A stretch of DNA of 64,000 bases from an uncultured Alphaproteobacteria bacterium (GTDB lineage: Bacteria; Pseudomonadota; Alphaproteobacteria; Rs-D84). The notes under the pieces were generated by a model, which was given only the letters and a program-made list of their open reading frames with translations, made no database searches and had not been told where the DNA came from. A program made the position numbers and the translations under genes. Shown piece after piece: positions 1 through 64,000 of the stretch. Location of the stretch: positions 43,520 through 107,519 of the forward strand of contig CALXXY010000003.1 of the NCBI GenBank assembly GCA_944392815.1, read 5' to 3'. Each line of letters opens with the position of its first letter. Within the stretch, counting starts at the first letter, position 1.

Positions 1-774
1 GTTTATCCCCAGAATCACACCAAACAACGCCACCGGCACCAACGCCGCAACCATAACGGGCTGCATCAACCACAGCACAATTGTAGCAAATGTCCCATAC
101 AATGCCGAATACAGCATCAGTTTTGGCAACTCTGGGTGCCGGGCCGTCATACTAACAATTTTCAAACAATCCCGCAGCGGGCTGGATTCTGGGGCAACCT
201 TGCGTTTTACTTCTGTTATTTCTGGGATAAAGAACAGTATTAAAAACATAATCAATGCCGCCATAGCATTTACCGCCAAAACTAAATTTTGACTGATTGC
301 GAATAACGCGCCACCAATCAAAGTTCCAACCATTGTCCCAGCTGTGCCAATCGTATTAACTGAACCATTTTCGCGCAAATACGTCTTTTCTGCACCATCG
401 CGTTTCAGCAAATCATATATGTATGCTTCTTTGGTTCCGCTGAACAGCGCAGTTGCCACCCCCAATCCGGACTCGCACAACAGCACCGCCCAAAAACCAG
501 TTCCAAACAATAATATTGAAAAAGACAAAAACGTCGCAAGCGCGCCCAAAATCAATATTTTCCGCCGCGAAAAAACATCTGCCAAATACCCACTGGGGAT
601 TTCAAACAAAAACGCGACAATGCGAAATATTCCCTGAATCATAAAAAAATCGCCCAATCCGACCCCTTTGTTTTGATAAATCAAAACGATAACAGGCAAT
701 ATTGGAACAAACAGATGGAAAAATTCGGCAACCTTCAAAATCCATAACGCGGTTTTCGTTTCCCGCGACAACAT
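1..774 (-). CDS. MFS transporter (N-terminal part; runs off the window edge)
   Basis: Manual translation from ATG at 774 gives MLSRETKTALWILKVAEFFHLFVPILPVIVLIYQNKGVGLGDFFMIQGIFRIVAFLFEIPSGYLADVFSRRKILILGAL. It contains the MFS motif A-like segment GYLADVFSRR and hydrophobic helices. Confidence 0.85.
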   Translation of the reverse strand, partial: MLSRETKTALWILKVAEFFHLFVPILPVIVLIYQNKGVGLGDFFMIQGIFRIVAFLFEIPSGYLADVFSRRKILILGALATFLSFSILLFGTGFWAVLLCESGLGVATALFSGTKEAYIYDLLKRDGAEKTYLRENGSVNTIGTAGTMVGTLIGGALFAISQNLVLAVNAMAALIMFLILFFIPEITEVKRKVAPESSPLRDCLKIVSMTARHPELPKLMLYSALYGTFATIVLWLMQPVMVAALVPVALFGVILGIN

Positions 775-801
775 AGACATTTTGTGGTCTTTTTATTTTT
801 A

Positions 802-986
802 TTGGTGCGCGACGCGAGGATACCCGACTCACACCAACCCAAACGTATTTCTGGTGCGGGCGAAGGGAATCCGAACGATTAAGCACCCGACGCGCGCCGT
901 TATTAGGCGCAAGTCGTTGGTGCGCGACGCGAGGATACCCGACTCACATCAGCCCAAATAAATCTCTGGTGCGGGCGAAGGGAATC
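802..986. repeat. 115-bp-period direct repeat carrying the 3' end of tRNA-Gly
   Basis: TTGGTGCGCGACGCGAGGATACCCGACTCACA occurs at 802 and 917. TGGTGCGGGCGAAGGGAATC occurs at 852 and 967. Confidence 0.9.
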
Positions 987-1040
987 GAACCCTCGTCTTC
1001 AGCTTGGGAAGCTGACGTGCTACCATTATACCACGCCCGC
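967..1040 (-). tRNA. tRNA-Gly(CCC)
   Basis: Cloverleaf on the minus strand with anticodon loop TTCCCAA, T-loop GGTTCGATTCC and an encoded CCA end. Confidence 0.97.
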
Positions 1041-1090
1041 GCACTGCGTGATTCTATACCACGCACAAAAAAATGTCCAGTTTTTATTTT

Positions 1091-1729
1091 TTATCTGCTT
1101 TGCGAATATACATTTATTGGACGCCTGTCCCAACTCGCATTTTCTTTGACAACACGTGCAGGGTTCCCAGCAATAACACAATTTGGTTTGTCAAATGTTC
1201 CGCTTACCACCGCACCAGTGCCAATAATGCACCCATCTGCAATTTTTGTATTTTTGCATATTGTGGCACCATAACCAACCCAGACATGATTTCCAATTGT
1301 CACATATTTGCCAAAATTTGTCACATTACCCTGCATATCTGTAATCGTATGCGTATCACTGGCCCAAATAATAATTTTTTCTGAAAACTGACAATCTTCG
1401 CCTATGGATATATTGACATTATCTTCGCGCACACGAATATCAGCAGAAACAAACGTAGTTCCAGCCCCAACAGATAAAGAACAATTATTGCAATCGCCAG
1501 CCCCAAACCCCAGGTGTACCGCCAATCCCCCACCCACAGAATCGATACGTACACGGTTATTATCACCATAAATGCTCAATTTTGGTACAGAATGTTTCCC
1601 AACCACAACATCGTTGCCAACACCATGAATTCCGCGATAATTTTTAATACTATAACTGATAATCTTTATGCCGAACACATATATATGAACACGTCCAGAA
1701 TCACTAATCGTCTTTTTTATAATGCGCAT
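1091..1729 (-). CDS. Hexapeptide-repeat acyltransferase (LbH, sugar O-acetyltransferase-like)
   Basis: Segments IWASDTH, IGNHVWVG and VIAGNPARVVK, with left-handed beta-helix hexapeptide repeats. Confidence 0.85.
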   Translation of the reverse strand: MRIIKKTISDSGRVHIYVFGIKIISYSIKNYRGIHGVGNDVVVGKHSVPKLSIYGDNNRVRIDSVGGGLAVHLGFGAGDCNNCSLSVGAGTTFVSADIRVREDNVNISIGEDCQFSEKIIIWASDTHTITDMQGNVTNFGKYVTIGNHVWVGYGATICKNTKIADGCIIGTGAVVSGTFDKPNCVIAGNPARVVKENASWDRRPINVYSQSR

Positions 1730-1741
1730 ATCCCCCCCCCA

Positions 1742-1957
1742 TTATCGTTGCTTTGCATTTAATTCGCGCTGTAATTTTTCAAATTGTGCAGGTGCGGCCC
1801 GCAACAGTTTTCTGTTTGGATTGCTGCGCGCCATAGATTTACGCAATGCCGCCAATTTTCCCAAAATCGTAAACGCCCCGCATGATTTCGCACAATTTTC
1901 CGCCGATGAAATCATCGCCAACAATTGATTCCAATCTAATTCGCGTTTTGCGTCCAT
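1742..1957 (-). CDS. Small hypothetical protein (71 aa)
   Basis: Its start overlaps the stop of the LysM gene (TAATG) and it fills the gap to the acyltransferase. Confidence 0.6.
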   Translation of the reverse strand: MDAKRELDWNQLLAMISSAENCAKSCGAFTILGKLAALRKSMARSNPNRKLLRAAPAQFEKLQRELNAKQR

Positions 1958-3111
1958 TATTTTCCTGTACCACCAGTTGGAATTTGTAAATTTTGATTTG
2001 GGAAAATCAAATTTGGATTTTCGATATTATTACGTTCGGCGATTATACTGAACAACACGCCACGACGCAGGAAATTGCGCGCAATAATCCACAAACAATC
2101 ACCACGACGCACAGTATAATACGTATCGTCATCACCGGTCATTTCCGGCATAGTAAATTTATGATTTACTTCGGCAATAGTGCGCCCATCGCCATCATGC
2201 AAACGCACAGTCAATTTATATTCCTGGCCAGATTTTAAATCGCCAACGTCCGCACCCAATCCAAAATGTTTGTAATCAGAAACGCGTGCAAACCCCAGAT
2301 ATTTATCGTCCAACGACAACGACACACGCAACCGTGGCAATGAATCACCCGTCACCACAATACGCCCAGTATCCAGATAGTCAATTTTGGACACAACCAA
2401 ATCGCCATCAACCAACATAGTTGGTGCCTGCAACAAAGTGCTGCCATCATCTGTCATCAATAACGATACAGAATTTTGATATCCACGTTCAGAAATATAC
2501 ACAAACACATTTTCATCAGATTTCACATTTCCACGAATGCCAATCAATGAAATTGTATAGTTTCCTGCCTCAAACGCACGGGCGGGCGAATACACAAACT
2601 CGCCATTTTTGTCTGTGCGTTCTGTTGCAACAATTTCGCCATTTATAACAATGGAAACACTGTCATCTGCGACCCAACGTCCCGCGACAACAACTGTACC
2701 CTGGGGTTCAATACGCACAATATCAAACGTCGGCACGCTGACCTGTTCAAACGTTTCGGCCACAATACGTGTTGTTGGTTCTGCGACCGGTGGCACAACG
2801 ACGACAGTATCACTTGGGCGATGAAAAAACGCCACCCATACCGCCACCAACACAACAAACACAGCACACAGAATAGGGAACCAATACGCAGCCACCCCAC
2901 CACGACGCGTTTCTTTTTTCTGACCCGTCGGATTTTTATCTGCATCATGTGTCGGATTTGGACGGGCAAAAATATTCAGCGTTTTCAAAAAACGCCGCGC
3001 AAAAGTACGTCTGTTTTCCATCCAATCATTTTGCTGCGCAATTGCACTGTCAATCAAATCGTCCGTTGAACGTTTTGTTTTTCCCATACTAGATTTATTG
3101 CTGGCGACCAT
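1957..3111 (-). CDS. Membrane-anchored LysM peptidoglycan-binding protein with Ig-like domains
   Basis: Single TM helix, a PTFDIVRIEPQG segment and a C-terminal LysM domain (YTVRRGDCLWIIA...NNIENPNLIFPNQNLQIP). Confidence 0.85.
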   Translation of the reverse strand: MVASNKSSMGKTKRSTDDLIDSAIAQQNDWMENRRTFARRFLKTLNIFARPNPTHDADKNPTGQKKETRRGGVAAYWFPILCAVFVVLVAVWVAFFHRPSDTVVVVPPVAEPTTRIVAETFEQVSVPTFDIVRIEPQGTVVVAGRWVADDSVSIVINGEIVATERTDKNGEFVYSPARAFEAGNYTISLIGIRGNVKSDENVFVYISERGYQNSVSLLMTDDGSTLLQAPTMLVDGDLVVSKIDYLDTGRIVVTGDSLPRLRVSLSLDDKYLGFARVSDYKHFGLGADVGDLKSGQEYKLTVRLHDGDGRTIAEVNHKFTMPEMTGDDDTYYTVRRGDCLWIIARNFLRRGVLFSIIAERNNIENPNLIFPNQNLQIPTGGTGK

Positions 3112-3225
3112 ACTGAAATCTCCTGATAAATTATTAAATTTAATCTTTGGACAAATTATTGCAAATATAATTTCTTTGTCAACTTATTTATGATATAATA
3201 GGGTGTTAATAAAACGGGGAAATTC

Positions 3226-4305
3226 ATGAAAAGAATAGGCATCATGACAACCGGCGGCGATTGTTCCGGTTTGAATACAGTAATCCAGCGTTTATACCGT
3301 GGCGCAACATTGCGTGGTTGGCGCACCATCGGAATTCTGGACGGCACAGACGGCCTGTGCACAACGCCACCAATGGTTCTGGAATTTGACAACGACACTT
3401 TACCGATTGAATCGGCACGCCTGGCGGGCAGTTTTCTGCACAACGGTCGCGCGGGCGCATTAAATTTTGAAACCGCGGCCGAAACGGGAAAATTGTCACA
3501 ATTTAATAAACAATTACGCAAATCATTAACAGATTTAAAACTGGACGCGTTAATTTTAATCGGCGGCAATGGCAGTTTATCACTCGCATGGCGCAATCGC
3601 GACATATATTCAGATCTGCAACTGATATGCATTCCAAAAACAATTGATATGGATATCCCGCTGACCGATAAAACAATCGGATTCAACACTGCGGTTCAAC
3701 AATTAACATCTTTCTGTGATCAATTAATGTTAACCGCCCGCAGTCATCACCGCTGGTTTGTGGTGCAAACAATGGGGCGCGACTGCGGCCAGTTGGCTTT
3801 AAATGCAGGCATTGCAATCGGCGCAACCGCGATATTAATTCCAGAAATAAAATTCGACGTAAATTCATTAATCGAACACATAAAAAATTTCCCACGCGAT
3901 TATGGAATAATCCTTGTATCCGAAGGCATATCCCTGCGGGGACATTCTGGCCGCCCGGCGGATATGATATCCCGCAAATTAACCGCGGCAAAAATATGCA
4001 ATCGCACCGCATACCCCGAACACACCCAGCGTGTTGGCGACACCACCGCAGCGGACAGAATCCTGGCCGCCCGCATGGCGGATTGTGCACTGCGTGCAAT
4101 TGAAAATAATGAAACATATGTAATGACGGCGATCAAGGATTGCAAATGCGAAACGGTCAGTTTGGCGGACTTTTTCGCGGCGGGCGACGTGACGGCCGAC
4201 CCCAATATTCCAGATTTACAAACGTCCGACGCATATGTATCACCGGACGACCCATTACTGGACATCGCAACCAGCATGGGCATATACCTGGGCGAAATAA
4301 AATAA
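3226..4305 (+). CDS. pfkA: 6-phosphofructokinase
   Basis: Motifs IGIMTTGGDCSGLN, IGGNGS, IPKTIDMDI, TMGR and ILIPE. Confidence 0.9.
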   Translation: MKRIGIMTTGGDCSGLNTVIQRLYRGATLRGWRTIGILDGTDGLCTTPPMVLEFDNDTLPIESARLAGSFLHNGRAGALNFETAAETGKLSQFNKQLRKSLTDLKLDALILIGGNGSLSLAWRNRDIYSDLQLICIPKTIDMDIPLTDKTIGFNTAVQQLTSFCDQLMLTARSHHRWFVVQTMGRDCGQLALNAGIAIGATAILIPEIKFDVNSLIEHIKNFPRDYGIILVSEGISLRGHSGRPADMISRKLTAAKICNRTAYPEHTQRVGDTTAADRILAARMADCALRAIENNETYVMTAIKDCKCETVSLADFFAAGDVTADPNIPDLQTSDAYVSPDDPLLDIATSMGIYLGEIK

Positions 4306-4342
4306 TCCCACACCACGTGGGATTTTTATATTTCTTGTTTTT

Positions 4343-4396
4343 ATTGAAGTCAATGGGGACATTGTTTTCGGGACCTAGAAAATCCTGTAAGTATAC
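4343..4396 (+). promoter_or_regulatory. 5' fragment of the structured leader family (homologous to the 5' end of the 55112-55334 leader)
   Basis: ATTGAAGTCAATGGGGACATTGTTTTCGGGACCTAGAAAATCCTGTAAGTATAC aligns with ATTGAATCAGTGGGGACATTGGTTCAGGGATTTAGCAATCCTGTATCCATAC on the minus strand near 55.3 kb. Confidence 0.7.
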
Positions 4397-4422
4397 ACCC
4401 TGGAAGAAAACAAACACTGCTA

Positions 4423-4608
4423 TTGTCGTATGATTATATTACTATCGCACAGGATGCCTGTTCAGATGGCTATATATCCGCCGGTACAGCCACCAGTTGC
4501 CTGGCACCCAATCCGGGCGGTTCGTGCATAATGTACGCCCCGGTGGGCGTATCGTATACAGACGCCACCGGCACATATGAATTCGAACAACCCTGCGCCA
4601 TGGAATAA
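4423..4608 (+). pseudogene. Headless C-terminal fragment of a Cys-rich secreted protein (paralog of 47183-47509)
   Basis: GYISAGTATSCLAPNPGGSCIMYAPVGVSYTDATGTYEFEQPCAME is nearly identical to the C-terminus of 47183-47509. It has no signal peptide and there is an in-frame TGA at 4345. Confidence 0.75.
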
Positions 4609-4630
4609 AATACAAACCGTCGCGTTCTAA

Positions 4631-4879
4631 AATGCCCACCGCCACCGGGTCCCGCGCAAACATAGTTTGCGTGGGTGGTTCCAGGGCGGGGGGGGGGGTG
4701 ACGGTCGTCAGACCGTCGGGGGGTGGAGCACAATGACCACCCCATCGCAGAACAAAGTTCCCCTCTACGGAGGGGTGGCACGTAGTGCCGGGGTGGTATC
4801 CCGCGCCATTGGCGCGGACAACATCTACACTCTACACTCTAAACTCTATTATTCCCGCGCCGATGGCGCGGGAATAATA
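4631..4879. repeat. Mosaic REP-like palindromic element (modules X + Y + W)
   Basis: 4631-4745 is repeated at 24904-25020. 4753-4797 is the reverse complement of 47510-47554. 4823-4879 is similar to 25164-25222. Confidence 0.85.
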
Positions 4880-5659
4880 CTACATAACCTTGCCCTGGGT
4901 GGGGTAAAACGTCAATTGGATTTTTTCCCATTTTTCAAATTCATTGGTGGGCAACATTTTAAATGGCTGACAAACATTTATCGCACTGCGAATAGTATCC
5001 AACACATACGCAAACGCAGGATCCGTTTCTGCACGCGCGGCTGATTCAAACCACACGTCACGCACGGTACCATTCCGCCGCATCGTCAAATGTGCCACTG
5101 CACGAATATCGCCAATGTCATCGCGCGTTGTGTCAATTGTCCAACACCGCGTCATCGCCACACGCAACGCGTCAACCACAGATACCGTCAATGTTCTGTC
5201 TAATGACACAACCTCGCGATTAACACGGATAACCGTTTTTTTCTTTTTCGGTTTTTCAACCGTTTCGTCGGATTTAACAGTATTCACCACGGGTTCCGGT
5301 ATTTCGGGCGCATCCGGCGCACTGTCCACCAAACTGGGCGCAACAATTGGTTCGGGCTCGCTATCTGCGGGCTGCGCCTCGGGCTCAGGCGCCTTGACCG
5401 GTGCGGGCGGGGTGGGGGTGGCGGCATCGCTGTCATCGTCCATTTCCGCATCAGCATTCACATTATGCAAAATTGTTTCATCGCCACTGACCCGCACAGA
5501 GCCCAAATCAATTTCCAAAATTTCAATCCTGTCCGGGGCAACCAATCCGGCGCGTTCAACCACCACGGCAAACGACGTCAGCATTATCGCCAACAATGCC
5601 AAATGTCCGCACACAGACATCAAAAAATTTTCCGATGAAAATCTGTCGCCAAATTTCAT
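4880..5659 (-). CDS. TolA/TonB-like energy transducer
   Basis: N-terminal TM anchor with S-x3-H (SVCGHLALL), a Pro/Glu-rich linker and a TolA-like C-domain with a Cys pair. It follows tolQ-tolR. Confidence 0.8.
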   Translation of the reverse strand: MKFGDRFSSENFLMSVCGHLALLAIMLTSFAVVVERAGLVAPDRIEILEIDLGSVRVSGDETILHNVNADAEMDDDSDAATPTPPAPVKAPEPEAQPADSEPEPIVAPSLVDSAPDAPEIPEPVVNTVKSDETVEKPKKKKTVIRVNREVVSLDRTLTVSVVDALRVAMTRCWTIDTTRDDIGDIRAVAHLTMRRNGTVRDVWFESAARAETDPAFAYVLDTIRSAINVCQPFKMLPTNEFEKWEKIQLTFYPTQGKVM

Positions 5660-5671
5660 GTTTTATATCAA

Positions 5672-6085
5672 TTATTCCGCATCTATTTCTGTGCGCAGTC
5701 CAACACGTTGAAAACCCGCATCCTTTAATTTCCCCATAACAGCCATCACCGCGCCATAATCAGCCGCCGCGTCGCCATTTATCATTATGGTCAAATCAGG
5801 ATTTTCCCCGCGCATCGCAACCACACGTTTAACAACATCGTCACGCGTCAATTCAGTCGTTCCCACATAATAACGCCCGGCCGCATCAACGCTGATTTGA
5901 ATGGCGTGATCATTACCGGTCAAAGCAGAATTTCCCGCCCGTGGCAAATTTAAATCTATCCCTGTGGTCAACATAGGTGTTGTCACCATAAACACCGCCA
6001 ACAACACCGTCATAATATCAATCATCGGCGTCAGCGAAATATTGACATCAGTATTTCTGTATCTTCTGCGTGTCATGGGGTACAC
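5672..6085 (-). CDS. tolR: TolR/ExbD family protein
   Basis: ISLTPMIDIMTVLLAVFMVTTP TM motif and GDAAADYGAVMAVMGKLKDAG. Confidence 0.88.
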   Translation of the reverse strand: MYPMTRRRYRNTDVNISLTPMIDIMTVLLAVFMVTTPMLTTGIDLNLPRAGNSALTGNDHAIQISVDAAGRYYVGTTELTRDDVVKRVVAMRGENPDLTIMINGDAAADYGAVMAVMGKLKDAGFQRVGLRTEIDAE

Positions 6086-6589
6086 CTATTTATGTTTAAA
6101 ACTTTTGGCCTTTAATTCTTTGACATGTTCGGTCAAAACATCATACAGGTCATCTGATTTTTTACTGAAATATTGATACGCAATCGCCGCAGGCACCGCC
6201 GCAATCAACCCCAACGCGGTCGTCCCCAGCGCAGTCGCCAACCCCGGTGCAATAACACCAATTGACACAGATTGATTTACACCAATCGACGCAAACGAAT
6301 CCATCACGCCCCAAATCGTACCGAACAAACCGATAAAAGGCGCGACATACGACACCATGGATAAAAACCACAAATTTTTATCAAACGGCCGAATTAATTT
6401 ATCCGCGATAATGGATAAATTATCATTGGCCCTGACCTGGACAGGGTGCTTTTTCTGTCCGTGCCACATACGAATTTTTTCAATAATCACAGCCCATGAA
6501 ATAACACTGCCCAACACCAAAACGATTGATATAAACAGCGTCATCAAATCGCCTGTAAATAACGTAGTCAAAGAAAAAGTATTCGTCAT
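6086..6589 (-). CDS. tolQ: TolQ/ExbB proton channel protein (short form)
   Basis: APFIGLFGTIWGVMDSF and IAPGLATALGTTALGLIAAVPA. It lies in the ybgC-tolQ-tolR-tolA gene order. Confidence 0.88.
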   Translation of the reverse strand: MTNTFSLTTLFTGDLMTLFISIVLVLGSVISWAVIIEKIRMWHGQKKHPVQVRANDNLSIIADKLIRPFDKNLWFLSMVSYVAPFIGLFGTIWGVMDSFASIGVNQSVSIGVIAPGLATALGTTALGLIAAVPAAIAYQYFSKKSDDLYDVLTEHVKELKAKSFKHK

Positions 6590-6611
6590 TATTTATTCCC
6601 CCATATTAAAA

Positions 6612-6989
6612 TTATTCCCGAAACGGCGCGGCCACACTTTCTGGAATCCGCTTTGGTTGCATATCGGCCCCTATATACGCCGCTGTCCCAGACAGTATAG
6701 CACAAATTTCACCATCTTTCACGAATTTTTGTTCAACCGACATAGACGCCGCGCCAAATTTAGTCACAGTTGTTTCAACAACAAACTCGTCGCCCAAAAA
6801 CAACGGCCGCACATAACGAATGCTTAAATCGCGGATAACAAACCCCACATCGCCATCTGGGAATTTTATACCACGTAAAATATTCATACGTGCGCGTTCT
6901 GCGATTTCGATATATCGTCCATGATACGCGATACCACCCGCATCAGTATCTGCATACGCAATCGCAAAAGGAAAAGTATACGTTTTCAT
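6612..6989 (-). CDS. ybgC: YbgC-family acyl-CoA thioesterase
   Basis: DTDAGGIAYHGRY...ERAR motif, at its conserved position between ruvB and tolQ. Confidence 0.88.
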   Translation of the reverse strand: MKTYTFPFAIAYADTDAGGIAYHGRYIEIAERARMNILRGIKFPDGDVGFVIRDLSIRYVRPLFLGDEFVVETTVTKFGAASMSVEQKFVKDGEICAILSGTAAYIGADMQPKRIPESVAAPFRE

Positions 6990-7022
6990 TTTTTATTTCC
7001 CCACAATTAAAAAAACATGAAA

Positions 7023-8021
7023 TTATTTGACCAAACCCAAATGTGCATAGCCCGCATCAGTCACTACGCGTCCACGCGGTGTACGCTGGATAAATCCCAA
7101 TTGCATTAAATATGGTTCGATAACGTCCTCGATAGTATCGGCGGGCTCGGACAATGCCGCCGCCAGATTTTCAATCCCAACCGGTCCACCGGCATAGTGC
7201 CGCACAATCGCATTCATGTATTCACGGTCCATTTCGTCCAAACCACTGGCGTCAATATGCAATTGCACCAACGTTGTATTAATCGTATCGGCGGAAATCA
7301 CATCACGCCCCAGGGCGGTGGCGAAATCACGTGCACGCTTTAATAATCTATTGGCAATACGTGGCGTGCCACGCGCACTGCGTGCCAGCATATTGGCGCC
7401 ATCTGCATCAATTGGCGTTCCCAAAATATTCGCACTGCGCATGATAATTTTTGCCAAATCATCGGGCGAATAAAACGACAAACGTAAATCTATGCCAAAT
7501 CGGTCGCGCAACGGATTAGATAATAACCCAGTCCGCGTGGTTGCCCCCACCAACGTAAACGGGGGCAGGTCAATCCGCACACTTTTGGCAGACGGCCCTT
7601 CGCCCAGCATGATATCCAGTTTAAAATCTTCCATCGCGGAATACAAAACTTCTTCGATTGCAGTTGGCAAACGGTGAATTTCATCGATAAACAACACGTC
7701 CATCGGTTCCAGCGACGTCAGTATCGCCGCCAAATCACCCTGTTTGGTTAACATAGGCGCGGCAGTCGCCCTGAAATTGGTTCCCAATTCATTCGCGACA
7801 ATATGCGCCAACGTTGTTTTTCCCAACCCCGGCGGCCCATACAGCAAAACATGATCCATGGCCTCGCCCCGGGATTTCGCGCCCGAAATGAACACAGACA
7901 AATTCTGTTTCAACGCATCATGCCCGATAAAATCAGACAACGTACGTGGCCGAATTGTTGCAGCCATATCGTCCGGGATATTTGGATCCAAAAAACGTTC
8001 AGTATTATTTTGCATATCCAT
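7023..8021 (-). CDS. ruvB: Holliday junction branch migration helicase RuvB
   Basis: [37 protein letters not shown] and RTPRGR. Confidence 0.98.
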
Positions 8022-8028
8022 TTATTAA

Positions 8029-8688
8029 TTATAACAATTTGTCATCTGCATTTTCACGCCCGACATACGCCTTTAAATCATTATACATCTGGCGCAGGTC
8101 AGCAGGTTGCGCATAATGTTCATCTGCATTTTTAACCCGAATAGTTTCCAAATCAATTTGCGCCTGTTTTTTCAAAACCTGGGTCAGATGCGTTGCAAAC
8201 GCTTTTGCTTCATCAGATTCATTTGCGCCCTGCAACAACAACCCACGATTTGGACGTGGCGATAAAAATGCAAAATCGGCAATCGTCGGATCAGGCGACA
8301 CCAACGCAAACCCAGAAACCTCGGGCCGGCGCATCATCGCCTGCAACACGTACCACGCCCCCAATTGATTCCCAGCCAACCATATACGATCGCTGTCTTC
8401 ATTTTTATTTTGAATCCAATCAATTACCGTCGCGATATCCAGCATATTTTCAGCCGTGGTTCCGATTGCGCCCTCGGAATTATTCACACCCCGATAATTA
8501 AAACGAACAACAGAAAACCCGATGTCCATAAACGCACGAAACATCGCATACGACACGCGGTCATTCATATGACACTTTTGCCGCGGATTCCCAGCCAGCA
8601 CCACCGCCAACGGGGCGGCCGGCGTATCAGATTTATGATACACCGCGTGTAATTTGCCGGCTTCGCCTGAAATCATTAAATCAACCAT
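8029..8688 (-). CDS. Alpha/beta hydrolase-fold protein, probably catalytically inactive
   Basis: RFNYRGV and MMRRPEV segments match the alphaproteobacterial a/b hydrolase family. The nucleophile elbow reads GNQLG. Start set at ATG 8688. Confidence 0.8.
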   Translation of the reverse strand: MVDLMISGEAGKLHAVYHKSDTPAAPLAVVLAGNPRQKCHMNDRVSYAMFRAFMDIGFSVVRFNYRGVNNSEGAIGTTAENMLDIATVIDWIQNKNEDSDRIWLAGNQLGAWYVLQAMMRRPEVSGFALVSPDPTIADFAFLSPRPNRGLLLQGANESDEAKAFATHLTQVLKKQAQIDLETIRVKNADEHYAQPADLRQMYNDLKAYVGRENADDKLL

Positions 8689-8825
8689 AATTACGCCTTT
8701 CTTGGAATTTATATTCTGATAATACTTATAGAACAATCCAAACACAATTTTCAACAGAAATTTTTGCTTTGACACAATGCCTGCGAATGTTTTAAGATTT
8801 ATCAGAGAGAAAAAAGGCGTTGACT

Positions 8826-9749
8826 ATGGCAAGATTTATTTTAACAACGGTTTTTGCCGGACTGGTTGCGTTTTCGGCGTACGCCGCAACCCAGGATATT
8901 GTTTACGATAATTTCCAAACAATATATACGGAAACACCTGTTCAATCGTATTACGCGTATCCAGACGATCCGAATTTTATTCCGGAAACTGAATTCATGA
9001 ACCGCGCCGACAGTTTGGATTACGATTTGAATATAGAGGCCGCCCGCCAAAGCGAATCCATGGCACACCCGGGTGTTATGTTTGCCGATCGTCCGATGGT
9101 TATATGCCGCAATTTTGGTTGTACACGCCTGAACGACCGCATAACGCGCACATTTTTATTCAACAGTTTGGCAAATATGTTCATGATGAACACGCATTCG
9201 CGCCTGTATATATGCGAGGCCGACCCGTTTTCACGTGACTGCCTGCAATCCGGCATTTCATTCCCAGTTCGCAGTGGTATTGCCAACGCATTGGTCAAAA
9301 TACCCAAGGCCACAATTTCCCAGGTCAACATTTCAACCGGCCTGTCACGCGCCACGGTCAGCATGACATACGAATTTCTGGTCAACGGCATTGCCCGCAC
9401 ATGCGAACCAACCATTATGGACATCGTAATCCCCGTCAATTCCCAGGCCACATTATCCAATCGCGAATTCGCATGCAATATGACCAGTGACGGATTAAGC
9501 AACGTATCACTGCTGGTAAATATCGATTACATAGATTTGGATTACGGCATTTTGGGCGGTTATTATTCATTGGGCATGCAGGGTCCAACCACGGGCGGCG
9601 GCACAGGTTATGCACTGTTCAAAACAGAATTCACCACTGGCGGCATGCAATTCCGCGCAGCCGTCACAGGCGAAGAAGACATTGCCGGCACAAATTCTGC
9701 CATGACTATCCAGCCCGGCGAATATGCAGTGGAACCATTGAAAAAATAA
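8826..9749 (+). CDS. Secreted hypothetical protein
   Basis: Long ORF with a Sec-type signal peptide (MARFILTTVFAGLVAFSAYA) and paired Cys residues. Confidence 0.8.
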   Translation: MARFILTTVFAGLVAFSAYAATQDIVYDNFQTIYTETPVQSYYAYPDDPNFIPETEFMNRADSLDYDLNIEAARQSESMAHPGVMFADRPMVICRNFGCTRLNDRITRTFLFNSLANMFMMNTHSRLYICEADPFSRDCLQSGISFPVRSGIANALVKIPKATISQVNISTGLSRATVSMTYEFLVNGIARTCEPTIMDIVIPVNSQATLSNREFACNMTSDGLSNVSLLVNIDYIDLDYGILGGYYSLGMQGPTTGGGTGYALFKTEFTTGGMQFRAAVTGEEDIAGTNSAMTIQPGEYAVEPLKK

Positions 9750-9774
9750 ATTTGTGTTCCATATTAGTTCTGTA

Positions 9775-10443
9775 ATGAATAAAACAGTTTTAATTATTGA
9801 CGACGATGATATGTTGCGCAAAACGCTGGCCAGTGGTTTGCGCGACAATTCTTTTGACGTATTAACCGCCAACAGCGCGGAAACAGGCGCAGAAATTTTG
9901 TCACGTGTATCCGTGGACGCCATTATATTGGACAGAATGCTGGGCGGTACAGACGGATTGACCATGTTGCACGAAATGCGCGCACGCGGCGTCACAATTC
10001 CTGTTATAATGCTGACGGCCATGGGCGGGGCGGAAAATACAATCGACGGCCTGGCGGGCGGGGCAAATGACTATCTGGCAAAACCGTTTCAATTGCGCGA
10101 ATTGGTGCTGCGACTGAACAATATTATTCGCGCCACCCCAACGGGCACAGCCACCAAATTACCAGACGGCCTGGTATTTACAGACGACGAGTTTTTTATC
10201 ACAGACGCACATAATCCGGGCACCGCGCCACGAATATTGCCATTATCGGGCGAAGAAAAAAAATTATTGCGTAATTTAATCACGCCCATCGGAAATGTGG
10301 TACCCGCGTCACCAATGGTTGCAAAACGCTTGCGCAGCAAATTAAATGTAGTATTATCTGATACAGATATCGTCACAATCCGCGGCCGTGGGTATAAATT
10401 AATACACATGGCGACGGGCAAAAACAACGGTGAACAGGAATGA
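9775..10443 (+). CDS. OmpR-family response regulator
   Basis: Receiver domain (IIDDD, ILDRML, IMLTA, DYLAKPF) and a shortened winged-helix domain ending TIRGRGYKL. Confidence 0.9.
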   Translation: MNKTVLIIDDDDMLRKTLASGLRDNSFDVLTANSAETGAEILSRVSVDAIILDRMLGGTDGLTMLHEMRARGVTIPVIMLTAMGGAENTIDGLAGGANDYLAKPFQLRELVLRLNNIIRATPTGTATKLPDGLVFTDDEFFITDAHNPGTAPRILPLSGEEKKLLRNLITPIGNVVPASPMVAKRLRSKLNVVLSDTDIVTIRGRGYKLIHMATGKNNGEQE

Positions 10444-11720
10444 GATTAATACCACGCAGCTTTTTATGGCGCACCATTTTGATGATTTTAATACCCCTGA
10501 TTATCGCCCAGGTTATCATTGCCAACGTATTTTTCGGCAATCACTGGACGCGCGTGCATGCAACATTGGCACGCAGTTTGGCGGTCGATATCGTCACAAT
10601 GATGAATTTTATGGACGACGGCAACGCTGACGCCGCCCGCACCATGGCACGTGATACGGGGATAAACGTTTCAATTAATACAAAATTAAATCGCCCCAGT
10701 CATAACGACAACACCTCGCGCGAGGCAGGCCTGTTGGCCAGCGAACTGTCCACACGCCTGAAACGCCCGGCACAAATTTATATTGATAAAGCCAAACGTT
10801 TGGTATTCATTGACGTACCAACAAACGATGGAAAAATCGCCACGTTTGGAACATCGCTGTACCGGATATATTCCACCAGTACCGAAGTATTTATAATCTG
10901 GCTGATTGGGTCGATATTAATTGTATCAATATTAATAACGCCATTTATTATCATGCACACGCGGTCTATCCGCCGCATAGCGCGCGCCGCCGGCCGTTTT
11001 GGTCGTGGATTGGACGCGCCTGGTTTCCAACCAACTGGTTCCAAAGAAATCCGCGAGGCCGCCGCCGCAATGATTACAATGAAAGAACGTCTGAACAGAT
11101 ACAATCGCACCCGCAGCGACATGTTAAACGCGGTCAGCCACGATTTAAAAACCCCGCTGGCACGCATGCGCCTGGCGGTGGAAACAGATTCGGCATCAAA
11201 AGAAAATCTGTTGCAGGACATTGACCGCATGACCGAAATGGTTAACGGATATCTGGCGTTTGCGCGCGGCGAAATGCCGGAAATCGAACAAACAACGGAA
11301 TTGCCGGCTATGTTGCTGCGCACTGCGCGCGACGCGGCCCCGGATAAAAATATTCAAACGGATTTCCCGGACGAACCGGCACAATTCTATGCACGCCCAA
11401 TGGCACTGGCACGCGCATTCAGCAACATTATTGAAAACGCGGCCAGATATGCAAAAAAAACGATTCGCATCACAGAACACGATTCCGCGGATCAAATAGA
11501 AATTATTATCGAAGATGACGGTCCCGGTATCCCAGACGACAAAAAACGTGACGCTTTGCGCCCATTTGTGCGCCTGGACGAATCGCGCAGTGATAAAACT
11601 GGCGGCACAGGGTTGGGGCTGTCTATTGCCCAAACAGCCATTGAAAATCATGGCGGGCAAATGTTTTTGGAAAACAGCGATTTGGGCGGTCTGCGCGTGC
11701 GCGTTGTATTACCAATATAA
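10440..11720 (+). CDS. EnvZ-like sensor histidine kinase
   Basis: Two TM helices, a HAMP region, H-box VSHDLKTPL, N-box NIIENA and G-boxes DDGPGI and GTGLGL. Confidence 0.95.
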   Translation: MRLIPRSFLWRTILMILIPLIIAQVIIANVFFGNHWTRVHATLARSLAVDIVTMMNFMDDGNADAARTMARDTGINVSINTKLNRPSHNDNTSREAGLLASELSTRLKRPAQIYIDKAKRLVFIDVPTNDGKIATFGTSLYRIYSTSTEVFIIWLIGSILIVSILITPFIIMHTRSIRRIARAAGRFGRGLDAPGFQPTGSKEIREAAAAMITMKERLNRYNRTRSDMLNAVSHDLKTPLARMRLAVETDSASKENLLQDIDRMTEMVNGYLAFARGEMPEIEQTTELPAMLLRTARDAAPDKNIQTDFPDEPAQFYARPMALARAFSNIIENAARYAKKTIRITEHDSADQIEIIIEDDGPGIPDDKKRDALRPFVRLDESRSDKTGGTGLGLSIAQTAIENHGGQMFLENSDLGGLRVRVVLPI

Positions 11721-11739
11721 AATCATACGGATATAAAAA

Positions 11740-13449
11740 ATGAACTTGTATAAATACGTATCAGAATCAATAAACGATAAATTGGGATTCCCCGCCAATT
11801 TGGAAACGCCACGCAATCGTGACTTTGGCGATTTTGCAACGAATGCCGCGATGGTCATGGCGAAAACTGCGGGCAAAAATCCGCGGGAATTGGCAAATGA
11901 AATTTTGCCAAAACTGCGTGAATTGGATTTTGTGGCGGACGTATCGGTCGCCGGCCCCGGGTTCATTAACATTAAACTGCGTGACGATTTCATATGGCGC
12001 GCCGCAGCCGAACCACACAATATACAAACTGACAAGCCATTAGTAATTGATATGGATTATGGGTCATATAACGTTGCAAAATCATTACATATTGGTCATT
12101 TGCGCACATCCATTGTTGGCGACACACTAAACAGAATTGCAAAATACATTGGCCATAAAACAATATCTTATAATCACATGGGCGATTGGGGGCGTTCAAT
12201 GGGATTGGTCATTGCGTGGATAAAGCGTAATCACCCCGATTGGCCATTCTTTCAGCCCAATTTTGACCCAGACGCAGATTACAGTAAATACGCCATGTCC
12301 GCCGAAGAACTTGACACATATTATCCAGCCGCCGCTGCATTGGCCAAATCTGATGATGCATTTATGGAAGATGCGCGTCAAATTACCGCGGAATTACAAC
12401 GCGGTCATCCTGGATATAACACATTGTATAATGTATTTTTACCCATAGCGACCAATTCCATGATGGAAACAGTAAAAAAATTAAATATCATGCCATTTGA
12501 CCGAAATCTTGGCGAACGCAATGCGGCCAAATATATTGAACCGGTTGAAAAAATGCTGCGTGAAAAAAATTTATTGGTCAAATCGGACGGGGCTGAGGTA
12601 ATTATTGTCAAAAAAGACACTGATACCGCCCCAATGCCGCCAATGATGTTTTATAACTCGCGCGGGGCTGTGCCATATGACGCCACAGATATTATGGCAT
12701 TGTACTATCGTAAAATAACTGATAACCCGAACAAGATTATATATCTGACTGATGTGCGCCAAAAATTACATTTTGAACAACTGTTTCGTGTTGCAGAATT
12801 AACAGGTTTGTTCCCAGCCGCCGATTTAGAACATATTGGCTATGGCACAATTAACGGCGCAGATGGGAAACCATTTAAAACCCGCGATGGCAATGCGGCT
12901 GGATTAAACGACATAATCGAAATGATAACCAATGCTGTCCAAAAACGTGTAAGTGACAGCGGAAAAAAACTGCCGCCCGAAACTGTGGACGAAATTGCAC
13001 TGGCGGCATTAAAATTTAATGATTTGATGCACGATTTACGTTCTGACTATGTTTTCGAACCGGAATCGGTCACCAGTTTCGAGGGTCGTACCGGCCCATA
13101 TATTCTGTACACGGCGGTGCGTCTGAACAGCGTTTTAAAACGGGCAGGGGAATTCCCAGCCGCACCGGCCACAGATTTAACAACCGATGAACGTAATTTG
13201 TTAATCGAAACGCTGGATTTTGAACGCACGGTACAAAGCGCATTTGACAATCGCGCGACCGACATGATTGCAAATTACGCGTACGATTTATGTCAATTGG
13301 CGAACGCATTTTACCACAATTGCCCAATTTTACGCGACGACGTGGACGCACGCACCCGCGCACGCCGCCTGGGGATTACAAAAATTGCACGCGACACATT
13401 GGCCACCGCAATAGATTTGATGGGATTAAAAATCCCGAATGAAATGTAA
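11740..13449 (+). CDS. argS: Arginine--tRNA ligase
   Basis: FGDFATN, AGPGFIN, NVAKSLHIGHLR, GDWG, FKTRDG and FEGRTGPY. Confidence 0.97.
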   Translation: MNLYKYVSESINDKLGFPANLETPRNRDFGDFATNAAMVMAKTAGKNPRELANEILPKLRELDFVADVSVAGPGFINIKLRDDFIWRAAAEPHNIQTDKPLVIDMDYGSYNVAKSLHIGHLRTSIVGDTLNRIAKYIGHKTISYNHMGDWGRSMGLVIAWIKRNHPDWPFFQPNFDPDADYSKYAMSAEELDTYYPAAAALAKSDDAFMEDARQITAELQRGHPGYNTLYNVFLPIATNSMMETVKKLNIMPFDRNLGERNAAKYIEPVEKMLREKNLLVKSDGAEVIIVKKDTDTAPMPPMMFYNSRGAVPYDATDIMALYYRKITDNPNKIIYLTDVRQKLHFEQLFRVAELTGLFPAADLEHIGYGTINGADGKPFKTRDGNAAGLNDIIEMITNAVQKRVSDSGKKLPPETVDEIALAALKFNDLMHDLRSDYVFEPESVTSFEGRTGPYILYTAVRLNSVLKRAGEFPAAPATDLTTDERNLLIETLDFERTVQSAFDNRATDMIANYAYDLCQLANAFYHNCPILRDDVDARTRARRLGITKIARDTLATAIDLMGLKIPNEM

Positions 13450-13540
13450 ATGTGAAAAACAACTATTGCATAATATTGTAATTTCAGGTATAATTGCACA
13501 GACAAGATCGTAACAAGTCAATTGCCACAGGGGGGACGGA

Positions 13541-13765
13541 ATGTCGCATTGGGTAAAAACAATTGTTGCCACATTCGCTATTTTTCAACTGACGCCATTA
13601 TTTGCGGCAGAAACGCAGCAAATTGCATCGGTTTCATATGTTAACAAAATAACAGATGAATTGGATACCAAGGTTGATATGGGATCAGCCCAAACAATAT
13701 CCGGGGAAAAAACTTTTTCAGCCAGTCCGTTGGTTCCAACTCCACCATTACCACAGGATTTATAG
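13541..13765 (+). CDS. Small secreted protein with a fibre-like QTISGEKTF motif
   Basis: G-rich RBS and a signal peptide. Its stop overlaps the GTG start of the next gene. Confidence 0.7.
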   Translation: MSHWVKTIVATFAIFQLTPLFAAETQQIASVSYVNKITDELDTKVDMGSAQTISGEKTFSASPLVPTPPLPQDL

Positions 13766-15570
13766 TGTTCAAAAAAATCTGTGCCGCCATACTTGCAATA
13801 TTTTTAATACTGCCAAATGTTGCAATCTCGGCGGAAATGGTAAATGTTGAATACGTTCACAATATCCTGCGTTGGCGCTGGGGAATTGATTTACCATATA
13901 ATACAAACCTGACAAATCCTCATGTCGCTGCAAATATGAAATATTTGTTAACGGTTGTTGATATTGCAAACAAGCGACTGAATGGTAAACAAACAACAGA
14001 TTATGGCAACAGCGACTACGCCACACTGGCGGCGGCGGACACAGTTGCCACGAACACAGCGATTGACACATTGGTTCGTGGGCCTGGATTTTATTTGACG
14101 ACCACTCCAGATACGACGAATTTTTCAATTACTATTACCGCCGCTGGAACTTTTGCAATTGATTGGGGTGACGGGGAACGCGAATCCATTGTCGATAAAC
14201 CAGTTGCCGCAACAACATACTCTCACACATTTAAAACCCCGCAATCACACACAATTCGCATAACTGGCACCGCCACAGATTACAGCGATGCCAACAACGT
14301 CAAAACATTATCTTTTAATAACAACACTGCTATTGCCAGAATTAATGGCAACCTGGGTTCTATATTTCCAACACTATCGGACGGGACAAATCCGCGTTTT
14401 ACCGAATTGTTTAACGACGCGACCAATTTGACGGGCGAAATTCCATCAGATTTATTCGACGGCATTACCGGTGCAGCAACGACATATATGTTCGGCAGCT
14501 TGTTTCGCAATTGCTCGAAATTAACGGGCGAAATTCCCGCCGATTTGTTTGCGGGCATCACAGGCCCATTGGCCCAAGGTACATTCGAAGCATCTTTTTA
14601 TAGTTGCAGTGGACTGTCCGGCAGTATTCCTGGCGAATTATTTTCACGCATAACCAGCGACACACATGAAGTTTTATTTAATCAAACCTTTCGCGGTTGC
14701 ACTGGATTATCTGGTTCAATTCCCGGTGATTTATTCCAGGGTATCCGTGGCACGCCACGACGTGCAATGTTTTTTGCCGCATTCCGTAACTGCAGCAACA
14801 TAACGGGTTCAATCCCAGGCGAATTATTTGCCGGCATCCAGGGCGCGCCAGCAACTTCTGTATTTGCCGAAACATTTGCATACACGGGACTAACTGGTTC
14901 TATTCCCGGCGAACTGTTCTCGGGCATCCAGGGAGCACCAGCCCATCAATTATTCAGCTATACATTTGCTGGTAATCGCAGATTAACCGGTCAAATTCCA
15001 GGTGAATTATTTGCAGGCCTCCAGGGTGCACCAGCCCCATATGTATTCTCGAATACTTTTGTTCAATGCAGCGGCCTTGATAATCATATCCCAGCCGACC
15101 TGTTTGCGGGCATTCGTGGACAACCAGCCGAAGGAATGTTTGAGAGAACATTCAATGATGCCGGTGTAAGTTCAATACCCGATGGCTTGTTTGCTGACAT
15201 CCAGGGTGAACCCGCGAACTTTATGTTTGAATCAACTTTTAACTGGAACCCAAGGTTAAACACAATTCCAGATGGTTTATTTGCTGGAATTTCTGGATCT
15301 CCGGCAACAAACATGTTTAGCAATACGTTTAATTATACGAGTATAACAAATATCCCAGACAATTTGTTCGGCACATTCACAGATAACCCAGCGAATGGTA
15401 TGTTTACCAGCACATTCGCCAATTGTCAAAACCTGACGGGACCATCTGCCAAAAATGGCGACGGCCGCTATCTGTACGAGGTATTCACAAACATCACATC
15501 TGATATGAACACATACGCAAATTCACCAAATTTGTCGGATTACGACCAAATTCCAAACAACTGGAAATAA
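13765..15570 (+). CDS. Secreted surface protein with a PKD-like domain and about 11 LRR-like repeats
   Basis: Signal peptide, IDWGDG motif, and 29-31-aa repeats of the form LTGSIPGELFAGIQGAPAxxxFxxTFxxCxx. Confidence 0.85.
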   Translation: MFKKICAAILAIFLILPNVAISAEMVNVEYVHNILRWRWGIDLPYNTNLTNPHVAANMKYLLTVVDIANKRLNGKQTTDYGNSDYATLAAADTVATNTAIDTLVRGPGFYLTTTPDTTNFSITITAAGTFAIDWGDGERESIVDKPVAATTYSHTFKTPQSHTIRITGTATDYSDANNVKTLSFNNNTAIARINGNLGSIFPTLSDGTNPRFTELFNDATNLTGEIPSDLFDGITGAATTYMFGSLFRNCSKLTGEIPADLFAGITGPLAQGTFEASFYSCSGLSGSIPGELFSRITSDTHEVLFNQTFRGCTGLSGSIPGDLFQGIRGTPRRAMFFAAFRNCSNITGSIPGELFAGIQGAPATSVFAETFAYTGLTGSIPGELFSGIQGAPAHQLFSYTFAGNRRLTGQIPGELFAGLQGAPAPYVFSNTFVQCSGLDNHIPADLFAGIRGQPAEGMFERTFNDAGVSSIPDGLFADIQGEPANFMFESTFNWNPRLNTIPDGLFAGISGSPATNMFSNTFNYTSITNIPDNLFGTFTDNPANGMFTSTFANCQNLTGPSAKNGDGRYLYEVFTNITSDMNTYANSPNLSDYDQIPNNWK

Positions 15571-15664
15571 TTACGGTATAATTATACCACACACATTTTA
15601 CTTGACTTTTCTGGTGGGTTGGGGCATAATAGCCCCGCTAAATTCAATAAAAAGGTAAAAAACT

Positions 15665-16138
15665 ATGGCAGCAACAAAATCGTTAAAACGTTGTGAATTG
15701 GACGCCAAATGGTATCTGATTGACGCAACCGATTGCACGCTGGGGCGTTTGGCGGCATACACCGCGAACATTCTGCGTGGTAAAACCAAGCCGACATGGA
15801 CACCCAACATGGATTGTGGCGATCATGTTATCATTATCAATGCGGACAAAGTTGCCCTGTCTGGGAAAAAGGCCGAAAAAACAAAATTCTTTTGGCATTC
15901 CCTGTGGACCGGCAGCACCAAGGAACGCACCCTGGGCCAGATGCGCAGCGAAAAACCAGAAAAATTGGTATACAACGCTGTAAAGCGCATGATGGGCCGT
16001 CGCACAGCCGTTGCATTGGCGAACAAACGTTTGACCAAACTGCACGTATATGCTGGTGCGGAACACAAACATGCCGCGCAAAACCCAATTGTTATCAATT
16101 TTGCCGAATTGAATCGTAAAAATAAAAGGGGCGAATAA
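15665..16138 (+). CDS. rplM: 50S ribosomal protein L13
   Basis: WYLIDA...LGRLA...[24 protein letters not shown]. Confidence 0.98.
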
Positions 16139-16638
16139 TGACAGAAGCAAAAAAAACTGCGACCAAGGCAGCAACAAAAACTACCAAGAAAGCCGCCCCG
16201 GTCAAAGCGACAGCCGCCGCAAAAAAAACAGCCGTGGCCGACGTTAAATTAACAAACGCGACATACGCCACCGGCAAACGCAAGGATTCTGTCGCACGTG
16301 TATACCTGATTCCGGGCAAGGGTCAGATTATCGTCAACAACATTCCGATGACAGAATATTTCCGTCGTCCTGTGTTGCAAATGATTATCGCCCAGCCATT
16401 CGGCATCACAAAACGCGAAACGGCATACGACGTACACGCCATTGTTATGGGTGGCGGTCTGTCGGGCCAGGCGGGCGCCGTTAAACACGGTATTTCCAAA
16501 GCATTGGAAAAAATCGAACCAGATTTGCGTAAAACACTGAAATCCGCAGGTTTCCTGACCCGCGACAGCCGTGTTGTTGAACGTAAACACTTTGGTCGTC
16601 ACAAAGCGCGTCGTTCCACACAGTTCAGCAAACGTTAA
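16138..16638 (+). CDS. rpsI: 30S ribosomal protein S9 (Lys/Ala-rich N-terminal extension)
   Basis: [22 protein letters not shown] and [11 protein letters not shown]...QFSKR. Confidence 0.98.
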
Positions 16639-16653
16639 TCTGTGTATTTATAC

Positions 16654-16680
16654 AAAATCCGCCGTTTGGCGGATTTTTTT
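16654..16680 (+). terminator. Intrinsic terminator after rpsI
   Basis: AAAATCCGCC-GTTT-GGCGGATTTTTTT hairpin. Near-identical hairpins lie at about 24470-24497 and 33007-33033. Confidence 0.85.
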
Positions 16681-16762
16681 GTTATATTAAAAAAGTGTAT
16701 TGCGTTTATAAAAAAACTGTGTATAATCATTCGGCAATTCATTATTTAATGGGGAAAATACT

Positions 16763-18058
16763 ATGTTCAAGAAAGAAAAAATCAAAGATTTACACTATTC
16801 TGTAAATGGCGTCATCACCGCAGATGAACTGCAAAACGCGGCCGACGAAATTTTAACCGAATACGGGAAAAAGGCAAAAATGCCGGGATTCCGTCCGGGT
16901 CACATTCCATTATCCATTTTACGCCAAAAATACAATGCCTCTGCCATGTCCGAGGCCATCGACAAATTAATGAACCGTGATTTAAACGAATACGTCGCAG
17001 ACAAAAAAATCCGTTTGGCGGGTTCACCACGTGCCGATTTGGCAAAATGGGAAATGGGCCAGGACGCAGAATACACATTGGAATTCGACATTCTGCCGAC
17101 TTTGCCGGCGATTGATTTGGAAAAATTCACAGTGACGAAAAAAACGACCACCCTGGACGAGGCCGAAGTTGAAAAATCACTGGAAAATATCCGCAAATCC
17201 CGCAGCATCGCAGAAAAACAACCGGACGATTATGTCGCGCAAAACGGTGACACAGCCGTCATCGATTTTCGTGGGTTCATCGACAACGAAGAATTCGCCG
17301 GTGGCGCCGCAGAAAAGCATCACCTGGTGTTGGGTTCTGGCGCATTTATCCCTGGATTCGAAGATCAGGTTATCGGCCACAAATCCGGCGATGAATTTGA
17401 TGTAAATGTCAAATTCCCGTCCGATTATCACGCAGAAAACCTGGCCGGCAAAGACGCACGTTTCGCGGTCAAGGTTCACGAAGTTCGCAAACACCAATTG
17501 CCTGAATTAAATGACGAATTGGCAAAATCCGTTGGCCATGAATCTGTGGACAAATTGCGCGAACACATTCGCACCATTTTAACCGAACAATATGACGAGG
17601 CCGCCAAACGCGACATGCGCAACGAATTGTTGGACATTTTGGCCGACAAAGTAAAACTGGATTTACCAGAAAACTTGGTTGACCAGGAATACAACATGGC
17701 TAAACAGGAATACGAACGCGCGGCCAAAAACGGCAGCACCGAAAAATGGGACGAAAAACAGGAACGCCGTGACGCCGAACGCCGTGTGAAATTGGGGCTG
17801 ATTTTGGCGGAATGGGGCACCCAGAACAAAGTAGAGGTCACCCGTGACGATTTGCAACAGGCCGTCTGGGCCGAAGCCGCCCGTTATCCTGATCCGAAAC
17901 AGGTATTTGAATTTTACAACAAAAATCAAAACGCTTTGGCAATGCTGCGCGGCATGATTTTTGAACGCAAGGCATTGGACGCAATGTTAACCCATGTCAA
18001 GACCAAGGAAAAATCCGTGAAACCATCGGAATTGTTCCAACAGTCCGACGTTCGTTAA
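16763..18058 (+). CDS. tig: Trigger factor
   Basis: Ribosome-binding motif MPGFRPGHIP and an FKBP domain (FIPGFEDQVIG, FPSDYHAENLAGK). Confidence 0.97.
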   Translation: MFKKEKIKDLHYSVNGVITADELQNAADEILTEYGKKAKMPGFRPGHIPLSILRQKYNASAMSEAIDKLMNRDLNEYVADKKIRLAGSPRADLAKWEMGQDAEYTLEFDILPTLPAIDLEKFTVTKKTTTLDEAEVEKSLENIRKSRSIAEKQPDDYVAQNGDTAVIDFRGFIDNEEFAGGAAEKHHLVLGSGAFIPGFEDQVIGHKSGDEFDVNVKFPSDYHAENLAGKDARFAVKVHEVRKHQLPELNDELAKSVGHESVDKLREHIRTILTEQYDEAAKRDMRNELLDILADKVKLDLPENLVDQEYNMAKQEYERAAKNGSTEKWDEKQERRDAERRVKLGLILAEWGTQNKVEVTRDDLQQAVWAEAARYPDPKQVFEFYNKNQNALAMLRGMIFERKALDAMLTHVKTKEKSVKPSELFQQSDVR

Positions 18059-18115
18059 TTAACCGTAAAAACGCGTGCTGTTGCGCGCGTTTTTTAATAC
18101 CACAGGACGATTTAC

Positions 18116-19072
18116 ATGAAAGCATATTTGGATATTTTGGACAACATCATGACCAACGGCCATGATTTACGCATGAACAGAACAGGCATTCCAGATATTG
18201 GACTGTCTGCGGGCGCAGTATTTGAACACGACATGTCAACAGGGTTCCCATTGGTGACAACCAAAAAAATGGGATTAAAAAACATCGCCACCGAATTGGA
18301 ATTTTTCCTGCGCGGAATCACCGACAAAAAATGGTTGCAGGACAGAAAATGCCACATCTGGGACGAATGGGCAAACCCGGTCAAGGTCGAGCAAACATAC
18401 AACATCGCCACCAGTCACCACCCAGAATTATCCGACACAGAACGCACACAACTGCGTAATTCTATTATGGACATGGAACGCGATTTGGGGCCAATTTACG
18501 GATTCCAGTGGCGTCATTTTGGCGGCGAATACCAATGGAACGCAAACCGCATAAACGCAAATCCTATGGACAATTTTGACCCGAAAAACCCAGGCATAGA
18601 CCAGGTACAAAATGCCATCGACAAATTGAAAAATAATCCAAATGACCGCAGAATTTTGGTCAGCGCATGGAATCCTGTTGCCATTCCGCAAATGGCACTG
18701 CCGCCATGCCACGTCATGCACCAACTGGTCGTGCGCGATGGAAAATTATCCCTGATATGGACCCAGCGTTCATGCGATATGTTCCTGGGGGTGCCGTATA
18801 ACATCGCCAGTTATGCGTTGTTGTTATTGCTGTACGCCAAAGAATCGGGGCTGACCCCTGGCACGTTAAAGGGCGAATTACACGACGCGCACATATACAA
18901 AAATCATATTCCCCAGGTTCGTGAACAATTAAAGCGCACCCCATACCCGTTGCCGACGGTTGAAATTCCAAATGAAAATTGGCGCGGAATGTTGAATTGG
19001 TCGGCAAACGGCGGATTCACGTTAAAAGATTACATTTGTCACGAAAAATTACGTGGCGACGTTGCGCGATAA
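18116..19072 (+). CDS. thyA: Thymidylate synthase
   Basis: GFPLVTTKK, IWDEWA, DLGPIYGFQWR, MALPPCH, QRSCDMFLGVPYNIASY and HIYKNH. Confidence 0.98.
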   Translation: MKAYLDILDNIMTNGHDLRMNRTGIPDIGLSAGAVFEHDMSTGFPLVTTKKMGLKNIATELEFFLRGITDKKWLQDRKCHIWDEWANPVKVEQTYNIATSHHPELSDTERTQLRNSIMDMERDLGPIYGFQWRHFGGEYQWNANRINANPMDNFDPKNPGIDQVQNAIDKLKNNPNDRRILVSAWNPVAIPQMALPPCHVMHQLVVRDGKLSLIWTQRSCDMFLGVPYNIASYALLLLLYAKESGLTPGTLKGELHDAHIYKNHIPQVREQLKRTPYPLPTVEIPNENWRGMLNWSANGGFTLKDYICHEKLRGDVAR

Positions 19073-19147
19073 AAAACATTGACATATGTCCCCACAGTGC
19101 TATAAAAATATGCGGTAAAAATTTTATTAACACTGGGGGTGACATAT

Positions 19148-19633
19148 ATGGAAACCAAATTAATGCCTATATTCGCATTGCGTGCCATGTTGCTGCAACA
19201 GGTCAGCCCACAATGTTTTGCGCGCAATCACGATTTAATCACACGCACATCTCTGGCGGCCCAGGACTATGTTCGTTCGGGTAAATTTTACGAATACGAT
19301 CGTCGCACAGGCCACGCATTCAAACAATTACCGGGCTATATTGCCGTACATAAACGTTATAACATACCATATAATCCAACGTCGTCCCAATTGGGGCTGT
19401 CCACTGTTAACCCAGGCCTGGTTATGGATTTGGCATGGGCATTGAATTCAGACATGTTGGCAAACATAGTTGACCACAACGGCAACATAATTGCCCCCGA
19501 CCGCCTGTTTTCATCAGAAGTCCTGCGTGTATATCACAATTCAAACGCATATGGCGTGCCAATTGACGCATTCAACGCGATTCAGCGTCCCCAACGCACC
19601 GCCATGTTGTCGAAATTGCAACGCACAAAATAA
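19148..19633 (+). CDS. Hypothetical protein
   Basis: ORF with a promoter-like TTGACA upstream, a G-rich RBS and a terminator hairpin downstream. Confidence 0.7.
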   Translation: METKLMPIFALRAMLLQQVSPQCFARNHDLITRTSLAAQDYVRSGKFYEYDRRTGHAFKQLPGYIAVHKRYNIPYNPTSSQLGLSTVNPGLVMDLAWALNSDMLANIVDHNGNIIAPDRLFSSEVLRVYHNSNAYGVPIDAFNAIQRPQRTAMLSKLQRTK

Positions 19634-19720
19634 AAAAATCCGGCCCCGCCGGATTTTTTTATTCACCTGTTGAAAAATTCACCAAAACACGATACAGTAC
19701 TCTCGCAAGGGGGCAAACAC

Positions 19721-20179
19721 ATGAAAAAATTTTTATTTGTATGCCTGGCGGCGGTGGTATTGACCGCATGCGGGGCAAATTTAAACAACGACAGATACGA
19801 AACATCTGGCACGGGTCACGTTAACACCGTGTCCCAGGGCGTAATCATAAACGCCCGCCCGGTCACCATCGCCACCGAAAATGGCGAAGTGGGACAACTG
19901 GCCGGTGGCATAGTCGGCGGCGTTGCCGGCAGTATGGTCAGCGACAACACCCTGGCACAAACAATCGGCGCGGTTGGCGGGGCTGTTTTGGGCGGATACC
20001 TGGGCGGCAAAGCGCAACAGGGTCTGTCCACCCAGGGCGGCATGGAATACATAGTCAAACTGGATTCCGGCAAATCCATCACATTAACCCAGGGTGACGA
20101 CGAAATATTTTCGGTCGGTCAACATGTATACGTTTTGGACGCGGACTATGACGAACGCGCCCGCATAATTGCACAGTAA
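19721..20179 (+). CDS. Glycine-zipper outer membrane lipoprotein (SlyB-like)
   Basis: Lipobox LTAC, glycine zipper GGIVGGVAG...GAVGGAVLGG and C-terminal EYIVKLDSG...TQ. Confidence 0.9.
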   Translation: MKKFLFVCLAAVVLTACGANLNNDRYETSGTGHVNTVSQGVIINARPVTIATENGEVGQLAGGIVGGVAGSMVSDNTLAQTIGAVGGAVLGGYLGGKAQQGLSTQGGMEYIVKLDSGKSITLTQGDDEIFSVGQHVYVLDADYDERARIIAQ

Positions 20180-20242
20180 AAAATGGTGCCACGGCACCAT
20201 TTTTTATAATTGCTTGCTTTTTCTAAATTTTTCATCTATAAT

Positions 20243-20334
20243 GGCCGCAGTTTCGCGGGTGGGCGCGGAACTGGTCCGATTAACCCCACAAGTCCTCGCA
20301 TTTTTTCTATAACACATGCGACGGCCAACTTTGT
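20243..20334 (+). promoter_or_regulatory. Structured 5' leader of rpsA (putative autoregulatory element)
   Basis: It follows TTGCTT...TATAAT. It contains the hairpins CAGTTTCGCG/CGCGGAACTG and TCGCAT/ATGCGA and a GGCCG/CGGCC closing stem. No clear SD sequence. Confidence 0.45.
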
Positions 20335-22035
20335 ATGAACTTTTTTATGAAAGATTTATCCAAAGATTTATTTAATCCATTATCCGGCGAAGATTTCGTC
20401 CAAATGTTTGATAAAAACTATGGTTCCCAGGAGACTTTGCAGGGTTATGCAACCAAGGGCACAGTCAAAGACATTCGCGGTGATTTCGCGATGGTTGACG
20501 TTGGCCTGAAATCCGAGGGCCGCGTTCCATTAAAAGAATTCGGCGCATCTGTACCATCTGTGGGCGACATCATTGACGTTTTTGTTGAACGCTATGAATC
20601 GCGCGAGGGGACTGCCGTTCTGTCCTATACCAAGGCCCGTGCAGAAAAAGCATGGAAAGAATTGGAAAAAACAGTCGCCGAAGGTATCGATCCCGAGGGC
20701 ACAATCATCGACGTTGTTCGTGGCGGCTATACCGTCGACATCAACGGCGTATTTGCATTTATGCCATCGTCCCAGGTTGATCACAAACCTGTACGCGATC
20801 CGAAATCTTTGATTGGATTAAAAGATAAATTCCGCGTATTGAAAATGGACGCGCTGCGCACGAACGCGATTGTTTCCCGCCGCGCTATCCAGGCCGACAC
20901 GATTGCCGCCGCCCAACGCGAAGCGATGAAAAACATTTCATTGGGCGCCGTTATCGAAGGCACAGTCAAAAACATCACCGACTATGGTGTGTTTGTTGAT
21001 TTGGGCGGAATTGATGGTTTATTGCACGTCACAGATTTGTCGTGGAAACGTGTTAATCACCCACGCGAATTGGTGCACGTCGGCCAGAAAATCAAAGTCA
21101 AAGTTATCCAATTCGATCCTGAATCCCATCGTATTTCGTTGGGTGCCAAACAATTGGAAGAAGACCCATGGGAAAATGCGTCCCGTGCATTTAATGTCGG
21201 CGACACAGTTTCCGGCAAAGTGTCATCTTTGACTGATTATGGTGCATTCATTGATCTGGGCAATAATATCGAAGGCCTGGTTCATATGTCCGAGTTATCA
21301 TGGACAAACAAAAACATTCACCCCAGCAAAGTTTTGCAAGTGGGCCAGGAAATCAATGTTGTTGTTTTGGGCATTGACCAGGAAAAACGCCGTATTTCGT
21401 TGGGTTATAAACAACTGCAACCAAATCCATGGAAACAGTTTGCAGAAACACACAACGTTGGCGACGTTGTCACCGGTCCGATTAAAAACACAACTGAATT
21501 CGGTTTGTTTGTGGCGTTAACGCCTGAATTGGACGGTATGGTTCACATTTCCGATTTGTCGTGGAACAAACTGGACGAAGAAGAATTGAAAAAATTCGTC
21601 CGTGGCCAGGAAGTGACCGCGAAAATCTTGGACATCAACCCAGAAAAAGAACGTATCACATTGGGTATCAAACAGTTGACGGAAAGCGCAGAAAACAACA
21701 GTGCTTCGTTGAAAAAGGGCGCCGTTGTTTCCGGTACTGTATCGGAAATCACACCAGACGAATTGATTTTGGCATTGCCGAATGATATCCGCGGTGTTAT
21801 TCGCCGCACAGACCTGTCGCGCGAAAAATCCGAACAGGATACCAATAAATTCAAGGTTGGTGACACAGTCGAGGCATCAGTCGTATCCGTCGACAACAAT
21901 GTTGTCAAACTGTCTATCCGCGCATTACAAGTGACGCTGGAAAAACAGGCGGTCAAAGAATACGCTAACCAGGCCGACAGCGGTTCTGTGCTGGGCGATA
22001 TTCTGGGTGCAGCGATTGAAAACAGCAAAAAATAA
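20335..22035 (+). CDS. rpsA: 30S ribosomal protein S1
   Basis: VDVGLKSEG and repeated S1 domains (DYGVFVDLGGIDGLLHVTDLSW). Confidence 0.98.
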   Translation: MNFFMKDLSKDLFNPLSGEDFVQMFDKNYGSQETLQGYATKGTVKDIRGDFAMVDVGLKSEGRVPLKEFGASVPSVGDIIDVFVERYESREGTAVLSYTKARAEKAWKELEKTVAEGIDPEGTIIDVVRGGYTVDINGVFAFMPSSQVDHKPVRDPKSLIGLKDKFRVLKMDALRTNAIVSRRAIQADTIAAAQREAMKNISLGAVIEGTVKNITDYGVFVDLGGIDGLLHVTDLSWKRVNHPRELVHVGQKIKVKVIQFDPESHRISLGAKQLEEDPWENASRAFNVGDTVSGKVSSLTDYGAFIDLGNNIEGLVHMSELSWTNKNIHPSKVLQVGQEINVVVLGIDQEKRRISLGYKQLQPNPWKQFAETHNVGDVVTGPIKNTTEFGLFVALTPELDGMVHISDLSWNKLDEEELKKFVRGQEVTAKILDINPEKERITLGIKQLTESAENNSASLKKGAVVSGTVSEITPDELILALPNDIRGVIRRTDLSREKSEQDTNKFKVGDTVEASVVSVDNNVVKLSIRALQVTLEKQAVKEYANQADSGSVLGDILGAAIENSKK

Positions 22036-22112
22036 TCTGAGATATTTTTTCAGATTATTAAAACGGAATCCGGCACTTGCCGGGTTCTGTTTTTTATGGT
22101 ATAATCCCCAAC

Positions 22113-22667
22113 ATGAAACAGATGATTATCCTGATGGGCGGTCAGGGCGTAGGCAAGGGCACATTTGCACGCATGCTGCGCGAACGCCACAATTATGCAT
22201 ACATAGAAACGGGCAAAATGCTGCGCGACGCGGCGGCAACCGACAAAACAATCGGCGACATTATGGCACGCGGTGAACTGTTGCCATTTGAAATGCTGGC
22301 AAAACTGGTTGCGGATAATATCCCCACCGACACAGACGTGTTAATGGACGGTTTTCCCCGCACATTGCCCCAGGCCCAATGGTTGGTTGAAAACTATGCC
22401 GATAAATTTGACGTCCGCGTGATATACCTGAATGTCCCCGAAGAAATCATGATTGCGCGCATTCAAAAACGCATACGCGAGGGGGGCGGTCGTGCCGACG
22501 ACGCTGACGCAGCCGCCGTGCGCAAACGTCTGGACATTTTTCAGTCGGAAACAATGCCGGCAATTGATTGGCTGCGCACAGTTCCCAACATATGTTTCGC
22601 AGATGTTGATGTATCGGGCGCGGTTGATGATAATTTCAAAAACATATTAACTGCATTGGAAAAATAA
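22113..22667 (+). CDS. adk: Adenylate kinase (short-LID type)
   Basis: P-loop GGQGVGKGT, DGFPRTLPQA and GRADD. Start set at ATG 22113. Confidence 0.88.
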   Translation: MKQMIILMGGQGVGKGTFARMLRERHNYAYIETGKMLRDAAATDKTIGDIMARGELLPFEMLAKLVADNIPTDTDVLMDGFPRTLPQAQWLVENYADKFDVRVIYLNVPEEIMIARIQKRIREGGGRADDADAAAVRKRLDIFQSETMPAIDWLRTVPNICFADVDVSGAVDDNFKNILTALEK

Positions 22668-22691
22668 AAAAATCGCCATTTGGCGATTTTT

Positions 22692-23576
22692 TTATACCAC
22701 GCGCTGGCGTATAACACTGAACAGCGCAAATCCAATTAACAATATCATAATTAAAACAAATATCACCATGGACGTTTGTTCACTGTCTGCAAATGGCAAA
22801 GCCATATTCATGCCGTAATATCCAACTATCACGGTCGGCACCACCAAAATAATATTCCACATAGTCAGCCGATTAATATACATATTTGAATCCATGTTAA
22901 TAACGCTTTCGAACGTTTCTTTGATGGATTTCAACATTTTGCTGTACGACGTGACAACTTCTATACCCTGGGATAATTCGATACGTGCGTCTTCGGTTAA
23001 TTCGCGCGCTTCTTCTGTTTTAACGAATCCGCGAACCTTTTCCAATTTATCCAACACAGCAACATTTCCCTTCAGCCCGGCCATATACAGGGTATAACTG
23101 TTTTCAACCTCTAACAGTGCCATCAGTTCGTTTTTACGCACCCGTTCCTGCAAAACCCGTTTGGACGCCAACACGCGCTTGTTTAATTCCTTTAAAAACC
23201 GCAGGTACGATTCGGCGATATAGTAAATAATGTTCAAAACAAATTCTTCGCGCGACGTTTTTTCGTCCCGTTTGATTCTGTCCAGCAAATCACAACGCTT
23301 GCGACACACAGTAATAACACGATTTGCCGAATAAATTATAGACAGCGGTTCAGTATGCCACAACGTATCAGTTTCGCGATTTATAATTGGGAAACGCACG
23401 ATGATAACCTTGTAATCATCTTCGACTTCGAATCGTGGCTGTTCATCAGGATCCAAAATATCTGAAATAGTATCCTGGTCAATTTTATATTCACTTTGCA
23501 GACGTTCAAAATCTTCGTGATCGGGATTTCCAACATTCACCCATGAAAAACTTTTTAATTTTTCAGTCACAAACAT
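22692..23576 (-). CDS. corA: CorA-family magnesium transporter
   Basis: GMN signature (YYGMN) between two C-terminal TM helices, and DPDEQPR. Confidence 0.92.
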   Translation of the reverse strand: MFVTEKLKSFSWVNVGNPDHEDFERLQSEYKIDQDTISDILDPDEQPRFEVEDDYKVIIVRFPIINRETDTLWHTEPLSIIYSANRVITVCRKRCDLLDRIKRDEKTSREEFVLNIIYYIAESYLRFLKELNKRVLASKRVLQERVRKNELMALLEVENSYTLYMAGLKGNVAVLDKLEKVRGFVKTEEARELTEDARIELSQGIEVVTSYSKMLKSIKETFESVINMDSNMYINRLTMWNIILVVPTVIVGYYGMNMALPFADSEQTSMVIFVLIMILLIGFALFSVIRQRVV

Positions 23577-23609
23577 TGCGCACCCCCAACGAATAAAAAA
23601 ATTCAACTC

Positions 23610-23897
23610 GCCACACTACGTTAAAACTTCGTGTGGCACTCCTTTGCGTTAAACGTTCCGCTTCGGCTTGCCACCCGAAGCGTCACGGACGCAAAGGGTG
23701 GTCGGGGCGACAGGAATCCCTCGCACGGTGCCTGGGCACCGGCTGCGGGGCATTCGTGACGATTTGGCCACACTACGTTTGCCAAATCTACTCATTGTCG
23801 AACCACGGCATGCATTGCATGCAACGCCGATTTCGTTATACCCACAAACATGAATAAAAATAACATCTCTCTGCGATTGATATTATTTTTATTCATG
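23610..23897. repeat. Palindrome-rich element downstream of tRNA-Pro with a duplicated tRNA 3' end
   Basis: TGGTCGGGGCGACAGGAATC occurs at 23699 and 23896. GCCACACTACGTT occurs twice. There are several hairpins and a 15-bp inverted repeat spanning 23849-23897. Confidence 0.8.
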
Positions 23898-23972
23898 GTC
23901 GGGGCGACAGGAATCGAACCTGCGACCCCTTGCACCCCATGCAAGTACTCTACCAGGCTGAGCTACGCCCCG
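23896..23972 (-). tRNA. tRNA-Pro(GGG)
   Basis: CGGGGCGTAGCTCAGCCTGGTAGAG..., anticodon loop ATGGGGT, CCA end. Confidence 0.97.
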
Positions 23973-24093
23973 ACGTACGCATATTTATACAATTCCCACG
24001 CAGTAAAAGCAAGTATATTTTATGCTTGCACGAATCGGAAAAAAGTTATTAGTATTCGGCATATCAATATTAATAACACCAGGGAGTAAATCC

Positions 24094-24471
24094 GTGATAG
24101 CAGGTATTGGAATTGATTTGGTCGAATGCGACAGATTTCTGGATTGGTCTGCATTCAAAAAACAGCGTATATTTACAAAAAAAGAATTGGAATATGCCGA
24201 CAATGACAATGCCAATTCTGAAAAACATCTGGCAAATTTCTGGGCCGCGCGCGAGGCATGCTTAAAAGCACTCGGCACAGGTTTCGGTGACGACATCGGA
24301 TTTTCAGACGTATCGGTCACCCACAACGACGCGGGTCGGCCAGAATTATTAATAACCGGCGGGGCCAAGGCCGCGTTAAAGGAATTAGCCGGCCCCAACG
24401 CGTCAGTATTTTTGTCCATCACTGACCAGGAGGATTATTCCGCCGCGATGGTTGTAATTGAACGCCAATAA
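24094..24471 (+). CDS. acpS: Holo-[acyl-carrier-protein] synthase
   Basis: GIGIDLV, FWAAREACLKALGTG and LSIT. GTG start after an AGGGAG RBS. Confidence 0.93.
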   Translation: MIAGIGIDLVECDRFLDWSAFKKQRIFTKKELEYADNDNANSEKHLANFWAAREACLKALGTGFGDDIGFSDVSVTHNDAGRPELLITGGAKAALKELAGPNASVFLSITDQEDYSAAMVVIERQ

Positions 24472-24497
24472 AAAATCCGCCACCCGGCGGATTTTTA

Positions 24498-24899
24498 TTA
24501 TGGCTGATATCTGCAATCCTGATCATATACAAACGTGCCACTGGGTTCAATAAACGGGTCATTGGATTGCGCATAGCAGGCGGCAATGCCGTTTATGCCC
24601 GTTCTGGAATGAACCACAACAAATGGATTCCCAACAATCACAGGCACAGTCCCCGGAATTTCGAATCCGATCTCGCCATTAACCCCGGCACCCAGGCAAC
24701 AACTGATTGTCGTGCCTTCGTGCCCAACCCTCACACTATATCCGGCATATCCGGACGTGTTGGGTATTGCGGCAACAGTTTCTGTAAAGTTTCCATTTGT
24801 ACCGCATTTATATATTGTGCCACACGGTTCGGGGAATGGGATCGCCACCGCCCCATGTGATATGTCGCGTTGGGGCAGTGGTATACGAACGGTGAAATA
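24498..24899 (-). pseudogene. Headless C-terminal fragment of a Cys-rich secreted protein (paralog of 63216-63905)
   Basis: Aligns with the C-terminal half of 63216-63905 (CG.lY.C, GYA, ISCC.G.G.NGE, P.VVVHS, PSGT.VYD.DCRYQ). The frame is open only up to a TGA at 24902-24900, at the edge of the palindromic element. No signal peptide. Confidence 0.75.
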
Positions 24900-24903
24900 T
24901 CAG

Positions 24904-25266
24904 AATGCCCACCGCCGACCGGGCCCCGCGCAAACATAGTTTGCGTGGGTGGTTCCAGGGCGGGGGGGGGGGTGACGGTCGTCAGACCGTCGGGGGGTGG
25001 GGCACAATGACCACCCCGTCGCGCAAAGCGTGGCGATCCAGTAAATAAAAAAGTACTGCGGGCGAACGCCCGCAGACATATTGCACTGGATTGCCACAGT
25101 CGTACGCCAACGTTTTCAACGTTGATCGTACTCCTTCGCAATGACAGGAGCAGAGTGGACATTATCTACACTCTATACTCTACACTCTTCACTCTATTAT
25201 TCCCGCACCAGCGGGAATAATATAACTCTCCACTCTATTATTGTCACGCTGTGCGTGACAATAATA
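24904..25266. repeat. Mosaic REP-like palindromic element (modules X + Z + W)
   Basis: X matches 4631-4745. Z (25023-25148) is nearly identical to 47730-47854. W consists of CTCTACA-type repeats plus TATTATTCCCGC/GCGGGAATAATA hairpins. Confidence 0.85.
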
Positions 25267-25284
25267 TCACTCTGCGCGGGAAAT

Positions 25285-27651
25285 TTATATCAATGGCGGG
25301 AAACAATCGCCCCCTGATTGTGGGCAACAATTAAATCCCATGTCGCCCATATCTGTATAAATCTCGCCTGGGCAACAGCCATTCACATCGGGCGCACTGC
25401 CGTCTGGACACGCCGGCAAATTTGATGGAACTTCTTCCTGCCACACAACGGACGTCACCGATTGCGGCACGTATTCATCATTGGTCGCAACTGCGCCACC
25501 GCCAACATTCGTGGTCGCACCCGCCGTCACCACAGACGGCCCAGTCGTATCCACAGCCACCATATTTTCATTACGCAACGTTTCCGTATCGTAATTCGAA
25601 TCGGCAACGAACATATTTTCATTCTGTGATACGTTGTACGCGGGCTTGCTGGCCAAAATATCCTCTTCGGATTCCACAACAACTGATTCGGGTTCGCTGA
25701 CCGGCACAGGCGGTGTCACATTCACCGATTCGATAACAACATCAGCGTCCTGGACAGGTTGCGGTTCCAACACAACCGTTTCCGGTTCGGGCTGCGCCAC
25801 AGGTTCCGGTTCACTGACCGGCACAGGCACAGGTTCTGGTTCGGGCTGTGCCACAGGTTCCGGCTCGTCTACAACGGGCGCCGGCACTTCGACAACAGCG
25901 GGCTCGACCACCGGGGCGGGCGTTTCAATTTCAGGTATAAACGGACTGTCGGCCGCATCACCGCTTTCATCAGTCGCGACATCAGCCACCTGGGCTGTTG
26001 GCACCGTTGTGGTTAAATCGGGCACCTGGTCATTGGTATTACGCTGATACAGCCACAATGTAAATATCGACAACCCGATCAATAATATCAACAACAGATA
26101 ATACACAAACGTCGGCTTGCGCGGGGCAGGATTTGTCGGCGCAGCGGTCCCCGTTATTGGCGACACAGGGCGGGGTGCATTCGCACCGGCGGGTGCATTT
26201 ACCGCCGGTGACACCGGTCGCGCCGCGGCACTGGCCGCTGGGGCGGGTGTCGGCATCGGATTTTGCATTCCCGCATTATTCCCGGGCGCCGCCACACTAT
26301 CGTCCGCAACCGGCGGCACCGGGGCGGGACGTACAGGTTGTGCGGGTTGAACTGGCTGTACAGGTTCAGTCGTATTCGCCCCCATTAATTCAGAATCCAA
26401 TTGAACATTTGAATCCACATCATTCGGCTGGGGAATATCAACCGACGTAATCGTATCCAACACAGGCGCAGATTGTGGCACAGTGGGCGCAACATCGTCG
26501 TTCGTCACAGGCGTCACATTTATTGGTGCACTATCCCCAACCGGGGCGGGCGCCGCCGCGGGTTCAGATTGCGTTGGTGGCGTAAACGACAACGGTTTTT
26601 CATCAATCACACTGTCATACAAATCATCAGTCGACTGACCAGAATTTTCCACAGGACTGGACACACCGAATTCAATCGGTTTAAACGCGATATCTTCGTC
26701 CATTATATCTGGATTTTTGTCGAACAAAGGTTGTACTTCGTCATTTTTCATTGTTTCGTCGGCCATATTTTCCGCCTTTGGTTCTGCTGTATTAAATTCA
26801 ATTTCTTTGTCATATGTTATATCAGCGACGTCATTGTCATCATCAACATCGTCCACGTCATCATCATACGAAATATTATACGACGTCACCACAGGTGCGT
26901 CCACAGATTCCGCCGGCATAACAACATTTTTCGCCGGCGCCACATTTGCGACCATGGTCGCGTCACTGGTTGCGGGGCGGGCCAAAATCTCGCGCGCGGC
27001 GGCGGCATCTTCATCAGCCACTATCAAACGCCGTTGTGCATTGGATAAACGTTTTTTCGCGCGACGCAATTTTTCATTTGTCGCATCAATTTGTGCATCT
27101 GTCCGTAAAATTTTCGACGCAGATTGTTTTGTCGGCTCGCGCCCAACTTTCTTTTTTTGCTGTGATAACTGTGCCCGCAAAGAACGCAATTTGACCTGTA
27201 ATTCATCGATAGTTTCACGCGCACGGGTAATGGTTTCGCGCGCCCGGTCAGCATTCGATTCCGCCATAGCCAACCGTTCAGCCGCAGCGCGCCGGACTGA
27301 ATCCTCGCGAAAATGGGTTAATGCAACCAGCGCATCGGACAAATCAGCCCCATTTTCATACGCACGAATTAAATCGTCGTATTCCGACAGCCCGCTGTAT
27401 TCAATATCCAACTTTTGATATTTATTATTTTTCTTTGGCCGCACAGTTTCCAAATCAACCCCATAATCATTGGCCAAAATATCGTCCCATTTGCGATCAC
27501 CCACGGGATTAATCACCAACAACGCGTTAGGTTTGCGATTATCAACGGTATTATCCAACACGAACACCAATTTACCGTCCGCGTCATAATACGCCCGCAG
27601 CGCATTTCCGCCGATATTATATTCCCTGAATGTTAAAACAGAATTATCCAT
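25285..27651 (-). CDS. Large bitopic membrane protein (coiled-coil, Pro/acidic linkers, C-terminal Cys-rich module)
   Basis: 788-aa ORF with one TM helix (FVYYLLLILLIGLSIFTLWLY), PEP repeats and a C-terminal CPDG...CCPG...CCP...CFPP. Confidence 0.8.
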   Translation of the reverse strand: MDNSVLTFREYNIGGNALRAYYDADGKLVFVLDNTVDNRKPNALLVINPVGDRKWDDILANDYGVDLETVRPKKNNKYQKLDIEYSGLSEYDDLIRAYENGADLSDALVALTHFREDSVRRAAAERLAMAESNADRARETITRARETIDELQVKLRSLRAQLSQQKKKVGREPTKQSASKILRTDAQIDATNEKLRRAKKRLSNAQRRLIVADEDAAAAREILARPATSDATMVANVAPAKNVVMPAESVDAPVVTSYNISYDDDVDDVDDDNDVADITYDKEIEFNTAEPKAENMADETMKNDEVQPLFDKNPDIMDEDIAFKPIEFGVSSPVENSGQSTDDLYDSVIDEKPLSFTPPTQSEPAAAPAPVGDSAPINVTPVTNDDVAPTVPQSAPVLDTITSVDIPQPNDVDSNVQLDSELMGANTTEPVQPVQPAQPVRPAPVPPVADDSVAAPGNNAGMQNPMPTPAPAASAAARPVSPAVNAPAGANAPRPVSPITGTAAPTNPAPRKPTFVYYLLLILLIGLSIFTLWLYQRNTNDQVPDLTTTVPTAQVADVATDESGDAADSPFIPEIETPAPVVEPAVVEVPAPVVDEPEPVAQPEPEPVPVPVSEPEPVAQPEPETVVLEPQPVQDADVVIESVNVTPPVPVSEPESVVVESEEDILASKPAYNVSQNENMFVADSNYDTETLRNENMVAVDTTGPSVVTAGATTNVGGGAVATNDEYVPQSVTSVVWQEEVPSNLPACPDGSAPDVNGCCPGEIYTDMGDMGFNCCPQSGGDCFPPLI

Positions 27652-27681
27652 TTTTCCCTCTCGCTTTGCGTGCGCCCAATT

Positions 27682-28233
27682 CTATTTTTTCTTTGGCGGT
27701 GTAAATTGATATGCCTGCTTGCAGTGCTCATAACAATACGGTTTGCCAACAAACACAGGTGCGCCACAGAAATGGAACCCCTCGGAATCAGGGTCACCAA
27801 TTGGCCACCGGCATTGATTTGGTTTCAAATTCGCCAATTCCAACGCATGCTGTACAATACGCTGATGCATGGCCAAATTTTTATTCAAAGATTTCCCACC
27901 ACGTGCGGTCGTCGTGGTCGTGGTTGCCTTTTTTGCGCCACCAGCCACAGTTTTCCCGCCGCGGGTCGCTGTACGTGTCGCAGTGGCACGCCTGGCCGTG
28001 GTGGTTGATTTTTTCACAGTCACCTTGGGCGCAGTTTTTTTTGCGGGTTCCTTTTTCTTGGCCGTGGCACCGGCAACCCCGCCGGCCTTGGAATTCCAGC
28101 CCAGTCGATTTAATTTGCCAACAACGGCGTTTTTACTCATGCCCAAACGTTTGCCGATTTCGGCGGTGGACAAACCCTTGCCCGTCAGGGCTTTTAATTT
28201 TTTCAGTGTGGCGTTATCCCAACCTTTACTCAT
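27682..28233 (-). CDS. gcrA: GcrA cell-cycle regulator
   Basis: N-terminal HTH (W...GLSTAEIGKRLGMSKNAVVGKLNRLG) and C-terminal CRWPIGDP...FHFCG...PYCYEH. Confidence 0.95.
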   Translation of the reverse strand: MSKGWDNATLKKLKALTGKGLSTAEIGKRLGMSKNAVVGKLNRLGWNSKAGGVAGATAKKKEPAKKTAPKVTVKKSTTTARRATATRTATRGGKTVAGGAKKATTTTTTARGGKSLNKNLAMHQRIVQHALELANLKPNQCRWPIGDPDSEGFHFCGAPVFVGKPYCYEHCKQAYQFTPPKKK

Positions 28234-28306
28234 TTTAAAAAATCCTTGTTATACATATCGGTATAATTGTAGCATAGTTTCGAATCGAAAGGCAAGGGGG
28301 AAAAAT

Positions 28307-28765
28307 ATGTTTTATTATATCTTTTTTATTATTTTGTTGGCGGGTGCCGCCGCATGTGCATGGGGTATTTCGCGCGCAGATTTCCGTCGGCGTATTATCC
28401 CGGACGCATACCTGTTTCCACTGTTGCTGATTGGATTGGTCGTCACCCAGTTTTTCCCATGGCCCGTCACCCCATCAGACGGCGCAATTGCGGCCGTGGC
28501 CGGATATACATTAACATCATTAATCGGATTAATATTTGAAAAATTCCAACCCAGCCAAACACCCCCCATCGGCATGGGCGATATAAAATTGATTTCAGTG
28601 GCCGGCATTTGGCTGGGGTCAGTTGGATTGGCGGGCGCATTGGCATTGGCGTGCATATCGGGCATGATTTGGGGCGCAACAAAAAAACAAAAATACATTC
28701 CATTTGGACCGTTTCTGATAATCGGTGGAATTTTATCTTTAATTACAATAACGTTTTTGATATAA
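28307..28765 (+). CDS. A24-family prepilin peptidase (minimal form)
   Basis: DFRRRIIPD, IGMGDIKL and IPFGPFL. Start set at ATG 28307. Confidence 0.9.
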   Translation: MFYYIFFIILLAGAAACAWGISRADFRRRIIPDAYLFPLLLIGLVVTQFFPWPVTPSDGAIAAVAGYTLTSLIGLIFEKFQPSQTPPIGMGDIKLISVAGIWLGSVGLAGALALACISGMIWGATKKQKYIPFGPFLIIGGILSLITITFLI

Positions 28766-28791
28766 TATAAAAATAAACGGGAACCCGAGAG

Positions 28792-29673
28792 ATGAAATCA
28801 TACACTATATCAGCACTGTCAGCATTTTTGTTGCTGTTGACCACACCGGCCATGGCGACAACTTTTCCAACGCCCACAACGCCATTTTCGCAATACGGTC
28901 AAATTCAAAATGTGCAAAATTATTCGTCCAATCCATTTTGGGACCCCAGTTCACCGTATAATCAACGCATGCCTGTGCCGGTATACGTGACGGGCACAGA
29001 CGTTGACACAGCCGATTGTACCACGGTGGTTGGCGCACTGGTTGCATCATTTTGCGCAACACGTAATAATTGCGTGGGAATGGATGTAAACGACGCCCGC
29101 CCAACAATCACTGTCCAATTGGCCAGTTTGCCCAACCACAACTATGTGACGCCGTGCGCGGGCTATATCGACAGCGAATTTGATAAATACGTATCACAAA
29201 ACGCGGTTGCCGCCCCAACGGGGAAAACAGTGGCATTTCCAACCGCAACCACGGCAAACCCGACGGTAAATCAGCAAAACTATCAATTTACAAATCCATA
29301 TGATCCAAAACCCGCCGATTGGCAAATTGACATGATGGAACGCAAAAACGAATTGCAGAATTTGCAATCGGCAAATACAGCGGGTACATCGCAATTGGCA
29401 CGCGCCAGTTTCCCAACCACCGCGGCCGATTTATCGTTTACCGAACGCATTCAAAATGATGCGGCTGGATACGCCCCATACGCCGGCAAATCTGCATACG
29501 AACCATTAAACATAGAAAGCGAGGAAAAATATCGCCAACGCACGAACGCATATTGCAATTCCAAAATGGCGACATTACGCACAATCGACGCAGATTTACA
29601 AACCATATCAGATTGCAGAACGTCCGGCACACCATTCAACGATTGTGTTAAAAAATTACAGGGGATATATTAA
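28792..29673 (+). CDS. Secreted hypothetical protein
   Basis: Signal peptide ending AMA, with paired Cys residues. Confidence 0.8.
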   Translation: MKSYTISALSAFLLLLTTPAMATTFPTPTTPFSQYGQIQNVQNYSSNPFWDPSSPYNQRMPVPVYVTGTDVDTADCTTVVGALVASFCATRNNCVGMDVNDARPTITVQLASLPNHNYVTPCAGYIDSEFDKYVSQNAVAAPTGKTVAFPTATTANPTVNQQNYQFTNPYDPKPADWQIDMMERKNELQNLQSANTAGTSQLARASFPTTAADLSFTERIQNDAAGYAPYAGKSAYEPLNIESEEKYRQRTNAYCNSKMATLRTIDADLQTISDCRTSGTPFNDCVKKLQGIY

Positions 29674-29676
29674 AAC

Positions 29677-30843
29677 ATGTTTTTACGACCAATCGTATTT
29701 TCTGTATTGTGCACATTCATCGGCATACACGGTGCGAATGCCCTGATGTGGAATGATCCGAATGTAAACCTTGTCCAAAGCGTATCTGATCACCGTTATC
29801 GTGACGCCAACACGGGTCGATATGTAAGTACCGCCGGAATGCCAGCGGTACCGCCAGTGGTCGGCAGCCCAACTGGTACTGGTACAGGCACCGGAACCGG
29901 TACTGGTACAGGAACTGGAACAGGTACGGGAACCGGTACTGGTACAGGCGCTGGAACAGGTACGGGAACTGGAACCGGTACTGGTACAGGCGCTGGGGCT
30001 GGTGGCGGTGGCACCGCCGGCAGAATTCGCACCAATTGGTCAAATATGTCACGTGGCGCACGTATCGGCACTGGGATTGGTATCGTCGCTGGTACAGCGG
30101 GTGTTGTGACATCTGGCCTGGGGAACCAGGAACACGGTGCCGGCAACGTGGTTGGTGGCGCATTAAGTGGTGCCGCAGCGGGCGCCTCTGTTGGCAGTTT
30201 AATCGCCCCAGGTCTGGGTACTGCTATCGGTGCAGGTGTTGGCGCATTGGCCGGTGCATTGTACCCTGCGGCAAAGGTATTTTCCGAAACAGATTGCCTG
30301 CGCGATCCTGTCACCGGGGCATACACATGTTGCAATACCGCATTTAACAAAGGCGACCGCGTCGTTCCAATTGGCGGATTCATGTTCTGTGGCGCCGAAG
30401 ATGGCTCGCAAAACACACCGTTCCAGGTACGTCAATGTCTGCAGGGCAAACCAAAGGACGAATCAACCTGGACCGACCAGGGTAAAAAATGGTACGAAGG
30501 CGGCATGTGGGTTGATGATTTTTGGGCACCTGAATGCACGGTCAGATTTTGCAACACCGCCCCAACCCAGGGCATAGAAAATTATATTATACCGGTCCAG
30601 GACACAACAAATTTCTGTTGGGATTGGAAATGTATTGATGGATACGAACGTTCCGGGGACACATGTGTCATCGCGGGCGGTGGCGGCAACGGAACGACGG
30701 GTGGCGCACCGGTCACACCATATACAAATCCGACAAACCCGACCGCCGATCAATACGATGAATTAATCAAACGACTGCAATTGCAACGCCAATTAATATT
30801 GCAGGAATGCGGTTATATGGTGAACACACAAAACCAAAATTAA
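29677..30843 (+). CDS. Secreted protein with a (Gly-Thr)n linker, glycine zipper and Cys-rich domain
   Basis: Signal peptide, GT repeat, GALSGAAAGASVGS...GTAIGAGVGALAG zipper and many Cys residues. Confidence 0.82.
   Translation: MFLRPIVFSVLCTFIGIHGANALMWNDPNVNLVQSVSDHRYRDANTGRYVSTAGMPAVPPVVGSPTGTGTGTGTGTGTGTGTGTGTGTGTGAGTGTGTGTGTGTGAGAGGGGTAGRIRTNWSNMSRGARIGTGIGIVAGTAGVVTSGLGNQEHGAGNVVGGALSGAAAGASVGSLIAPGLGTAIGAGVGALAGALYPAAKVFSETDCLRDPVTGAYTCCNTAFNKGDRVVPIGGFMFCGAEDGSQNTPFQVRQCLQGKPKDESTWTDQGKKWYEGGMWVDDFWAPECTVRFCNTAPTQGIENYIIPVQDTTNFCWDWKCIDGYERSGDTCVIAGGGGNGTTGGAPVTPYTNPTNPTADQYDELIKRLQLQRQLILQECGYMVNTQNQN
29872..30000 (+). repeat. Coding Gly-Thr dipeptide repeat
   Basis: About 20 GGN-ACN hexamers with mixed synonymous codons. 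Confidence 0.9.
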
Positions 30844-32612
30844 TGCGGCGGATATTTATATCTTGGCTGATTGCACTTTGCGCCACAAATGTGGCGCTTT
30901 GTGCGAATGTGACACAAACAACCGCACCAATATCACTGGTCGGGGGTGGGGCGGGTGACATAACCGTCCCGACAACGTCGCCAGATTTTGTCCCAATTTC
31001 TGATATAAACCAAATCACACCGAACGATACAGAATGCGCCACTGCCGTATTTGCGGACGCGCTGGCCAACAATTCTGCGGCTGTATCGGAAACGGACGAA
31101 GATATTGTCATACGTCAATGGATTTATCAAACTTTTGCAAATCCTGACGTTCTGCGCGCGGTTATGAAATGTCCCGAATTCGCAAACGCTGCCGATGACG
31201 AAACGATTACACTGCAACCAATAAAATACGTTTTTCCGGGCGGGCGCGAAATAGTCATCAATTACGAAACCCAACCAAAAATTTTGGCCCAACGAATAAC
31301 ATTGGGCGAAAAAAATGAATTGGCTGATTTGAATCCGAATCCGCGTATTGACCCGACCGACGGCACGGTTTGGACAAACACAGATCCTGCATGGTATGCA
31401 ATCATGGTTGTTGAATCGGGCACGCTGGATGAATTCGTGGGTCCTGGGAAAAATAAGACGGTATCCATGCGATATATTAATGACAACATAGACAGGTTAT
31501 TTCCACATGGCAACCAGTGCACCAGCAAATCCGCACTGGCCGGGGACAGAAGAATGATAAACGTTGCCACCCGCGAAACAGTTGGCATTGATAACGATAC
31601 AAATGATTACTATGTGGCGGGCGACGTAAGTTTGCAATGGATATCTTATCTGGAAATCGGTCTGGACGTGGCAATAACAGTTTTAACGATGGGCGGCGGC
31701 ACAGTTATTTTGGGCGCAACAAAATCCGCCCGCGCGTCCCGTGCATTGCACGGATTAACAAACACAATCAAAACATTGCGCACGACAGATTCCGTACGCG
31801 ATTACGTGCGCATATCGCAACAATATACGCGCGTGGCCGAACAATTGCGCAACATTGACCGCGTCGCCGACGCCGCGCAATACGAACGCCTCGCCGCCCA
31901 GGCCGATGATTTGGCGCGCACTATGCGCACACTGGAACAAACAGACGACAACGTTCGGCAATATCGCAATGCCACAAACGCATTCACATCACTGAATCAA
32001 TACCGCCGCACTTTGCGCAGTTTACGCACCCCACAACGTGGCAATATCATCGCACGCGCATGGCGCGCAATCCGCGCGGCAAACACAGGCGGGAAAACCA
32101 TTCGCAACGCGGAAAAAATCGCCCGCAGCAGCACACTGTCCGGCCAAATTCGCGATTGGTTGTTTCAATCAACATTAACAAATGCCGGGGCATTGGCGCG
32201 CCTGGAACGCACGGGCGGATACATATACGGCGCATTGCGTTTTTTCGGTGGCATGTATGATTGGACGGAAACCAGCACCGGCGAATTCACCAGTGGCATT
32301 GATTTCAAACCATTGACACTGCTGTCGGCCGACGATTTACAGGGCCAGGAAAATGTCATAAATCACGGCATGTGGCTGATGTGGGCGGGCAATGCATATT
32401 CCGCCGCAGACGATGACGCCGCATATCTGCAGGCCATGGATTTTGCCAACAAATTCCATTTCAACCTGGACAAAATTCAAACGGAACAAAACAATCACGC
32501 GTGCAATGTGGATATTTTCGTCGTGCGTCCAATAATCCATAACCCCGGCACAGATAACGCAGAATTATATTACCTGATAATGAATGACACCCCGTGGACA
32601 ACGCGCGAATAA
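30843..32612 (+). CDS. Secreted hypothetical protein with an internal hydrophobic segment and a helical region
   Basis: TAATG coupling to the upstream gene, a signal peptide, and internal EIGLDVAITVLTMGGGTVILG. Confidence 0.8.
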   Translation: MRRIFISWLIALCATNVALCANVTQTTAPISLVGGGAGDITVPTTSPDFVPISDINQITPNDTECATAVFADALANNSAAVSETDEDIVIRQWIYQTFANPDVLRAVMKCPEFANAADDETITLQPIKYVFPGGREIVINYETQPKILAQRITLGEKNELADLNPNPRIDPTDGTVWTNTDPAWYAIMVVESGTLDEFVGPGKNKTVSMRYINDNIDRLFPHGNQCTSKSALAGDRRMINVATRETVGIDNDTNDYYVAGDVSLQWISYLEIGLDVAITVLTMGGGTVILGATKSARASRALHGLTNTIKTLRTTDSVRDYVRISQQYTRVAEQLRNIDRVADAAQYERLAAQADDLARTMRTLEQTDDNVRQYRNATNAFTSLNQYRRTLRSLRTPQRGNIIARAWRAIRAANTGGKTIRNAEKIARSSTLSGQIRDWLFQSTLTNAGALARLERTGGYIYGALRFFGGMYDWTETSTGEFTSGIDFKPLTLLSADDLQGQENVINHGMWLMWAGNAYSAADDDAAYLQAMDFANKFHFNLDKIQTEQNNHACNVDIFVVRPIIHNPGTDNAELYYLIMNDTPWTTRE

Positions 32613-32664
32613 TTCCCATTGTATTTTTTATCACAACCACATATAATAACTATACAGGGGGTGC

Positions 32665-32991
32665 ATGAATATGATTAAAAAAATATTTATGGCATTGTGT
32701 ATAACCGCAATATCCGTCACCGGCGCAAACGCGTATCAATTATTATCGTCCAAAGAAATGGGAAAAAACGACGCCAAAAATCAAACTGTCGTTGTAAAAT
32801 GCACAACCGACACAGGCAAAGTTTCTGCCCAAACATGCACATTGCGCAGATATGCAAAATGCAGCGGCACTGGCACAAAAAAAACATGCAACGGCTGGCA
32901 ACCATGGCAGGATTTACGCACCCCGGGCAAAAAATATTCTGATTGGCGCAGTGCTGCGTCCGCATGCTGTCGTGCCAAAGGATTACGATAG
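32665..32991 (+). CDS. Small basic Cys-rich secreted protein
   Basis: Signal peptide ending ANA, six Cys in the mature part, G-rich RBS and a terminator downstream. Confidence 0.78.
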   Translation: MNMIKKIFMALCITAISVTGANAYQLLSSKEMGKNDAKNQTVVVKCTTDTGKVSAQTCTLRRYAKCSGTGTKKTCNGWQPWQDLRTPGKKYSDWRSAASACCRAKGLR

Positions 32992-33037
32992 ATAATACCA
33001 TAAAACAAAAATCCGCCACCTGGCGGATTTTTTATTC

Positions 33038-33114
33038 TGGTGGATGAGATTGGACTCGAACCAACGACCCCCACGATGTGAACGTGATGCTCTAACCAAC
33101 TGAGCTACTCATCC
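33038..33114 (-). tRNA. tRNA-Val(CAC)
   Basis: Cloverleaf with anticodon loop TTCACAT and CCA end. Confidence 0.96.
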
Positions 33115-33255
33115 AAAACACATATTTTCAATTGCGGACTGTATTCTATCACCACCCTAAAATCAGCGCAAGCAAAAAATTTATACAAAAACTTGATTTT
33201 TGTCATTATTTTTCTATCATGAATTCAGAATATTCAAACCAAAGGGGTTCAGTGT

Positions 33256-34146
33256 ATGAAAGGCATAATTTTAGCGGGCGGCAGTGGCACACGCCTGTAC
33301 CCATTGACCAAAACCACATCTAAACAGTTATTGCCGGTATACGACAAACCGATGATTTATTATCCGATGTCAACGCTGATGCAATTTGACATACGCGATG
33401 TTCTGATTATTTCCACGCCCCAGGACACGCCAAACATCGAACGTCTGTTCGAAAATGGCAGCACATTGGGCATGCACATTCAATACGCAATCCAGGAAAA
33501 ACCCCAGGGCATCGCCCAGGCATTCACCATCGGTGAACAGTTTATTAATAACCAGGACGTATGCCTGATTTTGGGCGACAATATATTCCACATGGGCGGA
33601 CAATTGCCATGGTTCCGTAAAAAAGTCGCAAAAAACCAGGGCAAGCGCGCAACAATTTTTGCATACCATGTATCCGACCCAGAAAGATTTGGCGTCGTTG
33701 AATTTGATGATAAATTAAACGCTGTATCAATCGAAGAAAAACCCAAAAATCCGAAATCAAATTTCGCATCAGTGGGGCTGTATTTTTACCCCAGCGACGT
33801 CGTGGACAAAGCCAAATCTTTGACCCCATCGGCGCGTGGCGAATACGAAATTACCGATTTGAACAACATGTATTTATCAGAACACAGAATGTCCGTTGTA
33901 CCAATGCTGCGCGGGAACGCATGGTTGGACGCAGGCACCCCAAAAAGTTTGTTGGATTCCAGCAACTTTGTTCAAATTATCGAAGAACGCCAGGGCCTGA
34001 AAATCGCCTGTATCGAAGAAATCGCATACAGACGCGGGTTCATTAACAAAAACCAATTAAAAGATATCATCAATAAATTAAAAGACAGTGACTATAAAAA
34101 ATATTTAATGAAAGTATCAATGGAAACAAAACACAAATTGTATTAA
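33256..34146 (+). CDS. rfbA: Glucose-1-phosphate thymidylyltransferase
   Basis: GIILAGGSGTRLYP, SKQLLPVYDKPMIYYP, SARGEYEITD and WLDAGT. Confidence 0.97.
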   Translation: MKGIILAGGSGTRLYPLTKTTSKQLLPVYDKPMIYYPMSTLMQFDIRDVLIISTPQDTPNIERLFENGSTLGMHIQYAIQEKPQGIAQAFTIGEQFINNQDVCLILGDNIFHMGGQLPWFRKKVAKNQGKRATIFAYHVSDPERFGVVEFDDKLNAVSIEEKPKNPKSNFASVGLYFYPSDVVDKAKSLTPSARGEYEITDLNNMYLSEHRMSVVPMLRGNAWLDAGTPKSLLDSSNFVQIIEERQGLKIACIEEIAYRRGFINKNQLKDIINKLKDSDYKKYLMKVSMETKHKLY

Positions 34147-34189
34147 AAACAGGGGCGAAATATTTCGCCCCTGTTTTTTTATAACCGTT

Positions 34190-34276
34190 TGGTGGGGATA
34201 GTGGGACTCGAACCCACACGGTCGCAATGACCAAAGGATTTTAAGTCCTCAGCGTCTACCATTCCGCCATATCCCC
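34190..34276 (-). tRNA. tRNA-Leu(TAA)
   Basis: Anticodon loop CTTAAAA, long variable arm and CCA end. Confidence 0.96.
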
Positions 34277-34304
34277 CATTGCAATTTGAATCGATAAAAA
34301 ATTT

Positions 34305-34380
34305 TGGTGGAGCTGATGGGACTCAAACCCACGACCTCTACGATGCGAACGTAGCGCTCTATCAACTGAGCTACAACCCC
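34305..34380 (-). tRNA. tRNA-Ala(CGC)
   Basis: Anticodon loop TTCGCAT, G3:U70 identity pair and CCA end. Confidence 0.95.
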
Positions 34381-34387
34381 AGAACTT

Positions 34388-34474
34388 TGGTGCGGATAAG
34401 AGGACTTGAACCTCCAAGGCATTGCTGCCACTAGTACCTGAAACTAGCGCGTCTACCAATTCCGCCATATCCGC
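34388..34474 (-). tRNA. tRNA-Leu(CAG)
   Basis: Anticodon loop TTCAGGT, long variable arm and CCA end. Confidence 0.96.
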
Positions 34475-34600
34475 AATTGCCCCATTATCTTATATTAACT
34501 TTACCAATTTTGCAACAGAAAAATCAAATAAACCAAACACATTAAAAAACATAAAAACACTTGCCCTGAAAATCGCAATTTTGCTAACATTTAATTCAGA

Positions 34601-37318
34601 ATGAGAAGGATTCTGTATTTTATCACTACTTTTGCCCTGTGCATTGGCATTGCCAACGCGGCTGTGCGTGATGAAAATGCAACGAATCGCAATACGAATA
34701 ATGCCAATCAAACAGTTTCGCGCACGGCGTCCACACGCGCCGTCGCTGGGCGCAGTGCAACTGTGCGCACGGCCACGCCAACTGTATCGCGCACAGCATC
34801 ACAAAATAACGCCACGCGAACCACCGCCGCGCGCCCATCGTCATCGTCAAATCGCCCAAATGCCACGCGCACGTCGGTGGCCCGCACGGGCAACAACACG
34901 ACCCGCGCGGCAACTGCGCGCGCCGCAGCGCCGGTTGTATCACGCGCCGCCACAAACACCAGTGCAATGTCCGAAACACGCACCGGCGCAGAATACGAGC
35001 AATGCAAAAGTGCATATTTTACATGCATGGATCAATTTTGCGAATTAAAAAACGACGACTATCGTCGCTGTTCTTGCAGTAATCGCGTGTTTGATTTAAC
35101 CGAAATCCGCGACACCATGCAGGACGCCAGCGACCAATTAACCGTATTCAATGAAAATCTGAACGTTGTCGGCATGACCGCGGCCCAGGCAACCGCCATG
35201 AAAACCGCGACCGAGGGCGAAAATGCCCTGACGTCGGACACATCTGCGTCAAAACAATTATTACAGGCCATCATGAATTCAATACGCGGTGGCGACACGT
35301 CTGTTGGTGGCAAATATTCCGATTTGAACAGCATAACATTATCGTTTGACACAGTAAACGCGTTTGGCACTGCGGACGCGGGTCAAATCATCGCGTCATA
35401 CAACGGCCAAAATCTGTACGACGCCGTATACCCCCAATGTCGCGAGGCCGTACGCGCCGACTGTACCGACGCACAATTACAGCGCGCAATCACCGCATAT
35501 TTAATGGCAATTGAACAGGACTGCAACAGTGTCGAAACAGCAATAGAAAACAAGCAAAAGGAAATAAAATCTGCTATCCGCGAAAGCAGCGCTATGTTGG
35601 ATTTGGCCCGCGTAGAAAATCGCCAGGCGCACAATTCCAGCGACATGGCAACATGCCTGACCAATGTTGAAAACGCCATTTTAAGCGAGGAAGTTTGTGG
35701 TTCCAATTACCACAAATGCCTGGACAATGGCGAATTTATCGATGTTTCCACAGGCGCCCCAATCGCAGGCGTGGAAAATTTTTACGAATTGGGAAATCTG
35801 CTGAAATTTGCAGACGGTGTTGACGCCGCCGATCAAAAATTATCGCAAATCACATACAACAGGACTTTCGTTAAAAATTTTGAAAATCGCGTTAAAAAAT
35901 TCGCGGAACCAGAATTGGACAAATGTACGGAAATTGCCGACGTTGTTTGGTCGGAATACCTGGACAAAGCCATGCTGGACATATACTATGCCCAACAATC
36001 CAAAGTATCCGAAATCAAACAGGGTTGCTTTGATTTTGTATCTGCCTGCTATATGAACAGCGAGGCCGCCATCACAGACGCCATGGCATCACTGACCGGC
36101 GACGACACGGTTATTTTACAACCGGACAGCGTCACATTAACAACAGAAATGTGCCGTGATTATATTAATTCGTGCAACATGATGTTCTATGACCAAACTG
36201 GCGGCCAAAACATCGTGACGGACTATATCAACAACCGCCAGGAAACAGACACATTGACCGCATGTCGCGCAGTTGTAAAACAGTGCTTTGATAACTTTGG
36301 CGGATCCGGATATGAAAACTTCTATTATCCATACAGCGGCCTGTTCAAAACGGGCGAGGCCCTGGACTGGTTCACCCTGTATGAATATGACGAAAATGGC
36401 AACCCCAACACGGACAAACCGGTATCAAAATGCGCCCAGCAATTACAGGAAATCGCGTCATGCAATACCCCCGAAATGATGGAGAACGCCTTTGGTGGAT
36501 TCGACCGCATAATCGCCGGCCGCGGGACATTCGGCGACGAAACTGTATTCTATTTTGATAAAAACGGCCAATATAATGGCGAACCACTCGAAGATCATGC
36601 CAACATAACATACAACCATAAAAAATATGGACTGCTGGACGATGTGGCAACAGAAAACATAACCCCGATAGATATCGCAACAAACCAGGCCAGCGGTAAT
36701 AAAATCAATGCGCGCGTGCTGTCGCACCACGAACCACGCCCAACTGGGGTTGCCACCGAAATTTATAACCAGATTGTCGACACACTGGCCACCCAGTGCA
36801 CCAACCTGCAGGGCCGTTTTGTTGAACTGCAATTCATCAAACAAGGTTTGTACCAGGAATCCAATCTGTGCCTGTCCAACTTTGAAGGTTCAATTGAATA
36901 CGGTGGTAGTGGTGGTAATGGGGCCGGAACAGCCGAAACCCCGAACCTGGTCTATTTGTACGGCATTGGCCAAGGCGAAGATATGTGCCCGCGGCAATAT
37001 AATCTGGACGTGGATACCCAATCATGGGGCGCGTGCCTGTGCTGGGAAAATGGCGGTCGACGCAGCAAATGGGGCAAAAGCCCGAAATGCATCGCCGGTG
37101 TTCCGACCAGCACTGCAATGAACGATGCGAAATGCACGTCGTCCACCGTCCCCACATCAACCAGCGCCACCGCGCCAGAAAACTGGTGCACACTGGATTT
37201 AAACTCGTCCCGCCAGGTATGCCCATATGATTCTACCGAAGAAGAGGGCATGTGCAAAACACCTGAAACATCTGCTGGGGAACTGCTGCTGCATAATCTG
37301 CCCGACGCGGTCATATAA
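34601..37318 (+). CDS. Large secreted Cys-rich helical protein with an Arg/Thr/Ala-rich N-terminal linker
   Basis: 905-aa ORF with a signal peptide, a low-complexity SRTA/ART region and the motif C...Y..CMDQFC...RCSCS. Confidence 0.82.
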   Translation: MRRILYFITTFALCIGIANAAVRDENATNRNTNNANQTVSRTASTRAVAGRSATVRTATPTVSRTASQNNATRTTAARPSSSSNRPNATRTSVARTGNNTTRAATARAAAPVVSRAATNTSAMSETRTGAEYEQCKSAYFTCMDQFCELKNDDYRRCSCSNRVFDLTEIRDTMQDASDQLTVFNENLNVVGMTAAQATAMKTATEGENALTSDTSASKQLLQAIMNSIRGGDTSVGGKYSDLNSITLSFDTVNAFGTADAGQIIASYNGQNLYDAVYPQCREAVRADCTDAQLQRAITAYLMAIEQDCNSVETAIENKQKEIKSAIRESSAMLDLARVENRQAHNSSDMATCLTNVENAILSEEVCGSNYHKCLDNGEFIDVSTGAPIAGVENFYELGNLLKFADGVDAADQKLSQITYNRTFVKNFENRVKKFAEPELDKCTEIADVVWSEYLDKAMLDIYYAQQSKVSEIKQGCFDFVSACYMNSEAAITDAMASLTGDDTVILQPDSVTLTTEMCRDYINSCNMMFYDQTGGQNIVTDYINNRQETDTLTACRAVVKQCFDNFGGSGYENFYYPYSGLFKTGEALDWFTLYEYDENGNPNTDKPVSKCAQQLQEIASCNTPEMMENAFGGFDRIIAGRGTFGDETVFYFDKNGQYNGEPLEDHANITYNHKKYGLLDDVATENITPIDIATNQASGNKINARVLSHHEPRPTGVATEIYNQIVDTLATQCTNLQGRFVELQFIKQGLYQESNLCLSNFEGSIEYGGSGGNGAGTAETPNLVYLYGIGQGEDMCPRQYNLDVDTQSWGACLCWENGGRRSKWGKSPKCIAGVPTSTAMNDAKCTSSTVPTSTSATAPENWCTLDLNSSRQVCPYDSTEEEGMCKTPETSAGELLLHNLPDAVI

Positions 37319-37412
37319 CACGCCCGGCGGCCGCGCGCATGGGGCGGGGCACAACAAAATAAAAATGCGTCACGAATTTTCGTGACGCATTTTTTACGTT
37401 CATACACAAAAA

Positions 37413-38558
37413 CTATTTACCGCGCACAGCCGCCCGAACAGATTTCGCAATCAACGCCGCGGGCGCGCCATCAGGTCTGCGCCATAAATCATCGGCCGAC
37501 GCCAACGCGTCCGTCATTTTATCGCGCACCGATGGTATTGTTAACTGTTGTACATCGTCCAAAACATTTTCTGTTGTCGCGGCGGGACCCAAAAATTCCG
37601 GATACACACCACGATTCAGCAAAATATTAACCAACGACACCCAATTAACGCGAATGACCTGGCGCACCAGCCACGTTGTTATCGGATTCATTTTATAAAT
37701 AATAATCGCCGGCACATGCAACATCGCCAATTCGGCCGACACAGTACCACTGGCCGCAATCGCAATATACGTTTTTTCATACACATCATATCGCATATCC
37801 GCCGTCACCAATTCAGGTTTCACGTCCCAATGTTTAATTTGCTGACGAATGTATGCGTCCGTCGTTTCAACGGTTGGGATAACAAATTTATACCCAACAT
37901 AGCCGTCCGCAACCAACTGATGCGCGACATCGCGAAAAATCGGGAACAGACGTTTGACCTCGGACATGCGGCTGCCGGGAATTAAAGTGATAATTTTTTC
38001 GTCCGTGTGCGATTTTCTTTTACGCCCCAGCAATCCATCTGCTATGGGGTGACCAACCGCAACTGTGTCCAACCCATATTTAGTAAAATACGGTACCTCG
38101 AAATCAAAAAACGCGTATAATTTATCAAATGTCTGGGCATATTTTTTTGCGCGCCCAGCACGCCAGGCCCAAACCTGGGGCGCAACAACATGATGGAATT
38201 TCAACCCATCGGCAATCAGCGCACGCCCAGCTGGCATTTTACGCAATTTTTTTATCACGCTGCGCGCGAACCCGGGCGAATCAATCGTCAAAACTATATC
38301 GGGCCGCATTTCGACAATGGCGTCAACCGTCTGATTAATACGCCGCGTTAATGTACGCGCATGGGCCGCGACCTCTATCACCCCCATAACGGATAAATCA
38401 GACATCGGGAACAGCGATTTCAATCCCGCCCCAATCATATTTTCACCACCAATACCAACGAACGCGGCATCGTCCATTTCGCGCATAATACGCGCGCCCA
38501 AAACGTCACCAGACACTTCGCCGGCAATAATAAAAACTTTGATTTTTTTATTCTGCAT
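37413..38558 (-). CDS. lpxB: Lipid-A-disaccharide synthase
   Basis: IAGEVSGD, IDSPGF, APQVWAWR, VGHP, PGSR and AASGT. Confidence 0.96.
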   Translation of the reverse strand: MQNKKIKVFIIAGEVSGDVLGARIMREMDDAAFVGIGGENMIGAGLKSLFPMSDLSVMGVIEVAAHARTLTRRINQTVDAIVEMRPDIVLTIDSPGFARSVIKKLRKMPAGRALIADGLKFHHVVAPQVWAWRAGRAKKYAQTFDKLYAFFDFEVPYFTKYGLDTVAVGHPIADGLLGRKRKSHTDEKIITLIPGSRMSEVKRLFPIFRDVAHQLVADGYVGYKFVIPTVETTDAYIRQQIKHWDVKPELVTADMRYDVYEKTYIAIAASGTVSAELAMLHVPAIIIYKMNPITTWLVRQVIRVNWVSLVNILLNRGVYPEFLGPAATTENVLDDVQQLTIPSVRDKMTDALASADDLWRRPDGAPAALIAKSVRAAVRGK

Positions 38559-39345
38559 TTTTAGAAGTACCAATTCCACGTTTCGAACGATTTTCTATGA
38601 AATCAATCGCGTCCATGGCGTATTTGTTGTTTTTTACATCTTTACGGACGCGGGCCAAACGTTCAGAAACAGTTCCATCAGTACTGCGGAAAACAGCCGA
38701 ATATACACTGTGGATTGCGTGCATATCTTCGTTTGTAAAACCATGACGCATTAATCCAACACGATTAATCGTGCGATACACAGCACGCGGCGTCCCGTCA
38801 TAAATGGCATACGGCAAAACATCGTTTCCAACGCCGGACATTCCGCCAATAAACGCATTACGCCCAATACGCGCGAATTGCAACACCATAACGCCACCGG
38901 ACAAAATCGCGTAATCTTCGACCTCTACGTGACCAGCAACCTGAACCAGATTGGACATAACAACACTGTTGCCAATCTTGCAATCGTGCCCCACATGGGC
39001 ATTCACCATAATTTGACAATCGTCACCGATAACGGTCCCGTCCGACGCAGGCGTCCCAGAATGAATGGTCACATATTCGCGAATTTTGCACCGTTTACCG
39101 ATACGCAACCCGGTCATAGCGGATTCGTCCTGCCATTTTAAATCCTGGCTCATCACGCCCAAAACGGCGAACGGATAAACAATAGAATCATCGCCTATGG
39201 ACGTTTTTCCATCAATAACGACATTTGATACCAATTCCACACGGTCACCCAAAACCACATTTGGGCCAACGATACAGAACGGTCCTATTTTGCAATCGGC
39301 GCCCAAAACGGCGCCATCATGAATAATTGCTGTTGGGTGTATCAT
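38548..39345 (-). CDS. lpxA: UDP-N-acetylglucosamine O-acyltransferase
   Basis: IHPTAII, QDLK, IREYVTIHSGT, HVGHDC and AGHV. Confidence 0.96.
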   Translation of the reverse strand: MIHPTAIIHDGAVLGADCKIGPFCIVGPNVVLGDRVELVSNVVIDGKTSIGDDSIVYPFAVLGVMSQDLKWQDESAMTGLRIGKRCKIREYVTIHSGTPASDGTVIGDDCQIMVNAHVGHDCKIGNSVVMSNLVQVAGHVEVEDYAILSGGVMVLQFARIGRNAFIGGMSGVGNDVLPYAIYDGTPRAVYRTINRVGLMRHGFTNEDMHAIHSVYSAVFRSTDGTVSERLARVRKDVKNNKYAMDAIDFIENRSKRGIGTSKNAE

Positions 39346-39429
39346 AATATTCAGGCCTATATTTTTTTACTTTTCGCCTGGAATAATACATTATCCGCGC
39401 ATAAATTGGTATTCAATAAATATAACGAA

Positions 39430-40437
39430 TTATAACAGGAATTTCATCTGGCCCCACGCATTGCCACGTGGCAAAGTTATCCAGTACAAAATCCCCAAAC
39501 CGCTGACCGCGGGCATAACTGTGATTATCCCGAACAGCCCCAGCATTATCGCAAACATACGTTCACCAACATGTTCAGGCAACTTTTCCGCATGCCATAT
39601 GGACATAGCAAACAATATGAAAAACACAAACGTCATGCCCAGGAAAATCACCACGGATTCAGTCAAAACAAACAACGCCATACACAGCACTGCTATAAAT
39701 CGTACCAGCCATTTTAATTTCACATACGCACTGTGCCGAATTGCACCATGTGGCCGCAGATTACGCAACGCAATCGTCGCCGCAACCGCCGCCGCCATTA
39801 AAATCAAAAACAACAAATGCACCGGCGTCAATGCCCCCAATTGACCAAACCGGAAAAATTCCGGCTGCATTAACATGGCGACAGTCGTCACCCCCATAAC
39901 CAGCGCAGTTCCCGCTATGGGTCGCATTTCGCACCGCGCCATACGCCCAACCAGTCCACCAAACAAAAACGCACCGATTTGCAACAGTGGTCCCCACCAC
40001 GCATGAATATCAGACAACCCAATCGCGGCCAAAATCATCACCCAACAAACAACAATTCCCCATTTTTGTCGGCCACTGGCACCACGAAACTTTGGCAAAT
40101 TAAACCCACGCGAATACGACCCGACAAACACAGACGCCACAAAAACTATGGCCGCGATTAAAAACGGCAACACAGTTGCATTATCACGCAACACGGCATA
40201 ATTGCCGCCAAACAACACAACCCACGCCAACGTCAGAATCACCGCAGCCAGCGACGTGCGCGACATAATATTTTCTGAATTCCAGCCAATGCGCTGCAAA
40301 AACGCATGCCCACAAAAATACACCATCATAAACACAGGCACCGCCAAAATCGCCCACCACAAAAACGCAGGCGCCGCCAACGCGGCATTATTAAACGCGC
40401 TTATTGCACTTTGCACAATCATACTGCTTTCAAACAT
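39430..40437 (-). CDS. Polytopic membrane protein of unknown function
   Basis: About 10 hydrophobic segments. Confidence 0.75.
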   Translation of the reverse strand: MFESSMIVQSAISAFNNAALAAPAFLWWAILAVPVFMMVYFCGHAFLQRIGWNSENIMSRTSLAAVILTLAWVVLFGGNYAVLRDNATVLPFLIAAIVFVASVFVGSYSRGFNLPKFRGASGRQKWGIVVCWVMILAAIGLSDIHAWWGPLLQIGAFLFGGLVGRMARCEMRPIAGTALVMGVTTVAMLMQPEFFRFGQLGALTPVHLLFLILMAAAVAATIALRNLRPHGAIRHSAYVKLKWLVRFIAVLCMALFVLTESVVIFLGMTFVFFILFAMSIWHAEKLPEHVGERMFAIMLGLFGIITVMPAVSGLGILYWITLPRGNAWGQMKFLL

Positions 40438-40475
40438 AAACTTGCCTTTTTACTTTGTTGGATTATTATACAGAC

Positions 40476-41150
40476 ATGGCGCAAAAACAAGAAATTTTTA
40501 CCCTGATGGGCGGTCGTGTCCGCATAAGTCGCGGTCGATACAACCCCACGTCCGACGCAGTTTGGCTGGCGGCATTCGTGCCGGCGGGCGCAAAAACCGT
40601 GCTGGACGTCGGCATCGGCACGGGCGGGGCGGGGCTGTGCACACTGGCCCACGATGGGAATATTCGCCTGACAGGCATTGACACATCGAACGAAATGTTG
40701 GCCGAATGCGCCAAAAACGCGGAACTGAACAATCGCGACATTGAATTAATTAACGCAGACATCACCACATGGCGCACCGCGCGCACGTTTGACGTGGTCA
40801 TCACAAACCCGCCATATTTTCGTGGCACCCCGGCGAAACATAACGCCCACCACAATGCAGATTTAACCACCTGGACACGAAAATGCATCGCACGCACACG
40901 CCCGCGTGGACATTTTTGCATAATTATCGCGGCCGACCGCATGGCCGAAGTCACCGCAGAAATGTCAAAACACTGTGGCGACATAACCATTATCCCATTG
41001 TTTGGCGCAAAACAAACCGCAGAACGCGTGCTGCTGCGTGGGCGTGTTGGGACACGGGGCGGGGCAACGTTGCATATTGGCCTGTCCATGAATAATGACG
41101 CCATATTACGTGATGGCTTGACTATTTCGGATACATTGGGTACCCTGTGA
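40476..41150 (+). CDS. SAM-dependent methyltransferase, tRNA1(Val) m6A37 (YfiC/TrmN6)-like
   Basis: DAVWLAA, VLDVGIGTG and NPPYF. Confidence 0.85.
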   Translation: MAQKQEIFTLMGGRVRISRGRYNPTSDAVWLAAFVPAGAKTVLDVGIGTGGAGLCTLAHDGNIRLTGIDTSNEMLAECAKNAELNNRDIELINADITTWRTARTFDVVITNPPYFRGTPAKHNAHHNADLTTWTRKCIARTRPRGHFCIIIAADRMAEVTAEMSKHCGDITIIPLFGAKQTAERVLLRGRVGTRGGATLHIGLSMNNDAILRDGLTISDTLGTL

Positions 41151-41154
41151 CAAT

Positions 41155-42432
41155 ATGATAAATTTTATAACACGATATTTTACGTCCCTGTGGGCATTTA
41201 TAACATCGCCATTTCGCGCGATGTGGCGTGTAATATGCCGCGTATTTCCACCACGCGAATTCACAGTTATGGACACCCCCCGCGGAAACGTATACACTTT
41301 TAAACAAAGCAGTTTTTGGCGCTTTACAAAATTCTGTGGGAAAATAGGTCTGGTTTTATGGGCCACATGGTCGACATACGTATTTGTATACCACCGCCCA
41401 TTACTGCAAAAACGCACCCAGGAATTGGATGCGGCAAAATCCATGCACGCGCGTCAAATGACTGATTTACAGGTATACCTGCAGAAATACAATGATTTAA
41501 CCCGCGATTTAAATGTCACAGACGATAAAATCCTGAACGCCGCCGATTTAACAGACACCCAACGCGAAGATTTAATGAACAGCCGTCTGAAAACATGGGG
41601 CGAATTGGATTTTCTGCGCACTCGCCTGACGGAAATGTTCACAAATGACGAGTATGCAGCGGAATATACAAACCTGTCTGAATTGTCGGCCGAACTGGAA
41701 TTGACACGCGCAGAAAACGAAATGCTGAAAAAACGCAATACCCAATTGGTTGCGTCAATGGAACAAATCGCCACCGCAGACATTCAAATTGTTGACGCGG
41801 TATCAAAATTGGCCACTGAAAACATAGACAACCTGCGCGACAATATCCGCGGCATCAGTACAACCATCGCGTCACTGGGACTGACCCAGAAAAAATTGGT
41901 AAACAGCGCGAACAAATTTTCAAATCCATTTGTGGGCGCGGCATATTCACCAATTGAATTTGACGATGAATTGGACCCAAAATACCAGAAATTGGCCGAT
42001 GATTTAGAATTATGGAACGGCCTGGCAAAATTAAATACTATGTTGCCATTGGGCGCACCTGTGGAAAAAATGCGCGTCACATCAAATTTTGGCACACGCA
42101 ACGATCCATTCACCGGCGAACCCAAACGCCACCGCGGCATTGATTTTGCCGGTAAAATCGGCACAGAATTAATGGCTGTCGCCCCCGGCCGCGTGGTATC
42201 TGCGGGCGAACGCGTGGGATACGGCACAACGGTGGAAATCGACCACGGATTGGGATTCACGACACTGTACGCCCACCTGTCACAAACATTGGTCACACGT
42301 GGCGATTGGGTGCGTCCGGGCACAGTCATCGGCCTGGCTGGATCCACGGGCCGTTCAACTGGACCGCATTTGCATTATGAAATTCGGTACAAGGGCGTCC
42401 CATTCGACCCCGCAAAATTTGTAAAGGAATAA
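41155..42432 (+). CDS. M23-family peptidoglycan endopeptidase with TM anchor and coiled-coil
   Basis: HRGID, YAHL and TGRSTGPHLHYE. Confidence 0.93.
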   Translation: MINFITRYFTSLWAFITSPFRAMWRVICRVFPPREFTVMDTPRGNVYTFKQSSFWRFTKFCGKIGLVLWATWSTYVFVYHRPLLQKRTQELDAAKSMHARQMTDLQVYLQKYNDLTRDLNVTDDKILNAADLTDTQREDLMNSRLKTWGELDFLRTRLTEMFTNDEYAAEYTNLSELSAELELTRAENEMLKKRNTQLVASMEQIATADIQIVDAVSKLATENIDNLRDNIRGISTTIASLGLTQKKLVNSANKFSNPFVGAAYSPIEFDDELDPKYQKLADDLELWNGLAKLNTMLPLGAPVEKMRVTSNFGTRNDPFTGEPKRHRGIDFAGKIGTELMAVAPGRVVSAGERVGYGTTVEIDHGLGFTTLYAHLSQTLVTRGDWVRPGTVIGLAGSTGRSTGPHLHYEIRYKGVPFDPAKFVKE

Positions 42433-42436
42433 AACC

Positions 42437-42790
42437 ATGTTGGCATTTACAAACGCAAAAGAAAAACAATCACCGACAATTATCGGCGCGGGCTGTAAAT
42501 TAACCGGCGACATAAAAACTGACCACACCGTGCAAATTCACGGCAACGTCGTTGGCAACGTCACGGCCGACACAGTCATCATTGGCCGCGGCGGTCATGT
42601 GGTTGGCAAAGTGACCGCGACAAACCTGTTTTTGCACGGTTCGTTGGACGGCCCGGCAACGGTAAACACGGCCAACATTTTCAGCAACGCCCAAATGACC
42701 GGCACACTGTCTTATTTCACATTAAACATCACTGGGAACACAGGCCTGGAATGCAAATTGGCCAAGCGCAAGGATAAAAAAAATGAATAA
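42437..42790 (+). CDS. Bactofilin (polymer-forming cytoskeletal protein)
   Basis: TIIGAGCKLTGDI...IHGNVVGNV...IGRGGHVVGKV beta-helix pattern. Confidence 0.9.
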   Translation: MLAFTNAKEKQSPTIIGAGCKLTGDIKTDHTVQIHGNVVGNVTADTVIIGRGGHVVGKVTATNLFLHGSLDGPATVNTANIFSNAQMTGTLSYFTLNITGNTGLECKLAKRKDKKNE

Positions 42791-43229
42791 AAACATATCA
42801 AAAATATACATAGCCGCCGACCACCGTGGGGTGGGGGTAAAATTATACCTGATTGAAATGTTGGCGGCAATTGGATACAACCTGGTAAATCTGGGGACTG
42901 ACGATTTAAACACACCCGTCGATTTTCCAGACATTGCCAAAACATTGGCCGACGCAATGGCGAACGACGAAAAATCCCGCGGCATTTTAATCTGTGGCAC
43001 TGGCGCAGGTATGCAAATCGCGGCCAACCGTTATCGCCACATTCGCGCATCACGCTGTGAACGCCCGGACCAGGCCCGCGACGACAGATTCCACGACGAC
43101 ATCAACGTGCTGGCATTGGCCGCCGACGATATTGATATAGAGGTATCTTTCCTGGTCGCGCGCGCATTTTTGGAAAGCCCATTTGACAATTCCGAACGCC
43201 GCGTTCGCAGATTGAAAAAAATCTCGTAA
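42783..43229 (+). CDS. rpiB: Ribose-5-phosphate isomerase B
   Basis: IAADHRG, GILICGTGAGMQIAANR and NVLAL. Confidence 0.92.
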   Translation: MNKNISKIYIAADHRGVGVKLYLIEMLAAIGYNLVNLGTDDLNTPVDFPDIAKTLADAMANDEKSRGILICGTGAGMQIAANRYRHIRASRCERPDQARDDRFHDDINVLALAADDIDIEVSFLVARAFLESPFDNSERRVRRLKKIS

Positions 43230-43255
43230 TCAAAAAACGCCCAACCGGGCGTTTT

Positions 43256-45652
43256 TTATTTCTTTACAACAAAATTCACCATTTTATTTGGCACAACGAT
43301 GGTTTTGATTATTTCAGCATCGCCCAAACGTCGTGCGGCCACATCACGCGCGGCGGCAACAATTTCAGATTCCGGCGCGTCAACACCAATCTGAAAATCG
43401 CCCGCGCGTTTACCGTTAACCGACGCGACAATGGTCATTGTCGTTTTAACCAATTTGGCCGCGTCATACGTTGGCCACGGTTGAAACACCAACATATCCG
43501 CGTGCCCCAAACGTTCCCAGATTTCTTCTGTCAAATGTGGCGCAAACGGATTTAACATTTGAATCAACACTTCGTACGCAGCGCGCGGCATACCACCATC
43601 AAATTGATTGATAAATTCCATCATTGCAGAAATCGCGGTATTAAAACGCATATTTTCCAAACGTTCGGTCATATCAGCAATTAATTGATTAACCAAACGT
43701 TCCTGTTCGGGCGTCATAACATCGTCTGTCAGTTTGTCCGCCATATTTTCCACACGTTTCAGGAATCTTTGCACCCCGGCCAGCGCACCGTCCGACCAGT
43801 TCACATTCGTATCCCACGGTCCCAGCGACAACACAGTCGTACGCGCGGCATCGGCACCAACACGCGCCACCATTTCATCAACCTGGAATCCATTGCCGGC
43901 GGATTTAGACATTTTTTTACCGTCCGACCCCATCAGCAATCCGTTCGTGGTACGTTTTTTATACGGCTCGACAGTGTTTACAAAACCCAAATCATACAAC
44001 GCTTTGTGCCAAAAACGCGAATAAATCAAATGACGCGTATTGTGTTCATTGCCGCCATTATAATGATTTACCGGCATCCAGCGTTCCATTTGTTCCCGCG
44101 AACAAAATTCTTTGTCATTACGCGGATCCAGATACCGCATATAATACCACGACGAACCCGCCCACTGCGGCATAGTATCCGTTTCGCGTCGCGCCGGCGC
44201 GCCACATTTCGGACACATGGTATTCACCCAATCAGTCGCGCGGGCCAGGGGACTTTCGCCGTCCTCGGTCGGACGGTAATTTTCCATATACGGCTGCATT
44301 AACGGCAATTCAGATTCAGGCACCGGCACCCAACCGCATTTTTCACAATAGACCAATGGGATTGGCTCGCCCCAATACATCTGGCGCGAAAAACCCCAAT
44401 CAGTCATTTTGAAACGTGTTTTCGGGCGGGCAAAGCCGTGTTCCTCGCCATACTTAATCGCGGCGGCGATTGCATCGGCCTTGTTCATGCCATTTAAAAA
44501 TCCTGAATTAATATGCGCGCCGTCACCGGTCCAAACCTTGTCGGATTCGCCACCATCAATCACAGGAATAATTTTCAAACCGAATTTTTTCGCAAAATCC
44601 CAGTCGCGTTCATCGTGCGCCGGAACAGCCATAATAGTACCATGCGCATAATTCACCAATACATAGTCCGCCACAAACACGGGGATTTCATCGCCTGTAA
44701 ATGGATTGCGCGCCATTATGCCGTCCAAACGCACACCTGTTTTTTCTTTTGTTGCGTCCGTCCGATCAAATTCGGATTTTTCGGCCGATTGTTTTATATA
44801 CGCACGCACCGCGTCCGCGTTTTTAATGCGCCCGTCAGCCAGCCATTTGGCAACCAATTTGTGTTCCGGCGCAATCGCACAGAATGTCGCACCGAATATA
44901 GTATCAACACGTGTGGTGTAAACGGTCATTACATCGTCACCGACCATAAAATCAACGTCCGCACCAGTGGATTTACCAATCCAGTTTATCTGATCGCGCT
45001 TTACACGTTCCGGATAATCAACCAATTTCAAATCATCCAACAAACGCTGGGCATATTTAGTAATCGCCAGATTCCACTGCATTTTTTCACGAATTTCGAC
45101 TGGTCCATGACAACGATTGCATTTGCCATCTTCCAATTCTTCGTTGGTCAACGTGGTGCGGCAATTCGGACACCAGTTCATCGGCAACATGGACTTGTAC
45201 GCCAAACCTGCATTGAAAAATTGAATAAACATCCACTGGGTCCATTTGATATATTCAGGATCCGACGTCGCAATTTGCGATTTCAAATCAATCGACCAAC
45301 CCATTTCCACCATATTGGCAGTAAACTTTTGCACCAGGTCACGAACAACCTCGGACGGGTGTTTGCCAATTTTCGTGGCATAGTTTTCCGCCGAAATCCC
45401 CAATGAATCAAAGCCCAACGGATATAAAACATCATAACCCTGCATACGACGAAAACGCGCCATAACGTCACACCCGGTGTAATTCAACATATGTCCGCCA
45501 TGCAATCCAGTGCCCGATGGAAAAGGAAATTCCGCCAACATATAAAACGGTGTCTTGCTGCCATCATTTTTAGGGGTAAAAACACCGGCGTCCGCCCAAC
45601 GGCGTTGCCATTTTTCTTCGCGTTCATGAATTTTTTTAATATCGTCTGCCAT
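43256..45652 (-). CDS. leuS: Leucine--tRNA ligase
   Basis: FPFPSGTGLHGGH, YTTRVDT, AVPAHDERD, RETDTMPQWAGSSWY and KMSKS. Confidence 0.98.
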   Translation of the reverse strand: MADDIKKIHEREEKWQRRWADAGVFTPKNDGSKTPFYMLAEFPFPSGTGLHGGHMLNYTGCDVMARFRRMQGYDVLYPLGFDSLGISAENYATKIGKHPSEVVRDLVQKFTANMVEMGWSIDLKSQIATSDPEYIKWTQWMFIQFFNAGLAYKSMLPMNWCPNCRTTLTNEELEDGKCNRCHGPVEIREKMQWNLAITKYAQRLLDDLKLVDYPERVKRDQINWIGKSTGADVDFMVGDDVMTVYTTRVDTIFGATFCAIAPEHKLVAKWLADGRIKNADAVRAYIKQSAEKSEFDRTDATKEKTGVRLDGIMARNPFTGDEIPVFVADYVLVNYAHGTIMAVPAHDERDWDFAKKFGLKIIPVIDGGESDKVWTGDGAHINSGFLNGMNKADAIAAAIKYGEEHGFARPKTRFKMTDWGFSRQMYWGEPIPLVYCEKCGWVPVPESELPLMQPYMENYRPTEDGESPLARATDWVNTMCPKCGAPARRETDTMPQWAGSSWYYMRYLDPRNDKEFCSREQMERWMPVNHYNGGNEHNTRHLIYSRFWHKALYDLGFVNTVEPYKKRTTNGLLMGSDGKKMSKSAGNGFQVDEMVARVGADAARTTVLSLGPWDTNVNWSDGALAGVQRFLKRVENMADKLTDDVMTPEQERLVNQLIADMTERLENMRFNTAISAMMEFINQFDGGMPRAAYEVLIQMLNPFAPHLTEEIWERLGHADMLVFQPWPTYDAAKLVKTTMTIVASVNGKRAGDFQIGVDAPESEIVAAARDVAARRLGDAEIIKTIVVPNKMVNFVVKK

Positions 45653-45717
45653 TTTTATAACCTGTTGTTAAATTCTGGAAAAATTTTATACATAAAATAT
45701 GCTGGATTCAAGGAGTT

Positions 45718-46434
45718 TTATTGCGCCACCCGGCGCAAAAGTGCCAAATATTCCACATTGCCACTGCCGCCGCGAATGGGCGATTCAATAATACCAGATT
45801 GTTTATAGCCATTTTTTTCAAAGTTTTGTACAACGTTTTGAATGGCCGCGGCACGTTCAGATTCACTTTTAATCACACCATGCGCACGGGCGGCAACATT
45901 GCGGGAAACCTCGAACTGGGGCTTAATCAGGGCGATAATTTGCGGCGCATTCCATGCGACCAGCGCATCGCTGATGTTGGTTAATGAAATAAACGACACA
46001 TCAACCACAATCAAATCAACCGACCGCATGGGGGACAACGACCGAATATCCGTCTGTTCCAGCGCGGTCACACGCGCATCATTTTTTAACGAATCCACCA
46101 ATTGATTTGTGCCGACATCAACCGCAATCACATGCGCCGCCCCGCGCGATAACAGCGTTTCTGTAAAACCACCAGTACTGGCACCAACATCCAAACAAAC
46201 ATACCCCGCGGGATTCACCCCAAACGCGTCCAGCGCAGCCCCCAATTTCAAACTGCCGCGCCCAGTGGAATAGGGCAGCGCCCCGCCAACAATCACATCT
46301 GTGTCGGCAACGTCCATACTCGGCTTTTGCGCACGCGCCCCATTCACAGTCACCAGACCCGATTTAATCGCCGCCGCCGCGCGCGCCCGCGTGGAATACA
46401 GATTTCGTGAAACCAGTGCGATATCTAATCTCAT
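45718..46434 (-). CDS. tlyA: TlyA-family rRNA (cytidine-2'-O)-methyltransferase
   Basis: S4 domain (MRLDIALV), LDVGASTGGFT, DVSFISL, LIKPQFE and GNVEYL. Start set at ATG 46434. Confidence 0.93.
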   Translation of the reverse strand: MRLDIALVSRNLYSTRARAAAAIKSGLVTVNGARAQKPSMDVADTDVIVGGALPYSTGRGSLKLGAALDAFGVNPAGYVCLDVGASTGGFTETLLSRGAAHVIAVDVGTNQLVDSLKNDARVTALEQTDIRSLSPMRSVDLIVVDVSFISLTNISDALVAWNAPQIIALIKPQFEVSRNVAARAHGVIKSESERAAAIQNVVQNFEKNGYKQSGIIESPIRGGSGNVEYLALLRRVAQ

Positions 46435-46515
46435 ACCGAAAATTGTACCGCAGCATTCACGTAAAATCAAATAAGTCCTTGCACCACCCGCGCACACGCG
46501 ATAATATAACAAATG

Positions 46516-46690
46516 TCGGTGGGTGTTCCACCGATGGGGTGTCGAAACCCGTTAAACTAGCGTCAGGCAACTGATGAATTAAACTCCGATCTAGCATGGT
46601 TGGAGGGCTTGCGAATATATTGAATAAGCAGCACTATTCTAGTTTATAGTTTCGAACCTCCAACCACCTGAATTTTTCTGGTGGTTTTTT
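46516..46690 (+). promoter_or_regulatory. Structured attenuator-like 5' leader of the Cys-rich secreted gene pair
   Basis: Hairpin 46516-46534. Long stem 46542-46560/46639-46655. 46597-46606 is complementary to 46657-46666. Terminator AACCACC/GGTGGTT plus a T-run. Confidence 0.65.
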
Positions 46691-46726
46691 CATTATCAAA
46701 ACAAATGAAACAAGGGAGGTTGCATA

Positions 46727-47170
46727 ATGAAAAAACATTTAATACTGGTCGGGGTGTTTTCCGTGGCCATAGTCCAATCACAACCCGCGATGGCCGTGAC
46801 GAAGTGCGTGGCGTTAAACAGCCGCAGTACAACGTGTGCATATGCAAGTTCAGAATTCGATGTTACTGATTGGACAACAACATGCACTACAAACGATGTA
46901 AGTATTCCGATAAAAGGCATAGGGATATGTGCTAATGCAAGTGCTAGCGCCCTAGGAACAACAACAACACAACTAGACCTGTCGTCCACTGCTGATGATA
47001 ACAAATATTGTTGGTGCCGTATGATAAGTCCTGCTGTGTCGCGCTGGGTGTATGTCAACTCAACCCCGACAGCGGGCGATTGTCACCATAGGTGCGCATC
47101 ATACTGCGCGACGAATGTTCGTGATACACCGCTCTTTCGGCGTGGAATGTTCGGCTCGCTTTCTGACTAA
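46727..47170 (+). CDS. Secreted Cys-rich protein (CWC...CxxxCAxxC type)
   Basis: GGGAGG RBS, signal peptide ending AMA and eight Cys residues. Confidence 0.82.
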   Translation: MKKHLILVGVFSVAIVQSQPAMAVTKCVALNSRSTTCAYASSEFDVTDWTTTCTTNDVSIPIKGIGICANASASALGTTTTQLDLSSTADDNKYCWCRMISPAVSRWVYVNSTPTAGDCHHRCASYCATNVRDTPLFRRGMFGSLSD

Positions 47171-47182
47171 TGGGGGCGCACA

Positions 47183-47509
47183 ATGAAAAGAATACTGATT
47201 TTATTTGCATTATGTTGTCCGGTATCTGCGATGGCCCTGGATATAGAAGGTGGAGTAGTCGTTGGTCCGCCAGTGCAGGCAATAAGCACCCCATCAACTT
47301 CATGCCCGTCGGGTTATACTGCGGTGGTCGAGGAACATATGGATATTGCGAACAGTTCATGCCCATCGGGCTATACGTCCGCCGGCACAGCAACCAGTTG
47401 TATCGCGTCCAACCCCGGCGGGTCGTGTATTATGTACGCCCCGGTGGGTGTATCGTATACAGACACCACCGGCATATATGAATTCGAACAACCCTGCGCA
47501 ATGGAATAA
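47183..47509 (+). CDS. Small secreted Cys-rich protein with CPSGYT repeats
   Basis: G-rich RBS, signal peptide, two SCPSGYT motifs and C-terminal YTDTTGIYEFEQPC. Confidence 0.85.
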   Translation: MKRILILFALCCPVSAMALDIEGGVVVGPPVQAISTPSTSCPSGYTAVVEEHMDIANSSCPSGYTSAGTATSCIASNPGGSCIMYAPVGVSYTDTTGIYEFEQPCAME

Positions 47510-47854
47510 ACCACCCCGGCACTTCGTGCCACCCCTCCGCAGAGGGGAACTTTGCCCCGCAACGGTACGTAGCTAGTTCCCCTCTGCGGAGGGGTGGCGC
47601 GCTTTGCGCGACGGGGTGGTTTACTCGTGACTCGTGAGTGTGTCGCTCGGGCGCGTTGCGCCCTGTGCGTATCCTCGTATTTATTCGGTCTGCACTTCGT
47701 TTGACCTCATATACTCGGATTCATCGCGAGCAAAGCGTGGCGATCCAGTAAATAAAAAGCACTGCGGGCGAATGCTCGCAGACATATTGCACTGGATTGC
47801 CACAGTCGTACGACAACGTTTTCAACGTTGATCGTACTCCTTCGCAATGACAGG
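47510..47854. repeat. Mosaic REP-like element: inverted Y pair (REPIN-like) plus module Z
   Basis: ACCACCCCG...CCACCCCTCCGCAGAGGGGAACT (47510-47551) has an inverted copy at 47575-47620. 47730-47854 matches 25023-25148. Confidence 0.85.
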
Positions 47855-48588
47855 GGGATAGTATGCCCGAATAACGTGTCGCACCCGAACGCCATCCGCC
47901 CCATTTTGACATATTTTTTTATTCAAAAATTACTTTAATTTATACATATATCTATATATTTTTAGTAAATTTTTAAATTTTATACAATAATACACCATTT
48001 TAACATCAAAAATACACCAAAAATCGCTGAAAACCCGCAGAAATCCGCCATTTTTTGCATTTTTACGGTCAGAATAGGGCACAAAAACCGATTTTTCCGC
48101 CCCCGACAATGACAAAAAACGGCCACACAGGCAACCAAAACCACAGAAACACATAAAAACACATTATATCACTAAATACAAAGTGTTATTTTATTTTTAC
48201 AATAAATATCTTCAATAAATTTCACCAATAAATATGCGTAAAAACATTCACAAAAAAAATCCGAAACACGCCCGATACAAAAACACGCCGCACAAAACTG
48301 CACGAAACAAAAAAATCACCAAGTCAAAAACTAAACCCAAAATTCATCGTGCTATGACGCAGATGAATTTTATTTAACGTACATTTATATGTTCATCTGC
48401 GCCACAGCGAACAAAAAATAATACCGACGACAGCGACAACACACATCACAGCAAATTTTTATCACGCGCGACTACACACACATTTTCACAAATTATAATA
48501 TTTGACACGTCCGACACACAAAACCACAAAACAAATCTGCTTGTATTCATGTATCATTTTGGAACACACCAACACATCATATTCTCGT

Positions 48589-48791
48589 TATATTACGTAC
48601 AGTTTTTATGAGCCCCGGCGACCACATAATCCTCATATATTATGTATAGTTTTGGGGGCGCCAGCACTCCACATTCCTGTTATATTATGTATAGTTTTAT
48701 GAGCCCCAGCGGGCACATAATCCTCATATATTATGTATAGTTTTGGGAGCGCCAGCACTCCACATTCCCATTATATTATGTATAGTTTTAT
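48589..48791 (+). repeat. Array of five XerD-arm-like 18-mers (TATATTATGTATAGTTTT) at 45-47-bp spacing
   Basis: Copies start at 48589 (two mismatches), 48636, 48681, 48727 and 48772. The spacers alternate between two types, giving a 91-bp higher-order unit. Confidence 0.92.
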
Positions 48792-48808
48792 GAGCCCCGG
48801 CGAATAAA

Positions 48809-48836
48809 ACTATACATAATATACATTATGCGCCTT
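48809..48836 (-). other. Chromosomal dif site (XerCD dimer resolution site)
   Basis: The minus strand reads AAGGCGCATAA-TGTATA-TTATGTATAGT, compared with E. coli dif GGTGCGCATAA-TGTATA-TTATGTTAAAT. It is intergenic, and gene orientation and octamer skew switch here. Confidence 0.85.
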
Positions 48837-49262
48837 TTGGCATGGTTTACAAATCGGTGTCCCCTGGGGCGAAAAACTGGCCGAAATTTCGTCCTGACAC
48901 ACAACAAAACGGCAACAAAAAAATACGGTACAAAAATGAATATAAATATAAACATCACTGTGGCGCGAACAATAATAAATCACACGACAAACACAAAATC
49001 ATCGCGCAAACGTCGCCACATCGACAAACTTTTTATAATTTGCACGATATTTGCCGTATACCTGACAGCCATCATTTTTATCATCACGACATAATATGAA
49101 ACAACGAAAATACGCCCCGGTCCAACAAAACCGCCCTGTTCCGCCGTCCACCCCACCAATTACCACACGACGCCAAAACGAAACACGCCCCGGCGGCGGC
49201 GCGCAAAAAAAACACAAAAAACGGCGGAAATTCGCCGTTTTTTACACATTTCACCACACAAA

Positions 49263-49835
49263 TCACCGTGATTTGCGGCCGCCATGGGCCACTTTCGTGA
49301 TTTTTGTAATTTTATCCCTGGCAACCCGGGTCACAGTTTTAATCCCCTTTTCTAAATCACTGGGTTGGGCAGGTATAATTTGCTCGGCCTGTAATTTCGA
49401 ACAGCAATTTGGGCATTTTGTCGCCTGGATATTTATAGTAGATTTACAATACGGGCACGTCCGCGTCGTCACGGCCTTTTTCGCACGCAATTTGTTCATC
49501 ACGCGCACCATTAAAAACACCGCAAACATAGTAATCAGAAAACTGACCACAGTATTCAAAAACACACCTATATTCATAGTGGCGGCCCCGGCGGCCTGGG
49601 CTTCGGCCACAGTGTTATAGTGCGCACCCGGCGCCCCACCCGACAGAACGATAAAAAATTGCGAAAAATCAATATCCCCGATCAGCATACCGATTGGTGG
49701 CATAATAACATCTTTGACCAGCGAATTAACCATAGTCGTCATGACACTGCCGACGATGATACCAACGGCCATATCAATCGCGCTGCCACGTTCCAAAAAC
49801 GTTCTGAATTCGGACAACAATTTATTTTTAGCCAT
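49263..49835 (-). CDS. mscL: Large-conductance mechanosensitive channel with a C-terminal zinc-ribbon
   Basis: EFRTFLERGSAIDMAVGIIVG, SLVKDVIMPPIG and CPYC...CPNC. Confidence 0.95.
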   Translation of the reverse strand: MAKNKLLSEFRTFLERGSAIDMAVGIIVGSVMTTMVNSLVKDVIMPPIGMLIGDIDFSQFFIVLSGGAPGAHYNTVAEAQAAGAATMNIGVFLNTVVSFLITMFAVFLMVRVMNKLRAKKAVTTRTCPYCKSTINIQATKCPNCCSKLQAEQIIPAQPSDLEKGIKTVTRVARDKITKITKVAHGGRKSR

Positions 49836-50391
49836 TTTTTTCACCTTTGCCATTATTCAAATAATCTTTTAATTCAGCGACCACCTTGTTCAGTGTTTTC
49901 CGCAAACTTTCATCGCGCGTTTCCACGGTAATATCAGCGGTTGCATAAATATCATATCGTTCATCAATCAATTGCGCCAAAATTTTCCGACTGTCCGTGT
50001 GCAGCAACTGCGGCCGCGTATGCCGAAACCCAGTTCGTTTTACCAACAAATCCAAATCCGCCCGCAGCCACACAGACACCGCGCGTTCCAACACCATTTT
50101 TCGCACGGCCGGGGTTATAAATGCGCCCTCGCCTGTGGAAATAACCTTTAACGCCGGCGGCGTATCAAACAGCCGTTCAATGACCCTCTGTTCAGCGCGA
50201 CGAAATTCGGCCTCGCCATACATGGCGAAAATATCCACCACGCTGCAACCGGCTGCGGCCTCGATTTCTTTGTCTGAATCAACGAACGGAATCCCCAGCC
50301 GTCGTGCCAACGCGCGCCCTACACTGGTTTTACCGGCCCCCATCAGCCCAACCATAACAATCGGCTTGTTCAGTTTTATATTTTCTTTCAT
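49828..50391 (-). CDS. aroK: Shikimate kinase
   Basis: VGLMGAGKTSVG, FVDSD, GEAEFR and RPQL. Start set at ATG 50391. Confidence 0.93.
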   Translation of the reverse strand: MKENIKLNKPIVMVGLMGAGKTSVGRALARRLGIPFVDSDKEIEAAAGCSVVDIFAMYGEAEFRRAEQRVIERLFDTPPALKVISTGEGAFITPAVRKMVLERAVSVWLRADLDLLVKRTGFRHTRPQLLHTDSRKILAQLIDERYDIYATADITVETRDESLRKTLNKVVAELKDYLNNGKGEKNG

Positions 50392-50515
50392 ACCGCAAAT
50401 TTTACTAAAAAATACGCCCATTCTCAACAAGAATTAAAAACGCTTTTTATTTTAAAATCACGAAAAATATGATATAATGCAAACATATCAATTACGTAGG
50501 GGACGAGAGAGCATC

Positions 50516-51643
50516 ATGAACAAAACATCTTTATTGGCATTGGCCACATTTATACTGTCCATGGGCGGCGCTTTTGCGGCCGGCCCGCATATTTACGCAA
50601 ATTCATTTGCAGCGCACAACATCACCGCAATCCAGCATTCGGTTATGACAACCGCCATGCAAACGTTCGAGGGCACAGCCGCCGCCGCATTGGGCGGTCG
50701 CGCCAACATAATCAAACACAATGACCCAGACGCCAGATATTTATACGGCACAACACCGATGTACGGCTGGCCACGTCTGTACGGCGAATATGGCGACGAT
50801 GGCACAGTCCAACAAACCGGTCGCAATGGCGGCGACACCGTGTCCATGGATATGACCATGGAAACACGCGACCCGCGCCCAGTATTAAACAGCGCATGGA
50901 TAAATTGGCAACACATCGATGATGACGTAAAATTCCACGATATTGATGGACTGGACACTGATACAGATTTAATCATGTTCGGATTGGCGGGCGGCGAATC
51001 CCAGCGCGGCATCGGCATATCAGAATGGGGAATTTTCGGCGGATACATTGGCGGCGGTCAAACCAACAGTTTTATTGACATGTCTGAAAACGGTGGCTAT
51101 GTCGGGTTATACGGCGGATATAATGTCCACAATTTCAATTTATCTGTGGCGGCAAATGCCGGCGCATTGTACAACAGCGCCGAAACAGAATACGGCATTG
51201 ACGAATTCGCAAACATGTGGGCCGGCGTCGCAATGAACGCAACATTTAACATTGCGCTGGACAACACATTTACAATCCAGCCCGGCGTATACGCGGGATA
51301 TACATGGATTGGTTCGGCGGATTATATATCTATGTCGGGCGACGCTATTGCGAACGCAAATTATAATATGTTCGAAATAGCCCCGGAAATCCGTGCAATA
51401 AAACACGTGGGGCGCGGCTGGTTCGGATATATTAATTTCAAATATGCATTTGTCATGGGCACCCCAGGCGACGTATGGGTGAACGGCACACTGTACGACG
51501 AATTGACAACCCGCGATTATGCAGAATATGGAATCGGTATTGAAAAATCCATAGACAGATTTAATGTTGGCCTGCAAATCAACCGTCGCGATGGTGGCCG
51601 CGCCGGCTGGAACGGCAGTGTTAATTTAAAATACATATTCTGA
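50516..51643 (+). CDS. Autotransporter beta-domain outer membrane protein with a very short passenger
   Basis: Signal peptide, GRNGGD linker, amphipathic beta-strands and C-terminal LKYIF. Confidence 0.75.
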   Translation: MNKTSLLALATFILSMGGAFAAGPHIYANSFAAHNITAIQHSVMTTAMQTFEGTAAAALGGRANIIKHNDPDARYLYGTTPMYGWPRLYGEYGDDGTVQQTGRNGGDTVSMDMTMETRDPRPVLNSAWINWQHIDDDVKFHDIDGLDTDTDLIMFGLAGGESQRGIGISEWGIFGGYIGGGQTNSFIDMSENGGYVGLYGGYNVHNFNLSVAANAGALYNSAETEYGIDEFANMWAGVAMNATFNIALDNTFTIQPGVYAGYTWIGSADYISMSGDAIANANYNMFEIAPEIRAIKHVGRGWFGYINFKYAFVMGTPGDVWVNGTLYDELTTRDYAEYGIGIEKSIDRFNVGLQINRRDGGRAGWNGSVNLKYIF

Positions 51644-51734
51644 TAAAACAAAAATCCCGCGATATGCGGGATTTTTATTGCATTTCATGGTGATTTTATT
51701 AACGGGGGCTTTTGCCCCTGTTATCAAACCCAAA

Positions 51735-52805
51735 TTATTCCAGATTAGCCAAACGATCCAATTGATCGGCGGCAATTAACGCATCTATCATTTCGTCCAA
51801 CGCGGGGCCACCGGCCAAAATATCGTCCAATTTATACAACGTTAATTTAATACGATGATCCGTCACGCGTTGTTCAGGAAAATTATACGTGCGAATTTTT
51901 TCACTGCGGTCGCCAGACCCAACCATGCTTTTACGCGCAGAATTACTGGCGTTTTGCTGTTCATTGCGCTGTTTTTCATATAATTTAGACCGCAAAACAG
52001 CCATAGCCGCCGCCTTGTTCTGGAACTGGCTGCGTTCATTTTGACACGTGACAACTATTCCAGTCGGGAAATGTGTAATACGCACAGCACTGTCGGTTTT
52101 ATTAACGTGCTGTCCCCCCGCCCCAGACGCACGGAACACGTCGATACGAATATCCTTGTCATCAATAACAATGTCTATGTCCTGGGCCTGGGGCATAACA
52201 GCCACCGACGCAGCACTGGTATGGATACGGCCACCGGCCTCGGTTTCGGGCACACGTTGCACACGATGAATACCAGATTCAAATTTCAACCGCGCGTACG
52301 CGCCCGCGCCGTCTATTTTGAAAATAATTTCTTTGTACCCGTGCAACGACGTAGGATTTTCATCAATCACTTCGGTTGTCCAACCATGACGCATGGCGTA
52401 CGATTTATATTGATTATACAAATCGCCCGCGAACAGCGCGGATTCTTCGCCACCAACACCGGCACGAATTTCCATAATAACACTGTTATCGTCGGCCTCG
52501 TCCCGGGGCAGCAACGCGATTTGCAATTTGCGTTCTATATCAGGCAATTTGTGATTCAATTCGTCCAATTGTTCCGCGGCAACAGATTTTAATTCCGCAT
52601 CATGCAACATTTCATTTGCGTCATCTATGCCCTGCTTTATTGCGAAATATTCATTCACCAGCGGCAAAATTTCCGACAACTGCGAATATTCTTTGGACAG
52701 TCGGGTTAACTCGGCCCCCGACACATTACCAGAATTCATCTGTTCGGCAATTTCCGCAGCGCGCGTTTGAATATCTTTTAATTTATCATCAATAACCATG
52801 ACCAA
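51735..52805 (-). CDS. prfA: Peptide chain release factor 1
   Basis: GAGGQHVN, RVPETE (PxT motif) and IRTYNFP. Confidence 0.98.
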   Translation of the reverse strand: MVMVIDDKLKDIQTRAAEIAEQMNSGNVSGAELTRLSKEYSQLSEILPLVNEYFAIKQGIDDANEMLHDAELKSVAAEQLDELNHKLPDIERKLQIALLPRDEADDNSVIMEIRAGVGGEESALFAGDLYNQYKSYAMRHGWTTEVIDENPTSLHGYKEIIFKIDGAGAYARLKFESGIHRVQRVPETEAGGRIHTSAASVAVMPQAQDIDIVIDDKDIRIDVFRASGAGGQHVNKTDSAVRITHFPTGIVVTCQNERSQFQNKAAAMAVLRSKLYEKQRNEQQNASNSARKSMVGSGDRSEKIRTYNFPEQRVTDHRIKLTLYKLDDILAGGPALDEMIDALIAADQLDRLANLE

Positions 52806-52811
52806 TCCGAT

Positions 52812-54098
52812 TTATTTCAACAATTTGATAACATCGTCCAGCGACAAAGTTTGTTGCTGACCCGTTTGCATATTTTTCAATGCCAACATTTCTGACGCGC
52901 GTTCATTTTCGCCAATAATGATACTGAAATCAGCGTTAATTTTATCGGCAAATTCGATTTGATTTTTGAATTTTTTATTTGCGTCCAAATACGGCACCGC
53001 GGCAATCCCGGCACCACGCAACGCCGCCAACACACGCATAGAATACGCAACCTGGTCGCCACCCATGCACAACACAGCCGCGCGCACTGGACGCATAAAC
53101 GGTGTTAAATCGATTCGGTTGTCGTCCAACAATGCAACCATTAAACGCGAAAATCCAACGGCTGCCCCGACCCCGATAATTTTCGTTTTGGAAAATTTAG
53201 ACGCCAAATCTTCGTACCGGCCACCGCCACCAATCGCACCCAATTCCGGGAAATTATCCAGGAAAAATTCAAACACAATCCCGGTATAGTACGCATGCCC
53301 GCGCATAATTCCCAAATCTATTTTTGCGTTTTTAATTCCCATGGAATCCAGCAAAACCATAAATTCATCGATTTCGCGAATGGCCGCGTCCAATGCATCT
53401 GATACATTTACAAAAGATTTATAACCATCTGAAAACACGCGATTGATTGTTGTCGCCGCGTCCGCGCCAACCGTTTCCACCAACCCATCGTAAAAATCAG
53501 AAATTTTTTCACGTTTATCAATTAAAACAAACGCCGCCCTGCTTTGTTCCGCATTCAAGCCCAAATACGCAAACATCGCATTCCAGAAACGACGATTTCC
53601 CACACGAATATTCACCGGCCCAATAAATTCAGCCACAGATTCATATGCCCGCGCCAACGTCGCCACGATTTCAGCATCGTAATTTTCAGACAGCGTATCA
53701 ATTCCCATGATATCCAAATCCATCTGATAAAATTCACGATAACGCCCACGCTGGGGTCGTTCGCCGCGATAGTTGCGTGCAAATTGGTACGCACGAAAGG
53801 GGAACACTAAATCATTTATATGCCCAGCAACATAGCGCGACAACCCAACCGTTCCATCGTACCGCAGCCCCATTTTTGTATCGCCCTTTTGAAACAAAAA
53901 CATCTGGGTTTCAATTTCGTCCCAATTGTCTTTGTCGGTTAAAACCTCGGCTCGTTCGATTGCGGGCAAATCCAAATGTGCAAAACCCGCCGTTTTCAAC
54001 ACACGTTGCATACGCACAGCACATTCATCAAAACAGCGCTGTTGCGCCGGCAATAATTCAATAAATCCCGACAAAGTTTTTGTTGGCTTTAATTCCAT
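52812..54098 (-). CDS. hisS: Histidine--tRNA ligase
   Basis: LRYDGT, RGERPQRGRYREFYQ, RGHAYYTG and GGGRY. Confidence 0.97.
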   Translation of the reverse strand: MELKPTKTLSGFIELLPAQQRCFDECAVRMQRVLKTAGFAHLDLPAIERAEVLTDKDNWDEIETQMFLFQKGDTKMGLRYDGTVGLSRYVAGHINDLVFPFRAYQFARNYRGERPQRGRYREFYQMDLDIMGIDTLSENYDAEIVATLARAYESVAEFIGPVNIRVGNRRFWNAMFAYLGLNAEQSRAAFVLIDKREKISDFYDGLVETVGADAATTINRVFSDGYKSFVNVSDALDAAIREIDEFMVLLDSMGIKNAKIDLGIMRGHAYYTGIVFEFFLDNFPELGAIGGGGRYEDLASKFSKTKIIGVGAAVGFSRLMVALLDDNRIDLTPFMRPVRAAVLCMGGDQVAYSMRVLAALRGAGIAAVPYLDANKKFKNQIEFADKINADFSIIIGENERASEMLALKNMQTGQQQTLSLDDVIKLLK

Positions 54099-54338
54099 TT
54101 TTTAATCCTGTGGTTGTGTCGCGCACCGCGACGATTTTATACGAAACAGATTATATCACAAATATATGAAAAACGCTATAAACACCCCGCCCGATGGGCG
54201 TGATAATGTGCGAATAAAATTGTTTTATTGCAAATCATACGAAAATAATACCCAAAATCCACCACTTTGCAAGTTTTTATTAAAAATATATCCCGCGTTA
54301 TGCGCGGGATATATTAACCAAACCAAAATAAAAGAATA

Positions 54339-55079
54339 TTAAAAAGACATCTTTACACCGGCAATGATTTCATGTTTGTACAAATCAACATCTGAATCAA
54401 ACACGCCCTTCATTCCGCCCAGTTCTGTTTTGTGATCAACATGGAACATGCCATTTGTGTATTCTACACTGCCCAAATCGGTATATTTATACGCGATATT
54501 GAACGCAACGTTATCTGTGACCGGGACTTCGATACCAACGCCAACATTCCACGACATATTTTCAGTTGTCGCCGGCGTTTCCCAGAACCAATTACCACTG
54601 CGGAAATTATTTTCTGATTCGATTGTGGTATACCCAATACCCGCCGTCACATACGGGATAAACTTATATACTTTATACCCGTATTTAACGTTCAATCCCA
54701 GTGTGCTTTCATTGTATGTAAAGTTTCTGACATCGGTATCATTTGGCTTGTCACCATTTTCAGCCGCATCAAACCCAACCGCGTTAAAGAAATTATCGAC
54801 TTGGCCGTATTCCGCCTCGACTGACAATATGCCGGCTTTTTCCATATCAAATTCATAACCGACCGCAATTTTTGGTGAAAATTTATGTCCTTTGCCAGAC
54901 CAACTTTCGTGTTTATTGCCATCAAATTCGGCCCACACGCCATTTTGTGACGATTTTTCCACACGATTTTCAGACACAGATGTAATGCTGTACGCAACCT
55001 GTGGATTGATATAAAACCCATCAGCCATTGCACCAGTTGCGACCAAGGCAAACACAGAACCACATAAGATTTTTTTCAT
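54339..55079 (-). CDS. Eight-stranded outer membrane beta-barrel protein (OmpA-TM/opacity-like)
   Basis: Signal peptide ending AMA, PYVTAGIGY, AYKYTDLG and a C-terminal Phe. Confidence 0.88.
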   Translation of the reverse strand: MKKILCGSVFALVATGAMADGFYINPQVAYSITSVSENRVEKSSQNGVWAEFDGNKHESWSGKGHKFSPKIAVGYEFDMEKAGILSVEAEYGQVDNFFNAVGFDAAENGDKPNDTDVRNFTYNESTLGLNVKYGYKVYKFIPYVTAGIGYTTIESENNFRSGNWFWETPATTENMSWNVGVGIEVPVTDNVAFNIAYKYTDLGSVEYTNGMFHVDHKTELGGMKGVFDSDVDLYKHEIIAGVKMSF

Positions 55080-55111
55080 TGCTTCTTCCTTTTTTTGTTT
55101 GAACGTTAAAC

Positions 55112-55334
55112 AAAAACCACCAGATGATTGGTGGTCGGGAAGTTAGCAAATCATATCCATCAATGACCTGTCGGTTTTCGGTTGCAATACAACCTGTTGT
55201 ATCGCCGACACAACCCGACCCATAAAGTCAGGCAACCGAACAACACTGCATGTTGTCGGTGGATATCGATACATTTCGTACCGTATGGATACAGGATTGC
55301 TAAATCCCTGAACCAATGTCCCCACTGATTCAAT
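55112..55334 (-). promoter_or_regulatory. Structured attenuator-like 5' leader of the OMP gene
   Basis: Hairpin 55310-55331. Long stem 55285-55303/55143-55160. GGTCGGG (55220-55214) is complementary to CCCGACC (55139-55133). Terminator ACCACCA/TGGTGGT plus TTTTT. Confidence 0.65.
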
Positions 55335-55367
55335 TCACAGTATACCCTATTAATACAAATACACAAG

Positions 55368-56075
55368 TCAAAAATATCTGTGCAATTCAGCGCCGTGCGC
55401 ATTCAGCCATCTTTTGGCGCGTTCCACCCCAAATCCATACAACTGCGACACAGTTTGCCAAAACGCAGGCGAATGATCCATATGTACCCTGTGCGCCAAT
55501 TCGTGCATAACAACATATCGCATAACGTCACGCGGCGCAAACGCCAACCGCCACGACAAAGACATCGTCCCACTGGTCGAACAACTGCCCCAACGACTGG
55601 TTGTGTCACGCACAGCTATACGTTTTGGCCACAATTCACGCGGCGCGCTGTGCACCATTTGTTTGGCCACAATCAAAAACTGGCTGCGAATAAAATCACG
55701 CACACGACGTTCAAACATATCCGCCCCGCCCCCGACAATCAGTGTTGCCGATGTGTCGTCATGCGCAACAAATTCATTTGACCGCCGCGATGGGTCATGT
55801 GTTAATAAAACATGCCACCCCAAAAATTCTATTTCATCGCCAGAATGCAATCGTATTTTTTGTGGTGCATTGTTAAATATGCGTTCACACCAGCGACGTT
55901 TTTGTTCCAAAAAACGCAACGCAGTCGCCGTCGGTGTCAACCACGGTTTTGATATATGAATTTCGCGTACTGGGCGCGTTTTTGGACGCAAAGTAATATT
56001 ACGCAACCCACGGCGCGCCACAATTACAACCGGGATACGTTCACCCGATGATAAAACGAATTCGTATTCAGCCAT
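55368..56075 (-). CDS. YgjP/DUF45 (M48-like) metallopeptidase-domain protein
   Basis: SRWGSCS and YVVMHELAH...HSPAFW. Confidence 0.92.
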   Translation of the reverse strand: MAEYEFVLSSGERIPVVIVARRGLRNITLRPKTRPVREIHISKPWLTPTATALRFLEQKRRWCERIFNNAPQKIRLHSGDEIEFLGWHVLLTHDPSRRSNEFVAHDDTSATLIVGGGADMFERRVRDFIRSQFLIVAKQMVHSAPRELWPKRIAVRDTTSRWGSCSTSGTMSLSWRLAFAPRDVMRYVVMHELAHRVHMDHSPAFWQTVSQLYGFGVERAKRWLNAHGAELHRYF

Positions 56076-56084
56076 ATGTGATAT

Positions 56085-57875
56085 TTACTTTATTTTATTT
56101 AAAATATCGCGCGCAATTGCGTCCGTGTCAAATCCAAAATGCGCATATACTTCGTCCCCATCACCAGACACCCCAAATGAATCAATCCCAACAACAGCAT
56201 CTGCAAATTCAAACCAGGGCGCAGATGCCGCGGCCTCTATTGCGACGACAAATCCGGCCAAAATTTTATTTTTGTATTTTTCGTCCTGATTTCTGAAATC
56301 GGAAACAGACGGCATACTGACCACCTGGACAGCATCACCCAATTTTTTCGCAACAGATACAGCCAATGCAACCTCGGCCCCGGTGGCAATAATCGTGACA
56401 CGCACACGTCGGGCTGTGGCCGGGTGAATTATATATGCACCACGCGATATATCCGCCCCCCCAGGCGTCGGAACCTGCGTAAATTTTTGACGCGACAAAA
56501 TAATTGCGCTGGGGCGTCCAGTATCTGCAATTGCCGATTGCCATGCGTGTGCAACCTCGGCCCGGTTGCATGGACGATATACGTTTAAATTCGGAATTAA
56601 TCGCAACCCAGGCAATTGTTCAACGGGCTGATGCGTCGGGCCGTCCGCCCCCACAGTAATACTGTCATGCGAAAACACATAAATCACGGGCAAATGCGAC
56701 ATTGCCGCCATACGAATACTGGCGCGCATATAGTCACTGAACACCAAAAACGTTGACCCATACGGCCGCAATCCGGCCACCGCCATACCGTTCATAATCG
56801 CGCCCATTGCATGTTCGCGCACACCATAATTTATATAATTTCCATCGAATGATGGCGGAACTATATCGGAACTGGACTTAACCTCGGCCCCGGTATTGCG
56901 CCCCAAATCAGCACTGCCCCCGATTAACGGCGCACCGGCCGCCAACAGCGCATTCAAATACACCCCGGACAATTCCCGTGTGGACGCCGCGCCACCGTCA
57001 TCATCGTTCGGCCATTTAACTTTCTTTGCATTAAATTTTGGATATTGCGGGACATATTTTTTCGCATAATCCGCCGCCACCAACATCCACAGCGCGTCCC
57101 CATCATAAGAAATATTTTTTTCAATCAATATCATCATTTCCGAATCAGACAACGCCAACCCATGCGCCGCCGCGGTCCCAGCCAAACTGGATTCGCGCCC
57201 AATAACAGTTTTTGCATCAACAAATGTTGGCGCGCCCCGCCCGGTTGCACCACGCAAAGCCCTGTTTAAATCGGCAAAATTATTCCCATCAACGTATTTT
57301 ACATTCCACCCGGCCGCCGCCATACGTGCAGGCATATCATCGTCAACCAATGCCGCACCATCAATGGTCACGCCATTATCGTCCCAAATTAACACCAGAT
57401 TGTCCAATTCATACCGACCGGCGAATGTAATGACCTCGGCCGCGACGCCTTCGCTTAAATCGCCATCGCTGCACAAACAGTAAACAACACCATCACCACC
57501 ACGAATTTTTTCCGCCAACGCCAACCCAACCGCGTTTCCAATACCCTGACCCAATGGTCCGGTTGTCGCCCACACCCCATCAATACCAAATTCCGGGTGG
57601 CCGGGCAATCCGCCAAATTTACGAAAACTGGTTAAATCACCAATATCATACCCCGCCAAACTTAATACAGAATACAACAGCGCACTGCCATGGCCAGACG
57701 ACAACACAAATTTGTCCACCCCCGGCCGCAGGAAATTGGCATAAATGGCGGTCACTATATCCGCCGCCCCCAGCACGATTCCAACATGCCCCGACCCTGC
57801 ATTGCGCACAGCATTCAACGCGTGCGCGCGCACGGCCTTGGACATTTCCCGTAATTGTTTGGCATCAAATCTCAT
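56085..57875 (-). CDS. tkt: Transketolase
   Basis: SGH, LSSGHGS, GHPE, TGPLGQG, GGSADL, YGVREHAM and DGPTHQP. Confidence 0.96.
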   Translation of the reverse strand: MRFDAKQLREMSKAVRAHALNAVRNAGSGHVGIVLGAADIVTAIYANFLRPGVDKFVLSSGHGSALLYSVLSLAGYDIGDLTSFRKFGGLPGHPEFGIDGVWATTGPLGQGIGNAVGLALAEKIRGGDGVVYCLCSDGDLSEGVAAEVITFAGRYELDNLVLIWDDNGVTIDGAALVDDDMPARMAAAGWNVKYVDGNNFADLNRALRGATGRGAPTFVDAKTVIGRESSLAGTAAAHGLALSDSEMMILIEKNISYDGDALWMLVAADYAKKYVPQYPKFNAKKVKWPNDDDGGAASTRELSGVYLNALLAAGAPLIGGSADLGRNTGAEVKSSSDIVPPSFDGNYINYGVREHAMGAIMNGMAVAGLRPYGSTFLVFSDYMRASIRMAAMSHLPVIYVFSHDSITVGADGPTHQPVEQLPGLRLIPNLNVYRPCNRAEVAHAWQSAIADTGRPSAIILSRQKFTQVPTPGGADISRGAYIIHPATARRVRVTIIATGAEVALAVSVAKKLGDAVQVVSMPSVSDFRNQDEKYKNKILAGFVVAIEAAASAPWFEFADAVVGIDSFGVSGDGDEVYAHFGFDTDAIARDILNKIK

Positions 57876-57910
57876 TTTATGATATTATATCACAAAAGCA
57901 GGTTAAAAAA

Positions 57911-58339
57911 ATGTTAAAAATTTGGACAGATGGCAGTTGTTTGGGAAACCCCGGTCCGGGCGGTTGGGCATTCATCGCAACCGATGGGAAAAATGTGGCT
58001 GAACGCAGCGGTGGCGCCCCCAACACAACAAACAATCAAATGGAATTAACGGCGGTTATACGCGCACTGGCCGCAACCCGCCATCACAACGAAATTGAAA
58101 TCCACACCGACAGTCAATATGTAAAAAACGGCATGCAGGTCTGGGTTCCACAATGGAAAAACAACAATTGGAAAACCGCCGCGAAAAAGCCCGTTAAAAA
58201 CAAAGAACTGTGGCAACAACTGGACGAATTGGCGCAACCCCGCAAAATTCATTGGGTGTGGGTACGCGGCCACAACGGAAATGAATATAATGAACGCTGT
58301 GACGAATTGGCACGCACAGCGGCCGAAAAATTGAAATAA
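57911..58339 (+). CDS. rnhA: Ribonuclease HI
   Basis: TDGSCLGNPGPGGW, TTNNQMEL, TDSQY and WVRGH...NERCDELA. Start set at ATG 57911. Confidence 0.97.
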   Translation: MLKIWTDGSCLGNPGPGGWAFIATDGKNVAERSGGAPNTTNNQMELTAVIRALAATRHHNEIEIHTDSQYVKNGMQVWVPQWKNNNWKTAAKKPVKNKELWQQLDELAQPRKIHWVWVRGHNGNEYNERCDELARTAAEKLK

Positions 58340-58342
58340 AAT

Positions 58343-59008
58343 TTATCCACGAAATCCCATCGCAACGATGAACATTTCCACGCTGTCCTTGCGCGATGCA
58401 GGCGGTTTCACATGATGCACCGATTCGAATTTTTCACGAATTTGCTTTAATAAATCGTTTGTTGTGCCACCTGTAAAAGATTTTGCAACAAACACACCAC
58501 CGGGCTTTAACGCACGACACGCAAAATCAAACGCATATTCCAACAACACCATTTGCCGAATATGATCGGTTTTTTTATGCCCAACTGTATTTGGCGCCAT
58601 ATCAGACAACACCACGTCCACAGTCCCATGCGCCGCACCATCGGCCGGTAAATTTAATTTTTGTACCAACCAATCCAGCGCAGCGTCCGACGTAAAATCG
58701 CCCTGGTAAAATTCGACCCCAGGAATTGGCACGATTTCCAACAAATCCATGGCGAACAAGCGCGACCGCGGAAACGCACGCATAACATATTGCGACCAAG
58801 ACCCCGGCGCAGCGCCCAAATCCACCACAACCTGGCCATTTTTCAGGAATTTATATTTTTCATTTATTTCAATCAATTTATACGCGGCACGCGCCCGATA
58901 ACCATCACGATGTGCGCGCGCCACATATGGATCCGCCGCCTGGCGCTGAATCCAGGCCGCAGACGATTTTTTTGCCGCAATTTTTTTGTTTAAAATTTTC
59001 ATCGCCAA
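58343..59008 (-). CDS. rlmE: 23S rRNA Um2552 methyltransferase RlmE/FtsJ
   Basis: GYRARAAYKL, VDLGAAPGSWSQ, SDMAP and KPPASR. Confidence 0.96.
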   Translation of the reverse strand: MAMKILNKKIAAKKSSAAWIQRQAADPYVARAHRDGYRARAAYKLIEINEKYKFLKNGQVVVDLGAAPGSWSQYVMRAFPRSRLFAMDLLEIVPIPGVEFYQGDFTSDAALDWLVQKLNLPADGAAHGTVDVVLSDMAPNTVGHKKTDHIRQMVLLEYAFDFACRALKPGGVFVAKSFTGGTTNDLLKQIREKFESVHHVKPPASRKDSVEMFIVAMGFRG

Positions 59009-59278
59009 CTAACGTGTTTTTTGATATTGCGCATGTGCCTGATTTTCTTTTTTGGCCCTCATCTGTGCAGCAAAATTTTTTGCCGCCGATTCTGGTGTGC
59101 TGTACAACCCCCACCATTTTTCAGACATCACATCGAAAAAGAATCTGCGCGCACCGTGGTGACGATATACGACAAACACATTAAAACCATCAATACGCTT
59201 ATCCTGCGTATACACCGCAAAAGGTCCACGCACATCTTGGATATTCCAATCAAAAATTTTTTTCATATTTACATGCAT
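59009..59278 (-). CDS. Small hypothetical protein (paralog of 59269-59571)
   Basis: Abuts rlmE and shares the pattern FDW...VY...G[FY]xVxVxYxxHG...EK...NF with its neighbour. Confidence 0.75.
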   Translation of the reverse strand: MHVNMKKIFDWNIQDVRGPFAVYTQDKRIDGFNVFVVYRHHGARRFFFDVMSEKWWGLYSTPESAAKNFAAQMRAKKENQAHAQYQKTR

Positions 59279-59571
59279 TTTTGTTGCCCCCTTTTGTATT
59301 CATTAACTTTTTTTCTTGTTTCCTTGTAAAAATTAATAGCATTGGCCAACGCGCGTTGTGGTGTCACCAATCCCAATTTTTCCATATCGGTCGGAAACAG
59401 CACACATTGATTGCCATGATACAGATAATCCACTTCGACCTCGTATCCCAACAAAACGCGTCCAGCATCTTTGTACACTTCATAACGTGGCCGCGGTGCT
59501 TTGACAGCAACCGGCGTCCAATCAAATTGTTGCCACCACCAATTTGCTTTAAATAAATCAGTCCACCTCAT
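59269..59571 (-). CDS. Small hypothetical protein (paralog of 59009-59278)
   Basis: TAATG coupling with the upstream M-domain gene and the same motif pattern as its neighbour. Confidence 0.75.
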   Translation of the reverse strand: MRWTDLFKANWWWQQFDWTPVAVKAPRPRYEVYKDAGRVLLGYEVEVDYLYHGNQCVLFPTDMEKLGLVTPQRALANAINFYKETRKKVNEYKRGQQKCM

Positions 59572-60089
59572 TAATTACCCTGCTTTTTCATTTTTTCCAT
59601 AACGGCCTCCATACCACCCATACGCTGAACCAATGCCATCTGCTGACGCATTTTAGTATATTGTTTGATAATATGTTCCACATCGCGCACAGTGCACCCA
59701 GCGGTTTCCGCAATACGTGTTTTTGCATTGGCAAAAATTTTTTCGGGTTCTGCACGTTCGGCTGGGGTCATGGCCTCCAGTATTCTGATTTGTGCATCAA
59801 CGCTGCCGTCCTTGATTTTTTCTTTCATCGCGGCCACAGCCCCCGACATTCCGGGCACCATTTTCAACAGCCCGCTGAAATTGCTCATTTTTTTAATCTG
59901 TTTCAATTGCGCCAGCATATCATTCATATCAAATTGTCCAGACATCATGCGCTGGGCAGTTTCTTTCATACCGCTGGGCATTTTTTCTTCTAATTTTTGT
60001 AATTCTTTTTCATCAATCTGCGCGGCTGCATTTTCATTTGCGGTTGTATCAATTGGTTTATTTGTTTTTTTCTTGCCAAATCCGAACAT
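59571..60089 (-). CDS. Stand-alone Ffh/SRP54 M-domain (signal-peptide-binding) protein
   Basis: GQFDMNDMLAQLKQIKKM...LKMVPGM...ILEAMTPAERAEPE...RIAETAGCTVRDVEHIIKQY matches the Ffh M domain. There is no NG GTPase domain. Confidence 0.85.
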   Translation of the reverse strand: MFGFGKKKTNKPIDTTANENAAAQIDEKELQKLEEKMPSGMKETAQRMMSGQFDMNDMLAQLKQIKKMSNFSGLLKMVPGMSGAVAAMKEKIKDGSVDAQIRILEAMTPAERAEPEKIFANAKTRIAETAGCTVRDVEHIIKQYTKMRQQMALVQRMGGMEAVMEKMKKQGN

Positions 60090-60130
60090 TCGATTTACTC
60101 CTTGGGTTAAATTCTGTTTATAACACTACT

Positions 60131-62989
60131 TTATTTTTTACGTGGCGCATTGTCCAGATACTTTTTCAAATACAGCCCCGTCAGCGAATCAGGATTTTCC
60201 GCCACCTGTTCTGGCGTACCAGTGGCGACAACACGTCCACCATTTGCGCCGCCCCCCGGGCCCAAATCAATAATCCAATCCGCTGTTTTAATCACTTCTA
60301 AATTATGTTCAATAACGATGACCGTATTGCCCGCATCAACCAATTCATGCAACACAGACAACAGCAATTTAATATCTGCGAAATGCAATCCCGTTGTCGG
60401 TTCGTCCAGGATATATATGGTTTGCCCGGTACTGCGCGCGGCCAATTCTTTGGACAATTTAATACGTTGCGCTTCGCCCCCGGACAAATCCAACGAACTT
60501 TGTCCCAATTTGATATAGTCCAACCCGACCCGCTTTAACAATTCCAATTTACGTGCAATTTGCGGAACGCTGCTGAAAAATCTGTACGCTTCTTCGACCG
60601 TCATATTTAACACATCGGCAATAGATTTGCCTTTGTATTTCACAGCCAACGTTTCGTCATTATACCGTGCGCCATGACATTTGTCGCATTCCACGTACAC
60701 ATCAGCCAAAAAATTCATTTCAATTTTTATCTGGCCATCGCCCTGACAGGCCTCGCACCGGCCGCCTTTGACATTAAACGAAAAACGCCCAGGCCCATAT
60801 CCGCGTGCCTTGGCCTCGGGCAAACCGGCAAAGAAATCGCGAATATTTGAAAACACACCTGTATACGTGGCCGGATTACTGCGTGGGGTGCGCCCGATTG
60901 GCGATTGATCAATATCGACAACCTTGTCCACATGTTCCATGCCACGAATAATATCATGCGCCCCTATTTCCAATTTGGAATTATACAACGCGCGCATTAA
61001 CGCTGGATACAACGTATCCAACAACAGCGTAGATTTTCCAGAACCCGACACCCCGGTCAACGCAACAAATTTGCCCAACGGAAAATCCACATTAACATTT
61101 TTCAGATTATTTTCACGTGCGCCCTGGATTGAAATCACGTGCCCATTACCCGAACGCCGCCGTTTTGGAACATCAATTTTGCGTTTCCCGGATAAATATT
61201 GCCCAGTCAACGAATCTTTATTTTTAATCACTTGGTCTGGGGTGCCGGCGGCAACCACGCGCCCACCATTAATCCCGGCCCCCGGCCCAATATCCACCAA
61301 AAAATCAGCGGCCCGCATAGCGTCTTCGTCATGTTCAACAACGATAACAGTGTTATCTTTGTCCCGCAGCGTTTTCAATGTATCCAATAATTTATCATTA
61401 TCACTTTGGTGCAACCCAATTGACGGTTCGTCCAACACATATAACACACCAGACAACCCACTGCCAATCTGTGACGCCAACCGAATACGTTGCGCTTCGC
61501 CCCCAGACAGCGTTCCCGCCATACGTGACAAAGTCAAATACCCCAGTCCCACATTTTTCAAAAATTGTAAACGACTGGTAATTTCGCGCAATATAACCCG
61601 TGCAATATCATTTTCCTTTTGCGACAAATGTTGCGGCAAATCAGTAAACCAGCGCAACGATTGATCCACAGACATATCGCACGCGTCCATAATATCCAGC
61701 CCATAAATTTTCACACACAATGCCTGGATATTTAAACGTTTTCCATGGCACACAGGACATGGTTTTTCAGATTGATATTTCGCCAATTCGGCACGCACGG
61801 CCTCGGAATCCGATTCGCGCCAACGGCGTTCTATATTTGGGATTACACCCTCGTACGGTTTTTCATAAACGAACCCATTCCAGTTTATTTTTATGGGCTC
61901 GTCACCACTGCCGTACAAAATAATATCTTTTTGTTGTTGCGTTAACGTATGCCACGGCTTGGACAGCGGTATTTTGTATTTTTTATGCAACGCGTCCAAC
62001 AAATGGTCAAATTGACTTAACATTCCGCCACGCGACCACGGCGCAATTGCACCGTCCAATATGGATTTAGACGGATCAGGTATCACCAAATCAGGCGACA
62101 TATTTAATTGTACACCCAACCCATCACACGCCTGGCATGCCCCCATTGGCGCATTAAACGAAAACAAACGTGGTTCGATTTTCGGCACAGTGAAACCACT
62201 GACGGGACACGCATAATTTTGCGAATATAAAATATCCTCGTTCGTGTCCAGACGTCGCACCAACACAGACCCCGGCACCAAACGCAGTGAACCTTCGAAC
62301 GACGCGAACATACGCGACCGAAATTCATCAGTATCGGCGTCCGACGCGCCCGCCGCCGGCATTTGCAATCTGTCAACAATAACAAATATGGTGTGTTTTT
62401 TATTTTTATCCAATGGTGGCACAGCCGACAAATCGTACAATTCGCCATCAATTATTGCGCGCTGATACCCCTGTTTTACCAAAAACGCAATTTCTTTCTT
62501 ATATTCACCCTTGCGTTCACGCACCAGCGGGGCCATTATGAAAATTTTCACCCCAGCCGGTATTTTCATGGTCCAATCAACCATTTCAGGTATAGTTTGC
62601 GATTTAATCGGCAACCCAGTCACCGGCGAATGCGGCACCCCAATACGCGCCCACAGCAAACGCAAATAATCATAAATTTCAGTCACAGTCCCAACCGTGG
62701 AACGCGGATTTTTCGACGTAGTTTTTTGTTCAATGGAAATTGCGGGCGACAGACCCTCGATTAAATCGACATCGGGCTTTTTCTGCATATCCAAAAATTG
62801 CCGTGCATACGACGACAGCGATTCGACATATCGACGCTGTCCCTCGGCATAAATGGTATTAAACGCCAACGACGATTTGCCCGACCCAGACACGCCAGTA
62901 AAGACCACCAATTTATTTTTTGGTATGTCCAAATCGATATTTCTAAGATTATTTTCGCGGGCCCCGCGAATTTTTATAATTCCAGCCAT
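60131..62989 (-). CDS. uvrA: Excinuclease ABC subunit A
   Basis: Two ABC ATPase modules ([21 protein letters not shown]) and zinc fingers. Start set at ATG 62989. Confidence 0.98.
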
Positions 62990-63215
62990 AGCAAGGATAA
63001 ATATAGAAAAAATTCGGCAAATTGCAACCCCAACCAGCAAAAATAAGTTCCCCAGAAATCTGGGATTTTTACAGAAATAAAAAAGCCACCCAAAAACGGT
63101 GGTTTATTTTCGGCATTTGTTCATACGTATTTTACCCCAAAATCAGCCACTTTGTCAACGGCATTTTTGCCGTTTTTTATCCACCGTTTGCATTCGGCAC
63201 AATTTGGGGGATAAA

Positions 63216-63905
63216 ATGCAAAAATTAAATAATTTCATATACATGATTGCGGCGACATTTGTCGCAAATCTGGTGTATACGATGGACGCATTACACAACT
63301 ATGCAATGGCCGTCTATTATTGCCCACAGGAAATACGCACAGTATGGAAAACCGTGGAAACTGCTGCTGCCTCAGAAGTCAACTCCCTGGCTGCCACATG
63401 CGACGCCGTATGTCGCTGGTACACTATTTCACAATCTTATATGAACAGTTATTCCATTGGCAGCGGCCGCGAAGCTTGGGGAAACGCCTATTACTGTATG
63501 TGTCTGTATCGTTCCACATATGCGCGCACAACTGCGACGCCAGTTTATCGCAGTTGCGGCGTACTGTATTCGTGTGACCACTCAGACGCCACAATGGGTA
63601 CAGATCCATATCAATCATATGAAGTGTATACATCACGCAACGCAGGATATGCCGCCTTTGCCCCAGGAGCAAGGGGACGATTAACAGATATATCATGCTG
63701 TCCGGGCACGGGCACCAACGGCGAATTGGCATACTTTCTGGGCATGGGATCTAATGTCTATGTCGCCAGTCCATATGTTGTTGTACATTCATACCCAGAC
63801 GCCAACAATATTACACAGTGCTATGTCCAGGCACAGGACGGATTCACCGACCCCAGTGGCACATGGGTATACGATTCCGATTGTCGTTATCAACAGGGAT
63901 ATTAA
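63216..63905 (+). CDS. Secreted Cys/Tyr-rich protein with a C-terminal FTDPSGTWVYDSDC module
   Basis: GGGGG RBS, N-terminal hydrophobic leader ending AMA, homolog fragment at 24498 and a terminator downstream. Confidence 0.8.
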   Translation: MQKLNNFIYMIAATFVANLVYTMDALHNYAMAVYYCPQEIRTVWKTVETAAASEVNSLAATCDAVCRWYTISQSYMNSYSIGSGREAWGNAYYCMCLYRSTYARTTATPVYRSCGVLYSCDHSDATMGTDPYQSYEVYTSRNAGYAAFAPGARGRLTDISCCPGTGTNGELAYFLGMGSNVYVASPYVVVHSYPDANNITQCYVQAQDGFTDPSGTWVYDSDCRYQQGY

Positions 63906-63928
63906 AAAACGGGGCGTGCCCCGTTTTT

Positions 63929-64000
63929 TTAAATCAAATCGTCTGGTGACAAAGAAATCCCAGATACACGTTCGTGATCGCCGCCCTGCTTTGGCGCCAA
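63929..64000 (-). CDS. C-terminal end of a gene entering from beyond the window
   Basis: Open frame LAPKQGGDHERVSGISLSPDDLI* ending at a bidirectional terminator hairpin. Confidence 0.45.
   Translation of the reverse strand: MAPKQGGDHERVSGISLSPDDLI

Follow-up and report, generated by a model that had tools for sequence, protein, structure and literature searches.

Two leaders in the stretch of DNA analysed here (64,000 nt from an uncultured alphaproteobacterium, hereafter the window) belong to a single family of structured RNAs, about 180 nt long, since the family covariance model, R2, recovers both of them (E 2e-47 and 2.4e-10). The explanation we regard as the most probable is that they are cis-acting 5' leaders, each with its own promoter and two mutually exclusive folds, OFF by default, which would gate both transcription termination and translation of the gene behind them. 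A preliminary description of the window had proposed two leaders sharing one architecture, and the motifs it named were located as described. The parts of leader 1, the plus-strand copy, are:

46479-46507, plus: promoter-like region, TTGCAC followed by GATAAT/TAATAT, as read from the sequence
46510-46690, plus: leader 1, full unit (P1, P2, P3, P3a, P4, P5 and terminator); R2 184.1 bits, E 2e-47
46516-46534, plus: P1 hairpin; changes on both sides in 7 of 7 pairs
46536-46539, plus: GGGG, which together with CCC flanks the 5' strands of P2 and P3 (46542-46560)
46542-46548 with 46649-46655, plus: P2, long-range helix; double changes in 7 of 7 pairs
46553-46560 with 46639-46646, plus: P3, long-range helix; double changes in 8 of 8 pairs
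46584-46591, plus: X (CTCCGATC), 5' strand of P4 and putative anti-antiterminator; P4 is 96.8% paired, with double changes in 8 of 8 pairs in the class-wide set
46598-46606, plus: Y (GGTTGGAGG), G-rich, 3' strand of P4 or 5' strand of the putative antiterminator
46607-46632, plus: P5 hairpin; double changes in 5 of 5 stem pairs
46613-46627, plus: P5 loop, GAATATATTGAATAA, near-invariant, conserved in alignments A2 and A6
46633-46650, plus: Palt2, alternative hairpin (ACTAT ... ATAGT), stem 46633-46637 with 46646-46650, loop formed by the P3 3' strand (46639-46646)
46657-46665, plus: X' (CCTCCAACC), partner of Y; 3' half in the terminator arm, 5' half anti-SD
46662-46668 with 46680-46686, plus: intrinsic terminator (AACCACC/GGTGGTT, T-run to 46690), present in the MFE fold; 6 of 7 pairs double-changed on the class-wide alignment A9
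46714-46719, plus: SD of the leader 1 gene, GGGAGG, within GGGAGGTT (46714-46721)
46714-47170 including the SD, plus: gene for a 147-aa Cys-rich exported protein, ATG at 46727
47183-47509, plus: 108-aa Cys-rich protein, also behind leader 1

The 147-aa protein has no Pfam match. The MFE of leader 1 lies well below that of shuffled sequences (z -4.95; 0 of 200 shuffles equally good). In this fold AACCUCC is paired with the gene's SD, GGGAGGUU, and encloses the terminator hairpin, whose 5' arm begins with the last four bases of X'. The P5 loop holds the 8-nt palindrome AAUAUAUU, which may permit loop-loop kissing of two copies or may be a protein site.

Leader 2 is a divergent member of the family with extra hairpins, and its MFE is also far below that of shuffles (z -4.74; none of 200 equally good). 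It comprises the following features:

55337-55111, minus: leader 2; R2 44.8 bits, E 2.4e-10 in the window and 3.5e-9 genome-wide
55232-55227, minus: X, CCTGAC
55220-55214, minus: Y, GGTCGGG
55142-55133, minus: X', CTTCCCGACC, including CCCGACC at 55139-55133
55136-55115, minus: terminator, called by a scanner
55090-55085, minus: SD AGGAAG, of which GGAAG (55089-85) is complementary to CTTCC of X'
54339-55090 including the SD, minus: OMP beta-barrel gene, ATG at 55079 (OMP_b-brl, PF13505, E 8e-12)

Thus the genes behind the two leaders are those that had been announced, two encoding Cys-rich secreted proteins and one an OMP.

A third copy, restricted to the 5' part, had been claimed at 4343-4396 (+). 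Aligned with leader 2, this stretch matches its initial ~50 nt (P1, GGGA and the 5' strand of P2) and nothing beyond, and the R2 search of the window does not recover it. On this alignment it is a truncated 5' remnant of a leader-2-type copy rather than a leader. Directly after it, positions 4440-4600 encode a piece closely resembling the C-terminal part of the 108-aa Cys-rich protein (CPSGY...PGGSCIMYAPVGVSYTD...), and the sequence there points to a rearranged or partial paralogue locus. Two further 5'-only fragments, with P1, GGGG and the P2 5' strand followed by unrelated sequence, are found in the same genome outside the window, at C1:91615-91726 and C1:71353-71421; they are nearly identical to each other over ~100 nt. 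In addition, a copy with a broken P3 lies at C2:2739-3134 upstream of a 64-aa ORF; this ORF resembles the Cys-rich protein at C4:291 in nothing but the signal peptide and has the appearance of a decayed duplicate.

A short-word BLAST search with leader 1 against the 927-kb assembly of its own genome returned several paralogues. Their conserved blocks are, in order, the 5' hairpin, GGG...CCC, GCGTC, a CTCCAACC..GGTTGGAG hairpin, the hairpin with the loop GAATATATTGAATAA, and CCTCCAACCACC...GGTGGTTTTT; the stretches between these blocks are divergent yet still complementary. A pattern made from two of the blocks matched at least 118 stretches in a species-level genome collection, and by their record titles the matches listed were all in gut-type Alphaproteobacteria MAGs, many of them 'Candidatus Enterousia'. 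A covariance model built from leader 1 alone (R1) recovered 107 copies in 90 loci searched. With the family model R2 we found 12 copies in the own genome, leader 2 included. Across the order it matched 138 of the 151 genomes sampled, among them 107 of 107 from the own genus; there were about 1200 matches, and copies per genome reach at least 17. Of 149 genomes of other alphaproteobacterial families, 15 gave matches of 26-76 bits over the full model length. Two loci of other genomes carry tandem arrays: L067 (580-1711) and L084 (580-1479) contain five and four complete promoter-leader-terminator units, respectively, arranged head to tail with a period of ~240 nt before a gene for a 63-71-aa HTH-like protein. 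Neighbouring units in these arrays show compensatory differences in P2 and P3.

The main fold is well supported by covariation. On the 107 copies found by pattern, 96.2% of the cells are paired, compared with 34-44% in slid controls, where the 3' partners were displaced by 1-3 columns, and 47 of the 48 pairs show double changes. Nearly the same values were obtained with 32 class-wide rows, a set that includes distant members and in which no row was picked by sequence pattern (94.0% versus 35-49%, again with 47 of 48 pairs double-changed); the alignments were fitted to the model, so that these pair counts lean towards the main fold, and changes in related copies are not independent events. The GGG:CCC pairs flanking P2 are 94.9% paired and show A-U covariation. 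An extension of P2 by GGGG:CUCC, possible in the MFE fold, was rejected, since the G column that varies has its partner on the CCC side rather than in X'.

Y has a second possible partner. In P4 it pairs with X (46584-46591), and it is also complementary to X' (46657-46665). An all-against-all covariation scan outside the main fold gave two clear signals, and one of them joins position 9 of Y to X' and not to X (GC 58, UA 25), which has no partner at this place. The Y:X' helix is 95.1% paired on the first alignment (A5), with 32 double changes at this extra pair. On the class-wide set (A9) the value is 87.7%, compared with 36-54% for slid partners, and six of the nine pairs have double changes. 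The 52 double-change cells seen there exceed the 17.2 +/- 5.0 of shuffled alignments, and none of 500 shuffles reached 52. Columns 389-391, in the terminator arm, covary in A9 both with Y and with the 3' arm of the terminator, which means that evolution has preserved both of two mutually exclusive helices. In 96 of 101 copies, Y:X' is by prediction the more stable of the two duplexes open to Y (-15.7 kcal/mol, versus -12.0 kcal/mol for X:Y). Within the own genome, nine of the 12 copies carry an X/Y/X' triplet of the CUCCAACC type and three carry other matched triplets; CCCGACC is common to leader 2 and to the copy before an XRE gene.

The second signal of the scan, a pair flanking the 3' strand of P3, is the strongest outside the main fold (AU 46, UA 37) and belongs to Palt2, a stem of 4-5 bp. 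Class-wide, this pairing is kept in 85.2% of the cells of A9, compared with 58.3 +/- 2.8% in shuffles, in forms such as UA (12), CG (9) and AU (4). Given the geometry, Palt2 and P3 are probably mutually exclusive, because linkers of only 0-2 nt would not let them coexist. The covariation check among homologs thus supports the main fold, Y:X' and Palt2, and the terminator/antiterminator switch suspected from the window agrees with the comparative evidence, in which the X:Y, Y:X' and terminator helices all covary.

The position of the element relative to genes is equally regular. Each unit consists of promoter, leader, intrinsic terminator, RBS and gene. A sigma-70-like promoter matching at least 9 of 12 positions precedes 75 of 102 units; 58 of these 75 have a -10 box whose end lies 8-9 nt before P1. 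Leaders 1 and 2 escaped the simple sigma-70 promoter scanner, as only 3 of 6 positions of their -35 boxes match. Behind 83 of the 102 full-length units lies a co-oriented ORF with an SD, and 13 of the 19 units without one are inner units of tandem arrays. The start codon follows the unit at a median distance of 26 nt (IQR 22-28), which is too close for the gene to have a promoter of its own. As in an intrinsic-terminator attenuator, the leader of a co-oriented gene contains a GC hairpin with a U-run, together with an evolutionarily maintained alternative helix that has bases in common with the terminator.

Among distant members, the RBS and the 5' half of X' vary in concert: we found CUUCC/GGAAG (leader 2 and others), CUCCC/GGGAG, ACAUCC/GGAUGU and AGCUCC/GGAGCU. 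Predicted duplexes between X' and the cognate RBS have a mean of -9.54 kcal/mol, compared with -7.36 kcal/mol for non-cognate pairs, and the cognate mean was reached in none of 5000 permutations, although related copies inflate this result somewhat. Strong SDs are rare in the own genome: of 866 ORFs of at least 150 aa, crudely called, about 0.5% have GGAGG in the 20 nt before them. Among 84 leader-associated genes the proportion is 14%. The cognate match and the strong SDs tie the RNA to the gene behind it, and the sequence evidence argues that the X' segment gates translation as well as termination.

Two other ways of coupling the leader to the ribosome were considered and rejected. A leaderless leader peptide starting at the conserved 5' NUG has no consistent ORF: reading frames from this NUG are as long as other frames, their stops are scattered, and no conserved leader ORF was found. 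The UG of the NUG seems instead to close P1 as G-U pairs. Binding of a ribosome to an SD-like Y is contradicted by those members in which Y is not SD-like.

We looked for transcripts in three metatranscriptome runs from two studies and one doubtful run. Short contigs from two runs of one study cover 46597-46809 at a depth of 3-7, and one crosses the terminator; such contigs cannot show RNA ends and may come from DNA carry-over. In all four runs a short G-rich palindromic stretch at 47488-47575 collects many unrelated contigs, with a summed depth of up to 282, and behaves as a dispersed repeat.

The proteins encoded downstream are diverse. The 83 genes include 12 for Cys-rich exported proteins of the type seen in the window, 17 for HTH-like (mini-HTH) proteins of 60-67 aa and seven for XRE-type proteins. 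Three clusters of three members each comprise small proteins of 53-59 aa, small proteins of 75-78 aa and exported-looking proteins of 181-185 aa. OMP barrels, PAP2, a YadA-anchor protein, GT2 and GmrSD are also represented, and an HTH_3 gene follows one of the 12 own-genome copies. Of the 83 proteins, about 41 begin in the manner of signal peptides, so that the proposed regulation of surface antigens fits roughly half of the targets; 30 of the genes belong to five clusters whose small proteins are of HTH type or lack a Pfam match.

From these observations we propose the following mechanism. In the OFF fold, the default, the 5' half of the leader would clamp the 3' half through P2, P3 and X:Y and leave X' free. 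The 3' part of X' would then enter the intrinsic terminator and its 5' part would sit on the SD of the gene. Most transcripts would end as an RNA of ~180 nt, and any read-through mRNA would be translationally masked. In the ON fold, the 3' half alone would form a three-way junction with Y:X' as the closing stem and P5 and Palt2 as hairpins, much like sRNA-Xcc1; this would withdraw X' from both terminator and SD, and the gene could be transcribed and translated. Both predicted sets of helices, the bases they share and the complementarity to the SD are shown by comparison of the copies; the direction of switching we infer. By prediction, the OFF fold is more stable than the nested ON fold, by 11.9 kcal/mol for the truncated transcript and by 14.8 kcal/mol for the full-length one, which suggests that OFF is the default and that something must favour ON. 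The balance is presumably tipped either kinetically or by a factor, which could be a protein, a small ligand or the short transcript itself. As candidate triggers, a protein or ligand might bind to the three-way fold or to the P5 loop, which is near-invariant and partly palindromic; transcription might pause in a UTP-sensitive manner in the U-rich loop of the terminator; or the short RNA might act as IsrK does.

In having overlapping X, Y and X' segments and a terminator within a 5' leader, the family is similar to classical terminator/antiterminator/anti-antiterminator attenuators and to riboswitch expression platforms. It differs from the classical attenuators in that there is no leader peptide and the same segment also masks the SD.

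A search of the whole window against Rfam at gathering thresholds returned tRNAs only, an E-value scan of a 401-nt piece gave nothing real, and no described family reached its threshold. The best Rfam match of each of the four leader 3' halves scanned was sRNA-Xcc1 (RF02221), with 36.0, 36.5, 26.7 and 23.4 bits, the third being leader 2 (55220-55125); none reached the gathering score of 53 bits, and the likeness appears only in windows of 116-221 nt and is lost in larger searches. The matches span the whole model (1-87) in one register, placing its closing stem on Y:X' and its hairpin 2 on Palt2. The closing stem and the two hairpins of sRNA-Xcc1 thus have counterparts in Y:X', P5 and Palt2, all of which covary, and the ON fold looks like a three-way junction of this type. 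Here, however, the domain sits in a 180-nt leader, would be unfolded by the 5' half, and is fused to a terminator. sRNA-Xcc1 homologues are reported to form tandem arrays in Xylella, where they are annotated beside C4 and IsrK (PMC12189769), and are located upstream of symE in integron cassettes (bioRxiv 10.1101/2025.06.18.660453) and of a gene for an ORF6N-domain protein, a phage gene in APSE (PMC7313666). Tandem arrays and a position upstream of genes are therefore traits that, on those accounts, they have in common with the leader family.

The preliminary description had compared the leaders to C4/ash-type immunity leaders. This proved a useful lead, but in four short-window Rfam scans neither C4 (RF01695) nor IsrK (RF01394) gave a match at E <= 10. 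Nor could we find a cognate downstream target of the c4 type (a2/b2): when the P3, P2 and P5-loop strands were compared with the 110 nt downstream, cognate and non-cognate duplex energies were equal. The idea that the switch was domesticated from a phage was not borne out by the analysis. Still, the IsrK leader of Gifsy-1 (PMC4825925) and c4 of P1/P7 have features in common with the family, namely their own terminator, a translationally masked read-through mRNA, alternative folds, and repeated complementary segments up- and downstream of an antisense core. In the leader family, unlike in these RNAs, the repeated element appears from the sequence to control a terminator. The short form of IsrK is reported in the same source to activate its own read-through mRNA (PMC4825925).

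The closest known RNAs in overall organization are the Brt RNAs of Bartonella. Tu et al. 2016 (PMC5387305) and a review (PMC8070961) describe Brt1-9 as Bartonella-specific and as located only before trp (XRE) genes. In common with the leader family, these RNAs occur in Alphaproteobacteria in multiple copies, measure ~180-200 nt, carry a promoter of their own and lie directly before a promoterless gene (same sources). We fetched 43 Brt loci with a primer from the supplement of Tu et al. 2016 (PMC5387305). A structure drawn by analogy on one Brt copy was 94.3% paired in a plain MAFFT alignment of 40 copies, compared with 31-47% for slid partners, and compensatory changes were concentrated in P2 (six of nine pairs) and P3 (six of eight). 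The correspondence includes P1, GGG-P2-CCC, P3, P3a, the X:Y hairpin, P5, CUGA..UCAG around the 3' strand of P3, and an X' after P2. Brt RNAs differ in having a long P5 and no canonical U-tract terminator, and their X' pairs with the SD region. The P5 loop of Enterousia is absent from Brt, as it is from distant members of the family. The targets differ as well: most of those of the leader family are surface or secreted proteins, and the window copies precede genes for a Cys-rich exported protein and an OMP, not an XRE-type HTH gene as in Brt. The XRE protein behind one copy of the own genome is 44% identical over 71 aa to the protein behind a Brt copy of Bartonella grahamii (E 3e-21).

In 12 of 14 Brt loci, R2 run with filters off aligned over its full length at the correct position and strand, as the top match in 10 of them, with 5.7-13.4 bits (E 0.012-1.4); unrelated matches reached equal scores, and none of the sequence-level matches to Brt is significant. 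The single-sequence model R1 found nothing on these loci, and the 3' half of Brt gave no sRNA-Xcc1 match in Rfam. A literature search returned no paper linking Brt to sRNA-Xcc1, C4 or IsrK; publications naming Enterousia, among the matches listed, had no RNA in the title or the opening of the abstract. Judged by sequence and predicted fold, the leader family is a Brt-like RNA with an sRNA-Xcc1-like core, and it is in no Rfam family at threshold.

It is possible, though in our opinion unlikely, that the units are multicopy genes for trans-acting small RNAs. The terminated RNA of ~180 nt would then be the product and would act on other transcripts, for example on read-through mRNAs carrying the same X/Y/X' 'address', and control of the downstream gene would be secondary or dual. 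Each unit does have its own promoter and terminator, and the tandem arrays of 4-5 complete units, with their 13 inner units, fit better to a trans-acting small RNA than to a simple leader. The X/Y/X' segments common to nine of the 12 own-genome copies, with other matched triplets in the remaining three, would suit such an address. A trans action has also been proposed for Brt1, whose knock-down alters badA expression (PMC5387305), and shown for IsrK (PMC4825925). However, the fixed distance of 22-28 nt to a co-oriented start codon, which leaves no space for a promoter, and the match between X' and the cognate RBS are not expected of an RNA acting elsewhere. X and Y are paired in the stable fold, so that little of the RNA would be free to act. 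Moreover, Hfq, ProQ and CsrA were not found in the own genome (96.8% complete), in which Rho and a single NusG are present.

We give a similarly low probability to a true riboswitch, in which a small molecule would bind either the four-way junction (P3, P3a, P4 and P5) or the three-way ON fold and thereby decide termination. The complex covarying fold, the conserved unpaired bases (GCGUC, the A-rich linker and the P5 loop) and the riboswitch-like expression platform are in line with this reading, as is the response of a Brt1 reporter to the haem level cited in the review (PMC8070961). On the other hand, the genes downstream (surface proteins, XRE regulators, a glycosyltransferase, GmrSD) have no common metabolic theme, the P5 loop of Enterousia is missing from Brt and distant members, and each 0.9-Mb genome holds at least 10 copies.

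A wider and rather doubtful extension of the cis-acting leader would unite Brt, the Enterousia family and the members in at least 15 other alphaproteobacterial families in one large class, so far unrecognised, of chromosomal two-state leaders built on an sRNA-Xcc1/c4-like core. The matched X/Y/X' triplets would serve as address codes. Within an address group, the terminated RNAs, abundant and further increased by tandem arrays, would activate in trans the read-through mRNAs that carry the same address, in the manner of IsrK. If this were true, surface proteins and small regulators would be under the control of a purely RNA-based regulon in genomes without Hfq, ProQ and CsrA.

A non-functional dispersed repeat or mobile-element footprint that merely contains a terminator is very improbable: the element is multicopy, has left 5' remnants (at 4343-4396 of the window and two more in the genome) and adjoins variable genes, but the covariation counts contradict this reading, with compensatory changes in every helix even between neighbouring tandem copies, its position relative to start codons is fixed, and it has been kept across 15 other alphaproteobacterial families.

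The preferred reading thus remains a two-state, cis-acting leader. The review reports that deletion of the 3' stem-loop of Brt1 raises trp1 transcription (PMC8070961). For the Brt RNAs, whose fold and mechanism had been left open, the present comparison supplies a structure tested by comparison and a wider family, and the leader family forms a link between them and sRNA-Xcc1, c4 and IsrK, a group that is poorly understood. The size and diversity of the family would suffice for an Rfam entry and for mutational tests. With few regulators in genomes of about 0.9 Mb, these gut Alphaproteobacteria nonetheless keep at least 10 copies of one elaborate RNA before genes for small DNA-binding proteins and for variable proteins of the surface. 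Should the switch operate in the inferred way, it would probably be a main layer of control over their cell surface.

Follow-up and report, generated by a model that had tools for sequence, protein, structure and literature searches.

Why should a chromosomal dif site be accompanied by a row of further copies of one of its own arms? The question arises from a stretch of 64,000 nucleotides (the window) belonging to Candidatus Enterousia, a small gut alphaproteobacterium with a genome of about 0.9 Mb. The genus belongs to the order Rs-D84, and the genomes are mostly smaller than 1 Mb (PMC12306168). The features of the locus are listed in Table 1, where the positions are those of the window.

Table 1. 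Features of the dif locus and of its surroundings in the window.
Feature	Position	Strand	Details
tlyA/FtsJ-type methyltransferase gene	45718..46512	-	Conserved neighbour on the XerD side of dif
Two small cysteine-rich protein genes	46727..47509	+	Signal-peptide-like starts; between dif and tlyA only in some relatives
Non-coding gap	47510..49262		1.75 kb; holds dif and the array; plus strand A+C-rich
Tandem array	48581..48803	+	91-bp double unit, 2.4 copies; two diverged unit types of 45-46 bp
XerD-arm copy 1	48589..48606	+	Two mismatches; farthest from dif
XerD-arm copy 2	48636..48653	+	Exact
XerD-arm copy 3	48681..48698	+	Exact
XerD-arm copy 4	48727..48744	+	Exact
XerD-arm copy 5	48772..48789	+	Exact; inverted relative to dif; 22 nt between its 11-mer and the dif arm
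Near-perfect palindrome	48772..48823		52 bp; copy 5, GC-rich gap, dif XerD arm and 4 nt of the centre
dif	48809..48836	-	XerC arm 48836-48826, centre 48825-48820, XerD arm 48819-48809; 11-6-11 layout read from the sequence
Terminator-like hairpin	49212..49247	-	After mscL, upstream of dif
mscL-like gene	49263..49853	-	XerC side of dif; conserved neighbour; name from reading of the translation

The sequence of the 28-mer, its uniqueness, its synteny and the convergence of KOPS-like motifs upon it in relatives, together with the occurrence in the genome of xerC, xerD and an ftsK gene with the gamma domain, establish it as the working chromosomal dif of Candidatus Enterousia. The inner halves of its two 11-nt arms are palindromic around the 6-nt centre, and its 20-nt core is identical in the relatives. 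The site is unique in the 927-kb draft genome, where the next best matches to the core have 4-5 mismatches out of 20, and it is present in a single copy in 24/24 relatives of the same genus; it was also found in other families of the order. The order mscL-dif-tlyA is constant among the relatives. The preliminary description of this DNA had reported a near-canonical dif at this place and had raised the question whether it is the only full one in the genome: sequence, uniqueness and synteny agree with both points. The features set out by Carnoy and Roten (PMC2731167), namely a non-coding location, a palindromic structure, a low G+C content and a conserved XerD arm, are all present here, and the same source reports high variability right outside the 28-mer across the Proteobacteria. 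The locus thus shares with the proteobacterial dif/XerCD/FtsK system the 11-6-11 layout, the conserved inner palindrome, the single copy, the non-coding position, the encoded XerC, XerD and FtsK-gamma and a converging KOPS-like polarity, and it differs from that system in that dif is accompanied by extra XerD arms. The proteins encoded by the genome are a XerD-like protein of 296 aa, a XerC-like protein of 307 aa and an FtsK of 751 aa carrying the gamma domain; the XerC and XerD scores are the best for the right model in each case, yet they fall under the NCBIfam equivalog cut-offs.

The preliminary description looked to the GC skew to confirm that the locus lies at the terminus, and in this respect it was not borne out. 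The skew is negative on both flanks of dif in the window and the contig, and no switch occurs within 100 kb either way of dif in the relatives G003 and G013. In the complete circular genome of the relative G137 (958,618 bp), the cumulative skew is lowest at about 180 kb and highest at about 690 kb, while dif lies at 571,006, about 120 kb or 12-13% of the chromosome away from the maximum, as against a distance within 3%, outliers included (at most 3%), in a survey of Proteobacteria and Firmicutes (Kono et al.; PMC3025954). The dnaA gene is also located within a skew domain of the same sign. The skew of G137 is lopsided, with a domain of about 500 kb at about +0.11 (corrected for gene orientation), which includes dif and dnaA, and the rest at about -0.05; lopsided domains were also noted in contig C1 of G003. 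In the genome under study (G000), contigs C2, C3, C4, C9 and C11 are strongly skewed, and C1, C5-C8 and others are nearly unskewed.

It is the KOPS-like polarity alone that converges on dif. KOPS is the motif that orients FtsK in E. coli, and the motifs counted here are modelled on it. In G137, GGGNAGG lies on the plus strand in 18/18 cases from 200 kb up to dif (the last at 568,988) and on the minus strand in 13/13 cases from dif up to 900 kb (the first at 596,742). In contig C1 of G003, where dif is at 388,644, GGGCAGG occurs in the forward direction up to 387,953 and in reverse from 389,871 onwards, so that dif lies 0.7 kb beyond the last forward copy and 1.2 kb ahead of the first reverse one. 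In the genome under study, 7/7 motifs in 92 kb on the XerD side point to dif, and the XerC side, over 15 kb, has a single KOPS-like 7-mer, which is directed away from dif. The fact that the motif flips strand at dif in the relatives indicates that dif is the working FtsK/XerCD site, and since the skew switches elsewhere, FtsK appears to be guided to dif and not to the skew switch. On the stretch of about 120 kb that separates dif from the skew maximum of G137, the KOPS-like motifs are carried by the C-rich strand.

A 5-kb mobile island at 46.7-51.6 kb was considered and rejected, since minus-strand mscL-like and aroK-like genes, both named from the reading of their translations, are located there and the synteny is conserved. 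The mscL-like gene gave PHROG matches only to families with no known function, and its product has a C-terminal extension with two CxxC pairs resembling a zinc-ribbon tail. The two cysteine-rich proteins, of 147 and 108 aa, gave no Pfam or PHROG match, and in other species they are encoded elsewhere in the genome. The plus-strand ORFs flanking the non-coding gap had no match in Pfam or PHROGs, and several of them overlap real minus-strand genes. The intergenic DNA, in this gap and in other stretches, shows the same A+C-rich plus strand, with short repeats of the ACAAAA/CACAAAAC type, and the GC skew amounts to -0.25 in the 48-50 kb interval. The Rfam search of the gap yielded no family above the gathering score; with E values of up to 1, there were only sub-threshold matches with miRNA and leader models, which we take to be hairpins. 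One long hairpin (47524-47602), which has sub-threshold miRNA-precursor matches on both strands, is located just 3' of the small secreted-protein gene and is probably a two-way terminator.

The extra arms lie in this gap, on the XerD side of dif. Their repeated part is the 18-mer TATATTATGTATAGTTTT (plus strand), which consists of the last 4 nt of the dif centre, the 11-nt XerD arm and TTT outside it; it is unchanged in copies 2-5 and has two mismatches in copy 1. All five copies are oriented opposite to dif, at start-to-start distances of 47, 45, 46 and 45 bp, and two types of spacers alternate along the array, for which Tandem Repeats Finder reported 90% matches and a score of 374. In the 927-kb draft, 5/5 copies of the exact 11-nt arm fall within this locus, whereas thirty shuffled 11-mers used as controls gave 0-5 scattered copies each; the clustering of exact arms at the dif locus is more than chance. 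When neighbouring unit types are compared, 0/18 positions differ in the arm and 12/29 in the spacer (p = 0.001). The number of copies, their orientation, spacing and composition, the alternation of the spacers and the preservation of the arms while the spacers diverge had all been noted in the preliminary description, and each of these points was confirmed. The units carry the XerD arm and no XerC partner. A decayed XerC-like or direct arm within the units was proposed at one stage and dropped, the similar bases being the ordinary distal flank of the single-copy relatives. Sequences resembling promoters (TCCACA, 16 nt, TATAGT), which occur in the array at 48668 and 48759, are no commoner than in shuffled sequences.

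The possibility that the array is an assembly artefact, also raised in the preliminary description, was addressed with Logan contigs: in three runs of a single study, which may be the source sample, overlapping pieces cover the array without any difference. No single Logan contig spans the whole array, and the copy number given here is therefore a minimum. A run of a second study contains a related strain with a shorter array. The depth of the Logan contigs is highest over the dif core, which we attribute to other Enterousia present in the samples and not to copy number.

An arrangement of this kind recurs in the relatives, as the preliminary description had suggested should be looked for. An inverted arm core situated 10-40 nt beyond the dif arm was found in 93/257 genomes of the genus, against 2/257 for a reversed-pattern control; as in all the counts that follow, these are related genomes and the statistics were drawn up without a tree, and relatedness weakens each of them. 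At least one extra XerD arm is present within 1.2 kb of dif in 30/45 non-redundant loci. Among the exact extra arms of these 45 loci, 22 are inverted and none is direct on the XerD side, while 13 are direct and none is inverted on the XerC side; all 35 exact arms therefore turn their outer end to dif. The arms with one mismatch obey this rule less strictly (11 inverted and two direct on the XerD side, two direct and two inverted on the XerC side). Pairs of arms on opposite strands within 700 bp are convergent in 23/23 genomes, among the matches listed (150 of 217).

The gap between the two arms falls into classes of 11-14 nt (13 genomes), 20-25 nt (55 genomes) and 30-36 nt (24 genomes), with a single case at 17 nt. 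The gap lengths thus step by about 10 bp, the vector strength at period 10 being 0.76 and the 99.9th percentile of the null 0.34. The gap is usually a short GC-rich palindrome, the sequence of which varies between species. At the gap centres of many species (48790-48808 in the window), a loose GC-rich theme is visible, consisting of GCTG followed after 1-4 nt by GC or the complement. Since the genomes are related, common descent instead of selection could account for both the gap classes and the orientation rule.

Several species carry arrays whose periods and spacers differ from those seen here. Close relatives differ in copy number, with a single copy in G274, five in the present genome, four or more in L078 and seven or more in L080, the arrays of L078 and L080 both running to the contig end. 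Contig C4 of G057 starts with three arm copies spaced 77 bp apart. Many of the copies in relatives show one or two differences from the dif arm, mostly at the outer positions; the copies farther from dif carry mismatches, here and in L078, and the array copies retain TT(T) outside the arm. Extra arms are absent from 15/45 loci (three of which have less than 120 bp of sequence on the relevant side), including that of the complete long-read genome G137. Searches with the own arm of each of eight loci from other families of the order yielded no extra arms. The XerC-side arms mentioned above are lone direct XerD arms located 218-520 bp from dif in 13/45 loci. In front of these arms, of which those at -234 in L010, -270 in L014, -241 in L086 and -245 in L093 are examples, the bases TGNGGA are often seen; they resemble TGCGGA, the centre of the phage dif-like site. 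A lone XerC-side arm is possibly a hybrid site that an integration event left behind. The authors of the preliminary description knew of no account of such an arrangement, and our literature search, the coverage of which left out most subscription journals, likewise brought up no report of XerD arms arrayed next to a chromosomal dif.

The copy nearest to dif forms a long palindrome with the dif arm (Table 1), which has 25-nt arms that are 92% complementary, with 2 nt between them; as single-stranded DNA it is predicted to fold at -15.2 kcal/mol (z = -6.3), and 0/200 shuffled sequences fold as well. Such a palindrome might be extruded as a cruciform or hairpin pausing replication or transcription at dif, and the strength of the fold and the fact that the palindromy of the gap is kept across species are in keeping with a role of the DNA structure itself. 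This would leave array copies 1-4 and the XerC-side arms unexplained, however, and the 10-bp classes of the gap point to the geometry of duplex DNA. In addition, mscL has a strong terminator of its own before dif, and the palindrome is not followed by a T-run. We consider an explanation in terms of DNA structure very improbable.

Comparison of the relatives further demonstrates, at the level of the sequences, that the array arose by tandem duplication, with a copy number that changes fast. In addition to the gap and the inverted arm, the duplicated unit takes in a few distal flanking bases, and in L080 the unit boundary coincides with the outer edge of the dif arm. Simple tandem duplications with such a boundary are also what would be expected if the feature were a neutral by-product, in which an inverted duplication beside dif gave rise to the palindrome and to a minisatellite derived from it, which then persisted and expanded by slippage and conversion. 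A palindrome can hold both its arms alike by conversion without the second arm needing any function, and the inverted arm would then seem to be conserved because it was repeatedly corrected against the selected arm of dif. The gap that is itself palindromic, with sequences specific to each species, is as expected of self-correcting palindromes, and the differences in copy number between close relatives and strains, the mismatches in the distal copies and the absence of the feature from one third of the loci (15/45) all suit this explanation. Conversion against dif cannot, on the other hand, reach copies 2-4, which are mutual direct repeats, and yet their 18-mers are identical while the spacers differ at 12 of 29 positions. 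The direct arms on the XerC side lie outside any palindrome and still obey the orientation rule, and gap lengths stepping by about 10 bp are not expected from hairpin geometry. A neutral origin is rather unlikely in our opinion.

The extra arms might also be connected with single-stranded DNA phages, either as relics of folded attachment hairpins of the CTX type or as decoys or landing pads by which the host shapes integration at dif. Integration of gokushoviruses at dif through XerCD is established in E. coli (PMC7062461), and Microviridae prophages (with capsid F, pilot protein, Rep and ORF5 genes) were found inside the dif of two relatives. These gokushovirus-like prophages of about 4.5 kb are located in L079 (4940-8564) together with L152 (contig C4 of G274, about 21.9-26.4 kb) and in L099 (4590-8175). 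L079 and L099 accordingly show the feature characteristic of IMEX, i.e., mobile-element genes between dif-like sites. At the left junction in G274, the host XerC arm is followed by a XerD-like arm of the phage, which is separated by 3 nt from an inverted and complete phage dif-like site. This succession of an arm, a short gap and an inverted arm is the one that a folded double attachment site, such as the attP of CTX phage, should show. A 17-bp attP made up of an arm and a centre is known for some Xer-exploiting Vibrio phages (PMC12715192), and a patchy presence with a fast turnover would fit a host-parasite conflict.

At the right junction in G274, the palindrome known from the window comes after the regenerated dif and includes one inverted arm of the host type. 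The palindrome being intact beyond the prophage, the host feature predates the prophage; it also differs from the phage arms, and the inverted arm is a host feature and is not phage-borne. The resemblance to CTX-type attachment sites and to the dif-integrating Microviridae thus lies in the inverted Xer arms facing each other across a short gap and in the use of the dif of this genus by such phages, whereas the copies in the window have neither a XerC arm nor a mobile element, the host arm is unlike the phage arms and the feature stays in the chromosome. The genome under study yielded no second full dif-like site and no microvirus genes, all the tblastn hits having E values above 0.1, and the neighbours are housekeeping genes. 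Simple integration would leave direct and not inverted half-sites on the XerD side, and 0/22 exact arms there are direct. In IMG/VR, no host-type convergent arms were found beside dif, the four hits being unrelated palindromes in large contigs, and the phage-type arm pair gave 0 matches in viral contigs. A phage origin or a role in shaping phage integration is distinctly unlikely on these grounds.

A further comparison, drawn in the preliminary description, is with the XDS of Bacillus subtilis, which it describes as separate sites in the terminus. There, according to work cited in PMC11840125, PMC10945525 and PMC11894783, Smc-ScpAB is acted upon by XerD sites made of an arm only and also by an artificial array of XDS, so that XerD bound to the present array might be supposed to unload or block the SMC condensin at the terminus. 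The two systems have in common dif-like sites in the terminus region thought to be used by XerD outside recombination; they differ in that the sites here are within about 250 bp of dif and in that Smc-ScpAB was not found. No SMC hinge was detected in this genome, the SMC_N matches being confined to frames of 378 and 570 aa and to ABC-type ATPases, with no SMC-sized frame, and ScpA was found neither in this genome nor in any of 41 genomes of the genus, 31 of which are of high quality. The analogy with Bacillus therefore fails for want of its target, and we give it hardly any credence.

The reading we prefer, to which we assign a probability of roughly 0.38, is that the repeats, which on the strength of their sequence are candidate accessory XerD half-sites, would stop FtsK in a polar manner and owe their number to tandem duplication beside a working dif. 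In E. coli in vitro, half-site-bound XerD is about five times more effective in stopping FtsK that arrives at its outer face than FtsK that arrives at its inner face (Graham et al.; PMC2800217), and activation by FtsK requires the bases immediately outside the XerD arm (Bonné et al.; PMC2673442). XerD bound to the extra arms would show its outer face to dif, on the XerD side in this genome and on both sides throughout the genus. The half-sites would then act as a one-way barrier: FtsK guided by KOPS would enter, FtsK overrunning or leaving dif would be halted by the outer faces of XerD, and both FtsK and XerD would be kept concentrated at dif. The phasing of the gaps would follow from two bound XerD molecules, or XerD and FtsK, standing in a fixed geometrical relation to each other. 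With every outer face turned towards dif, half-sites that would let FtsK in and stop its exit seem to us, by this analogy, the reading to be favoured. What is shared with the in-vitro roadblock (PMC2800217) is a XerD arm lacking a XerC partner, the orientation of which sets the FtsK stop in that assay; that roadblock was an engineered substrate, while the putative half-sites described here are natural ones, arrayed beside dif in a fixed orientation.

Several points count against the half-site reading. The feature is dispensable, given the 15/45 loci that have no extra arm. The one or two mismatches in many copies of the relatives and the two in the farthest copy here imply that selection on each copy is weak at best. 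FtsK arriving from the XerD side would have to pass five bound XerD molecules, which could be a hindrance instead of a help. Accessory DNA beside a Xer core site is otherwise familiar from the plasmid sites cer and psi, where a non-repeated stretch of about 180-200 bp, located on the XerC side, is bound by PepA together with ArgR or ArcA. That extra DNA shapes the recombination complex; in the present locus the extra DNA consists of XerD-arm repeats and lies on the XerD side. Taken further, the half-site reading would make XerD half-sites with a set orientation and helical phasing a new class of dif accessory, a natural one-way gate trapping FtsK and the activation of XerD at dif, evolved in an SMC-less lineage with reduced genomes, in which dif lies about 12% away from the skew switch and is attacked by dif-integrating single-stranded DNA phages; in this extended form we regard it as doubtful.

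The site dif is treated as a lone 28-bp element with surroundings deemed irrelevant, and the extra arms found here are present genus-wide, with a fixed polarity and a phased spacing. The position of dif and of the KOPS convergence, far from the skew switch, bears on the question whether replication ends at dif, and the integration of Microviridae at this dif in uncultured gut bacteria provides a further handle from the same locus. Provided that XerD binds to the arms, the polar stopping of FtsK by half-site XerD seen in vitro would have its first natural counterpart here, and the architecture of the DNA outside dif would be able to tune the last step in chromosome segregation.

Follow-up and report, generated by a model that had tools for sequence, protein, structure and literature searches.

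A stand-alone SRP54/Ffh M domain at the ffh locus of SRP-less Candidatus Enterousia

Almost all cells have an SRP, an SRP receptor and an SRP RNA, and the three are regarded as near-universal. A stretch of 64,000 nucleotides from Candidatus Enterousia (Rs-D84, Alphaproteobacteria), referred to below as the window, raises the question of what can be left of this machinery in a bacterium that has lost it. Between uvrA and rlmE it encodes a 172-residue protein that annotation pipelines label 'hypothetical' and that the original prediction read as a stand-alone SRP54/Ffh M domain with altered RNA-binding motifs. The clade is one of small-genome gut bacteria, and the source genome, reduced to 927 kb, is available as a draft in 18 contigs with 96.8% completeness. 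What is this protein, where did it come from and what may it do?

An M domain in the place of ffh

The features of the locus, in window coordinates, are as follows.

59571..60089, minus strand: coding sequence of the stand-alone M domain, an in-place ffh remnant (open reading frame list, Pfam, synteny with the full-length ffh of relatives)
60098..60103, minus strand: Shine-Dalgarno sequence AAGGAG, 8 nt before the ATG (the 14 SRP-minus loci listed have GGAG at the corresponding position)
60066..60089, minus strand: N-terminal octapeptide MFGFGKKK, aromatic/hydrophobic plus poly-Lys (conservation across sequences)
59985..60065, minus strand: linker, residues 9–35, variable, mostly polar or acidic, predicted to be disordered (pLDDT, variation in length and sequence)
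59937..59984, minus strand: clade-specific conserved segment KMPSGMKETAQRMMSG, residues 36–51, leading into the M domain (residue conservation)
59637..59936, minus strand: SRP_SPB (signal-peptide-binding, M) domain, residues 52–151 (Pfam, whole-genome search, fold)
59766..59777, minus strand: remnant of RNA-binding motif 1, EAMT, residues 105–108 (LSMT in relatives; alignment)
59697..59732, minus strand: remnant of RNA-binding motif 2, ANAKTRIAETAG, residues 120–131 ([AS]RKxRIAxG[SA]G in relatives; alignment)
59574..59636, minus strand: Met-rich conserved C-terminal helices, residues 152–172, including QRMGGMEAVMEKM (conservation, helices of the model)
60131..63040, minus strand: uvrA, conserved upstream neighbour (open reading frame list, synteny)
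58343..59008, minus strand: rlmE, 23S rRNA methyltransferase, conserved downstream neighbour of ffh or the M-domain gene (open reading frame list, synteny)
59009..59571, minus strand: two small open reading frames of 100 and 89 residues between the M-domain gene and rlmE (context only, variable presence)

The protein consists of an SRP54/Ffh M domain, complete and without any other domain. Its listed reading frame opens with ATG and encodes 172 residues plus a stop; the original prediction named no strand, and the frame lies on the minus one. Pfam SRP_SPB (PF02978) matches residues 52–151 over the whole profile (1–91 of 91; E-value 2.8e-23, 82.5 bits, cut-off 27), the whole-genome profile search places it identically at 83.4 bits, and the Pfam search of the protein returned no SRP54 or SRP54_N match, in agreement with the stand-alone M domain first proposed. 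The NCBIfam ffh model (TIGR00959, an equivalog) is matched only at positions 313–426 of 428, with 84.7 bits against a cut-off of 473.2; the N domain and SRP-type GTPase G domain that make a full Ffh are not part of this protein. The M domain of E. coli Ffh is the best match in a PDB sequence search (E-value 2e-15). The AF2 model has nine helices in an all-helical M-domain fold, with pLDDT of 89–95 in the core (residues 101–150), below 50 across residues 1–34, and C-terminal helices at 134–156 and 160–171. In Foldseek the best match is 5aka_5 (TM 0.68 on the target), and each of the first 38 rows listed (ranks 1–41, some ranks missing) is either an SRP54/Ffh M domain or an M-domain-like protein of a mitoribosome, the latter being, among those listed, 6z1p_AT (mL105) and, from Toxoplasma, 9g6k_Le and 9i05_AI. 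Proteins of this kind span 166–196 residues in the clade.

The M-domain gene is the resident ffh, which has lost its N and G domains where it stands. Among SRP-positive loci from the family, 6/8 have the order uvrA-ffh-rlmE, the other two being cut but consistent, while all 12 further SRP-minus loci carry uvrA, the M-domain gene and rlmE in that order, with the M-domain gene at the ffh position. Within the genus uvrA lies directly upstream in 23/24 loci and rlmE downstream in 24/24. Both the separate ribosome-binding site and the lack of space upstream noted in the original prediction hold, since only 41 nt separate the uvrA stop from the start codon, too few for an NG domain. The true start of uvrA is probably the ATG at about 62989. 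No terminator was found between uvrA and the M-domain gene, and a promoter scan gave nothing above chance (13 found against 10.5 expected).

The N-terminus had been regarded as novel; MFGFGKKK is instead probably a descendant of the original ffh start, as the start region suggests. The first 8 nt are nearly identical between SRP-minus M-domain genes and the relatives' ffh, which begins ATGTTTGAT.. (MFDxLT[RK]R) where the M-domain gene begins ATGTTCGGATTTGG... The octapeptide also resembles the start of helix N1 in the relatives' Ffh (MFDxLTRR) and FtsY (MGIFSK.., MFGLGKK..); since 11 of the genome's 875 crude genes carry some loose form of the motif, this likeness is weak evidence. A derivation of MFGFG from the G-domain motif ILGMGD, with its similar spacing to RMMSGQFD, was ranked below a kept ffh start.

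In the tree, 30 of the 31 SRP-minus rows group together in a single clade (SH-aLRT 98), and a constraint that holds all 14 sampled SRP-minus rows together was not rejected (p-AU 0.564). Identity is 41–49% to the M domains of relatives and 21% to mL105. An internal in-frame deletion removed the N and G domains of ffh and kept the original start region, the G–M linker and the whole M domain; it was a single event, in an ancestor that Candidatus Enterousia shares with six or more related Rs-D84 genera.

The first of the two small downstream frames starts inside the stop codon of the M-domain gene (TAATG). Neither belongs to a Pfam or PHROG family, each is present in a single copy and BLASTP detected no similarity between them. 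They were rejected as obligate partners, being present in just 11/24 genus loci and of no known family.

Loss of the SRP partners across the clade

The SRP-minus set covers the genus, with 109 genomes, and 7 related genera (g12, g17, g19, g20, g24, g26, g27), with 13. PF00448, the GTPase domain of Ffh NG or FtsY, exceeds its cut-off in 0/109 and 0/13 of these, the single-contig genomes G102 and G070 included, whereas 28 genomes from 10 other genera do pass it; the weak GTPase-domain matches are to Der/EngA. Searching genome G000 by tblastn with 7 Ffh and 6 FtsY queries from relatives found only the M domain, and the ftsY locus is rearranged, with no ftsY remnant found. SRP RNA (RF00169) was detected in 0/25 clade genomes and in 13/16 genomes of other families of the order, and sister lineages carry all three components: the SRP GTPase protein, the receptor and the SRP RNA. 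In the source genome, profile, tblastn and RNA searches found no full-length ffh, ftsY or ffs. The lone M domain itself is present in 109/109 genus genomes and in 12/13 of the related genera.

The original prediction had also offered half of a split Ffh. A draft assembly of 18 contigs at 96.8% completeness, and an SRP-positive relative (G043) whose ffh lies in two frames broken at the G–M linker, could suggest such a split, or an NG domain, FtsY and ffs missed through assembly or binning; with no NG-type GTPase domain in any of the 109 genus genomes, the single-contig G102 included, no SRP RNA in 25, no remnant by tblastn and the uvrA stop immediately upstream, this explanation is effectively refuted.

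An Ffh match is missing elsewhere too, from 10 or more genomes that belong to other alphaproteobacterial families in the collection searched. In the five examined for both domains, SRP GTPase and M domain alike are absent, and 0/5 of the Ffh-less genomes examined from those families gave an SRP RNA match. Bacteria that lose SRP therefore do not in general need to keep a lone M domain.

A targeting factor would still have something to do in the clade: the genome encodes SecY, SecA, YidC and trigger factor, and about 107 of its 875 crude genes have at least two TM-like segments. The single YidC has no ribosome-binding C-terminal tail, its C-terminus being no longer than in SRP-positive relatives, and no Tim44/mL45-like domain was found in the family, so that the rest of a mitochondrion-like tethering system is not seen.

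Short M-domain representatives also emerged from a search of 1.84 billion proteins. Ten were checked; they are singletons on contigs of 0.9–18.6 kb, with one (a two-member cluster) named 'partial', and are on these grounds probably fragments. The ESM Atlas contains short SRP_SPB-only clusters from other phyla (score 0.90), which may also be fragments.

Selection and the remodelled RNA-binding face

The M-domain protein is under strong purifying selection. The median dN/dS is 0.094 (61 usable of 276 pairs), against 0.105 for rlmE and 0.063 for uvrA; it falls to 0.054 in the M-domain core and rises to 0.76 in the linker (residues 9–35), where the alignment is unreliable. Amino-acid identity across the genus is 73–87%, similar to that of rlmE, and the reading frame is intact in 109/109 genus genomes and in 6 further genera. 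A decaying, functionless ffh remnant, which a genome reduced to 927 kb might lead one to expect, is refuted by this core dN/dS, frame conservation and identity. Judged from its sequence, the surviving protein is functional. Two doubts that the original prediction had itself raised, a recent truncated duplicate free of purifying selection and a structure unlike an M domain, fall away, given the selection observed, the synteny that identifies the gene as ffh itself and the M-domain fold seen in AF2 and Foldseek. In a metatranscriptomic run (X5), low-depth contigs cover 59409–59603 and 59953–60170 and may be DNA.

Residues were compared between 36 SRP-minus clade sequences and 23 SRP-positive relatives. 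The two RNA-binding motifs, known as SM and RxxRIAxGSG, have been changed by the fixed substitutions S106A, R122A, K128E and G129T/S/K, bearing out their first reading. Position 106 is S in 23/23 relatives and A in 89% of the clade; position 122 is R in 23/23 and A in 97%; position 128 is K in 65% of relatives and E in 100% of the clade; and position 129, G in 23/23 relatives, is T, S or K in the clade (T in the source protein). Within the clade the former RNA-binding face is very strongly conserved (N121, I126 and E128 each 100%). Remodelled yet conserved, it may bind a new partner, and the function could have shifted.

The Met-rich character first noted is confirmed, with Met accounting for 12.3% of core residues, averaged over 36 clade members, compared with 10.3–11.0% in the relatives' M domains; net charge is +6.4 in clade M domains and +8.6/+8.8 in relatives. 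In the finger loop P79 and G80 are invariant, at low pLDDT, and the predicted signal-sequence groove is Met-rich in composition. Residues 84–98, between the finger loop and helix M2, are 89–100% conserved except at two positions (86 and the 97–98 region: 28%, 89%, 94%), and this stretch is variable among SRP-positive relatives. The same holds for the segment at residues 36–51 (G40 100%, M41 97%, R47, M48 and M49 100% in the 36 SRP-minus sequences), which is variable in the 23 SRP-positive ones. M157, G158, G159 and M160 of the C-terminal helices are all at 100% (36 sequences). The octapeptide is invariant at M1, F2, G3, G5, K6, K7 and K8 in 21 sequences, and other genera have the variants MFGLGKKK, MFNFGKK, MSWFSKKKK, MAWFSKKKK and MAFLGFGKKK.

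A candidate binder of nascent segments

By analogy with M domains elsewhere, the chaperone or targeting function put forward in the original prediction may reasonably be inferred; its suggested tie to the large set of secreted proteins found no support. We favour, with moderate confidence, the reading that this in-place ffh remnant acts as a GTP- and RNA-independent binder of hydrophobic stretches in nascent chains, either where these leave the ribosome or at the membrane, and so as an analogue of MAP67/mL105; its ribosome binding, substrate binding and membrane tethering are what we infer. Having kept the Met-rich signal-sequence groove and C-terminal helices and given up SRP-RNA binding, the protein would sit at or visit the large-subunit exit, as do the isolated E. 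coli M domain and mL105. There it may capture emerging hydrophobic signal-anchor or TM segments, and so would keep the ribosome-nascent-chain complex competent and near SecYEG/YidC without a GTPase cycle. The aromatic-plus-poly-Lys N-terminus on its flexible linker could provide a second attachment, to acidic lipids or to the ribosome surface. The bolder reading, that the M domain alone replaced the SRP-FtsY-RNA cycle clade-wide as a ribosome-exit or membrane-tethered signal-anchor receptor, in bacteria with hundreds of membrane proteins and with SecYEG/YidC intact, is one that we advance tentatively.

The analogy is supported by studies of M domains that lack NG. According to PMC2921155, the M domain of E. 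coli, when isolated, migrates together with 50S subunits; its overexpression selectively lowers the expression of membrane proteins, with mRNA level and protein stability unchanged. mL105 is described in PMC7326499 and PMC9576764 as an M-domain homologue at the tunnel exit that touches insertase-like density. This ribosome association argues against a cytosolic holdase, in which the M domain would pass hydrophobic segments of finished or nearly finished proteins post-translationally to SecA/SecYEG or YidC in the manner of cpSRP54. The retained groove composition, the presence of SecA and YidC, and the post-translational mode of plastid SRP outlined in PMC8321541 are consistent with such a holdase, but the conserved C-terminal helices are the part reported, in PMC7326499, to reach the tunnel in mL105 and Ffh, and we consider it unlikely.

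The E. coli expression effect (PMC2921155) could suggest a brake or quality-control factor that slows ribosomes making membrane proteins, so that targeting by SecA/YidC catches up, and that does no targeting itself. However, that effect was obtained by overexpression in a cell with intact SRP, and a brake leaves the conserved N-terminal motif and linker unexplained; the idea seems to us slightly less probable than a holdase. Just as improbable as a brake is a neofunctionalised protein whose remodelled face binds a new protein or nucleic-acid partner and which has left protein targeting altogether. The near invariance of that face in the clade, and of residues 84–98 that vary in SRP-positive relatives, would fit such a change; the retention of the Met-rich groove residues and overall fold, and the want of a conserved neighbouring partner (the small frames occur in fewer than half of the genus loci), speak against it.

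Binding of hydrophobic nascent segments, the favoured reading, can be set against known systems. To our knowledge, the only known stand-alone M-domain proteins are MAP67/mL105, which are eukaryotic and too diverged to trace. With the M domain of bacterial Ffh/SRP54 the Rs-D84 protein shares homology over the whole domain and the fold, as well as the PG of the finger loop, the C-terminal helices and a core rich in Met, and its gene is orthologous to ffh by position; unlike Ffh, it has no N or G domain, both RNA motifs are substituted, it carries a conserved octapeptide and variable linker of its own, and the organism has neither FtsY nor SRP RNA. Like MAP67/mL105 of Tetrahymena, Polytomella and Toxoplasma mitoribosomes, it is an M domain without NG in a system without SRP RNA, and mL105 (6z1p_AT) is detectable from it by sequence (E-value 2.6e-4) and by fold (Foldseek rank 31). 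MAP67 is proposed to have arisen when an internal deletion removed N and G from an Ffh gene inherited from alphaproteobacteria (PMC8321541), and the Rs-D84 gene arose in the same way. The two are nevertheless independent, the latter having arisen from the local ffh with no common descent and its product being far closer to bacterial Ffh than to mL105; moreover, mL105 is ribosome-bound, and the Rs-D84 protein a candidate ribosome binder in a bacterium with SecYEG. In seed-plant cpSRP54 and mtFfh, loss of the SRP RNA was accompanied by mutation of the same two motifs (PMC8321541); these proteins, however, keep NG and an FtsY homologue, both of which the clade has lost.

Life without a canonical SRP cycle is not confined to Rs-D84: SRP is dispensable in Streptococcus mutans, which has YidC2, or absent, as in tiny insect endosymbionts. 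S. mutans keeps its SRP genes and depends on a YidC paralogue whose tail binds ribosomes, whereas the clade has a single tail-less YidC and specifically retains the M domain.

Our literature search found no paper reporting a stand-alone M domain in SRP-less Candidatus Enterousia. Genome-quality marker sets expect ffh and ftsY, and tools built on that expectation would under-score genomes of this clade. At 172 residues and close to the E. coli Ffh M domain, the protein is a tractable subject for work on ribosome and signal-anchor binding, membrane-protein biogenesis and receptor replacement. Rs-D84 bears on how mitochondria came to lose SRP, for it shows the same reduction in bacteria with a readable history: a locus seen with and without the NG domain, a single deletion, substitutions fixed in the RNA motifs and strong selection afterwards. 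If the bolder reading is true, the GTPase cycle would be dispensable for co-translational targeting, and living bacteria would be repeating the step through which mitochondrial mL105/MAP67 is proposed to have arisen.

A stand-alone M domain at the place of ffh

The M-domain gene and its neighbours lie in the window as follows.

59571..60089, minus strand: M-domain gene in the ORF list, 172 aa, ATG start
AAGGAG, minus strand: read in the sequence 8 nt upstream of the M-domain ATG
60131..63040, minus strand: uvrA ORF, preceding gene on the same strand, stop codon 41 nt before the M-domain start
59009..59571, minus strand: two small ORFs between the M-domain gene and rlmE, 100 aa (W-rich N-terminus) and 89 aa

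SRP_SPB, covering residues 52–151 and profile positions 1–91 of 91, is the single significant Pfam family of the 172-aa protein (E = 2.8e-23, 82.5 bits, cut-off 27), with no match to SRP54 or SRP54_N in the Pfam search, and the NCBIfam ffh equivalog scores 84.7 bits against a cut-off of 473.2, its last quarter alone being aligned (positions 313–426 of 428). A PDB sequence search (E up to 1) returned 32 distinct chains, 31 of them SRP54/Ffh, headed by the E. coli M domain 5aka_5 (E = 2e-15); the remaining chain is 6z1p_AT, a Tetrahymena mitoribosome 'signal peptide-binding domain protein' (E = 2.6e-4). The AlphaFold2 model, built from a 26-row alignment (A2), has a mean pLDDT of 69.7, with a core at 89–95, a low-confidence finger loop and disordered residues 1–34. 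Every one of the first 38 Foldseek rows listed against the PDB (ranks 1–41 with gaps) is either an SRP54/Ffh M domain or a mitoribosomal M-domain-like protein, the latter being 6z1p_AT (mL105), 9g6k_Le and 9i05_AI. The domain content, the uvrA stop just ahead of the start and the M-domain fold of the model bear out the original prediction of a stand-alone SRP54/Ffh M domain.

The gene order in 24 loci of g1, the window's genus (Candidatus Enterousia, family Rs-D84), is uvrA, M-domain gene, zero to two small ORFs and rlmE, with uvrA missing in one that starts at a contig end. The same order occurs in 11 loci of six other genera without an SRP GTPase (together with g1, SRP-minus) and in the closed genome G102, and rnhA and tkt often come next, as they do in the window. 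In SRP-positive genera of this family, eight loci have a full-length ffh (frames of 439–499 aa) exactly at the place of the M-domain gene: six read uvrA-ffh-rlmE, one reads ffh-rlmE-rnhA-tkt with uvrA outside the stretch, and another reads uvrA-ffh, ending at the contig end. The M-domain gene is therefore an ffh ortholog shortened in place, and by its position it is not the recent truncated duplicate that would have spoken against the original prediction.

From about residue 19, within the G-M linker, the protein aligns to the Ffh of relatives. The first codons are ATG TTT GGT TTT GGA AAA AAG AAA (MFGFGKKK) in SRP-minus loci, which resembles the ffh start of SRP-positive loci, ATG TTT GAT nnn TTn ACn CGn .. 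(MFDxLT[RK]R). Comparison of loci and alignments shows an origin by in-place deletion; in the simplest history, one internal in-frame deletion in ffh would have spared the ribosome-binding site and the start along with the first residues. An internal in-frame deletion has likewise been proposed by Pyrih et al. for the origin of mitochondrial MAP67 (PMC8321541). A tree of uvrA groups 30 of 31 SRP-minus rows as one clade (SH-aLRT 98) and does not settle the place of the remaining row, a long branch from genus g17. For a 21-row set, a tree grouping all 14 SRP-minus rows gains 1.18 log-likelihood units over the free quick tree, and the AU test does not reject it (p-AU 0.564); the clade-specific segment KIPSGMKETAARMMSGQFDMNDMLAQLKQ is also present in g17. 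This is consistent with a single origin of the lone M domain. We are close to certain that the evolutionary part of this account describes a real, well-supported feature.

Several details of these loci were recorded separately. The first small ORF overlaps the M-domain stop codon (TAATG); neither small ORF matches a Pfam or PHROG family, and relatives of them occupy this spot in 11 of 24 g1 loci and in genera g12, g19 and g20, and in none of the eight SRP-positive loci. The listed uvrA ORF begins with TTG, 17 codons ahead of the conserved sequence; translation probably begins at the ATG near 62989. One contig of the metatranscriptome run X5 skips 103 bases at 60023..60127, from the end of uvrA to the M-domain linker; its source is most likely a related strain in which the linker or the intergenic region is shorter. 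Among SRP-positive genomes, G043 (genus g13; a 92%-complete draft) has ffh in two frames on a 3.8-kb contig (L122, 911..2369, minus strand; NG, the N and GTPase domains, 329 aa, and M, 152 aa), broken inside the G-M linker (..LMNRF* / ..NRFFSGEF..), which could stem from a frameshift error or represent a pseudogene or a natural split. In G062 (C11:19787-20087) two frames each cover part of the M domain, and in G085 (C8:15460-16428) the ffh G domain has one in-frame TAG.

Absence of SRP GTPases and SRP RNA

In the window's own genome, a profile search gave one SRP_SPB match, the M-domain gene itself, and none to PF00448, the SRP-type GTPase domain of Ffh and FtsY (14 candidates scored), or to RF00169, the bacterial small SRP RNA model (22 candidates scored). 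Seven full-length Ffh and six FtsY of relatives, used as tblastn queries, found the M-domain region only (E = 1e-25 to 1e-33; next best E = 0.048). This genome is thus without full-length ffh, ftsY or SRP RNA by these searches.

In a draw of 151 family genomes, PF00448 exceeded its cut-off in 28, all within 10 genera (g11, g13–g16, g18, g21–g23 and g25), in no g1 genome (0/109) and in no genome of g12, g17, g19, g20, g24, g26 and g27 (0/13); the single-contig genomes G102 (g1) and G070 (g19) are among those lacking it. SRP_SPB was found in every g1 genome (109/109) and in 12 of 13 from the other seven SRP-minus genera, in stop-to-stop frames of 154–273 aa vs about 430–570 aa in SRP-positive genera where the gene is whole. 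RF00169 matched in 0 of 25 g1 genomes and in 13 of 16 genomes of the order's other families, 10 of those above the gathering score. NG, FtsY and SRP RNA are absent across the clade. An assembly gap as the cause is rejected by the PF00448 and RF00169 counts and by the single-contig genomes. Thirty weak sub-cut-off PF00448 matches in g1 belong to Der/EngA, a 451-aa protein with two GTPase domains.

The ftsY locus of relatives reads geneA-ftsY-geneB-geneC; at the rearranged former locus in the window's genome, geneA is followed by two Cys-rich-protein genes and then by inverted geneC and geneB, and no ftsY remnant was found there. The two Cys-rich genes occupy the exact place of the relatives' ftsY. 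Their family has four copies in this genome (about 220–265 aa; near-identical signal-anchor-like N-terminus MQKLNNFIYMIAA..VSNLVY), copies lying at 63216..63905 (plus strand) in the window, at 7498-9181 on contig C4 and near 17898 on C4.

Selection and remodelling of the M domain

The M-domain gene is under strong purifying selection, the core more so than the whole gene, so the lack of constraint expected of a decaying duplicate is not seen.

Table. Pairwise NG86 dN/dS within the genus, for pairs with dS 0.05–1.5
M-domain gene: median 0.094 (range 0.021–0.181); 61 of 276 pairs usable
M-domain core, residues 36–168: median 0.054; 61 usable pairs
Linker, residues 9–35: median 0.76, alignment unreliable; 58 usable pairs
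rlmE: median 0.105; 115 of 253 pairs usable
uvrA C-terminal part: median 0.063; 47 of 231 pairs usable

Between 36 SRP-minus and 23 SRP-positive M domains, fixed differences are G69S, S70N, A102K, S106A and R122A (SRP-positive to SRP-minus). Position 128 is E in 100% of SRP-minus vs K in 65% of SRP-positive sequences, and position 129 is G in 100% of SRP-positive and T, S or K in SRP-minus sequences. The PDB sequence search aligns the protein to the E. coli M domain, from whose structure we take positions 106, 122, 128 and 129 to fall within the two SRP-RNA-binding motifs of Ffh. Met content is kept or raised (12.3% in SRP-minus vs 10.3% and 11.0%) and net charge is lower (+6.4 vs +8.6 and +8.8). 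As predicted, the RNA-binding motifs are altered; judged by sequence, the RNA-binding signature has been lost and the Met-rich core retained. Loss of the RNA correlates with mutation of these motifs in plastid cpSRP54 and mitochondrial mtFfh (PMC8321541). Within the clade, residues 84–98 and the former RNA face vary less than they do among SRP-positive relatives, which argues for a maintained, possibly new, interaction surface; a function shifted through this remodelled face is one rival to the mechanism proposed in the next section.

At the N-terminus, all 21 sequences compared share M1, F2, G3, G5 and K6–K8. The corresponding stretch in other genera reads MFGLGKKK, MFNFGKK, MSWFSKKKK, MAWFSKKKK, MAWFGRSKK or MAFLGFGKKK, so the kept feature is a physico-chemical pattern, aromatic/hydrophobic and then poly-lysine. 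It resembles the start of helix N1 in relatives' Ffh and the starts of their FtsY (MGIFSKISSLF, MGLFSKFSK, MFGLGKKLSIFGKK), where this stretch is the lipid-binding membrane-targeting sequence. The likeness covers few residues, and a loosely defined form of the motif turns up in 11 of 875 crude genes; we infer that the N-terminus might serve as a membrane or ribosome tether.

Proposed function and wider occurrence

Near-identical proteins carry the source names 'Candidatus Enterousia avicola' and 'Alphaproteobacteria bacterium'. Enterousia, placed in GTDB order and family Rs-D84, are farm-animal gut bacteria with genomes below 1 Mb and no respiration, for which a partner-dependent life has been proposed (PMC12306168); that paper, the one genome paper on Rs-D84, does not contain 'signal recognition', 'Ffh' or 'FtsY'. 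The window's genome, 96.8% complete, comprises 18 contigs totalling 927,230 bases. Our literature search returned no report of a lone M domain in bacteria or of SRP loss in Enterousia or Rs-D84. As a kind, the lone M domain is already known from mitochondria (MAP67/mL105), and the present protein is a real, well-supported bacterial variant of it. A protein-collection search (E up to 1e-3) gave 890 family members of 94–301 aa; among the matches listed (120 of 890), lengths are 154–181 aa, identities 82–99% and the NCBI name is 'hypothetical protein'. Short SRP_SPB-only sequences exist in other phyla; of these, ten were looked up, each a singleton on a short contig and probably a fragment.

SecY, SecA, YidC and trigger factor are present in the window's genome and in closed SRP-minus genomes; no extended C-terminal tail was found on YidC, and no Tim44/mL45-like domain in the family. 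A crude gene call of the window's genome gave 875 genes, 107 with at least two TM-like segments and 53 with at least four, so membrane-protein biogenesis is still a substantial task. We propose that the M-domain protein would bind hydrophobic nascent segments at the ribosome exit, and that, without any GTPase cycle, ribosomes with such segments would be kept at the membrane or close to it. We give this mechanism slightly better than even chances; the following systems are precedents. The E. coli M domain on its own co-migrates with 70S ribosomes and, once these are dissociated, with 50S subunits, and its overexpression selectively lowers membrane-protein expression (PMC2921155). The M-domain homologue mL105 is described as anchored at the tunnel exit, its C-terminal helix lying inside the tunnel (PMC7326499), and in Polytomella it touches density assigned to the Oxa1L insertase, where mL45 sits in mammals (PMC9576764). 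A post-translational holdase or a translation brake would be the other rivals to the proposed mechanism.

Of 401 genomes drawn across the class, each at least 90% complete, 383 had a PF00448 match at E up to 1e-10 (a tally that takes in the unpublished G210 and G384, counted solely as having a match). The 18 without are three of g1 and 15 of the 398 others (G195, G224, G280, G282, G284, G333, G371, G410, G411, G449, G478, G508, G509, G563 and G570), from eight other families, including whole families in the draw (f52, 4/4; f110, 3/3; f112, 3/3); some of the 15 are closed genomes of 1.5–4.6 Mb. With all candidates re-scored, five of these genomes had neither an SRP GTPase nor SRP_SPB; the SecY positive control was found in 8/8, an Ffh protein query gave nothing better than E = 0.0018 in 10/10, and RF00169 matched in 0/5. 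In the loci examined (L111–L114 and L121), rpsP is present in the genomes followed up and its loci contain no N runs; dapF-mtaB adjoins rpsP without ffh or ftsY in two, where an SRP-positive comparator has ffh beside rpsP, plus dapF-mtaB-ftsY. These negatives suggest that complete SRP absence may recur in Alphaproteobacteria without a retained M domain, or may be a peculiarity of the data set. If recurrence is true, what sets the Enterousia clade apart would be that it retained and remodelled the M domain, and not that it lost SRP.
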